The translations under genes were made by a program, and so were the position numbers. A stretch of DNA of 64,000 nt from Pecten maximus. Taxonomy: Eukaryota. Within the stretch, counting starts at the first letter, position 1. The number at the start of each line of letters is the position of its first letter. Of the stretch, positions 1 through 64,000 are shown piece after piece. Location: assembly GCF_902652985.1 (NCBI RefSeq), contig NC_047022.1, forward strand, positions 12,772,001-12,836,000. The letters are read 5' to 3'. The notes under the pieces are model-generated. The model did no database searches. It had not been told where the DNA came from and worked only from the letters and a program-made list of their open reading frames with translations.

Positions 1-2289
1 TGTTGTTTCTGTACATGTCTCTTGTTGTTTCTGTACATGTCTCTTGTTGTAACTGTACATGTCTCTTGTTGTTTCTGTACGTGTCTCTTGTTGTTACTGT
101 ACATGTCTTGTTGTTTCTGTACATGTCTCTTGTTGTTTCTGTACATGTCTCTTGTTGTAACTGTACATGTCTCTTGTTGTTTCTGTACGTGTCTCTTGTT
201 GTTACTGTACATGTCTTGTTGTTTCTGTACATGTCTCTTGTTGTTTCTATACATGTCTCTTGCTGTTTCTGTACATGTCTCTTGTTGTTACTGTACATGT
301 CTCTTGTTGTTTCTGTTCATGTCTCTTGTTGTTTCTGTACATTTCTCTTGTTGTTTCTGTACACTTCTCATGTTGTTTATATACATGTCTTGTTGTTTCT
401 GTACATGTCTCTTGCTGTTTCTGTACATTTCTCTTGCTGTTTCTGTACATGTCTCTTGTTGTTTCTGTACACGTATCTTGTTGTTTCTGTACACTTCTCT
501 TGTTGTTTCTGTACACTTCTCTTGCTGTTTCTGTACACTTCTCTTGCTGTTTCTGTACGTGTCTCTTGTTGTTTCTGTACATGTCTTGTTGTTTCTGTAC
601 ACTTCTCTTGTTGTTTCTGTACATGTCTCTTGTTGTAACTGTACATGTCTCTTGTTGTTTCTGTACACTTCTCTTGTTGTTTCTGTACACTTCTCTTGCT
701 GTTTCTGTACACTTCTCTTGCTGTTTCTGTACATGTCTCTTGTTGTTTCTGTACACGTATCTTGTTGTTTCTGTACACGTATCTTGTTGTTTCTGTACAT
801 GTCTCTTGTTGTTTCTATACATGTCTCTTGCTGTTTCTGTACATGTCTCTTGTTGTTACTGTACATGTCTCTTGTTGTTTCTGTACGTGTCTCTTGTTGT
901 TTCTGTACATGTCTTGTTTCTGTACACTTCTCTTGTTGTTTCTGTACATGTCTCTTGTTGTTTCTGTACACTTCTCTTGTTGTTTCTGTACACTTCTCTT
1001 GTTGTTTCTATACATGTCTTGTTGTTTCTGTACATGTCTCTTGCTGTTTCTGTACACTTCTCTTGCTGTTTCTGTACATGTCTCTTGTTGTAACTGTACA
1101 TGTCTCTTGTTGTTTCTGTACACTTCTCTTGTTGTTTCTGTACACTTCTCTTGCTGTTTCTGTACACTTCTCTTGCTGTTTCTGTACATGTCTCTTGTTG
1201 TTTCTGTACACGTATCTTGTTGTTTCTGTACACTTCTCTTGTTGTTACTGTACATGTCTTGTTGTTTCTGTACATGTCTCTTGTTGTTTCTATACATGTC
1301 TCTTGCTGTTTCTGTACATGTCTCTTGTTGTTACTGTACATGTCTCTTGTTGTTTCTGTACATGTCTTGTTTCTGTACACTTCTCTTGTTGTTTCTGTAC
1401 ACTTCTCTTGTTGTTTCTGTACACTTCTCTTGTTGTTTCTATACATGTCTTGTTGTTTCTGTACATGTCTCTTGCTGTTTCTGTACACTTCTCTTGCTGT
1501 TTCTGTACATGTCTCTTGTTGTTTCTGTACATGTCTCTTGTTGTTTCTGTACACGTATCTTGTTGTTTCTGTACACTTCTCTTGTTGTTTCTGTACACTT
1601 CTCTTGCTGTTTCTGTACATGTCTCTTGTTGTTACTGTACATGTCTCTTGTTGTTTCTGTACGTGTCTCTTGTTGTTTCTGTACATGTCTTGTTGTTTCT
1701 GTACACTTCTCTTGTTGTTTCTGTACATGTCTCTTGTTGTAACTTACATGTCTCTTGTTGTTTCTGTACACTTCTCTTGTTATTTCTGTACACTTCTCTT
1801 GCTGTTTCTGTACACTTCTCTTGCTGTTTCTGTACATGTCTCTTGTTTCTGTACACTTCTCTTGTTGTTTCTGTACACTTCTCTTGTTGTTTCTGTACAC
1901 TTCTCTTGCTGTTTCTGTACATGTCTCTTGTTGTAACTGTACATGTCTCTTGTTGTTTCTGTACACTTCTCTTTTTGTTTCTGTACACTTCTCTTGCTGT
2001 TTCTGTACACTTCTCTTGCTGTTTCTGTACATGTCTCTTGTTTCTGTACACTTCTCTTGTTGTTTCTGTACACTTCTCTTGTTGTTTCTGTACACTTCTC
2101 TTGCTGTTTCTGTACATGTCTCTTGTTGTTACTGTACATGTCTCTTGTTGTTTCTGTACGTGTCTCTTGTTGTTTCTGTACATGTCTTGTTGTTTCTGTA
2201 CACTTCTCTTGTTGTTTCTGTACATGTCTCTTGTTGTAACTGTACATGTCTCTTGTTGTTTCTGTACACTTCTTTTGTTGTTTCTGTAG
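1..2289. repeat. 22-bp tandem array (TTGTTGTTTCTGTACATGTCTC / ...CACTTCTC variants), intronic in GRK2, truncated by the window start
   Basis: About 100 visible units; the last unit ends TTTCTGTAG and forms the splice acceptor of the next exon. Confidence 0.97.
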
Positions 2290-2390
2290 AATGTTGAGCT
2301 GCCTGATTCCATGACCTGTGAGATGAAGGCGCTGTTGGAAGGACTACTACAGCGGAGTGTAGATGACCGGCTAGGCTGTATGGGCAGAGG
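2290..2390 (+). CDS. GRK2: GRK2/3 (beta-adrenergic receptor kinase) exon, end of kinase domain
   Basis: tag|AAT...AGAGG|gtaggc; translates [33 protein letters not shown](G), matching the GRK2 ELPDS...[12 protein letters not shown] segment; phase 0 to 2. Confidence 0.93.
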
Positions 2391-3882
2391 GTAGGCATGT
2401 TAAAATTGATGGAAGACAAATCTCATAATCTAGTTATTTATGAATATCAGTTATTAACTGGTTCCATTCTTTATTGAATTACCCTTTGTCCGTGTTTTGT
2501 CCATCATCCCATCAATAAATCCACAATCAACTCTTGTTGATATCTCTAAGGATCTAAAGGGCAGACCTTTTACAACTAAGGTACTTATGTTTGACTTGGG
2601 ACCAAGCTGTACTGCTAGCATCATTTCCGTTTTGCTTGTAGGTTTAAAAACATTATGGCCATCAGGCAGACATATTGGATTTCTGTGTCAAAATCTTGTT
2701 AACACCATTTTTCAGATAATTATGGGCAGATCTAAATTTTAAAAATTATTATCTCACCTGCCCATTGGGCCACTTATTAGCTGAATAACATTGCACATTC
2801 AGTGGTATTTTTGTGGTCTTTTTGTTTGTTTGTTTCCATCCATTCGACCCTCCTATCATTTTTTTGGGAACCAGGGGGACTATGAAGATTTCATTGGTCC
2901 TTCACTCTGACCGACATTTTGACCTTTGATATTGATGTACCAAATGAAGGAACTGTTATTCCAAATTGTCCTTTTTATCCTTATTAATGGGGGACATTGA
3001 AATCTTTCCCAACTCGGGATTCACATCGTCCCTAGTTCTACAACATTGTATTTGGTTATAGATATGTCGAGTTCTCTTGTCCTTATTTCATATAAATCAA
3101 TAAAAAGGTCATCTGACATGGAAGGGCACTGATCTTATTAGAGTCCTTTAACATATACACTGATGTCTAGAGGTAATGCATTCCTGGTTTTAACCCCACC
3201 CACATTATTAAATTTGTAGAAATAGAAATATAATGATACTGTATAGAGTTTGACACTTATGCCAGACTGAGAGCCTGCAGCGAGCTAGTGTAAATCAATA
3301 CTGGAACAGCAGACACAATCTGCATGGTCGCCCACTGGGATTCCTGATTATAATTCCAGGACTCTGTAACATCAGGGAAATGATGATTTTGTCTAGTGTT
3401 ATTGGCCATTTTATAAAGATTTGAGTGTTTAAGAAAGCTCACACTTATTAAAACATTTGCTTTTGACAAAAAACATTCAGAAATGATCAAACTCAGGATG
3501 AAACTGATACATTCTTAATAAAGAAGGATAACTCAGAGAGAAAAAAATTCATATCCCAATTTCAGTTATTTATGAGGGTGTGAAAGCACATTCTTGTTTA
3601 TTTCTTTAAGAAATTAGCTACATTGGGATGCATGAGATGTATATATGAATATATAATATAAAGTTTTTTTTTTTGAGGATATGATTTGTTCATTTTCAAG
3701 CTAATACTGTAAAGAATTGATAAAGTTTGGAAGGTCTCCCAATACAGAATTTAGAACCTATGTAAAAAAAAAAAAAAAAATTACACCACACCTAATTTCT
3801 TCCAATATAGAATTTAGAACCTATGTAAAAAAAATAAAAAATTACACCACACCTACAAGCTAACACTGTAAAGAATTGATAA

Positions 3883-4172
3883 AGTTTGTTTGTTTGCTGG
3901 GTTTATTGCCCCGTGAACAGCCAGGGTCATTTTGAGGCAGAGTCCCCTCGTAGTAGTTGGTGACCAACTCACTGAACAACATAAGGAGGCCTGTTACATG
4001 CCGTCCAGAGAAGTGTAAAGTTTCTTGCCCACGGACACCACCATTACAGCACAGACTGGCCCGTTTTTCAGCTTCACGAGAAACACAAACTCACATGGGT
4101 CGGGATTGTCAAACCACGCCCCTCAGACCTTTACCTGACGTTATGTGGCTGGTGTACTGACTGAGCTATTGC
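3883..4172 (-). mobile_element. tRNA-derived SINE with a CORE-like central segment and (AAAC)n tail
   Basis: Flanked by a 15-bp direct repeat GTAAAGAATTGATAA (3868-3882 and 4173-4187). Minus strand reads TAGCTCAGTCAGTA (A-box-like), GTGTCCGTGGGCAAGAAACTTTAC (CORE-like), then AAATGACCCTGGCTGTT and CAAACAAACAAAC. Confidence 0.75.
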
Positions 4173-4349
4173 GTAAAGAATTGATAACCAGCAAATGTTC
4201 AACGCCAATGACCTATAAAATCGGGGCTGCTCTGAGTTGCTGTTTATCCCATGAGAAATTATACCACACAGATTCTTTTAAAATAAAAAACTTCAATCAT
4301 GTATAAAAAATCTTCATCTTCCTTTATTCTCTGATATTCCCATTTACAG

Positions 4350-4512
4350 AGCCCAAGAGGTGAAGGAACATCCATTTTTCCGAACCATTGATTGGACTCA
4401 GGTATATCTCCAGAAATATACCCCGCCTCTCATACCCCCGCGGGGCGAGGTCAATGCAGCCGATGCTTTTGATATTGGATCTTTTGATGAGGAAGACACA
4501 AAAGGCATTAAA
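4350..4512 (+). CDS. GRK2: GRK2/3 exon, AGC C-terminal tail
   Basis: cag|A...AAA|gtaagt; [54 protein letters not shown], the hallmark GRK2/3 sequence. Confidence 0.97.
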
Positions 4513-4813
4513 GTAAGTCATAGGTCATGAAAAGAAAAAAGAAGAATTACCCAGTTACTGAAAAGTGTATAAGTCTGATCATTAAGATTCATTTAACAAT
4601 TTCCTCAAAGATGTAATGATGAAAAAAATCATAACAGATATCATTTGCTTAGATGTTGTCCAGTTCATATTTTGAGTTTCAATATCAAAATGAGTGTCTT
4701 GTGTGCAATAATATATTTACATAATATTTCTTGAGAAAACAAACAGAAAAAGTCTTGTTTTTGCACAAAATCAAACTTTGTTGATAGAAGAAATAACAAT
4801 GTTGTGGTTTTAG

Positions 4814-4976
4814 TTAGCCGAAGCTGACCAAGAACTGTACCGGAACTTTCCATTGGTTGTCTCGGAGAGATGGCAACAAGAGGTGGCTGAAACCGTATTC
4901 GAGGCTATTAACACAGATACAGACAAGCTAGAACAGAAACGCAAGCAAAAACCAAGAATAGATGATGTGGATGTTG
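4814..4976 (+). CDS. GRK2: GRK2/3 exon
   Basis: tag|TTA...G|gtaggt; [54 protein letters not shown]. Confidence 0.95.
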
Positions 4977-5760
4977 GTAGGTATAAAACATCCAGGAGAA
5001 AGTATTGAACTGTCCTCTTTTTGAATTAAAAAATAGAGAAAATTAGAAAGTAGAGAAAAGGACATCAACTTTGAAGTATTTACATGTGTTCCTCTGAAAT
5101 AAAGAACAGACTCATACATTTTCCTTGTTTAACGAATTAATCTAAACACATTTGCTTGTTTTCTATGGTTGTTAGTTTCGGTAAATAATTTTGAGAATAA
5201 TCTCTTGAACAGAAAGTCATTCATTAATTCTTTTAGACTAACAAGAAGAAAGATATTGCAAACAGATATCAAAAATCTCTTTTTCGTATACATTAGTAAT
5301 AATTTCACCATATGATCAAGAGGAGAGTTTAGGATAGTTTACATAGACAAATTAAAAATGTAGAATGCGATATTCACTAAGATCCCTTTGGAAATGTCTT
5401 GTCATTATGAATAAAAAGGGAGTTTTGCTGATAATTTGTGTCAAAAATGAGGGTCATGAATTGTCTCCCTCCAAAATAGGTAGGGTTGACCAGTACATAT
5501 AGAGAATGAACAGTTTCAATATTCAAAATAGATATCAAGATGGGTCGTAGTCGTGAGTATTGCCTTTGTTGTTAAAACAGATAAATAACTTCACATAAGA
5601 CGTGTTCGGCCTAGCACTATCACTTATGAGAAAAGCGAGTGTGAGTGTGCAGAGATGACACGTACAAGGGGTGTGTTCACAAACAGTGCTGATGTGACAG
5701 GTCAGCCAGAGGGCCGAAAGGAAGAGAATTTAGACGTGATTTCCTGTTTAAATAATGATC

Positions 5761-5851
5761 ATAACCTTTTCACCCCTACTGGCCATACTGGACTTCAAAT
5801 GATGAATGAATGGTAGAGTCCACTAAAGTTTCTTAGGGTTGAAAGGGTTAA
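5761..5851. mobile_element. ~90-bp MITE with piggyBac-like termini
   Basis: Terminal inverted repeats ATAACCTTTTCACCCCT ... AGGGTTGAAAGGGTTAA (TTAA-CCCT/AGGG-TTAA pattern, left end degenerate). Confidence 0.55.
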
Positions 5852-6643
5852 TCAGCTCTCTAGGAACCTGTAGAACATTACCAGCCAATGTTATAGAATG
5901 TCTCCATCTAGGATTGGTACTAAAGGGGAATAACTCTGTATTAAAGACACACAATCACGTAATTAAATACTACTTGATCTGTGAAAGTTAAATACAGAAC
6001 AAACAGGAGTCAGCCCAAGATTCCTTTGGGTTTTTGTTGTTGTCATTTTAGGAACAAAATTGGTGAATGGTTAAGGAAATTTTCATGAGGAAATATAATT
6101 CAGAATATGACTTTAATATAAATAATTGCATTATATTGCATGCAGAAATGAAATCTATTATCATGCCAGGAAAAAGATATAAGAAAAAAAAAATCTCCAC
6201 CCAGCATTAAAATGTTCTTATAACGTCCGAAGTTTGATTATGATTGGTTTGTGCTATATCTAAGTTGTTTAACACTGATATCACTGGACATTGAAACATA
6301 TCTTTGTCACCAGAAGGTGAAGAGAATGCTCTAGGTCTATTTACACTCTCAGACCTAGAAAGAGTTCACTGGTAACATTGGAATTACATGTACATTTTTT
6401 GTGTTCATAATAGGAAAACTTGACTAATTAAATTACTACCAGATAATCTTATATTCAGGCAATATCTTTCTATCAAAGTCTTAAAAGATATATTTTTTAT
6501 GTTATTTGAAAGCATAATTATAAGATACTGATTTTTTGAAAGGTGAAAGCTTCATTCAATTATGCCTTCAAAATTCAGTAGAATGTAGGAATAGATGGCA
6601 AAGAGGAAAAATCTTATGTTGAAGTTTTTGTGTGTTTTTGAAG

Positions 6644-6798
6644 GTCCTACCGACTGTATAGTGGAGGGAGAAGTACTAAAGCTGGGAGGACCATTTCTAC
6701 AAACATGGCAGAAGAAACACCTCAAATTGTATCCTAATAGATTAGAATTTTACAGCAAGAACAAAGATGGCCAGGTGGTCCGAGGCAAAGGGGTAGAG
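6644..6798 (+). CDS. GRK2: GRK2/3 exon, start of PH domain
   Basis: aag|GT...GAG|gtatgt; (G)PTDCIVEGEVLKLGGPFLQTWQKKHLKLYPNRLEFYSKNKDGQVVRGKGVE; phase 1 matches the previous exon. Confidence 0.93.
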
Positions 6799-7150
6799 GT
6801 ATGTCTGGTAGAGTTTCCGTATTTATCCATAAATAACCCCTTCTCACAGATAAGCCCCTACTCGATAGAATATGAGGCAAAGTGTAGAGGTATGTCTGGT
6901 AGAGTTACCGTAATTATCCATAAATAACCCACACACACAGATGAGCCCCCACTCGGTAGACTCTGACATTAGAGGCAAAGGGGTTGAGGTATGTCTGGTA
7001 GACTTACTGTACTTATATCCATAAATAACCCCAATGCACACAGATAAGTTCCCTGCCCCTACCCATATCCCCAAACTGGTAGGATCTGACATCGGAGGCA
7101 AAGGGGTTTGGGTATGTCTCATAGACTTACTGTACTTATATCCATTAATA
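6782..7150 (+). repeat. Four diverged ~90-120-bp tandem copies of the GRK2 exon end plus 5' splice site
   Basis: GAGGCAAAGGGGTAGAG|GTATGTCTGGTAGA recurs at about 6782, 6874, 6972 and 7095. Confidence 0.8.
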
Positions 7151-7335
7151 ACTCGGCCTGTAAACCTGTTGGTCAGGAATGTTTTACTATATAACATTAT
7201 ACAAGTAGAAAAGCTTGATAACAGTTGTACATATATTACCAATGTCATTTGTATATTGAGTAAATATAAAACCCCTGTCACCTTATTATTTTATTCATTA
7301 AGAAATACCTAATTGACAATTTTTTTTAATTGCAG

Positions 7336-7452
7336 TTGGTGTCGATGTTGGACATCAGAGAAGTGTATCAAGAATTTCAGAAGCTGAACAAAACAGAAAA
7401 CTGTATAGTTATAGTACAGAAAAACGACACAAAGCTAGCCATTACATCTCCT
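7336..7452 (+). CDS. GRK2: GRK2/3 exon, PH domain
   Basis: cag|TTG...CCT|gtaagt, 117 nt; LVSMLDIREVYQEFQKLNKTENCIVIVQKNDTKLAITSP. Confidence 0.88.
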
Positions 7453-8067
7453 GTAAGTGGAACTGGCAAATCATTCAAACTACAATGGAAAATGACATGT
7501 ATTTCATGATGAATTGCTGAATACTGCAATAAGAATTTGATTTTTCTGCTGAAGTAGTTTCTAAATTATAACCGAAAGTCCTGATTGGTGTTTTGATTGC
7601 AATTAACAATTTTGCAATTAACTTAATTATTTCCTATTCATTTTGGGAATAATAGGTCTGGAATTAGATTTTTCTGGTAAATGAATTATTCTGGATTGAT
7701 GAACTTAGGTATGTTTTAACTGCATTTGAACTAATTTAAGTTGGCTTTCCAGTGAGATTTTTTTTTTCTTTTTTTTTTTTTGCTTTAGTAATTTCAAACT
7801 TAAATACATTGAAAGATACAACAGACATCTTTTCAGCTAGGATCAGTATACCGCAAAATGACATCATTTAGATTTAATCTTATTTTAGTGGTTTTCACAC
7901 TGAAATCATTCGGATAAATTATGATTGCGCTAAATGAAGTTTTTTTTTCTATTGAAAATACTCCCAATTCCTCTTTTGCCCTAAAAGTAGGGTGAACACA
8001 TATGATATGTTTAAAGTGTGATTCAGTCACATTGATGTTTGTATTTATTTATTTATTTTTTTCGCAG

Positions 8068-8247
8068 GACCGGGTACTGATAAACCAATGGAAGGATGAG
8101 ATTATCAGTGGATATAAAACCTCTACACAAATGATGGCTCAGATGACAACTAAAGCTAGCAAGATGTACGGTGCGGCTATCGCCAATAGCCCTAGCTCAG
8201 AAAACTTCAAACCCCCTCTAGAACATAGAAACAGTAATGGAAGCTAG
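8068..8247 (+). CDS. GRK2: GRK2/3 last coding exon
   Basis: Strong acceptor (T-rich tract, cgcag); DRVLINQWKDEI...PLEHRNSNGS*, with the PH-domain Trp helix and a GRK3-like HRNSNG terminus. Confidence 0.92.
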   Translation, partial: DRVLINQWKDEIISGYKTSTQMMAQMTTKASKMYGAAIANSPSSENFKPPLEHRNSNGS

Positions 8248-10344
8248 GCTAAAACCCATTTAGTCAGAATTATCGTGTCAGAAACAAGTGTAGCTTACCA
8301 GTGGGCGTCGTGTGAGATAACAGCTGTAGCTATGTGAATGGAATCTCCTCACCAGTTGTGAATGTCAACCTTGTTTCTATAACAAACTTATCTATTGGAT
8401 GACAGTTTGTTCCAAAACTGAGATTGGTGGTTCTCACTGTGGGATAAAATGATAATTTCAAACGAAACCTAGGAATATACATGTGTTCTACCATAGATCT
8501 GATGCAAATCCAATATATAAAGCTGTTCGGGAAAGCTGCACACTTGTCAGTCAGCAGAGACGAAGTCCTTGTCCGGCACGGTGGATGTATATTGTGTACT
8601 TCTTTGGCTGGAATGAATATTTACCTATATTTATAATATTTATTCATTTTGTGCCAATCATCAATTATCTGAAAAACTAAACAAGTGAGATGGCGGAGTG
8701 GAAATGAATATTGCGGGGATTGAAAGAAAATTGTCATCAAAAGACAGATGTGCTTCAAGGCTGTGATTGGTTATCTAAGCATCTAGTGTCCTAGTTACGC
8801 CGTGACACACCATCCAATGGAAGGGCTGATGGCATATATTTCAAACCTGGTCTGACATTTTAATTTACATGCTACAATTTTTATTTTATCTGTGATTTCT
8901 AATTGTTATGATGATGTACATTTCATATACTTGCATTTTGTGATTGAATTGGCAAACAAGGAAGACAGTGTTACTCTTTAGTACATGTTCAGGTAGTTAT
9001 CGTATAAACCCTGTTTTATGCATACCTGGTATTTAGATCTGACCTCTGACCTTTGTGCTAAAAGGGGGATGATCTCTGTGTGTGTTTTAAACCTCCCCTA
9101 ACAGTCGTAAATGTTATCACAAATTCTTATTTTAGAAGTTTATCCAATTTTCCCCCCATTTTCATATAGTTACTCTTAAACATTTAACCATGTCATTTGA
9201 AAATGTTTCTAAGAATTTTTGAACTTCTCTGTGTACAGAGTATGATGTCAGCCCTGTGAAGGGTTCCAACCATGTATTTTGTATCAGGCTCTTAAAATGT
9301 GGACAAAAGATAATGCGGAGACAAATTGTCTTTGTCATTTGATTTGCTTTAAAAATTGTTGAAATCTTGTATGAATACTTATAACCATTGTTTAGACACG
9401 TTTTTGAAATAGCTTTATAATTTCATCATGTGACGACATTTTTACTGATGATGGAATTTGTTTTTATGGGGGGTTACCAGGGTAGTTCTTGTTGAAGGAT
9501 TCCTTAGTGATGAAAGCATTGGTCAGTGTATCACGATCTATCTCTGATAGAAAACCACGACGTTTTTGATTGAAACATTCATAAAACCATTATTAAAATG
9601 TAGTATATTGTGATCAGTGTATATCACTGGAATCCTAATTAGAACTCAGCTTTATAATTCGTCCGACGATATAGATTTTGTTTCCTTTTTGAAAAATAAA
9701 ATTATGGCCACATAAGTTAATTTTCACCTAGCAATTATATGAAAAGTGCAAACTTGAAAGAATTCAAAAGCCTGATAAAGATGGATGAAAGTGAAGATTT
9801 TAAAAGTCCTTTTTTATCAAACTTAAAAGAAATCCATTTAATTAACAGATGTTTTTTTTAATGTTGACTAAGACTTCTGAAAGAGGTCTTGCTCATAGTC
9901 CATGCATATATTTTCAAGAGAAGTGTTGTACTACAACTACTTTATACATTTTAGAATACTGCAAGTTACTTGTGTAATATCGATAAAATGTATTAAACAG
10001 ATGAAGTTATTGACAAAATGATATAAAAATGTTGAAAGATTTTTCAAAAATTCAAATAAATAATGTAATGGTATTACAATTGTTTCTCAATTTAGATAGA
10101 CTATTTAATGATATTGGTAAATAAATAAAAAGTATCGAGCTATAATGAACCATTATCAATTCATAATTGAAGCAATTTTAATCAATGAATATTGTTTGAT
10201 TATTTGATAATATTGATTGATAATTACTGAAAAAGATTAATCAATATCAGTTGATTAAATGTTACTGATTAAAGATCAAACATATTGATCCGTTAGTGAT
10301 TAATACTTATTAATTATGAAACGGGATTGGTTAATATATTAGTA

Positions 10345-10745
10345 AATCATGATTGGTTGATTTATTAGCAAGACATGATTGGGTAATTTATTAGTAAGTC
10401 ATGATTGGTTAATATATTAGTAAATCATGATTGGTTGATTCATTAGTAAGTCGTGATTGGTTGATTTACATGTATCAGTAAGTCATGATTGGTTGATTTA
10501 TTAATAAGTCGTTATTGGTTGATTTATTAGTAAGTCGTGATTGGTTAATATATTAGTAAGTCATGATTGGTTAATATATTAGTAAGTCGTGATTGGTTGA
10601 TTTATTAGTAAGTCGTGATTGGTTGATTTATTAGTAAGTCGTGATTGGTTGATTTATTAGTAAGTCGTGATTGGTTTGATTTATTATTAAATCATGATTG
10701 GTTAATATATTAGTAAGTCGTGATTGGTTGATTTATTAGTAAGTG
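10345..10745. repeat. 26-bp minisatellite (GATTGGTTGATTTATTAGTAAGTCGT)
   Basis: About 15 visible units. Confidence 0.9.
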
Positions 10746-10807
10746 ATATTGCTTAATGATCAAACAAGATAGATATGTATGAAAAGAATGTAACGGTTAC
10801 TTAAAAT

Positions 10808-10879
10808 AATATAACTCGTCAGCTGACAGGCCACAAGGCTGTAATAGCGGACGTAAAACCTGTGAAATAAATAAATAAA
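10808..10879 (+). mobile_element. 5'-truncated SINE/LINE tail fragment
   Basis: GGCTGTAATAGCGGACGTAAAAC plus (AAAT)n resembles the SINE tail GGCTGTTAATAGGACGTTAAAC; ACTTAAAAT is repeated on both sides. Confidence 0.45.
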
Positions 10880-13800
10880 ACTTAAAATGTAACAAGATTA
10901 AGAGTATTGGTGAACAGTTTTATTAAGAACACATTTGAATTTTATTATAATTCCATCAGCTACAGTTCATCTACATGCAAGATCAAATACTTGTTGTCAA
11001 ATTTAAATTCAAATTTGGAATTTGAAATTTAATTTGAAGAACAATCTTACTTCTGTTTGTAATGCCATTAGCTACAATACATCACAAGATCAATTATCTT
11101 TGGTTAAGTCTTAAGACAATAATTTCTATTGTTATCCTTAAAACCATAATACAACATTATTGAAGCATGATATCGATGTTTGAAAGAATTTTAGAGTTAA
11201 GGATATGTCATTTGAATGTATACCCACAGTTAGAAAATATAGACTTTAAACTTTCACTATTTTACTTACATGTGTATCAAGGCATCAGGTCCTTTTTGAA
11301 GATTCTCAGCATAAGACATACATTCTGTTCTCAAAAAATAAAGATTATCTGAATAAAGGTGTTGAAATAGCAGAAAGAAAAAAAAATAAGTTTATAGTCT
11401 TTAGTTGTGTATTCATCCTTTCAAAACCAAAGAAAGTCACAGAGCTTATCTGTTCAACAAATCATATTATAGACAATTGCCAATGGAAGAACGTTTGATT
11501 ATAGCTCTTAGGGCCAGATGAGGTTATGGTGTAGTGACTATGATTGTCAATAGTCTGTACTTTGTCCAACATTTTCTTTTTAAGGCATTTTTATTGTAAC
11601 CATATGGTTAAGCAGCATGATAAATGGTTAGTAGATCCTTTATAGACTGGCAGTTTGTGAGAAGAAATGACAATGACTTAGTTTCAAGGTCAAATCAGTA
11701 ACTTCTGTAGAGGAAAAAAAACCTTAAGAAATGCTATTTAGTCATCAGCATGCAAGTATAATTTGTTACAAAGTTCGAAAAGAAACGACCTTGAACATTT
11801 GTGTCACATTCAAGGTCAAAGACTATTTATAATGATCCACTGGACTATTCATTAACTTTGGAGAATCTGCAGTTAATGTCTGGAAGTTATAAAGCAATAC
11901 TATATTCAGGATTGAGTGCTACTTCTCTGGAAATTTTTCAAATCAAACGGAATAAATACCACTGAAGAGGCAAGTTGTTTCGGCACATTAATTGGGACTC
12001 TTGCTGTTTTGTTTCTAAGTATGTTGAAATTGAAAAGTCACCTCGCCCCAAAACCGATATTTCAAAATGTGTAGATTTTCTTTTAAGAAATATTTGTAGG
12101 CTTCTTTTCTTGAACATGTAAGCTCTGTAATTTTTATAGCTTTGATGCTAGTTTCACCTGTTTTATATTTCTTCAACCCTGAAATCTTTCAAAGTTCCCA
12201 CAAAGATTGTTGATTCTATTATATATGTAATACATGGGAGCAAATGTTTTTATCATTTGGATGACCAAATATGTTAAGTTTGGATAGATATTTTATATTT
12301 ATGTATTATTACTAGTAAAGTGTTGCATCAGTGATATGATTGTAACAACAAAGTTAACAACCAATGAATATAAAGTTCTTATTTATATAATTACTAATAA
12401 ATGAAAATTGAGATACCATTTTATGTATCGGATATTGTATATAAACATTTTGAAAATGACATCTCGGGATTTGAAGTAAAATATTTTCAAAAATCTTTCT
12501 TTATTGATTAGTGTTTCTTTGACATTTACAAGCAGCAGTTGTTTTCTTCAGCAAAAAGAAAATAAGCAACTAAAAACCAAGTTTTAAGAACTATATAGCA
12601 CGGAAACTTAATTAAGGCATAGCTGAGTATTAACATCCTTATTATTATTCATAATGTAGCTATTCTGATTTTGTTTTTCATTTATATACAATATAATCAA
12701 AATAAAAACATTAAACTAAAGATTTAAATTGAACTTGTGACTCAAAATTGTATTAAACTTCCTACATTTGGATCTTGTACTGCATTTACCTTAAACAATA
12801 CAGAAATTAATTGAAGTTACATCATTATAATTGGCCATTGACGGTATCTCATTAGTCTAAAACATAATCTGGGATTTTGGGTTATTTCACAGTTTGGATA
12901 TGTTCAGTATGCTTATTCAGGTCCTAATTATATTTAAGGGCATGTTTACCTCATATTTTGTGATTTAATTTTTGTACACATATCAGATTTTGAAGCTTAT
13001 CTTCAATTTAACTGCTTTTGTATTTAGAGGCACCCTTAAACAAAACTTGATCTTTCACAAAAAGAGTTTGGCTGAAACTCTTGATTTCGCTATACATGTA
13101 ATGAAAAACCATTTAGGGCAAATTTTTACATATTTTCATTTAGTGAACATCTTCCATCATTTATAAAATTTGACCCGGTTGATCATGAAATGATTATACA
13201 TGCTTTATTAAATGTATAAAGTAATGTTGTTTTTCAAGATACTATAATTGTTAATATGGTTTTAGCTGAATGGTATTGTGCAGTTTTCTCCATGATTTCA
13301 TAAATGAAACCCTATTGGCATAAATTGATTTTTTATTTGAAATTTGATATTTTTTTTAGAGAAATAATTCTGAAATCATAAAATTTCATGTTTTCAAGGT
13401 TTTTTTTCAGCATAAGTCTTTGTAAAATACATGTTTAGCATATTCTGTTCTTTCTTGTAAATGTATACTCTTCTTGTCTTTATTGAGAGTCTGCTTGGTG
13501 TTATGGTCACCAAAGGCCTAGGTTGACATCAAATTGACCAATACTTGAATAATTTAACATAAATATTTCTCTTGGAAACCTAAAGCCTGTATGTTCCTGT
13601 CACATGTTCTTTGGTTCTAAATTATTGTGAGGAAAATTGGATTTGGGTTAGAGTGTTTTTTCTAGCTCTAGTACCTTGTAAAAATAATTCAACCTGAAAA
13701 ATACATCGTACAAAGTTTGAAAGAAGATGCATAAGAACATCATAAAACATAGACCATCATTTTTTGCTTTCAGAAAAATACTGCTTGTTTGTAAATTTTG

Positions 13801-27809: not shown

Positions 27810-27968
27810 GTGACCCGGAGAGGTATCCCTGGATGTTTTCGATAATATGCAGCCTCCCTAAAAGCACACGGAATCACCCTTCGCATGCATCTCGTACCCA
27901 GACGAAACCGTCCTTAGGTGGCCATAGCTGTTGATAGGACGTTAAACGATTAGATACCAAACGAAACT
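27810..27968 (+). mobile_element. Diverged SINE 3' fragment
   Basis: GTCCTTAGGTGGCCATAGCTGTTGATAGGACGTTAAAC resembles the tail GTCCTTAAATGACCCTGGCTGTTAATAGGACGTTAAAC of the intact SINEs; the 5' boundary is uncertain. Confidence 0.5.
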
Positions 27969-29949
27969 CTCTACAGTATTATATTCCCGTAAGGATTATT
28001 TCATTTAGTGAGTTTGTTAGCATTTTATTTCTAAAATGGATGCTTATCATTTTATTAACCAAAGATAATTTAACGTTCCTAGTTTTGATCATGGTTTGAT
28101 CAATATTTTGTCACTAATGCGGTGTCATCCCGCAGTATTTTTACATAAATTATATGAATACATGATGTACTATGTATGAATTTATTGTATATGGATACCC
28201 CCATTGTCAGATTTTGCTTCCCAATATGATATTAAAACTGTTTCAACAATTACGAAAATAAAAGAAGAATCTATTACGTGTTAACACTTGTTTCATTTTA
28301 GGGATAGCTCTTATGTAAAATGTATGAACTGTGAAGTGTTCGTTTGTTGAAAAATTAATCGTATTCCATAAAGTTATATGAATATATTGTGAGAAAAATC
28401 CGCCTGCTGCACCGCATAGATAATGACGGCATTCTAGTATTAAGACATGAATAGACGAAGAAGATTACTTTCCCACATACTTATGTATGGTATACGTGAT
28501 TGGTATATAAATGCATATCATAAGTGTTTTGTAAATCTAATTTATTCAGAACCATAACATGATTTGAGTAAAATAGGAAGGACGTTAATTTTCTCGGGTT
28601 GATTTTTGACTAATAGTTATCGTTACCCGCAAAAATGTAATCCTTGAATTTTGACGTTAAAACGATATTTTTAACACTCGCTACACTATCCCACTACACA
28701 GTATTTTGGTAGGGTCTAAACTCGCTGATACTACATAAACAATAGGACATATAAGTGTTCATTTCTGTGTATAACAAATCACAATAAAACTCGGACTTCG
28801 CCACTTGACAGAGGAAGCAGGCCATCACGTGCTTGTGGTTGTTTGTTTCTGCAAATAGCTATATGGAAGACCTTGCAAAGCCATGTCGCCTGTACACATG
28901 TGAGCGAACTCCGTAATTGTACTTTAGTGTGAGGGTAACCCTTTATCCTTAGTTTTAGATTCTGGGTTATTTTGAAATAGCGTGAAATACACATGTATGT
29001 TGTAAATAAAGATTGTGTTAAATACATGGCTTGGTCTTCTGTCAAGCTCAAAAGGGTCAAAGTTCAATTATTCTATTATTAGAACTTGCAAGTGTACTAA
29101 AGTCGCAATAGTTAGCTTGAATCTGTTAAAACAAAGGAAATTTGAGGAAATGGGTCTCTATTTTAATGTGTAGTGTACAGTGGTGTAGTTTCATCAATGG
29201 GATCCTTGGTCGACATTTGTTTCTGGACAGACAAACAAGTCAATATAAGTTTATTTATTTAATTGTAAAACATAGTTTAGTAAAATACATAAATTTAGGT
29301 AGACATCAATGATAACGCGATTCACGGAACCAAACATGCTATCGAGAGACGCAGATACTTTAAATAAAGACAGTTGTCTAGATTTAATGACAACCATTAT
29401 GGTGTCGTTAGGAGTTGGTCACTTTTTTAAGTTTTAAGTTCATTATTGCACGTTGCCATTTCTTTGTCACTGCTCCGGTTCCCTCTTTTAGAACGTGACA
29501 TGAATTTAATTTTACCTAGACGAATCATATTACCAATGAAGAAGCGCTCATCATTAATGTCCATTTTACTAGGTTTACACTTTTAGCAGCAACATGGTTC
29601 GCTAATGACAAGATACCTCGACGACAATTGACAGACAATAGATATACCTTTACAGTAAGATATATTACGATCTGTAGCGCACACCTAATTTCGGATTCAG
29701 GATTGTACACCCTTTCGAGAATGTTGACAGTATGTTGTACACTACTTAGGCCCGGGAATTCCATCGGGAACTGAGACTGTTCTTACAGTAGTGGACACAC
29801 AATGTTGAGGTACATGTAATCGGAAATATCGGCAATTTCCGTAAACGAGAAAATTACGGAAATTGCCGACATTCCCCGATTGCCTATTGAAGTACATACA
29901 CTGAATATAAAATTGCATGGTATTTACAATAAACACAGCTCATCAATGA

Positions 29950-30129
29950 TCACGCCCAGGGAGGAGGCGCCATCTTCCAATACCAGGCGATAGAAATCGT
30001 TGAGAAACACAACGATACAAATAAAAGAGTCCTTGACCAACCGGACACTTGACCGTTTGTCAAATCTGTTGTAGGTGTTTCTTGTCTCTTATATATTCGT
30101 CTAGCTTTCACATCCGTTACTTCGAGGGT
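29950..30129 (-). CDS. FABP-family protein exon 4 (last beta strands plus C-terminal hydrophobic extension)
   Basis: Acceptor tccttacag|ACC; TLEVTDVKARRIYKR-QETPTTDLTNGQVSGWSR-TLLFVSLCFSTISIAWYW-KMAPPPWA*. Confidence 0.88.
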   Translation of the reverse strand, partial: TLEVTDVKARRIYKRQETPTTDLTNGQVSGWSRTLLFVSLCFSTISIAWYWKMAPPPWA

Positions 30130-30972
30130 CTGTAAGGATAAACAAATCAAATCATTAAATAGACTGATTATCACACGTTATATTGTACAATATCTATTGA
30201 ACTTTTGTAAATAATATCACTCGACATTTTTATTTATATATGTATATAATACTTGCTATGACGTAAAATAAGCAAACGAGAAGTATGCAGCTACAATTTA
30301 TAAATCATTGACTTCCAATTAATAGGTGTGCATGAAAAATCTTTCCTAACAAGGTAATTTACATTGGAAGCATGCGCAATTGATTAGGCTCGGTAAATCT
30401 TTGCTATCAAACAATAATAAATGGTTATAAGTATGTATAGTGTAAACAGAATCACTGGCCTTATCATGTATCACCATTTTCTTCCATCGTTATAGTTAAT
30501 TTTAGCTTTTGTTTTTGCGAACCATAGTTAAGAGTACCACCAATTCATGGGGAGGCTTGTTTATCATTGTTGATTATTGAGTAGAATAAGGTTTGGCGTG
30601 TTTTAGTTTGATTTGGTTTCAATTCTCATATGAAAAAAAATAGAATAATGGGAGCAATTTTTGAATCATGTATCAAAACGTGTAAATAATGGCCATGGGT
30701 AAAATTTATGTTGAGGAAAGACACGAAATGCTTATAGAGCAATTGTAGAGTTTTATCGCTTATGGTACTAATACATATACTTCAGGAATACTTCAGAAGG
30801 ACAAGAGTTAATATTTCATCATTTGTAACATTGAGCCAAAGAAGTGTTGGATCAAATGGACTTTAAATAAAATGCAACACTTTTCAGCAAACAGCTTCAC
30901 AAATATCAATAGATATTGATTTTAATGCATGACTACAAAACTCTGTTGAAATAACTGAACTAAGATACATAC

Positions 30973-31071
30973 CATTATCATCGTCTCCTCGTCAAATTCC
31001 CGGGTTATCTTGGCAAAGGGCGGGTCCAACTGACGCAGGACAAGCCGCCCGTTTTCCAGGATGACCGAAGT
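30973..31071 (-). CDS. FABP-family protein exon 3
   Basis: aacag|ACT...ATG|gtatgt, 99 nt; TSVILENGRLVLRQLDPPFAKITREFDEETMIM, including the TRE motif. Confidence 0.9.
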
Positions 31072-31411
31072 CTGTTAAACATTACAAATATTCCATACTA
31101 GTAAATATGTCTGTGTGTTATTTGTGTTAGATCAGGAGTGGAAAGATAGAATAATAATACCATCAATTTGAGCAGTGTTACATATTAAACAGATTACAAC
31201 ATATTGGTCCATTTCGTCAAGGAGCCTCCTGATTTTAGTGGTAATCTTATTTTAGCGGTTATTTGCGAATGTGCTAAAAGCTTGAATGCGTCACAGTCAG
31301 AACGTTTACAGTACATATTCCGTTAAGCAAAAAAAAAAAAAAAACTTTGAAGAAGAAACGTTAGCATTTTGTGTAACCTTCACCACCCAGATATGTATTA
31401 GATCATCTCAC

Positions 31412-31584
31412 CCGAATCATTCGTCCGTCGAAGGTTGGCCACGTGCAGTCTTGTCCCACGGTCAGTTGAACGTCTGTCTGTTTGACGAAGGAAGACGTTA
31501 ATATAGACCAGCGCCCTCTGGTGACGCAGATTTTCTGGCATGGATAAATTAACGCGCTCAGCCATCTCTTAAAGAAGGGTACAC
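31412..31584 (-). CDS. FABP-family protein exon 2
   Basis: aaag|GT...CGG|gtgaga, 173 nt (a typical FABP exon 2 length); (G)VPFFKRWLSALIYPCQKICVTRGRWSILTSSFVKQTDVQLTVGQDCTWPTFDGRMIR. Confidence 0.9.
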
Positions 31585-31877
31585 CTTTAAACAGAAAAAG
31601 AAAAAAATGTGTTATCTTATGATGTGTGAAGTAAAACTTTTGAAGATATTTGTTTTGTGTATCTCATTATTTAATAGAACTTTAAAATGTGAAGTAGTAC
31701 CTTCCTTAGTATTATGGAAATATTTCCACCTTTTCTCCCATTTCCAAAAAGAACGTAATATCAATTATTCAAATCGGCGGTATCAGGCAATCGATTTTTT
31801 AATACTACTATTAGTCGCTAAGTTAACTGATATCTCTTAATGGAATATGTGTGGTCTACATTCAAACTAAGAAATTC

Positions 31878-34800
31878 TTTATGTATGGTGTGTGGACATA
31901 TTACAGGTATTCACAGGACTAGATGTTTATGTATGGTGTATGGACATATTACAGTATTCACAGAACTAGATGTTTATGTATGGTGTGTGGACATATTACA
32001 GGTATCCACACGACTAGATGTTTATGTATGGTGTGTGGACATATTACAGGTATTCACAGGACTAGATGTTTATGTATGGTGTGTGGACATATTACAGGTA
32101 TTCACAGAACTAGATGTTTATGTATGGCGTGTGGACATATTACAGGTATGCCCAGGACTAGATGTTTATGTATGGTGTGTGGACATATTACAGGTATTTA
32201 CAGGACTAGATGTTTATGTATGGTGTGTGGACATATTACAGGTATTCACAGGACTAGATGTTTATGTATGGTGTGTGGACATATTACAGGTATTCACAGG
32301 ACTAGATGTTTATGTATGGTGTGTGGACATATTACAGGTATTCCTAGGACTAGATGTTTATGTATGATGTGTGGACATATTACAGGTATTGAGAGGACTA
32401 GATGTTTATGTATGGTGTGTGGACATATTACAGGTATTCACAGGACTAGATGTTCATGTATGGTGTATGGACATATTACAGGTATTCAGAGGACTAGATG
32501 TTTATGTATGGTGTGTGGACATATTACAGTATTCACAGAACTAGATTTTTATGTATGGTGTATGGACATATTACAGTATTCACAGAACTAGATGTTTATG
32601 TATGGTGTGTGGACATATTACAGGTATTCACACGACTAGATGTTTATGTATGGTGTGTGGACATATTACAGGTATTCAGAGGACTAGATGTTTATGTATG
32701 GTGTGTGGACATATTACAGGTATTCACAGGACTAGATGTTTATGTATGGTGTGTGGACATATTACAGGTATTCACAGAACTAGATGTTTATGTATGGTGT
32801 GTGGACATATTACAGGTATTCACAGAACTAGATGTTTATGTATGGTGTATGGACATATTACAGGTATTCAGAGGACTAGATGTGTATGTATGGTGTGTGG
32901 ACATATTACAGGTATTCCTAGGACTAGATTTTTATGTATGGTGTGTGGACATATTACAGGTATTCAGAGGACTAGATGTTCATGTATGGTGTGTGGACAT
33001 ATTACAGGTATTCACAGGACTAGATTTTTATGTATGGTGTGTGGACATATTACAGGTATTCAGAGGACTAGATGTTCATGTATGGTGTATGGACATATTA
33101 CAGGTATTCAGAGGACTAGATGTGTATGTATGGTGTGTGGACATATTACAGGTATTCCTAGGACTAGATTTTTATGTATGGTGTGTGGACATATTACAGG
33201 TATTCAGAGGACTAGATGTTCATGTATGGTGTGTGGACATATTACAGGTATTCACAGGACTAGATTTTTATGTATGGTGTGTGGACATATTACAGGTATT
33301 CAGAGGACTAGATGTTCATGTATGGTGTATGGACATATTACAGGTATTCAGAGGACTAGATGTTCATGTATGGTGTATGGACATATTACAGGTATTCACA
33401 GGACAGGATGTTTATGTATGATGTGTGGACATATTACAGGTATTCACACGACTAGATGTTTATGTATAGTGTGTGGACATATTACAGGTATTCAGAGGAC
33501 AGGATGTTTATGTATGATGTGTGGACATATTACAGGTATTCACACGACTAGATGTTTATGTATAGTGTGTGGACATATTACAGGTATTCAGAGGACTAGA
33601 TGTGTATGTATGGTGTGTGGACATATTACAGGTATTCCTAGGACTAGATTTTTATGTATGGTGTGTGGACATATTACAGGTATTCAGAGGACTAGATGTT
33701 CATGTATGGTGTGTGGACATATTACAGATATTCACACGACTAGATGTTCATGTATGGTGTGTGGACATATTACAGGTATTCACAGGACTAGATTTTTATG
33801 TATGGTGTGTGGACATATTACAGGTATTCAGAGGACTAGATGTTCATGTATGGTGTATGGACATATTACAGGTATTCAGAGGACTAGATGTTCATGTATG
33901 GTGTGTGGACATATTACAGGTATTCACAGGACAGGATGTTTATGTATGATGTGTGGACATATTACAGGTATTCACAGGACTAGATGTTTATGTATGGTGT
34001 GTGGACATATTACAGGTATTCACAGGACTAGATGTTTATGTATGGTGTGTGGACATATTACAGGTATTCCTAGGACTAGATGTTTATGTATGATGTGTGG
34101 ACATATTACAGGTATTCAGAGGACTAGATGTTTATGTATGGTGTATGGACATATTACAGGTATTCAGAGGACTAGATGTTCATGTATGGTGTATGGACAT
34201 ATTACAGGTATTCAGAGGACTAGATGTTTATGTATGGTGTGTGGACATATTACAGGTATTCAGAGGACTAGATGTTTATGTATGGTGTATGGACATATTA
34301 CAGGTATTCACAGGACAGGATGTTTATGTATGGTGTGTGGACATATTACAGGTATTCACAGGACTAGATGTTTATGTATGGTGTGTGGACATATTACAGG
34401 TATTCAGAGGACTAGATGTTTATGTATGGTGTGTGGACATATTACAGGTATTCACAGGACTAGATGTTTATGTATGGTGTGTGGACATATTACAGGTATT
34501 CCTAGGACTAGATGTTTATGTATGGTGTGTGGACATATTACAGGTATTCCCAGGACTAGATGTTTATGTATGGTGTGTGGACATATTACAGGTATTCACA
34601 GGACTAGATGTTTATGTATGATGTGTGGACATATTACAGGTATTCCTAGGACAAGATGTTTATGTATGATGTGTGGACATATTACAGGTATTCCTAGGAC
34701 AAGATGTTTATGTGTGGTGTGTGGACATAATACAAGTATTCACAGGACTAGATGTTTATGTATGGTGTATGGACATATTACAGGTATTCACAGGACTAGA

Positions 34801-37800
34801 TGTTTATGTATGGTGTGTGGACATATTACAGGTATTCCTAGGACAAGATGTTTATGTATGGCGTGTGGACATATTACAGGTATTCACAGGACTAGATGTT
34901 TATGTATGGTGTGTGGACATATTACAGGTATTCACAGGACTAGATGTTTATGTATGATGTGTGGACATATTACAGGTATTCCTAGGACAAGATGTTTATG
35001 TGTGGTGTGTGGACATATTACAGGTATTCAGAGGACTAGATGTTCATGTATGGTGTGTGGACATAATACAGGTATTCAGAGGACTAGATGTTTATGTATG
35101 GTGTGTGGACATATTACAGGTATTCAGAAGACTAGATGCTCATGTATGGTGTGTGGACATATTACAGGTATTCACAGGACAAGATGTTTATGTATGGCGT
35201 GTGGACATATTACAGGTATTCACAGGACTAGATGTTTATGTATGGTGTGTGGACATATTACAGGTATTCACAGGACTAGATGCTCATGTATGGTGTGTGG
35301 ACATATTACAGGTATTCAGAAGACTAGATGCTCATGTATGGTGTGTGGACATATTACAGGTATTCACAGGACTAGATGTTTATGTATGGTGTGTGGACAT
35401 ATTACAGGTATTCCTAGGACAAGATGTTTATGTATGGCGTGTGGACATATTACAGGTATTCACAGGACTAGATGTTTATGTATGATGTGTGGACATATTA
35501 CAGGCATTCACAGGACTAGATGCTCATGTATGGTGTATGGACATATTACAGGTATTCACAGGACAAGATGTTTATGTATGGTGTGTGGACATATTACAGG
35601 CATTCACAGGACTAGATGTTTATGTATGGTGTGTGGACATAATTAAGGTATTCACAGAACTAGATGTTTATGTATGGTGTGTGGACATATTACAGGTATT
35701 CCTAGGACAAGATGTTTATGTGTGGTGTGTGGACATAATACAGGTATTCCTAGGACAAGATGTTTATGTATGGTGTGTGGACATATTACAGGTATTCACA
35801 GGACTAGATGTTTATGTATGATGTGTGGACATATTACAGGTATTCCTAGGACAAGATGTTTATGTGTGGTGTGTGGACATAATACAGGTATTCCTAGGAC
35901 AAGATGTTTATGTATGGTGTGTGGACATATTACAGGTATTCACAGGACTAGATGTTTATGTATGATGTGTGGACATATTACAGGTATTCCTAGGACAAGA
36001 TGTTTATGTGTGGTGTGTGGACATAATACAAGTATTCCTAGGACAAGATGTTTATGTATGGTGTGTGGACATATTACAGGTATTCACAGGACTAGATGTT
36101 TATGTATGGTGTGTGGACATAATTAAGGTATTCACAGAACTAGATGTTTATGTATGGTGTGTGGACATATTACAGGTATTCCTAGGACAAGATGTTTATG
36201 TATGGTGTGTGGACATAATACAGGTATTCACAGGACTAGATGTTTATGTATGATGTGTGGACATATTACAGGTATTCAGAGGACTAGATGTTTATGTATG
36301 GTGTGTGGACATATTACAGGTATTCAGAGGACTAGATGTTTATGTATGGTGTGTGGACATATTACAGGTATTCACAGGACTAGATGTTTATGTATGGTGT
36401 GTGGACATATTACAGGTATTCCTAGGACAAGATGTTTATGTATGGCGTGTGGACATATTACAGGTATGCCCAGGACTAGATGTTTATGTATGGTGTGTGG
36501 ACATATTACAGGTATTTACAGGACTAGATGTTTATGTATGGTGTGTGGACATATTACAGGTATTCACAGGACTAGATGTTTATGTATGATGTGTGGACAT
36601 ATTACAGGTATTCCTAGGACAAGATGTTTATGTATGATGTGTGGACATATTACAGGTATTCCTAGGACAAGATGTTTATGTGTGGTGTGTGGACATAATA
36701 CAGGTATTCAGAGGACTAGATGTTGATGTATGGTGTGTGGACATATTACAGGTATTCAGAAGACTAGATGCTCATGTATGGTGTGTGGACATATTACAGG
36801 TATTCACAGGACTAGATGTTTATGTATGGTGTGTGGACATATTACAGGTATTCCTAGGACAAGATGTTTATGTATGGCGTGTGGACATATTACAGGTATT
36901 CACAGGACTAGATGTTTATGTATGATGTGTGGACATATTACAGGCATTCACAGGACTAGATGCTCATGTATGGTGTATGGACATATTACAGGTATTCACA
37001 GGACAAGATGTTTATGTATGGTGTGTGGACATATTACAGGCATTCACAGGACTAGATGTTTATGTATGGTGTGTGGACATAATTAAGGTATTCACAGAAC
37101 TAGATGTTTATGTATGGTGTGTGGACATATTACAGGTATTCCTAGGACAAGATGTTTATGTGTGGTGTGTGGACATAATACAGGTATTCCTAGGACAAGA
37201 TGTTTATGTATGGTGTGTGGACATATTACAGGTATTCACAGGACTAGATGTTTATGTATGATGTGTGGACATATTACAGGTATTCCTAGGACAAGATGTT
37301 TATGTATGATGTGTGGACATATTACAGGTATTCCTAGGACAAGATGTTTATGTGTGGTGTGTGGACATAATACAAGTATTCACAGGACTAGATGTTTATG
37401 TATGGTGTATGGACATAATACAGGTATTCACAGGACTAGATGTTTATGTATGGTGTGTGGACATATTACAGGTATTCCTAGGACAAGATGTTTATGTATG
37501 GCGTGTGGACATATTACAGGTATTCACAGGACTAGATATTTATGTATGGTGTGTGGACATATTACAGGTATTCACAGGACTAGATTTTTATGTATGATGT
37601 GTGGACATATTACAGGTATTCCTAGGACAGGATGTTTATGTGTGGTGTGTGGACATATTACAGGTATTCAGAGGACTAGATGTTCATGTATGGTGTGTGG
37701 ACATAATACAGGTATTCAGAGGACTAGATGTTGATGTATGGTGTGTGGACATATTACAGGTATTCAGAAGACTAGATGCTCATGTATGGTGTGTGGACAT

Positions 37801-38812
37801 ATTACAGGTATTCACAGGACTAGATGTTTATGTATGGTGTGTGGACATATTACAGGTATTCCTAGGACAAGATGTTTATGTATGGCGTGTGGACATATTA
37901 CAGGTATTCACAGGACTAGATGTTTATGTATGATGTGTGGACATATTACAGGCATTCACAGGACTAGATGCTCATGTATGGTGTATGGACATATTACAGG
38001 TATTCACAGGACAAGATGTTTATGTATGGTGTGTGGACATATTACAGGTATTCACAGGACTAGATGTTTATGTATGATGTGTGGACATATTACAGGTATT
38101 CCTAGGACAAGATGTTGATGTATGGTGTGTGGACATAATACAGGTATTCCTAGGACAAGATGTTTATGTATGGTGTGTGGACATATTACAGGTATTCACA
38201 GGACTAGATGTTTATGTATGATGTGTGGACATATTACAGGTATTCCTAGGACAAGATGTTTATGTGTGGTGTGTGGACATAATACAAGTATTCCTAGGAC
38301 AAGATGTTTATGTATGGTGTGTGGACATATTACAGGTATTCACAGGACTAGATGTTTATGTATGGTGTGTGGACATAATTAAGGTATTCACAGAACTAGA
38401 TGTTTATGTATGGTGTGTGGACATATTACAGGTATTCCTAGGACTAGATGTTTATGTATGATGTGTGGACATATTACAGGTATTCCTAGGACAAGATGTT
38501 TATGAATGGTGTGTGGACATATTACAGGTATTCACAGGACTAGATGTTTATGTATGGTGTGTGGACATAATTAAGGTATTCACAGAACTAGATGTTTATG
38601 TATGGTGTGTGGACATATTACAGGTATTCACAGGACTAGATGTTTATGTATGATGTGTGGACATATTACAGGTATTCCTAGGACAAGATGTTTATGTGTG
38701 GTGTGTGGACATAATACAGGTATTCACAGGACTAGATGTTTATGTATGATGTGTGGACATATTACAGGTATTCACAGGACTAGATGTTTATGTATGGTGT
38801 ATCGACATATTA
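31878..38812. repeat. 48-bp tandem array (TATGGTGTGTGGACATATTACAGGTATTCACAGGACTAGATGTTTATG), ~6.9 kb, inside FABP intron 1
   Basis: About 144 units with recurring variant blocks. Confidence 0.98.
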
Positions 38813-39397
38813 ATGGTGTACCATTGGTCGTAAGTTGTTTTAGCTTGACGTTGAATCTGAGACCCCTTCTTTCCAAACTATCGGCCAAATTCGAGGCATC
38901 ATTCATTTGCTGAAGTAGGGAATGTTCATGTTTAACATACTATATGCAGCTTAAGATGCTACACTGCCGTCGGTGCATACATTTCTTGTCACAATAATAC
39001 ATAAATGGCATCCATGTGTTATCAATATCAACAAATCAGAAAATTGAGTCCTAGCCCTAATGGCTAACAAAAAGCTACATGCAAAATCTAGATGATGAAC
39101 GCGATAGAAGGCAAGTAAGTTTTCACTCAAAAAAGATTTAAAAGATAAAAATAATCAAAAACATTTGAAGTATGGTTAAAGCGTTAACTACGTAGTTTTG
39201 TTGTATTCTCTAAAATGTGTAACGGCCTAATCTCGTTTTAAATCTATCATATTATATGTATCTGTCGGAGATGAAGCCACTTCCAATGATTCATAATTCG
39301 ACCTGAATTTTATTTTAACGTTTATTATAATGTATCCCGAATGATCTAAATGTATGTTAAAACCTATTTATAACAGGACTGGTGTCGATATACTTAC

Positions 39398-39479
39398 CTA
39401 AACATTTGCAATACTGTTCGAAATTTTCCGACCGGACAAGTTTCCATGTTCCGCCTGCAATGTGTCCCGTTTCCTCCAT
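39398..39479 (-). CDS. FABP-family protein exon 1
   Basis: MEETGHIAGGTWKLVRSENFEQYCKCL(G)|gtaagt, with the GxWxLxxSENF signature; in-frame TGA two codons upstream of the ATG; joined CDS 534 nt = 177 aa. Confidence 0.92.
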
Positions 39480-39894
39480 GAATCAGTAGTTATGTCCTGA
39501 CTCAGCGATGGAGAGTAGCTTGTTCAAGTTTCCTCGCCGATGTCCTGGTATTTAATAGGCCAAATCAGAGGGGTAATAAGTTTCGGTATCCGGTTTGGGA
39601 GAGGATATCGATACTACTGTGCGGTTATACAGCAGTGAGTGTAATATGATGGTTGTACTACTTTCATGTATGAAAGGTCGTTAATGTCCTAAAAATGGTT
39701 CTTTCAAGGTAACTGCAAACGTCAAATAAACTACTTCTTTATGTAGGCTTGGTATATATGGCAATACCCTTGTCTCACTCTACTGGGTCTATTCTACTGA
39801 GGAAATCCTCGGTTTAGTTTTAATGGCTTGTGTTCGTTATGCAAGCTATATATATTCATATACTAACAGTAGGTAACTGGTAACTTGAAACTTG

Positions 39895-40317
39895 TGTAAC
39901 AGAGCACATGATTAATTAAATTTAAATCACTGCCTCCGCTAGGGATCGAACCCGGGACCTCTGGCTTACTAGCCTTACGCTCAACCGATCGAGCTAAAGA
40001 GAAGATCTCCCTAGCCGAGCGGTATATTGCGGCTAGTATTTACCAAGGTTACATACTCCCCCTCCAGGAAATAACTCGTCCTCGAGTTTCCAGGAGTAAC
40101 AGCGATGCTTGTGGAGCAATCCTGAGTATTTTCCCCGGGTCCCTACATGGGCGCCATTGTAACAGAGCGCAGGATTAATTAAATTTTAAATCACTGCCTC
40201 CGCTAGGGATCGAACCCGGGACCTCTGGCTTACTAGTCTTACGCTCAACCGATCGAGCTAAAGACAAGATCTCCCTAGCCGTGAGGTATATTGCGGCTAG
40301 TATTTACCAAGGTTACA
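39895..40317 (-). mobile_element. Complete TRIM (miniature LTR retrotransposon) with tRNA-derived LTRs, Helenus-like
   Basis: Two ~160-bp direct repeats (39895-40053, 40158-40317), each TGTAAC...GTTACA; 4-bp TSD CTTG; on the minus strand a PBS TGGCGCCCATGTAGGGAC follows the 5' LTR and a PPT GGAGGGGGAGTA precedes the 3' LTR; each LTR has tRNA A and B boxes. Confidence 0.92.
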
Positions 40318-42164
40318 CTTGCAATGTGTGGAGAACGTGACGAATCTGCATGCACTGTGTAAAATATCGCTAGAATTTCACCCTCTCACAATTAACCTTT
40401 TCGTAACTATAAAGTTGATACCATTTAATGTCTCCGATACCCCATGTCACAAATCAAGAAGAAAATATGTGCAAAATATTCATCATAAAAATAGTTTGAA
40501 TATTTCTTCTTTATCCTTTAGCCAAGCTTACTGACATTGCTTGACGTTTTAATTAAATTTTCTTCTCTTGTTTTCTTCCTTACTTACCAGACTCATCCAT
40601 TTTCTATTTTGTTTCGAATAGGTCAATTCTGGTATATATTAGAATATTTCTTCTTCCACCTCTTGGTCAAGTCTACTGGCCTTGTTTGACGCTTAAATGT
40701 GTTTTCCCTCGTTGTCTCCTTCCGTTCTCACCACACTCACATATTTTCTATTTTACTCCGAATGCATTATTTATGATAGAAGGCAAGGTATTTAGACTCT
40801 TCGCTTTGTGAACGAGTCAGTATAATAACGGGGGAAAAACAACCAGTTTAAGAAAATAGGATGGAAAATGCATAAATACAACGAAAATAGTAAGGGTGTC
40901 GTTAAACTACTCATCGGCCTAATTGTTTTTTATGCGCTTATTCATCTCTTCGCTATTTCGCTTTGGCAGTTTTTCGCCATTTGAATTTGTTTTAACAGGA
41001 CGAATTTAATACGACAAATATATATCATATTTAAACTCTGGAAAATAACTTATTAATAACGAATAAACATTAAATATAAATTTCTTTCTTAGATTACATA
41101 TATACTTTTCATTTATATTTCTATCTATGTAAATTGTAAAAGTATTAAGCAATGGTGTAACTTGACCGCTATCATGCTGAACTTCTGAGGGAGATTGATT
41201 GATATAAGCTTGAAGTCTGTTTCCAGATCCTTTTGAAATTTATAAACTGATATTTTTGTATTTTTGTATGCAACGTCTATGGATTAGATAAAATACTGTT
41301 TAAACAAATATACTTCATATAACCCATCACAACATTGTCAAAGTAACATATACAACAATGTACGTCTGATCTCGTTTCTGACTTGAGCGGTCTTCCGTAG
41401 AAAGTTAATGTAATCGGTGCCATATGGTGATATGCCTTAATCTTAATCGTCGATCAGTGAAGTGTACGTACATTTAAATATTAAAAATGATAACCTAATT
41501 TATTACAAAATAGTTCAATCCTAGATAGTCCCAGAAGAGTTTCACTCAACATAGGTTTTCGAAATCAAAATACTTTTTCCAGAATATCGTTATAATCATT
41601 GTAATATAATTAATGTACAAATCACAATCATAAATAGCCTTCCAACGTTGAAACTCTCAGAATCATATGTATATTTTATCGACCTAAAATTGTCTAGAAA
41701 GTAACTAATTCAATGACTCACTAATATAACATATATCAAAATATTAATCTCGTTTCTTTTCTGAGCGGTGTGTTGTAAAAGGAATGCGATGATTTACTGT
41801 GACCTATATGACTGGCGATAAGCCACCTTTATTAAAGATCAGTTGAGTGTACGTCCATTTAGATGTTAAATATTATGACGACCTAACGATCACTCACAAA
41901 CTCAAAAATGTATGAATACAGTTATTCCGGTTTAGCTGGCTCAGAAATCGTAAATACCACTGTAAAATATTTGTTTTGAAATAAAATAGTACCAGCGAGG
42001 GTATTTTGAAAGTTGCAAGGAAAACTATCAAGCACTGTAGCTGACTTTTTCATTTAAACTTATTGTTTTGAAACATGGAAATTGCATGGAAATGTGTCCA
42101 GTTTTTAGGGAAATGACTTTCAACTTGAATGAATAAATATCAGAAAATATCATCTTAAATAAAA

Positions 42165-42340
42165 TTGTTTTCACTGCCATAACCGTCATTAAAGAGGTAT
42201 TGGCAATTATTTTCACTGTCATAATCGTTATTAAGGAGATATTGACAATTGTTTTCACTGTCATAATCGTAATTAAGGAGATATTGACAATTATTTTCAC
42301 TGTCATAACCGTCATTAAGGCGATATTGACAATTATTTTC
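42165..42340. repeat. 42-bp minisatellite, ~4 units
   Basis: TTTTCACTGTCATAATCGTTATTAAGGAGATATTGACAATT repeated. Confidence 0.8.
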
Positions 42341-42617
42341 CGCTGGATCATCATCAACATACCTGCAATAATGACATACCGATTTTCAACATACAAAAAT
42401 ATCATTTCTCACATAATGTTCAAGGTAAAAGAAAGTTCCTTACATTTTTGCTATGCACATTATGTAGTTACATCAATTAAAACGGACATTTAAAAAAAAA
42501 ATCTTTTTTTTTTTTTTTTTAGGAAATAACAATGCAGTTTATCAAAACAAAAGACTAGAGCACACAAGTACGTTTTATTTAAATGTATTTAAACAGGTAG
42601 TGGTGATATGTGTTGGT

Positions 42618-42702
42618 TCAGCCGACCACTAGAGGCGTACATGGGCCCCTACTGACTATGGTGAGGGAGTTATGCATACATCTCACTTGCTCATATTCAC
42701 AC
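42618..42702 (-). CDS. Secreted two-domain Kazal-type protein A, exon 4
   Basis: tttacag|G; CEYEQVRCMHNSLTIVSRGPCTPLVVG* (Cys IV-VI of Kazal domain 2). Confidence 0.9.
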
Positions 42703-43681
42703 CTGTAAAAAAGAAAAGAAAAAAACAACATTTTTCTTCTTCTTGTTTTTGTGTATGCAGTCAGCCCCAAATACAATATATTGATCATTTGAGTTGGCAT
42801 ATAAAAGAAAGATGAAATGAAGAGGATTTCGGTCTCCCGAGTCCCTTTTGATAGAAGTGTGTTTAAGGAATGAAGTGATTTTGGGTGAAGTTTGAATTAT
42901 CTTATATATGATCCCATTGGTCCAGTACTTGTATGGATAGCAGGAAGTTCTTTTGCACGAGATGTACAAAACATACACAGGAAATAAACAAATGTCAATA
43001 CCGCTTAAGTGTAAGATACAGTAGAACCAACATTAATTAAACTGCGTCATTCAGATATTTTGTCATTCTAAAATTCCCAAAAAAATTTACGATTTCATTT
43101 AAAGGTCGAATTATCAACATTTTGTTTGTATATATTATAATACATCTATAACTGATATCAACCACGGTATGCTTTATTTAGTAATCTTTCCCACAATGAT
43201 TCACAAATAAATTATGATATTGAGCCGATAATCCAATTAGAAACCTGAAAACGAGGAAGTTAAACCGTTAGGCTCGCTATTGTTTCAGCTGAAGAGGCGA
43301 TTGCCAAACGGGAAGTTATACTTCCGACATATATAGCACATAACGTGCCGCTCCAATTTGATTAAAACTAAACATAGTATTTCATAATCCAAAATAACTA
43401 TTGGCAACTGAAAGTTTGCTATGTCTCCCGATATCAAACTCTCAATAATATATTCAAATTTCAACAATGTATGATCGTTAGATGGCCCAGCCATATGAGA
43501 TAACGATAAGCTTCGTCCAGTTGTTCTGTAGGGCAAGGTAACGACACTTTTTGTCTTTGCGCACCGAAAGCTTATCGTATTTTTGCCTCACAGGGTAGCC
43601 AAGCGAGTTTTATCGTTATTTTACAGCGAGATAACAGTGATTATCGTTATATCGCATCAATGAACGAAAAATATTTATATA

Positions 43682-44005
43682 TACGAGGACCGATTGATAA
43701 GCCTTATATTGAAGGATTATAATTTTTGCCGGACATATTGTATTATTTTTCAACATAACCCCTTCAGTATCTATACACTTTTGTCATCGGCTTTTAAGAG
43801 CCTCAATGCCACTTTCGTAGAACTCTTTTTCTTGAATGTTCAGAAAGTCATCAATTTCATGTTAGGGTTAGGGTGCATAAAATAGCTGTTTTCAGTTTTG
43901 GAAATAGAAGAAAGTCTGATTAAGCGAGATCAAGTGAATAGGGCGGATGCTCAATCAATTTAAAGCTAAAATCGTGAAGGGCAGCCATGGCAATGACAGA
44001 CTCCT
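43682..44005 (-). mobile_element. Mariner transposon remnant (transposase C-terminus and 3' terminal repeat)
   Basis: Minus strand gives ...FKLIEHPPYSLDLA*SDFLLFPKLKTAI (YSPDLAPSD motif) and EIDDFLNIQEKEFYESGIEALKSR*QKCIDTEG; terminus TA-CGAGG at 43682; internal stops. Confidence 0.85.
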
Positions 44006-45057
44006 TCACCTTAACCCCTTACCCTAACCGATTTGTCCATTTTGCAAAAGCCGCTTGTCTTGTTTACTTTAGTGTGCTACCTCGTCGATATAAACTAAAC
44101 AAATGAAACCAGTCCTTGGGTACACGGCCCTATATAGTTAGAGAATAGTATGACTTAAAAAGAACATCCTTGAGTACCTCCTTAATACGAGGTTCATAGC
44201 ATATTAATCAACCCTAGTGTATATTATAGTTATATTTCGCGCGGCAGGGTGAAATAACAATTAACAGCGTGGAGAAATACTGTGGTTCGCTATACAGCGA
44301 CTTCATTTTTGCGTAACATTGAAATTTCGTTCTGTCGCTGTGGAAATGCGAAGATCATTTGGGCAAAATTACGAAATGGCACACACCAGTCACCATATTC
44401 TCTTGTTTACGTTGAAATGTGGGTAAGTTTAGTAGCGAGTAAGTTGTACAAGGAACCCCGTATACGGAAGTATACTCTACTGTGCTTTGTGTTTCATACT
44501 ACTAAGTACCTACTTCACTGAACAGGGAGATGATATTGAGGCTGTTTCCTTTCACGAACCACAAACACACTTCATGATACCTGTCTAGCTGAGAAGGGCC
44601 TGATGATCTGGTTTTGGCCCTACTAGTATCCTAGAGTGTGTAGAATACGTATAGTCTTTTTTTATGTTGCTAGTATTTGGGAAAGCTGATAGCCACCTCC
44701 CCCCTTCCCCACTTCCTCCTTTATCCAAATGTTGATGTAGTCTTTAAAATGCCAAAAAAACTATTAAATTATTATAATTAACATCAAGAAAAATTCAAAT
44801 ACATTTGTGTATATATAAACATACATATACTATATATATCTGGCCCTTGGAGTCGACAATGGGTGCCAAGTTCCTGTGCATCCACTTACACAAACTCACA
44901 GTCCCTTGTACTCTTAGATTTGATTATGCCTTCGTAGTCGTTGCAAACCATTTTATTCGCCATCATCAAGGACGTAAACGAATCGAGAGGGAACTTGTGT
45001 TTTATAAGATAATACATTAAAACAGGACGGTTAAAATCTAGGTTATAAAGAACTTAC

Positions 45058-45264
45058 TCGTTCATGTATGTCACACCGTTGGAACCGCACACCGGATCAT
45101 AGTCCTCCTCACATCTGTGTCCTGTAATGTCGGCACACATAAACTGGAGCAGTAGCAGCTCCCCTTGTGTGAGGTTACTAGTCAGGTGGCTCTCGCCGTT
45201 ACACGAACCTTCATGGGCCACATGTATATAACTGTACAGACAGTGGGACTTCGAGAAATCGCAC
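45058..45264 (-). CDS. Kazal-type protein A, exon 3
   Basis: ttttag|G...GA|gtaagt; CDFSKSHCLYSYIHVAHEGSC...FMCADITGHRCEEDYDPVCGSNGVTYMN(E). Confidence 0.93.
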
Positions 45265-46272
45265 CTAAAATTAACTGATACACTTTTGTAATTGTTTTAA
45301 CACAATTTATTGTACATTTTTGGGACACACACAATAGTACTATTTTCTATATCTTCCCGAATGCTCGACAGACTGTCTCGAGCGCTCAGTTTGGATTTTA
45401 TGTATGAATTGCTTCATAATCGTATTGTTATATTTAACGATAGCAGATAATAAGGAGAACCGCCTTGAAAGATAAGGATGAAATCATATGTGTTTGAGAA
45501 ATGGTTGGGCTTAAACAAAGAAAAAATGTGACTGTTTTGTTGTCACAATATGGATTTAATATATTAATTTGTTACTTAAGATATCATAGTTGTAACATCT
45601 TTCATTAGCAAACATCTTAATTCTTAAGGAAACAGCATGAGTATTGATAAATTCATTTGAGGTGTACACTATTTGGTATATCAGTAAGCATGCATCCTGT
45701 AAGCGCTCGAGATAATATATCGCTCGCTCGTGATCAAAATTATACAACGTTGATAAAACTATTTAAACCATTCAATATTTTTACATACGTCACTAGTGTA
45801 ATATACTTTGGAGCGTTTTTCATTGGCTACGCAAGCAAGAAATCCATTGTCCTTTACATTTCAGCTTTTAAACCTGTCAAAATGTTCACTTTCTCAGTAA
45901 TGTGATGAATGTATTTTAAATTTGTTTTCATTTCATACCAAGGCTCACAACAACAACAACAAAAATTAAAACTCGTTTTATAAAATTTCATATGAAATGA
46001 AAACCAATCTAAGATGGTATTTGTACGCTGTAATTTCAATCATATTAAAGACTATGACATATCTCACGAGATCCCAAACTTCCAAGACTACGGCATATCT
46101 CAAGAGATCTCAAACTTTTAAGACTACGACACATCTCACGAGATCTCAAACTTGCAAGGATGGTTTACGTATGCATAATGATTTAAACTCTGCAAGATAT
46201 CTCTGAATTTCCCGGGCTAATAACTTCCGGATTGAAAAACCTTACTTCCGGTTGCATCTTTAACTAACTTAC

Positions 46273-46396
46273 TTGTTGTAGTAGGTGTAGTTATCGGAGC
46301 CACACAACAGATGTTCTCCGTACGGGTAACACGCTCGGTGTCTGATACTAGAACAATACCAACTCGCCCGCTTGTGTAATCCATCCATGGCAATCA
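46273..46396 (-). CDS. Kazal-type protein A, exon 2
   Basis: cttcag|TG...AA|gtaagt; (V)IAMDGLHKRASWYCSSIRHRACYPYGEHLLCGSDNYTYYN(K). Confidence 0.92.
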
Positions 46397-46454
46397 CTGA
46401 AGACAATATAATAACCTCATTAAACAACCAAAAATTGAATGATGAACGTTGTAT

Positions 46455-46735
46455 GTCGAGCTCACACAACGTTCAAATTCTGAATGTTGAATGTCGAGTC
46501 TCCAGGCTGGCACAACGTTCAAATTCTAAATGTTGAATGTCGTATGTCGAGCCGGCACAACGTTCAAATTCTGAATGTTGAATGTCGTATGTCGAGCTGG
46601 CACAACGTTCATATTCTGAATGTTGAATGTCGTATGTCCAGCTGGCACAACGTTCATATTCTGAATGTTGAATGTCGTATGTCGACCTGGCATAACTGAA
46701 TATTCTGAATGCCGTATGCCCTATGTTGAATGTTG
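46455..46735. repeat. 45-bp minisatellite, ~5-6 units, in Kazal A intron 1
   Basis: CACAACGTTCAAATTCTGAATGTTGAATGTCGTATGTCGAGCTGG repeated. Confidence 0.85.
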
Positions 46736-47107
46736 AGCCAACTTAAAACAGATAAATATGTAGATCTTAACAAAGAATACACTTTGTATGGGTCATGATA
46801 ATCCTAGATCTTTAGAATAGAAATTTGTGTCATATTTAAGAGTTTAAATGAAAAAGATAAAGATGTAGGGAATATAAGAAATATGGTTTGATAGTTTTAA
46901 AGGAATTTAACGAAAATGTTGCCATTAATTGATTCATTCTTGCAAATGTATCGCATTCTTGTGAAAAAATCAATATAAATACACAGAACATGTGTTTCAA
47001 TACTAAGAGAATATCAAACGCATACATTGTTAATTCCTGTTACGAATTTTATCAACTGTAAACGTGAAAACTAAAAGAAAGCAAAAACAAAACGTAACAA
47101 AACTCAC

Positions 47108-47147
47108 CAGAAACTGCCACAAGCAGGAGGACAAATGGGCCATACAT
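47108..47147 (-). CDS. Kazal-type protein A, exon 1 (signal peptide)
   Basis: aagATG; MYGPFVLLLVAVS, phase 1, donor gtgagt; joined CDS 456 nt = 151 aa. Confidence 0.82.
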
Positions 47148-48336
47148 CTTGTCTTATGGTTAGTGTGGTGTCGTTAGAACTAGCGTTCCTTATCACCGAC
47201 TGGTTACCTAAGTGTCGGTAGAACAATGTCACCAAGTCATTTTAAGACCTTATCGGTAAGTAAATACGTCTTTATTACAATTGTTGTGATATTAGGACAC
47301 GAAGTCGACAGGTTATATAATAATTGTTTCGTAAATAGTTCTTACTGATTCAAATGTAAGAATATCACGAAATTGATAAATTTCATAATTTGATTAATTA
47401 TGGATTTTATCATTCTGTTTGAAGATAGCAAGAATCTTGAATATTACAGTATATAACAGTAGTTTGGATTTTGAACATTTGATCAATTCAATCCTGAAAT
47501 TATTTACTGCAACCGTTTGATTTATTCCCCCGCGCTTAATTTTTTCAATTATTATGATATACTGTATATATTTAGTTTCTAGTGTACTACAGGAAAGGTT
47601 TGGTTTATAAAAACGTGATCTTTGACCTTTTCGTCCATTAACATTCATTTTATGACAGGCTTGGTCTATATGTAAAATATGTTCGATCTCAAATCTTCGT
47701 TGTTTGACCCACCACCCACTTGAGACAAACACACTGTTGCAATTGGCAGGATGACTCCTTTCATTTACCTGTCTCTGACTGCTCGACTGTTTTAATCAAT
47801 TACCTGGCATGAAGTACAGGTGAGATAATCAGACGTACTTTGGCACTCATTCTAACATGAACCATTAGATCCAGGTTAAAGGTATGCAGTAGGATGGGCC
47901 TTCGTGAAGAGCTGATTACTAAATTGTCTTTTCATACTTCCTTAAACGTGTTTTGTATGTAGTTCCCTGATATTAGATAGAATGTCATATAGTAGCTCTA
48001 CATCCTGTACAATATGACTTACTCTTTAACTAAAGATTTCTTGAAGTTGAGGCGCAGAATAGTCTCTGACTGCCTTGGACTGTATAGTGAGCAGTGTTTT
48101 TCTGAGTTCGGAGACTACATACTGGGTGTGTAGACATAAAATGGCGCACTCTTTTACCGTGTAACTGATTTTACACAGTTTTCAATTGGCACACCTTACA
48201 GTATATATATATATATATACATGTAGATAGATATATAATATAGAAAATGAAATAATCACAATCATATTTTAGTGGAATGATTTCAACACGAAAAGCACTG
48301 AAATAAGATTACTGATGAAATTATATTGTTCAATAC

Positions 48337-51064
48337 TAGATACCAGTATGGTGAGATGTATAGTTAGATACCAGTATGGTGAGATGTTTAGTTAGATACC
48401 AGTATGGTGAGATGTATAGTTAGATACCAGTATGGTGAGATGTATAGTTAGATACCAGTATGGTGAGATGTATAGTTAGATACCAGTATGGTGAGATGTA
48501 TAGTTAGATACCAGTATGGTGAGATGTATAGTTAGATACCAGTATGGTGATATGTATAGTTAGATACCATTATGGTGAGATGTATAGTTAGATACCAGTA
48601 TGGTGAGATGTTTAGTTAGATACCAGTATGGTGAGATGTATAGTTAGATACCAGTATGGTGAGATGTATAGTTAGGTACCAGTATGGTGAGATGTACAGT
48701 TAGATACCAGTATGGTGAGATGTATAGTTAGATACCAGTATGGTGATATGTTTAGTTAGATACCAGTATGGTGAGATGTACAGTTAGATACCAGTATGGT
48801 GAGATGTATAGTTAGATACCAGTATGGTGATATGTATAGTTAGATACCAGTATGGTGAGATGTATAGTTAGATACCAGTATGGTGAGATGTATAGTTAGA
48901 TACCAGTATGGTGAGATGTATAGTTAGATACCAGTATGGTGAGATGTATAGTTAGATACCAGTATGGTGAGATGTATAGTTAGATACCAGTATGGTGAGA
49001 TGTATAGTTAGATACCAGTATGGTGAGATGTATAGTTAGATACCAGTATGGTGAGATGTATAGTTAGATACCAGTATGGTGAGATGTATAGTTAGATACC
49101 AGTATGGTGAGATGTATAGTTAGATACCAGTATGGTGAGATGTATAGTTAGATACCAGTATGGTGAGATGTATAGTTAGATACCAGTATGGTGAGATGTA
49201 TAGTTAGATACCAGTATGGTGAGATGTATAGTTAGATACCAGTATGGTGAGATGTATAGTTAGATACCAGTATGGTGAGATGTATAGTTAGATACCAGTA
49301 TGGTGAGATGTATAGTTAGATACCAGTATGGTGAGATGTATAGTTAGATACCAGTATGGTGAGATGTATAGTTAGATACCAGTATGGTGAGATGTATAGT
49401 TAGATACCAGTATGGTGAGATGTATAGTTAGATACCAGTATGGTGAGATGTATAGTTAGACACCAGTATGGTGAGATGTATAGTTGGGTACCAGTATGGT
49501 GAGATGTATAGTTAGATACCAGTATAGTGATGTGTATAGTTGGGTACCAGTATGGTGAGATGTATAGTTAGATACCAGTATGGTGAGATGTATAGTTAGA
49601 TACCAATATGGTGAGATGTATAGTTAGATACCTGTATGGTGAGATGTATAGTTAGATACCAGTATGGTGAGATGTATAGTTAGATACCAGTATGGTGAGA
49701 TGTATAGTTAGATACCAGTATGGTGGGGTGTATAGTTATATACCAGTATGGTGAGATGTATAGTTAGATACCAGTATGGTGAGATGTATAGTTAGGTACC
49801 AGTATGGTGAGATGTATAGTTAGATACCAGTATGGTGAGATGTATAGTTAGATACCAGTATGGTGGGGTGTATAGTTAGACACCTGTATGGTGAGATGTT
49901 TAGTTAGATACCAGTATGGTGAGATGTATAGTTAGATACCAGTATGGTGAGATGTATAGTTAGATACCAGTATGGTGAGATGTATAGTTAGATACCAGTA
50001 TGGTGAGATGTATAGTTAGATACCTGTATGGTGAGATGTATAATTAGATACCAGTATGGTGAGATGTATAGTTAGATACCAGTATGGTGAGATGTATAGT
50101 TAGATAACAGTATGGTGAGATGTATAGTTAGATAACAGTATGGTGAGATGTATAGTTAGATACCAGTATGGTGAGATGTATAGTTAGATACCAGTATGGT
50201 GAGATGTATAGTTAGATACCAGTATGGTGAGATGTATAGTTAGATACCAATATGGTGAGATGTATAGTTAGGTACCAATATGGTGAGATGTATAGTTAGA
50301 TACCAGTATGGTGAGATGTATAGTTAGATATCAGTATAGTGAGATGTATAGTTAGATACTAGATACCAGTATGGTGAGATGTATAGTTAGATACCAGTAT
50401 GGTGAGATGTATAGTTAGATACCAGTATGGTGAGATGTATAGTTAGATATCAGTATGGTGAGATGTATAGTTAGATACCAGTATGGTGAGATGTATAGTT
50501 AGATACCAGTATGGTGAGATGTATAGTTAGATACCAGTATGGTGATATGTATAGTTAGATACCAGTATGGTGAGATGTATAGTTAGATACCAGTATGGTG
50601 ATGTGTATAGTTAAACACTAGATACCAGTATGGTGAGATGTATAGTTAGATACCAGTATGGTGAGATGTATAGTTAGATACCAGTATGGTGAGATGTATA
50701 GTTAGATACCAGTATGGTGAGATGTATAGTTAGATACCAGTATGGTGAGATGTATAGTTAGATACCAGTATGGTGAGATGTATAGTTAGATACCAGTATG
50801 GTGAGGTGTATAGTTAGATACCAGCATGGTGAGATGTATAGTTAGATACCAGCATGGTGAGATGTATAGTTAGATACCAGTATGGTGAGATGTATAGTTA
50901 GATACCAGTATGGTGAGATGTATAGTTAGATACCAGTATGGTGAGATGTCGTTAGATACCAGTATGGTGAGATGTATAGTTAGATACTAGTATGGTGAGA
51001 TGTATAGTTAGATACCTGTATGGTGAGATGTATAGTTAGATACCAGTATGGTGAGGTGTATAGT
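48337..51064. repeat. 28-bp tandem array (TAGATACCAGTATGGTGAGATGTATAGT)
   Basis: About 97 near-identical units between the two Kazal genes. Confidence 0.98.
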
Positions 51065-51287
51065 TCTACTATGGTATAATTTAATTAAGAATTGATAACA
51101 CATCGTACATGTACAATAAACTATACTATTAGGCTAAAGTTAGTGTGACATTATATCGTATGGCACAGATGGTGCAGACAAGATAAAATACAATAGGACA
51201 TATTATATTATATTATAAGTGTTCTATGTAATAAAGTTTACCGGTTTTTTTACGTGAAGATTGTTACAGACGAATTACGGATAAATA

Positions 51288-51871
51288 GACATATTTTATT
51301 TATCAGTTGACATATTTCTATTGGACAGACCCATGAAATAAAGTCAAGTTATATATTTTATTAATCAGTTGACATATTTCTATTGGACAGACCTATGAAA
51401 TTAAGTCCAGTTACATATTTTATTTATCAGTTGTCATATTTCTATTTGACAGACCTATGGAAAAAAGTCATGGTACATATTTTATTAATCAGTTGACATA
51501 TTTCTATTTGACAGACCTATGAAAAAAGTCCAGCTACACATTTTATTAATCAGTTGACATATTTCTACTGGACAGACCTATGAAATAAAGTCCAGTTATA
51601 TATTTTATTAATCAGTTGACATATTTCTATTGGACAGACCTATGAAATTAAGTCCAGTTACATATTTTATTTATCAGTTGTCATATTTCTATTTGACAGA
51701 CCTATGAAAAAAGTCATGGTACATATTTTATTAATCAGTTGACATATTTCTATTGGACAGACCTATGAAATTAAGTCCAGCTACATATTTTATTAATCAG
51801 TTGACATATTTATATTTGACAGACCTATGAAAAAAAGTCCAGCTACATATTTTATTAATCAGTTGACATAT
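51288..51871. repeat. ~62-bp tandem array, ~9 units
   Basis: TTTTATTAATCAGTTGACATATTTCTATTGGACAGACCTATGAAA.. repeated. Confidence 0.92.
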
Positions 51872-52168
51872 TCCTCTGAAATTAACTCTAGGTTCATATT
51901 TCATTCGGAACGTAATCGTACTTATTAACAATAATCGAGCTGGCGACATGGTACATTGTATTGAGTATTTTTACGCGGTTACCTTCCTCTACTGGTCGGG
52001 TAGTATCTTGCATAAATATCTAACATTTTTTATTAGACACTAATATAAAAAAGGCTTTAATAACAACACATTAAACAGTCGTTGAAGCTCACAAAACGTT
52101 CGATGGCAATTATTTTCTGTTTAGAGGAACCTGTTTTACGTTTAAGGTTCCTGTTTTGAAGAACGAAC

Positions 52169-52199
52169 ATGACGGCATATTACATCACTTTGATACTGG
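52169..52199 (+). CDS. Secreted two-domain Kazal-type protein B, first coding exon (signal peptide)
   Basis: aacATG; MTAYYITLIL, phase 1, donor gtatgt; joins exon 2 to give MTAYYITLILVAMLAIHCRG. Confidence 0.75.
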
Positions 52200-52845
52200 G
52201 TATGTATACAGCATCTCATATATGTCATAAAAGATAATGACATTAACAGTTAAAATAATGTTCTCAATGGGAAATATTTTATACATCAATAACATCCGGT
52301 GATGTCCGCTCAACGCATTGCCCAAAAGATACACGAGAAAGTATTATTTAAAAAAAAGATTCAACGATTAAAAAGTAGTTTTCAGCTGCCCACTCATCAT
52401 ACTAATATCTGAAATTAGAATGCGATAGTATGACGTCATTAAGACTTAATATAATTATATATATGTAAATTTATTTTACAACAATTGCGAAACAAGTTAT
52501 ATTAACTTATATTAACCACGCTTGTTGGCCGGGATGGAAACGCGCGAGGGGTCTTATATATCTGTATATATAATTATTTATTCATTTACACAGTTATGAC
52601 CCTTTGAGAATAGAGCTCAACACTGAGGGCCATAACTATTTCATTATACCGAACGAAAATGAACAAATGTAAATTTGCATGATACACTAATCAATATTTT
52701 TCAGAGATCAGCCCGGGCTTGTCGCCCTCGTGCTGCAGTTTTGCAGGAAAATGTCTCAGTTATTGAATGTCACGTGGGAATGTTTAGACCAATCATATCA
52801 GTGTAAATGTAGATGAAAATGAGGTATAATAATTTTTTTTTTCAG

Positions 52846-52981
52846 TCGCAATGTTGGCCATCCACTGCCGCGGTGGTCAGTCGAACAGTACCCCATACTG
52901 TCGTTTTATCACGCAGGTTAGCTGTCAGAGTAAGGGGAGAAATGTCCTTTGTGGAACTGATGGGAATACTTATCAGAATGA
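52846..52981 (+). CDS. Kazal-type protein B, exon 2
   Basis: (t)n cag|TC...GA|gtaagt; (V)AMLAIHCRGGQSNSTPYCRFITQVSCQSKGRNVLCGTDGNTYQN(E). Confidence 0.92.
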
Positions 52982-53801
52982 GTAAGTCGTTATACGGGTG
53001 TGCATGTTCAGTCAAGATAAACACAGGTTTGAAAATCAAAATAGATGTTTATTTATATTGGGTGATCGCAACAACTAACAGGATCATAGCTGTAGGAAGA
53101 TGAACGTCAAACATCAAAGCAACAGCAGCCGGAGAGAAAATAAGTTCAGACATGAAAGAAAGGCAAATATAACTATTGTTACTTGGGTTGTTTTGTTCTC
53201 AAAATAGAAGAAAATTCCGGAAACACTGTTTTATAGTCTCCTTCTACGAACTCTATGCATTGTGACATAGCAGGCCCCATGTTTTTACTTTAGGCTCTCT
53301 TCTTAATAGACATCTGACATCAATGACAAGATTTTATTCTCATAAACATAAAAAGTGGAGAGAGTTACATACATTAAACATTGTACAGGACATACTTATG
53401 ATATAATGCAAGGATACACCAGAGAAAGCATGCCCTAGCCTGCGGTGGTGGAATGTGAGGGCCATACAATAAATTCTGCCATCATTATCTGTCGTTGTGC
53501 TAACTCAATGCATACTCTTACGGGATGCGTGGTGCGACAATATATCTAATGAATTGCCCTCGTGTGACTGGCATATTCATATTCTTTCCACATTCTTATT
53601 AAATTATCCACTTTCAGACAATAAATAAATCAATCAAATTATCCACAGGGAGAAATATACCCTCTTTTGATTTGGTCAATTTAGATTTTCCACTTCTAAG
53701 CCCTTGCGTCACTGACGAATACTGGACGGACGAATGAGTTGTATCGCCAGTGACCAATGTCTTCATAAAATCACAAACCTGAAAATGATTTGATGTTGTA
53801 G

Positions 53802-54017
53802 ATGTTCGTTGTTGAAAGCTCATTGTCGTAGATCAACAGTCCAGGTGGCTCACAGAGGGGCGTGTCCGACGCCCTCCTCCGTCCTCACCGGAATGGGCGT
53901 GGTCTCCACCTCCGACATAGCTCTCGATGTATTTTGTCTGGATCTCTTCAAACATTCATGTGACCGTGAAGAACGTCAAAGCGTGTGTGGAACGGACGGA
54001 ACGACATATACCAATCT
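53802..54017 (+). CDS. Kazal-type protein B, exon 3
   Basis: tgtag|A...CT|gtgagt; CSLLKAHCRRSTVQVAHRGAC...VFCLDLFKHSCDREERQSVCGTDGTTYTN(L). Confidence 0.93.
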
Positions 54018-55947
54018 GTGAGTAGGATATATAATAGTGTAAAGGATTTTTGTTTCCAAAGCGTGTATTTTCATTGTACGAGGATAGTTATAAATAATAT
54101 TACAATAATATGAACAGAGAAAATCTCGACCCATTCTATCATTTCCGCAATTATACATCTTTTTATTAAACCCTTTTGTTAATCCATGATATTTGAACAA
54201 CTGGAAAAAAAACCTTTACAATATACAATTATTGTCCTTGTCCGAGGTGAATAAAGCGTACTAAATTTGCAAATAATAACAATCATTGGTTCAGGGTGTA
54301 GGTATTATACTACCAGTGATATATATACACATACATACTGGTCCTTTAGGATTAAAGAGTATGTTATCAATACTAAAAGTAACACAAGAAAACAGATTTG
54401 TAACAAAACAAGAACTTGTAATCTATTTTTAGAAATGATTTATGTTACGATATTTGAATATTAAGACCAGGCGTTCCAGAAGGGTAGGCATACTCTGCTT
54501 CATAAACAACACTGTACCTGAGATCGAGGCAAATGCAGACAATGTCGTCTTCTCAAATGATACTAACCCTTTTAGAAATTAGTTTGGTTAAGGAAACGAC
54601 ATGTAGCCGCCACTGTAATGTAGAAATATACCCACTTATGAACTAACTTCAACAGAGCAGCAATCACTGCTATGAGCGGCTTTTGATACGTAAAGATATA
54701 TCTATAATGCTGTATTAAGTATAATGTACAAATATCTCGAACAATTGAATGGTTGGCAAATGATTTCTTTGTAAAAATAAAACAAGTAAAGTCTATAATA
54801 CTCCAGACTTGACATAAATGATTGTATAAAAGATACCAGATATTGGCACATTTAAAACAAATTGCGAGTAAGATACCGTGGAGCCAGAAGGAATCAAAGT
54901 GCATTACACAGCCGGTTCATCCTTCAACGACTCGTCAATAATGCTAAGGGTCTTAAAATTTGACACCTACGTGTAGAATGCGGCGGAACTAGAATTTGTC
55001 AAACTATGTGTCAAAAACCATGTCTGTTGATTGGGAGGTGGACTATCCCTATAATCAGACAAACTGAAGAATGTATTAATATCAGATTTCTAAACAACGT
55101 CAAACACATGTGTATTTACCGAGCCAAGCATACATTCAAATGAAATAAAATACCACATGTATGTCGAAACGTTCTTGATTTTTTTTATAACATATATAAA
55201 CTGTTGTGGTCATCATACTGATGGATATTTACGTTGTCTCTCTAAGTTGATTTAATATTATTGATCTAGAAAACAATACATAGATCATACTACATTAATG
55301 TATTACTAGTATCTTGTTGATAAATTGTTTAAATGAGATTTATTGATAAGATCGTTGGAAAATTAGCCATTTAGGAACACTTAGGACTTCTGTTTTTTTT
55401 TCTTTTAAATTAGCTTAATATGTTGCATTCCGGCAATTAGTAATTATATATGGCCGATTGAAAGCAATGACATGCTGCTGTGTACAATACCAAAAGCTAT
55501 TACAATCTTTCAAAAATATGAGCTTTAATTGATGTATTTGCTCTGACAGATATATCAACGAAACAGGAATGAAAAAAAATGTTCATCAAGCTAACAATAC
55601 TTATTTAATGAAAGTTGAATACATGATACCCGGATAAGTTATGGGTAATCTACCTTATATAAACTGGTTTACATTTCTCGACTCACGTTCGTCACGGTTG
55701 GCTGCCAACACGTTCTTCTACTGTGATTTTACTGTGAAACGCCTACGTTGGGTTTTACCGAAGGCAGAGAAAATCTGGTCACGTATGTTAAAGTACATTA
55801 TTAGTAAACTTTGACCACACGCTGTACTACATGTATTTCTGCAATGGCGACCTTAACCAGATACATGTACCATCAAGTTGAGAATATGTACAATCAACAT
55901 TAAAGGAGATGAAAGGTAATAGCGTTAATCATGTTTTTGTCCTCCAG

Positions 55948-57487
55948 TGTACGTTTTGTACGACATATTTGCATGTTTATGTATCATTTGTACGTTTTGT
56001 ATGACATATTTGCATGTTTATGTACTCATTTGTACGTTTTGTATGACATATTTGCGTGCCTTTGTACTCATTTGTACGTTTTGTTCGACATATGTACATG
56101 TTTATGTACTCATTTGTACGTTTTGTTCGACATATGTACATGTTTATGTACTCATTTGTACGTTTTGTACGACATATTTGCATGTTTATGTATCATTTGT
56201 ACGTTTTGTATGACATATTTGCATGTTTATGTACTCATTTGTACGTTTTGTACGACATATTTGCATGTTTATGCATCATTTGTACGTTTTGTATGACATA
56301 TTTGCATGTTTATGCATCATTTGTACGTTTTGTATGACATATTTGCATGTTTATGCATCATTTGTACGTTTTGTACGGAATATTTGCATGTTAATGTCCT
56401 CATTTGTACGTTTTGTACGACATATTTGCATGTTAATGTACTCATTTGTACGTTTTGTACGACACATTTGCATGTTTATGCATCATTTGTACGTTTTGTA
56501 CGACATATTTGCATGTTTATGTCCTCATTTGTACGTTTTGTACGACATATTTGCATGTTTATGTCCTCATTTGTACGTTTTGTACGACATATTTGCATGT
56601 TTATGTCCTCATTTGTACGTTTTGTACGACATATTTGCATGTTTATGTCCTCATTTGTACGTTTTGTACGACTCGTGCATGTTTATGTCCTCATTTGTAC
56701 GTTTTGTACGACTCTTGCATGTTTATGTCCTCATTTGTACGTTTTGTACGACATATTTGCATGTTTATGTCCTCATTTGTACGTTTTGTACGACATATTT
56801 GCATGTTAATGTACTCATTTGTACGTTTTGTACGACACATTTGCATGTTTATGCATCATTTGTACGTTTTGTATGACATATTTGTATGTTTATGTACTCA
56901 TTTGTACGTTTTGTATGACAAATTTGCATGTTTATGCATCATTTGTACGTTTTGTACGATACATTTGCATGTTTATGCATCATTTGTACGTTTTGTACGA
57001 CATATTTGTATGTTTATGTACTCATTTGTACGTTTTGTATGACATATTTGTATGTTTATGTCCTCATTTGTACGTTTTGTACGACATATTTTCATGTTTA
57101 TGCATCATTTGTACGTTTTGTATGACATATTTGTATGTTTATGTACTCATTTGTACGTTTTGTATGACAAATTTGCATGTTTATGCATCATTTGTACGTT
57201 TTGTACGATACATTTGCATGTTTATGCATCATTTGTACGTTTTGTACGACATATTTGTATGTTTATGTACTCATTTGTACGTTTTGTATGACATATTTGT
57301 ATGTTTATGTCCTCATTTGTACGTTTTGTACGACATATTTTCATGTTTATGCATCATTTGTACGTTTTGTACGGAATATTTGCATGTTAATGTACTCATT
57401 TGTACGTTTTGTTAGACTTATTTGTATGTTTATGTACTCATTTGTACGTTTTGTACGACATATTTGCATGTTTATGTACTCATTTGT
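55948..57487. repeat. 41/42-bp tandem array (CATTTGTACGTTTTGTACGACATATTTGCATGTTTATGTACT)
   Basis: About 37 units. Confidence 0.96.
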
Positions 57488-57965
57488 CCGGCTCGGGTAC
57501 TATGTTATCTCTCGTAAACATTATCTGACCTTAGTGTAGTCAAAAGAAGACAATGATATACAATTATATTCTGCTTGTTGCATACTACATGCGATGAGAG
57601 TGTTTCTCAGCCACTTCAGTACTCCGTTTTAGTTGACCACCCATGTCTTCTTACAGTGTTATTTGTTGGTATTATGCAATAATGATGAAAATATCTAGGT
57701 TTAGCCAGTTATTAGACAGTATCAAATTCGTTTAAAAGCAGTTTTTATGCCTGAGGTAGATCATCATAAACTATATAACACTCGTGGGACAATTATTTCC
57801 GATTCTCGAGAAAGAAGAATGTATTGCGTTGTATCTATACAACGTCGTAGCAACACATGAAATTATTATTATAGGTGTTTTTTTCTATTTCAACGAACAA
57901 TGTTACAAAATAAAATTCTTGTTGATGAAGTGTCTATTAAAATATATATTTATTCAGATTTCGAA

Positions 57966-60011
57966 ATGGATGTCAGGGATAGTGAGCAACTGTCTGTACT
58001 CATGTCTAAGGCTTTGGAGAGAAATGGTACTGGAACAAAAGAAGAGGTGGACATTAGAAGAAAGACACAGTTAGTGATGGAACAGGCATTCAGGTTTGGC
58101 GATTCTGATATACACAGATTTTATGGCGGAAGTCGCGCTGAAGGATTTTACCTTACAGATTCTGATTACGACCGAATGTTAATAAATAGAAGTGTTACAG
58201 TAACTCGTCTTGGCCATTCTGTACCTCCAAACAACAGAGGTAAGACATTGCTGTACATGAGAGAGGAAGGCTGTCGACCTGGATATGTCAATCTTATGCT
58301 TGGTGAGGGCCAGCTAGCAGGCATCCAGAGTATCCCCTTAAAGAATTCTCTTGTTGAAACTGAGAACGGAGTCTTTGCTTCAAGTGATATGTATCGAGAA
58401 CAATTCATATCGGCTTTGAATCAACATGTAAGTGATCTGTTTGCATCCAATGGGCCTAGCTGTGCTACGAAGTCCGCGTTACTCGATATTGACCTTGTAT
58501 ATTGTTTCCAATGTGACAGCTGGCCTTTGGAGGCTAAGGAATGGATAACTCGATCACGACTGTATGGCTGGCCACATCAGAGATTGATAGACAAGATCGT
58601 ACTCAACGGCTGCCATATTGTCCCAGTAGGAGATAAATGTTCGGACGACACCTTACTGCAATGGAGGATATCGTTCATATCAGCAGAGAGGATGTTAGTT
58701 CACTCTTTTAATCACGTTCAGTTCAAAGTTTACTTTTTACTCAAATATTTCCTGAAACAACTGAAAGACACATTGAAAGAGGTAATCGGTGATGATGACA
58801 TACTGTGCTCCTATTTTCTGAAAACAGTCCTTTTTTATGCTATGGAAAGTTCTGATCAGACATTCTGGCAAGACAAGAACCTGTTTAATTGCTTCTGGTT
58901 TTGTTTCAACATTCTGATAGCATGGGTCAGAGCAGGATACTGTCCGAATTATTTCATCCCAACAAACAACATGTTTAAAAAAAAGATCTGTGGGAATCAT
59001 CAACAGATATTATTGACAATTTTGACCGACAATCAAATATTAAAGTTGGATTGTCTTCGCTTTGGAACAGGTCATACAATAGTTCGGTATCTGTGTCATG
59101 CACCAATACATGATCAACTTGTGCAGGCTGAACCTGTTTCGGATCTTATCATCCGACGGGATACGTCCATTGTGCAACATTTACGAACTTTGCATTTCCC
59201 TACAATCAAGTCTTTCGAGACGATAGTGGGAATGTTTAATTTATTCTTAAAATCTGAATCGGCGTATGAAGACGTATTAACGTACTATTACTCCATGCAT
59301 CTCGTGCACGATTTGGCAGTGGATCAAGTTTGCCAAGTCCAAACAACTGCTACTAGCAACAAGGCCAAGTACAACAGCTTGAAGAAGTCGAAACACTTGA
59401 TTATACCAAGGTCTTCAATGGGTACGGATCTGTTGTATTTGGCCACGTTCTACTTCCAGACAGGAAATTTGCTTAAATCCCTGGAACTCTGCAAACAGAC
59501 AATGGTACTGGCAGCACACTACCTTCACGACACAACATCATTGACAAAGGAACAGAAAGCTATGTATTCTGGGGGACATGGCGACCTGGGCATCCCTTCA
59601 GTCCATAAACTGCAAACAGTGTTCACTGCATGCATTTCCTTCGAATTTGGACAAGACGATTTCTGTCTTCCACACCTACGACCAGAAATATCGAAAAAAT
59701 TCAAAAAGTTGGATATTCCTCCACTTCCGTACGCTGTCTTTCTGTCCTTCATGTGTTACCATGAATTTGGAGACATCGAAGGACGAAAAACAGCACTGCG
59801 AGAGCTTATAGTTCTCAAATATGATCACTTACAAGGAGGACATAAATACTGGATAGTACACACCCTCCTGGGGATCTGCTACCAATCTGTCGGGGACAAA
59901 CTCAGGGCTATCAGGTGCTACGAGGACTCGGCACGAATAAAGACGGAGGATCACGAGTTTAACCCAGCCATGGAGAGGATAGACGCCTTACGGGACTCGG
60001 AGGATGCTTAA
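57966..60011 (+). CDS. Mab-21/cGAS-like nucleotidyltransferase (cGLR) with a C-terminal helical/TPR-like region, 681 aa, single coding exon
   Basis: Uninterrupted ORF after the acceptor ttattcag (57957). NTase motif GGSRAEG...SDYDRM, third acidic site DIDLV, and Mab-21 motifs WP..AKEWITRSR, GCHIVPVG, QWRISF..AE, SYFLKT, CPNYFIP.NNMF. AATAAA at 60126. Confidence 0.92.
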   Translation: MDVRDSEQLSVLMSKALERNGTGTKEEVDIRRKTQLVMEQAFRFGDSDIHRFYGGSRAEGFYLTDSDYDRMLINRSVTVTRLGHSVPPNNRGKTLLYMREEGCRPGYVNLMLGEGQLAGIQSIPLKNSLVETENGVFASSDMYREQFISALNQHVSDLFASNGPSCATKSALLDIDLVYCFQCDSWPLEAKEWITRSRLYGWPHQRLIDKIVLNGCHIVPVGDKCSDDTLLQWRISFISAERMLVHSFNHVQFKVYFLLKYFLKQLKDTLKEVIGDDDILCSYFLKTVLFYAMESSDQTFWQDKNLFNCFWFCFNILIAWVRAGYCPNYFIPTNNMFKKKICGNHQQILLTILTDNQILKLDCLRFGTGHTIVRYLCHAPIHDQLVQAEPVSDLIIRRDTSIVQHLRTLHFPTIKSFETIVGMFNLFLKSESAYEDVLTYYYSMHLVHDLAVDQVCQVQTTATSNKAKYNSLKKSKHLIIPRSSMGTDLLYLATFYFQTGNLLKSLELCKQTMVLAAHYLHDTTSLTKEQKAMYSGGHGDLGIPSVHKLQTVFTACISFEFGQDDFCLPHLRPEISKKFKKLDIPPLPYAVFLSFMCYHEFGDIEGRKTALRELIVLKYDHLQGGHKYWIVHTLLGICYQSVGDKLRAIRCYEDSARIKTEDHEFNPAMERIDALRDSEDA

Positions 60012-60374
60012 AATAGCATTCAATCAGTGTAATCAATATACAGAATGATACCTGGAACTAATAACAATGGGAGCCTGATGTTGTTTAAAAGTATATAAGA
60101 TTGAAACATTGTAATCAGTATGGAAAATAAACTTTGTAAGAGATGATTACGGGAACCAGCTGTTGTTTAAAAGTATATAACGTTCAAATGTTTGAACTAA
60201 TGATTATTTTTATTTGATGTGTGCACAGTAACCAAAGCGTAATTTGGAGAGTTTACTGTTAGACCAAAAGGAATGTCAGTTATAATTGTAGATCGTGTTA
60301 AATTCATTATGATTATATTCCTATTTCCATGTATCGCTACTAGCCGTATCAGCGAGTTATCATCTTACGTAGTC

Positions 60375-61920
60375 ACCACTATAGACTATATATCGGTCAC
60401 TTTAGCATATACATGTATATATATCGGTAAATATAGACTACACATATCGGTCATTTAAGACTATATATATCGAGCACTATAGACAATACATCGGTAACTA
60501 TTGACTACATATCGGTCGCTATAGACTATATATCGGTAACTATAGACTATATATCGGTCATTTAAGACTATATATATCGGGCACTATAGTCAATACATCG
60601 GTAACTATTGACTACATATCGGTCGCTAGACTATATATCGGTAACTATAGACTATATATCGGTCACTATAGACTATATATCGGTCACTATAGACAATACA
60701 TCGGTAACTATAGACTACATATCGGTAATTATAGACTATATATATCGGGCACTATAGACTATGTATTGATAATTATAGACTATATATCGGTAACTATAGA
60801 CTATATATCGGTAACTATAGACTATATATAGGTAACTATAGACTATACATCGGTAACTATAGACTATATATATCGGTCGCTATAGACTATATATATATGT
60901 ATCGGTAACTATAGACTATATATCGGTAACTATAGACTATACATCGGTAACTATAGACTATACATCGGTAACTATAGACTATATATATCGGTAACTATAG
61001 ACTATACATCGGTAACTATAGACTATATATAGGTAACTATAGACTATATATAGGTAACTATAGACTATATATAGGTAACTATAGACTATATACATGTAAC
61101 TATAGACTATACATCGGTAACTATAGACTATACATAGTTAACTATAGACTATATATCGGTAGCTATAGACTATATATCGGTAATTATAGACTATATATCG
61201 GTAACTATAGACTATATATCGGTAATTATAGACTATATATCGGTAACTATAGACTATATATATCGGTAACTATAGACTATATATCGGTAACTATAGACTA
61301 TATATCGGTCACTATAGACTATATATCGGTCGCTATAGACTATATATAGGTCACTATAGACTATATATCGGTCGCTATAGACTATATATAGGTCACTATA
61401 GACTATATATCGGTCACTATAGACTATATATCGGTAACTATAGACTATATATCGGTCGCTATAGACTATATATCGGTACCTATAGACTATATATATATCG
61501 GTAACTACAGACTATATATCGATAACTATAGACTATATATCGGTAACTACAGACTATATATCGGTAATTATAGACTATATATCGGTAAGTATAGACTATA
61601 TATCGGTAACTATAGACTATATATTGGTAACTATAGACTATGTATCGGTCGCTATAGACAATATATCGGTAACTACAGACTATATATCGGTAATTATAGA
61701 CTATATATATGGGTAAATATAGACTTTATATTGGTAACTATAGACTATACATATCGGTAACTATAGACTATATATCGGTAACTACAGACTATATATCGGT
61801 AATTATAGACTATATATTGGTAATTATAGACTATATATAGTTAACTATAGACTACATATCGGTCCTTATAGACTATACATATCGGTAACTATAGACTATA
61901 TATACATGTAGGTAACTATA
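60375..61920. repeat. ~21-bp tandem array (GTAACTATAGACTATATATCG)
   Basis: About 70 units with a variable (TA)n core. Confidence 0.95.
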
Positions 61921-62098
61921 TAACTTATGAACCTTCGAAGTCTTATGTTATAGGACTATAGCAACAAGCATAAAGACGAAAACGAGTTTGAATGCTGTGT
62001 TTAAATCAATGTAAGAAAGATACATGGAGCGATGAACTGTCACATTCCTGAAAAAAAAAGGTATCGCTGGAACAAAGGATATCACATACAGGTGTGTT

Positions 62099-62570
62099 TT
62101 ACCTGTCTGAGGTAAAATGTTATAATAGCTAGGGTATGTTACCTGTCTGAGGTAAAATGTTATAATAGCTAGGGTATGTTACCTGTCCGAGGTAAAATGT
62201 TATAATAGCTAGGCTATGGTACCTGTCGGAGGTAAAATGTTATAATAGCTAGGGTATGTTACCTGTCGGAGGTAAAATGTTATAATAGCTTGGGTATGTT
62301 ACCTGTCTGAAGTAAAATGTTATAATAGCTAGGGTATGTTACCTGTCTGAGGTAAAATGTTATAATAGCTAGGGTATGTTACCTGTCTGAGGTAAAATGT
62401 TATAATAGCTAGGGTATGTTACCTGTCTGAGGTATAATGTTATAATAGGTAGGATATGTATCTTAAATGTATTGTTACAACCTATTATGTATGTGTTTTA
62501 CCTGTCTGAGGTAAAATGTTATAATAGTTAAGGTATGTATCTTAAATGTATTGTTACAACCTATTATAAA
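62099..62570. repeat. 40-bp tandem array (TTACCTGTCTGAGGTAAAATGTTATAATAGCTAGGGTATG)
   Basis: About 9 units plus a terminal larger duplication. Confidence 0.92.
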
Positions 62571-63089
62571 TAAATAATATATGACATCGACCTCCCTGAT
62601 ATCCTTCTAGTTACCCTCACAGATGTGTATGAAGCAGAAGATGTTTGCCATTTCGGAATACCTGGTCGTGTATTTGTGTGATTAACATGGGTTCCCGAAT
62701 TTTGATATTTTGCAATTTTTCTTCGGTTTGCAATAGTAATCGTAGTTCAGATTACAAGGAGAAACCAATTTCCTCTGGTCATGATGAATTTCGGGGCGCC
62801 TAATAAACTAACATTCGTTCTCTTGTGATCTTTCGTTTTCGGGATTTGCCCACCAGAGCAACCTCTTTTGCCTCCTGTGCTCTTAAATAGTCGCTAATTT
62901 GACAATATCATAATCAACGTTTTAATGCAATAACATAGCTGTAATTAACGTAATTAACGCCTATATGACTGACATGCATGTACTAGAAAAGGGAATTTCA
63001 CAGTGAGCCATTGGATATAAAAACTTTCATTAAAAATTGTTTTCCCTTTTTGTCCATATATACCACATGTTTTATCTCCTTTGATTATG

Positions 63090-63306
63090 AGGGGCCGCGG
63101 TGGCCGAGTGGTTAAGGTGTCCCGACACTTCATCACTAGCCCTCCACCTCTGGGTTCGAAACCTACGTGGGGCAGTTGCCAGGTACTGACTGTAGGCCGG
63201 TGGTTTTTCTCCGGGTACTCCGGCTTTCCTCCACCCCCAAACCTGGCACGTCCTTAAATGACCCTGGCTGTTAATAGGACGTTAAACAAAAACAAACCAA
63301 ACCAAA
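63090..63306 (+). mobile_element. tRNA-derived SINE (V-domain-like family), copy 2
   Basis: 12-bp TSD CCTTTGATTATG (63078-63089, 63307-63318); A-box TGGCCGAGTGGTTAAGG, B-box GGTTCGAAACC, core TTTCTCCGGGTACTCCGGCTTTCCTCC, (AAACC)n tail. Confidence 0.92.
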
Positions 63307-63518
63307 CCTTTGATTATGTGTTAAGAGTTTTAACTCTAATTTAAACACTATCAAAATACTGTCTGTAGAAAAAGCAGTATGTGGTTTTAGAAGAGATGTA
63401 CTAAATACATATAATTATCCAAACCACTGTACAGTCAGTCATTGAATGGTAGGCTTTGTCGATACTATTAATATCAATTACGTCATGATTTGTTTTCCCA
63501 TTATATTTTTACTTTCAG

Positions 63519-63585
63519 GTGTGAGTTTGATAAAAGTAGATGCATGCACAAGGAACTACGAATTGCCAAATTTGGATCTTGTTGA
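63519..63585 (+). CDS. Kazal-type protein B, exon 4
   Basis: actttcag|G; CEFDKSRCMHKELRIAKFGSC*, phase-compatible and homologous to exon 4 of paralog A (CEYEQVRCMH); AATAAA at 63596; joined CDS 450 nt = 149 aa. Confidence 0.9.
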
Positions 63586-64000
63586 TACACATGCTAATAA
63601 ATACTCTCAGTAATGGTACTTTTCTTACGTTTTTTGTAATGAATCATTTAAAACGAAAACACAATACAAAACTAACTAAATATGAATGAAAAAAATACCT
63701 ATTCACTCCCTTTGGGTAAGATTCTTCAGCTGTCAAATATTAGGCTTGCTGAACTTAAGAATCCCCCTCGGCTTGAGATTCCCGGCCTCATCCCCAAGAC
63801 GCTGCTGTTTTTACCTGACGATATAATATTATACCTAACTTGGGACAGTTGACTTACCTAACAAAATGCTGACAGTGGATTTACCTGACGACATAAACAT
63901 AGGATTATACCTTTCGATATATTGACAATGGATGGTACTTGTCGACATGTAATGGGTTATACCTGACGACATAGACAAAGGATTTTACCTTAAGATATAT

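Follow-up and report, generated by a model that had tools for sequence, protein, structure and literature searches.

An expressed scallop fatty-acid-binding protein with a conserved hydrophobic C-terminal helix, probably a tail anchor

The window analysed here, a stretch of 64,000 nucleotides from Pecten maximus, contains a gene for an expressed, scallop-specific fatty-acid-binding protein (FABP) of 177 residues, in which the lipid-binding barrel is followed by a conserved, hydrophobic helix at the extreme C-terminus. We consider it likely that this helix anchors the protein by its tail and leaves the barrel in the cytosol, a reading in which membrane insertion, topology, organelle, ligand and role are deduced from the features described below. 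Judged by its sequence, the protein is probably a lipid carrier tethered to an internal membrane of the cell.

Gene model and transcript evidence

The initial annotation had proposed four phase-consistent exons on the minus strand, and these were confirmed with GT-AG boundaries throughout, the donors being GTAAGT, GTGAGA and GTATGT and every acceptor AG being preceded by a pyrimidine tract. The deduced protein agrees at every residue with the Pecten maximus RefSeq model “sodium/calcium exchanger regulatory protein 1-like”, so the gene model was previously present in RefSeq under a generic name of the FABP family, and all exon translations were found at the expected places in the database protein P0005 (177 residues). 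The 177-residue frame is not a chance open reading frame.

The coding part of exon 1 (39398-39479, 82 nt) starts with the ATG at 39479, encodes residues 1-27, including the motif GTWKLVRSENF, and contributes the first base of the Gly28 codon (GGT), which is split between exons 1 and 2. An in-frame stop just upstream of the ATG had been reported, and it is located two codons upstream (TGA at 39483-39485). Intron 1 (31585-39397, 7.8 kb) consists for the most part of a 48-bp minisatellite with about 144 copies (31878-38812), and the long plus-strand open reading frames over this intron are an artefact of the repeat. Exon 2 (31412-31584, 173 nt) encodes residues 28-85 with the second lid helix, strands B-D and the DGR turn, and exon 3 (30973-31071, 99 nt) encodes residues 86-118 with the TRE motif (Arg109). 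The coding part of exon 4 (29950-30129, 180 nt including the stop) begins with residues 119-133 of the barrel, TLEVTDVKARRIYKR (30085-30129), which form the last two strands and carry Arg129 and Tyr131. The intron phases are 1, 0 and 0; this pattern of four exons, a 173-nt exon 2 and the same phases is that of vertebrate FABP genes.

Transcripts support the gene model. The junctions 30129|30973 and 31071|31412 are present in spliced contigs from three studies (3 runs), and for the join to exon 1 one contig (X8) continues into the end of that exon, with a loose end at 31586 that corresponds to the exon 1 end. Another contig, X1, extends 117 nt from exon 2 into intron 1, up to 31701. The extension of exon 4 is likewise transcribed, as the contigs run unspliced from 30129 through the tail to their ends at 29315-29377, and within the tail-coding DNA the contigs of all three studies agree exactly with the genome, with neither a variant nor a splice. 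The 3'UTR (29315-29949, roughly 600 nt) is continuous with the coding sequence in these contigs; three SNPs and one 16-nt indel were observed in it among the runs.

FABP fold and ligand-binding residues

The assignment to the FABPs made in the initial annotation is solid, being supported by sequence-profile matches and by the predicted fold, and the motifs on which it was based (GTWKLVRSENF, DGR, TRE and RIYKR) are all present in the translation. A profile of five sequences was searched against the PDB with a cut-off of E<=0.01 and matched 242 chains of the FABP family, the best of which was the squid protein ReP1-NCXSQ (3PPT; E 3.5e-29, positions 8-135), followed by FABP9, FABP4, FABP7 and FABP3. 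In Pfam, four of the five sequences matched PF00061 (family entry PF00061, PF14651; best E 1.4e-7); the Pecten sequence alone scored 18 bits, which is under the gathering cut-off of 23 bits, and exons queried singly gave no Pfam match.

AlphaFold2 predicts an antiparallel barrel of ten strands, of which strand A starts at residue 10, and two helices (20-26 and 31-37) that form the helix-turn-helix lid, with a mean pLDDT per 10-residue block of about 81-94 for residues 11-130, so that residues 10-134 are confidently modelled as an FABP barrel. In the comparison with Foldseek, the model superimposes on 3PPT with a TM-score of 0.92 and an rmsd of 1.2 Å over 128 residues, the TM-scores by target against solved FABPs range from 0.88 to 0.93, and the Atlas model agrees with AlphaFold2 on the fold. 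The carboxylate-binding residues Arg109 (strand H) and Arg129 and Tyr131 (Arg-x-Tyr, strand J), which are those of the FABP3/4/5/7 and CRABP subfamily, are invariant across all orthologs. In 3PPT their counterparts are found in the motifs S-R-E and T-R-I-Y, and Tyr131 corresponds to Tyr128, the residue mutated in 3PP6 (Y128F). By homology and fold the protein is therefore a member of the FABP/iLBP family, with an atypical architecture of 177 residues instead of about 130-135.

ReP1-NCXSQ (3PPT, 3PP6) is the best match in both sequence and structure, with 36-37% identity as a best-hit similarity, and shares the barrel, the Arg/Arg-x-Tyr triad and the RIYKR end with the scallop protein. However, ReP1-NCXSQ is soluble and has 131-133 residues, of which only two come after RIYKR; in the scallop protein the barrel is followed by a linker and a hydrophobic helix. 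ReP1-NCXSQ is a mollusc protein of the FABP family that regulates the nerve Na+/Ca2+ exchanger, an activity located at a membrane, and it is reported to bind electrostatically to membranes of anionic lipids (PMC5843346). RefSeq named the scallop protein after it, which does not imply regulation of an exchanger. FABP3, FABP4, FABP5, FABP7, FABP9, myelin P2, CRABP1 and CRABP2 likewise begin with GxW and have the fold of the scallop protein, its ligand triad and its helix-turn-helix lid; however, the solved canonical FABPs and CRABPs end at about profile position 133-135, where a canonical paralog encoded in the scallop genome also ends, and none has a hydrophobic segment at the C-terminus. Tephritid fly proteins annotated as “myelin P2 / NCX regulatory protein 1-like” (P0010-P0013) do carry 25-50 additional C-terminal residues behind an FABP barrel, but these extensions are not hydrophobic; they are highly charged, rich in Glu and Lys and coiled-coil-like, and their sequences show no relationship to the scallop tail.

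Conservation and origin of the tail

The frame had been described as running 44 residues past RIYKR, and this reading stands: a polar linker (residues 134-148; 30040-30084), which is predicted to be disordered, is followed by the putative tail anchor (residues 149-170; 29974-30039), composed of WSR, an 18-residue core and K, with TLLFVSLCFSTISIAWYW between the R and the K, and by the C-terminal end MAPPPWA (residues 171-177; 29950-29973 with the TGA stop). The concern that orthologs might stop right after RIYKR did not materialise, as the tail is kept in Argopecten, Ylistrum and Mizuhopecten, in Argopecten according to the RefSeq model and, independently, to a transcript assembly from Logan. 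In the four genera, the frame runs for another 36-44 codons beyond the K/R that follows R-I-Y before it closes.

Conservation is unevenly distributed within the tail. The pairwise identity is 0.63 in the helix (149-170) and 0.68 in the barrel, in which 22-residue windows range from 0.55 to 0.77, as opposed to 0.37 in the linker, which varies in sequence and length, and 0.11 in the C-terminal end, where the 1-8 residues after the helix differ among the orthologs. Since the helix is conserved while the linker and the end drift, selection appears to act on the helix, which does not behave as neutral sequence. Cys159 and Ala166 are invariant within it, and two sets of residues show heptad spacing, namely Ser150, Ser157 (in 3 of 4 species) and Ser164, and Leu154, Ser161 and Tyr168. 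No homologs of the tail were found outside scallops in our searches.

Because the tail shares an exon with the normal end of the FABP, a stop-loss origin is most likely: the ancestral stop codon would have been lost before the sampled scallop genera diverged, with translation continuing into the former 3'UTR. The T content of the tail (30%) is close to that of the 3'UTR (32%), compared with 23% in exons 1-3, and in a canonical FABP paralog encoded on this chromosome only three residues follow the R-x-F-K-R.

The C-terminal helix as a putative tail anchor

The transmembrane-like character of the segment, which had been noted from the letters alone, is consistent with AlphaFold2, which places a helix at 149-171, and with hydropathy scales, according to which the 18-residue core is hydrophobic and not amphipathic. 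In the four orthologs the core has a GRAVY of 1.34-2.14, an Eisenberg <H> of 0.58-0.72 and a <muH> of 0.06-0.15, whereas elsewhere in the protein the most hydrophobic window reaches an <H> of only 0.28-0.38. The core is rich in Ser and Thr and is moderately to marginally hydrophobic in Pecten (GRAVY 1.53) and Argopecten (1.34), where simply adding up the Hessa-scale values gives about +1 to +1.8 kcal/mol. The pLDDT in the tail helix is low (39-50), as is usual for isolated membrane helices, and this low value is not positive evidence for one. In all four orthologs the core ends 1-8 residues before the C-terminus, with a net charge of 0 to +2 behind the helix, and the hydropathy scan detected no other membrane segment in the protein. 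The absence of a signal peptide was upheld as well, as the polar N-terminus leads directly into strand A and its windows are not hydrophobic.

In this reading, the canonical lipid-binding barrel with its ten strands is joined by a flexible polar linker (6-14 residues) to a single, moderately hydrophobic C-terminal helix. As the protein lacks a signal peptide and its only hydrophobic segment is located at the C-terminus, it would be synthesised in the cytosol and inserted post-translationally by its tail anchor, leaving the barrel on the cytosolic side of the membrane. We infer this topology and a location at the endoplasmic reticulum (ER) or the mitochondria from the sequence, the low charge after the helix together with its hydrophobicity favouring the ER and making the mitochondrial outer membrane the second choice. 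In targeting experiments in mammalian cells, a low tail charge combined with a hydrophobic transmembrane domain, or the absence of a tail, led to the ER, and a high positive tail charge to peroxisomes (PMC5450235). By these rules, which derive from mammalian and yeast cells and are applied here to a scallop, the layout of the tail argues against peroxisomes.

A similar design logic is known from ACBD4 and ACBD5, tail-anchored peroxisomal proteins that bind acyl-CoA through a domain which elsewhere is a free cytosolic protein (PMC5450235). They also join a small soluble lipid-binding domain to a tail anchor by a linker, but the likeness is an analogy and not homology, as their ACB domain is a four-helix fold and not a beta-barrel, and the tail charge of the peroxisomal ACBD5 is +4.9, compared with 0 to +2 in the scallop tails. 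If anchored in this way, the barrel would be kept within a few nanometres of one membrane rather than diffusing, where it could act as a local acceptor or donor of fatty acids or of another carboxylate lipid, or alternatively as a lipid-loaded regulatory subunit.

Alternative explanations

The helix might instead not span the membrane and serve on a soluble FABP as an element for protein-protein interaction or oligomerisation, or as a monotopic or lipid-droplet segment. The identity of the helix, which is about as high as that of the folded domain and exceeds what generic anchoring would need, the location of its invariant residues on defined faces with heptad spacing, and the marginal hydrophobicity in two species are in line with this. 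However, a helix with such a low hydrophobic moment would on its own be poorly soluble in water, and the segment has the layout of a tail anchor, with a basic residue, an 18-residue core and only a very short stretch behind it. Conserved Ser-rich faces are also typical of helix-helix packing within the membrane, which fits an anchor that additionally binds a partner, and we regard a helix that does not cross the membrane as unlikely.

A bolder version of the anchored protein, which we put forward only tentatively and regard as rather unlikely in its full form, is that the helix docks the FABP onto one particular protein of the membrane, for instance a transporter or acyl-lipid enzyme, through the conserved Ser/Tyr face, Cys159 and Ala166. 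In that case the protein would serve as a regulatory subunit that senses lipid and is permanently tethered, a hard-wired counterpart of soluble ReP1-NCXSQ, whose action at the Na+/Ca2+ exchanger is transient, and it would document the birth of a functional transmembrane segment from a translated 3'UTR.

The tail could also be a tolerated stop-loss extension without a positive function, with a hydrophobic end that may even act as a degradation signal and lower protein levels. Its position in the exon of the normal FABP end and its T-rich, 3'UTR-like composition are what would be expected of a translated former UTR, and the family evolves fairly fast, with a barrel identity of 68% inside one bivalve family. 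Drift after stop loss is nevertheless improbable, as the frame has remained open in four genera with every length difference among the orthologs due to an in-frame indel, and as conservation is concentrated in the helix and not in its flanks.

Small residues (Ser and Gly), a short spacer and a hydrophobic C-terminus give the tail a superficial likeness to a GPI-attachment signal, which would be cleaved to leave a lipid anchor on a secreted FABP. GPI addition requires entry into the ER lumen, and this reading is very improbable for a protein with an ordinary FABP start, an upstream in-frame stop and no hydrophobic N-terminal window that could serve as a signal peptide.

An annotation or assembly artefact or a pseudogene, with the true protein ending near residue 133, is effectively refuted: the retained part of intron 1 in contig X1 suggests that some transcripts are unproductive, and the Pecten protein alone falls short of the Pfam gathering score, but transcripts of three studies match the tail DNA, the same tail is encoded in separately made assemblies of three further species, no frame is disrupted and the fold prediction is confident.

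Significance

As far as literature searches reach, the suspected novelty of the architecture holds, and an FABP with such a tail was not found described. In textbooks, FABPs and other iLBPs stand for carriers that are soluble and diffuse with fatty acids or retinoids as their cargo. Whether this cargo passes between them and membranes by collision or by diffusion is a question to which artificial systems have been applied for decades. Confined to scallops as far as the searches reach, and with the membrane part as a prediction, the tail is a clear-cut candidate for a working membrane anchor that arose from the loss of a stop codon into a 3'UTR, and the architecture could be taken over directly as a template for tethered lipid sensors. 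If the reading as a tail anchor is true, a membrane-fixed FABP kept across scallops would be a natural experiment on cargo exchange, and it would mean that a barrel held at one membrane is able to function or has taken on a new task.

Gene structure and genomic surroundings

The gene lies on the minus strand (29950-39479), and the four exons proposed for it in the initial annotation were borne out by the reading of the exons, the splice sites and the translation. Minus-strand reading and translation gave exon 1 at 39398-39479 (82 nt), exon 2 at 31412-31584 (173 nt), exon 3 at 30973-31071 (99 nt) and exon 4, including the stop codon, at 29950-30129 (180 nt). The three donor sites read GTAAGT, GTGAGA and GTATGT, a pyrimidine tract precedes every acceptor AG, and the codon GGT of Gly28 is divided between exons 1 and 2. 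The intron phases are 1, 0 and 0, and these as well as the exon sizes, notably that of the 173-nt exon 2, match vertebrate fatty acid-binding protein (FABP) genes. The FABP motifs previously quoted for the protein are all found in the exon translations, together with 44 residues beyond RIYKR, and the exon-by-exon comparison showed these translations to be identical to P0005, the RefSeq record of a Pecten maximus protein.

Intron 1 reaches 7.8 kb because it contains a 48-bp minisatellite of approximately 144.5 copies with 92% match (31878-38812), which is also the cause of long spurious plus-strand ORFs of up to 1031 aa and produces a strong GC skew of about +0.43. A second tandem array at 27000-27663 (51 bp, 13 copies, 96% match) yields long repeat ORFs (441 and 351 aa) on the two strands. 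Further along, a plus-strand ORF at 25629-25913 corresponds to the C-terminal half of the metazoan ppGpp/NADPH phosphatase MESH1/HDDC3 (E 6e-37 against human 5VXA/3NR1, residues 86-179) and had no Pfam match at E<=0.01. It probably represents the final exon of an adjoining gene that is convergent with the FABP gene, and transcript contigs at 28000-28277, with a word-depth figure of 85.5 in the public run X1, may be the 3'UTR of this MESH1/HDDC3-like gene.

Transcription

The region 29700-31700 is partly represented in 20 public sequencing runs from 10 studies, with word shares of 0.19-0.34 across the runs, as expected for exons plus 3'UTR. Contigs aligned to 28000-31800 came from four runs, including X8, a declared RNA-seq library; X17 consists of low-depth DNA of organism B, and exon 4 lies outside its coverage. 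The contigs of X1, X3 and X8, which belong to three studies, skip 30130-30972 and 31072-31411, both with GT..AG ends on the strand of the gene. The X8 contig runs a further 90 letters beyond exon 2, of which the first 30 (those displayed) are the end of exon 1, so that all three junctions were seen. Between 30129 and 29315-29377 the same three contigs stay colinear with the genomic sequence, which rules out a hidden donor within exon 4 whose use would eliminate the tail; exon 4 is therefore unspliced past RIYKR, and the mRNA contains the tail codons as well as the stop. The three junctions and the exon 4 extension, for which RNA-seq support had been suggested as a check, are thus both found in transcript contigs. 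The 3'UTR extends about 600 nt after the stop. Among the contigs, the 180-nt coding part of exon 4 carries 0 variants and the UTR three SNPs and a 16-nt indel, which is weak evidence only.

The X8 RNA contig has AA>GG at 31488-31489, by which Phe60 in strand C of the barrel becomes Pro; this is probably a natural allele and ordinary variation, since the orthologs have F, L, P or R at residue 60, with Pro in Mizuhopecten. The X1 contig has introns 2 and 3 removed, yet it includes the last 117 nt of intron 1 (31585-31701). It is probably partly processed RNA, or it may reflect a start site within intron 1, but this form would not lengthen the protein because an in-frame stop lies immediately upstream of exon 2.

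The barrel is a fatty acid-binding protein

A five-sequence profile matched 242 solved chains of the FABP family, with squid ReP1-NCXSQ (3PPT, E 3.5e-29), a regulator of the nerve Na+/Ca2+ exchanger, at the top, and the alignments were confined to positions 8-135 in every case. The AlphaFold2 model comprises ten strands and two lid helices, and its block-mean pLDDT is 81-94 over residues 11-130. Foldseek superimposed it on 3PPT with a TM score of 0.92 and an rmsd of 1.2 Å, followed by FABP3/4/5/7/9 and myelin P2, and the ESM Atlas again returned the FABP family, with the alignment limited to residues 1-135. Arg109, Arg129 and Tyr131 are invariant in the orthologs and aligned with the Arg and Arg-x-Tyr residues that bind the ligand in ReP1-NCXSQ, the nearest homolog within the FABP/iLBP family. 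Owing to the agreement of profile, fold, structural matches and these invariant residues, the scallop barrel is a bona fide FABP and probably ligand-competent.

Distribution of the tailed proteins

When 1.84 billion representative proteins were searched exhaustively by phmmer, exon 4 had one true relative, a 158-aa protein of Argopecten irradians; the other three matches were unrelated low-complexity or repeat proteins. The search from the Argopecten record, followed by alignment, retrieved P0005 (177 aa) and orthologs of 168 aa each from Ylistrum balloti and Mizuhopecten yessoensis; the transcript-derived Argopecten ortholog has 169 aa and a complete N-terminus. In RefSeq, the tailed scallop proteins are named either 'sodium/calcium exchanger regulatory protein 1-like' or 'fatty acid-binding protein, adipocyte-like'. 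Word-indexed searches with an ortholog and with the profile returned four scallop clusters and distant FABPs of at most 32% identity, none of which has a hydrophobic tail, and across the exhaustive exon 4 search and the two word-indexed searches no tail homolog was found outside scallops.

The Pecten genome, searched with exons 4 and 2, contains no paralog of the tail and no close paralog of the barrel; two further FABP-like exon 2 matches lie at C8:34791478-34791669, on the contig of the gene itself, and at C11:16218710-16218919. A PF00061 search of the genome returned lipocalin-type matches at other loci, the gene studied here not being among them, and a PF14651 search was silent, as were its controls, which makes its silence uninformative. 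Each FABP exon alone had no Pfam match because the exons are too short.

A conserved hydrophobic helix follows the barrel

In all four genera the tail consists of a polar linker of variable length, W-S-(R/G), an 18-residue hydrophobic core and 1-8 end residues, and its length differences preserve the frame throughout. Pairwise identity is 0.68 in the barrel (0.55-0.77 in windows of 22 residues), 0.63 in the helix (149-170), 0.37 in the linker (0.23 with gaps counted) and 0.11 at the C-terminal end. Such a regional pattern is the one that selection on a translated, functional helix would give, and it differs from that of a recent stop loss or of untranslated sequence. The initial annotation had asked whether orthologs stop right after RIYKR; they do not, and the tail is retained as a conserved element, as the helix is conserved while the linker and the C-terminal end drift.

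The core has a GRAVY of 1.34-2.14, an Eisenberg <H> of 0.58-0.72 and a <muH> of 0.06-0.15; it is hydrophobic on all faces and non-amphipathic, and only moderately hydrophobic in Pecten and Argopecten. AlphaFold2 predicts disorder past residue 135 and then a low-confidence helix at 149-171. The protein has no other hydrophobic segment outside the tail, and the absence of a signal peptide, as originally claimed, is confirmed by an in-frame TGA two codons 5' of the ATG. By its sequence, a single C-terminal hydrophobic segment without a signal peptide corresponds to a tail-anchored layout; a GPI-attachment signal is ruled out, as the signal peptide is absent. The invariant helix residues include Ser150, Cys159, Ser161, Ser164, Ala166 and Tyr168, and their heptad spacings hint at specific helix packing.

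Origin and comparison with known proteins

The tail is encoded in the exon that carries the usual FABP end. In the C8 copy, a canonical paralog on the same chromosome, 22 Mb off, the last exon ends three residues past R-x-F-K-R, and all solved FABPs end in the same way, without a tail of the scallop type. In the simplest history, the ancestral stop would have been lost before the split of the four sampled scallop genera, with translation continuing into the former 3'UTR. Some FABPs of tephritid flies (P0010-P0013) have C-terminal extensions of their own of 25-50 residues; however, these are Glu/Lys-rich, coiled-coil-like and charged rather than hydrophobic, and apparently represent a different, independent route to a longer FABP. 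In function, the scallop protein comes closest to two acyl-CoA binders with tail anchors, ACBD5 and ACBD4 (PMC5450235), whose fold is unrelated. Full-text literature searches turned up no account of an FABP that is tail-anchored or transmembrane; the gene model is already public, and its tail architecture appears to have gone unremarked.

Destination membrane and overall assessment

In mammalian cells, the destination of tail anchors tracks the hydrophobicity of the transmembrane domain (TMD) and the charge behind it: high positive charge leads to peroxisomes, some charge with lower hydrophobicity to mitochondria, and a hydrophobic TMD with low charge, or with the tail absent, to the ER (PMC5450235). 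The charge behind the helix is 0 in Ylistrum and Mizuhopecten (core GRAVY 2.1), +1 in Pecten (1.53) and +2 in Argopecten (1.34). If these mammalian rules are extrapolated across phyla, the ER would be the destination common to all scallop tails, the mitochondrial outer membrane is a possible alternative, and peroxisomes are unlikely.

We regard it as practically certain that the FABP gene is real and expressed and that its product ends in a conserved hydrophobic helix. The original observation is borne out, and its interpretation has support within the reach of computation. The helix would, with fair probability, be a tail anchor fixing the barrel to an endomembrane on the cytosolic side, for which the ER is put forward tentatively. 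In its architecture, the scallop protein departs from the small soluble protein that is typical of the FABP/iLBP family.
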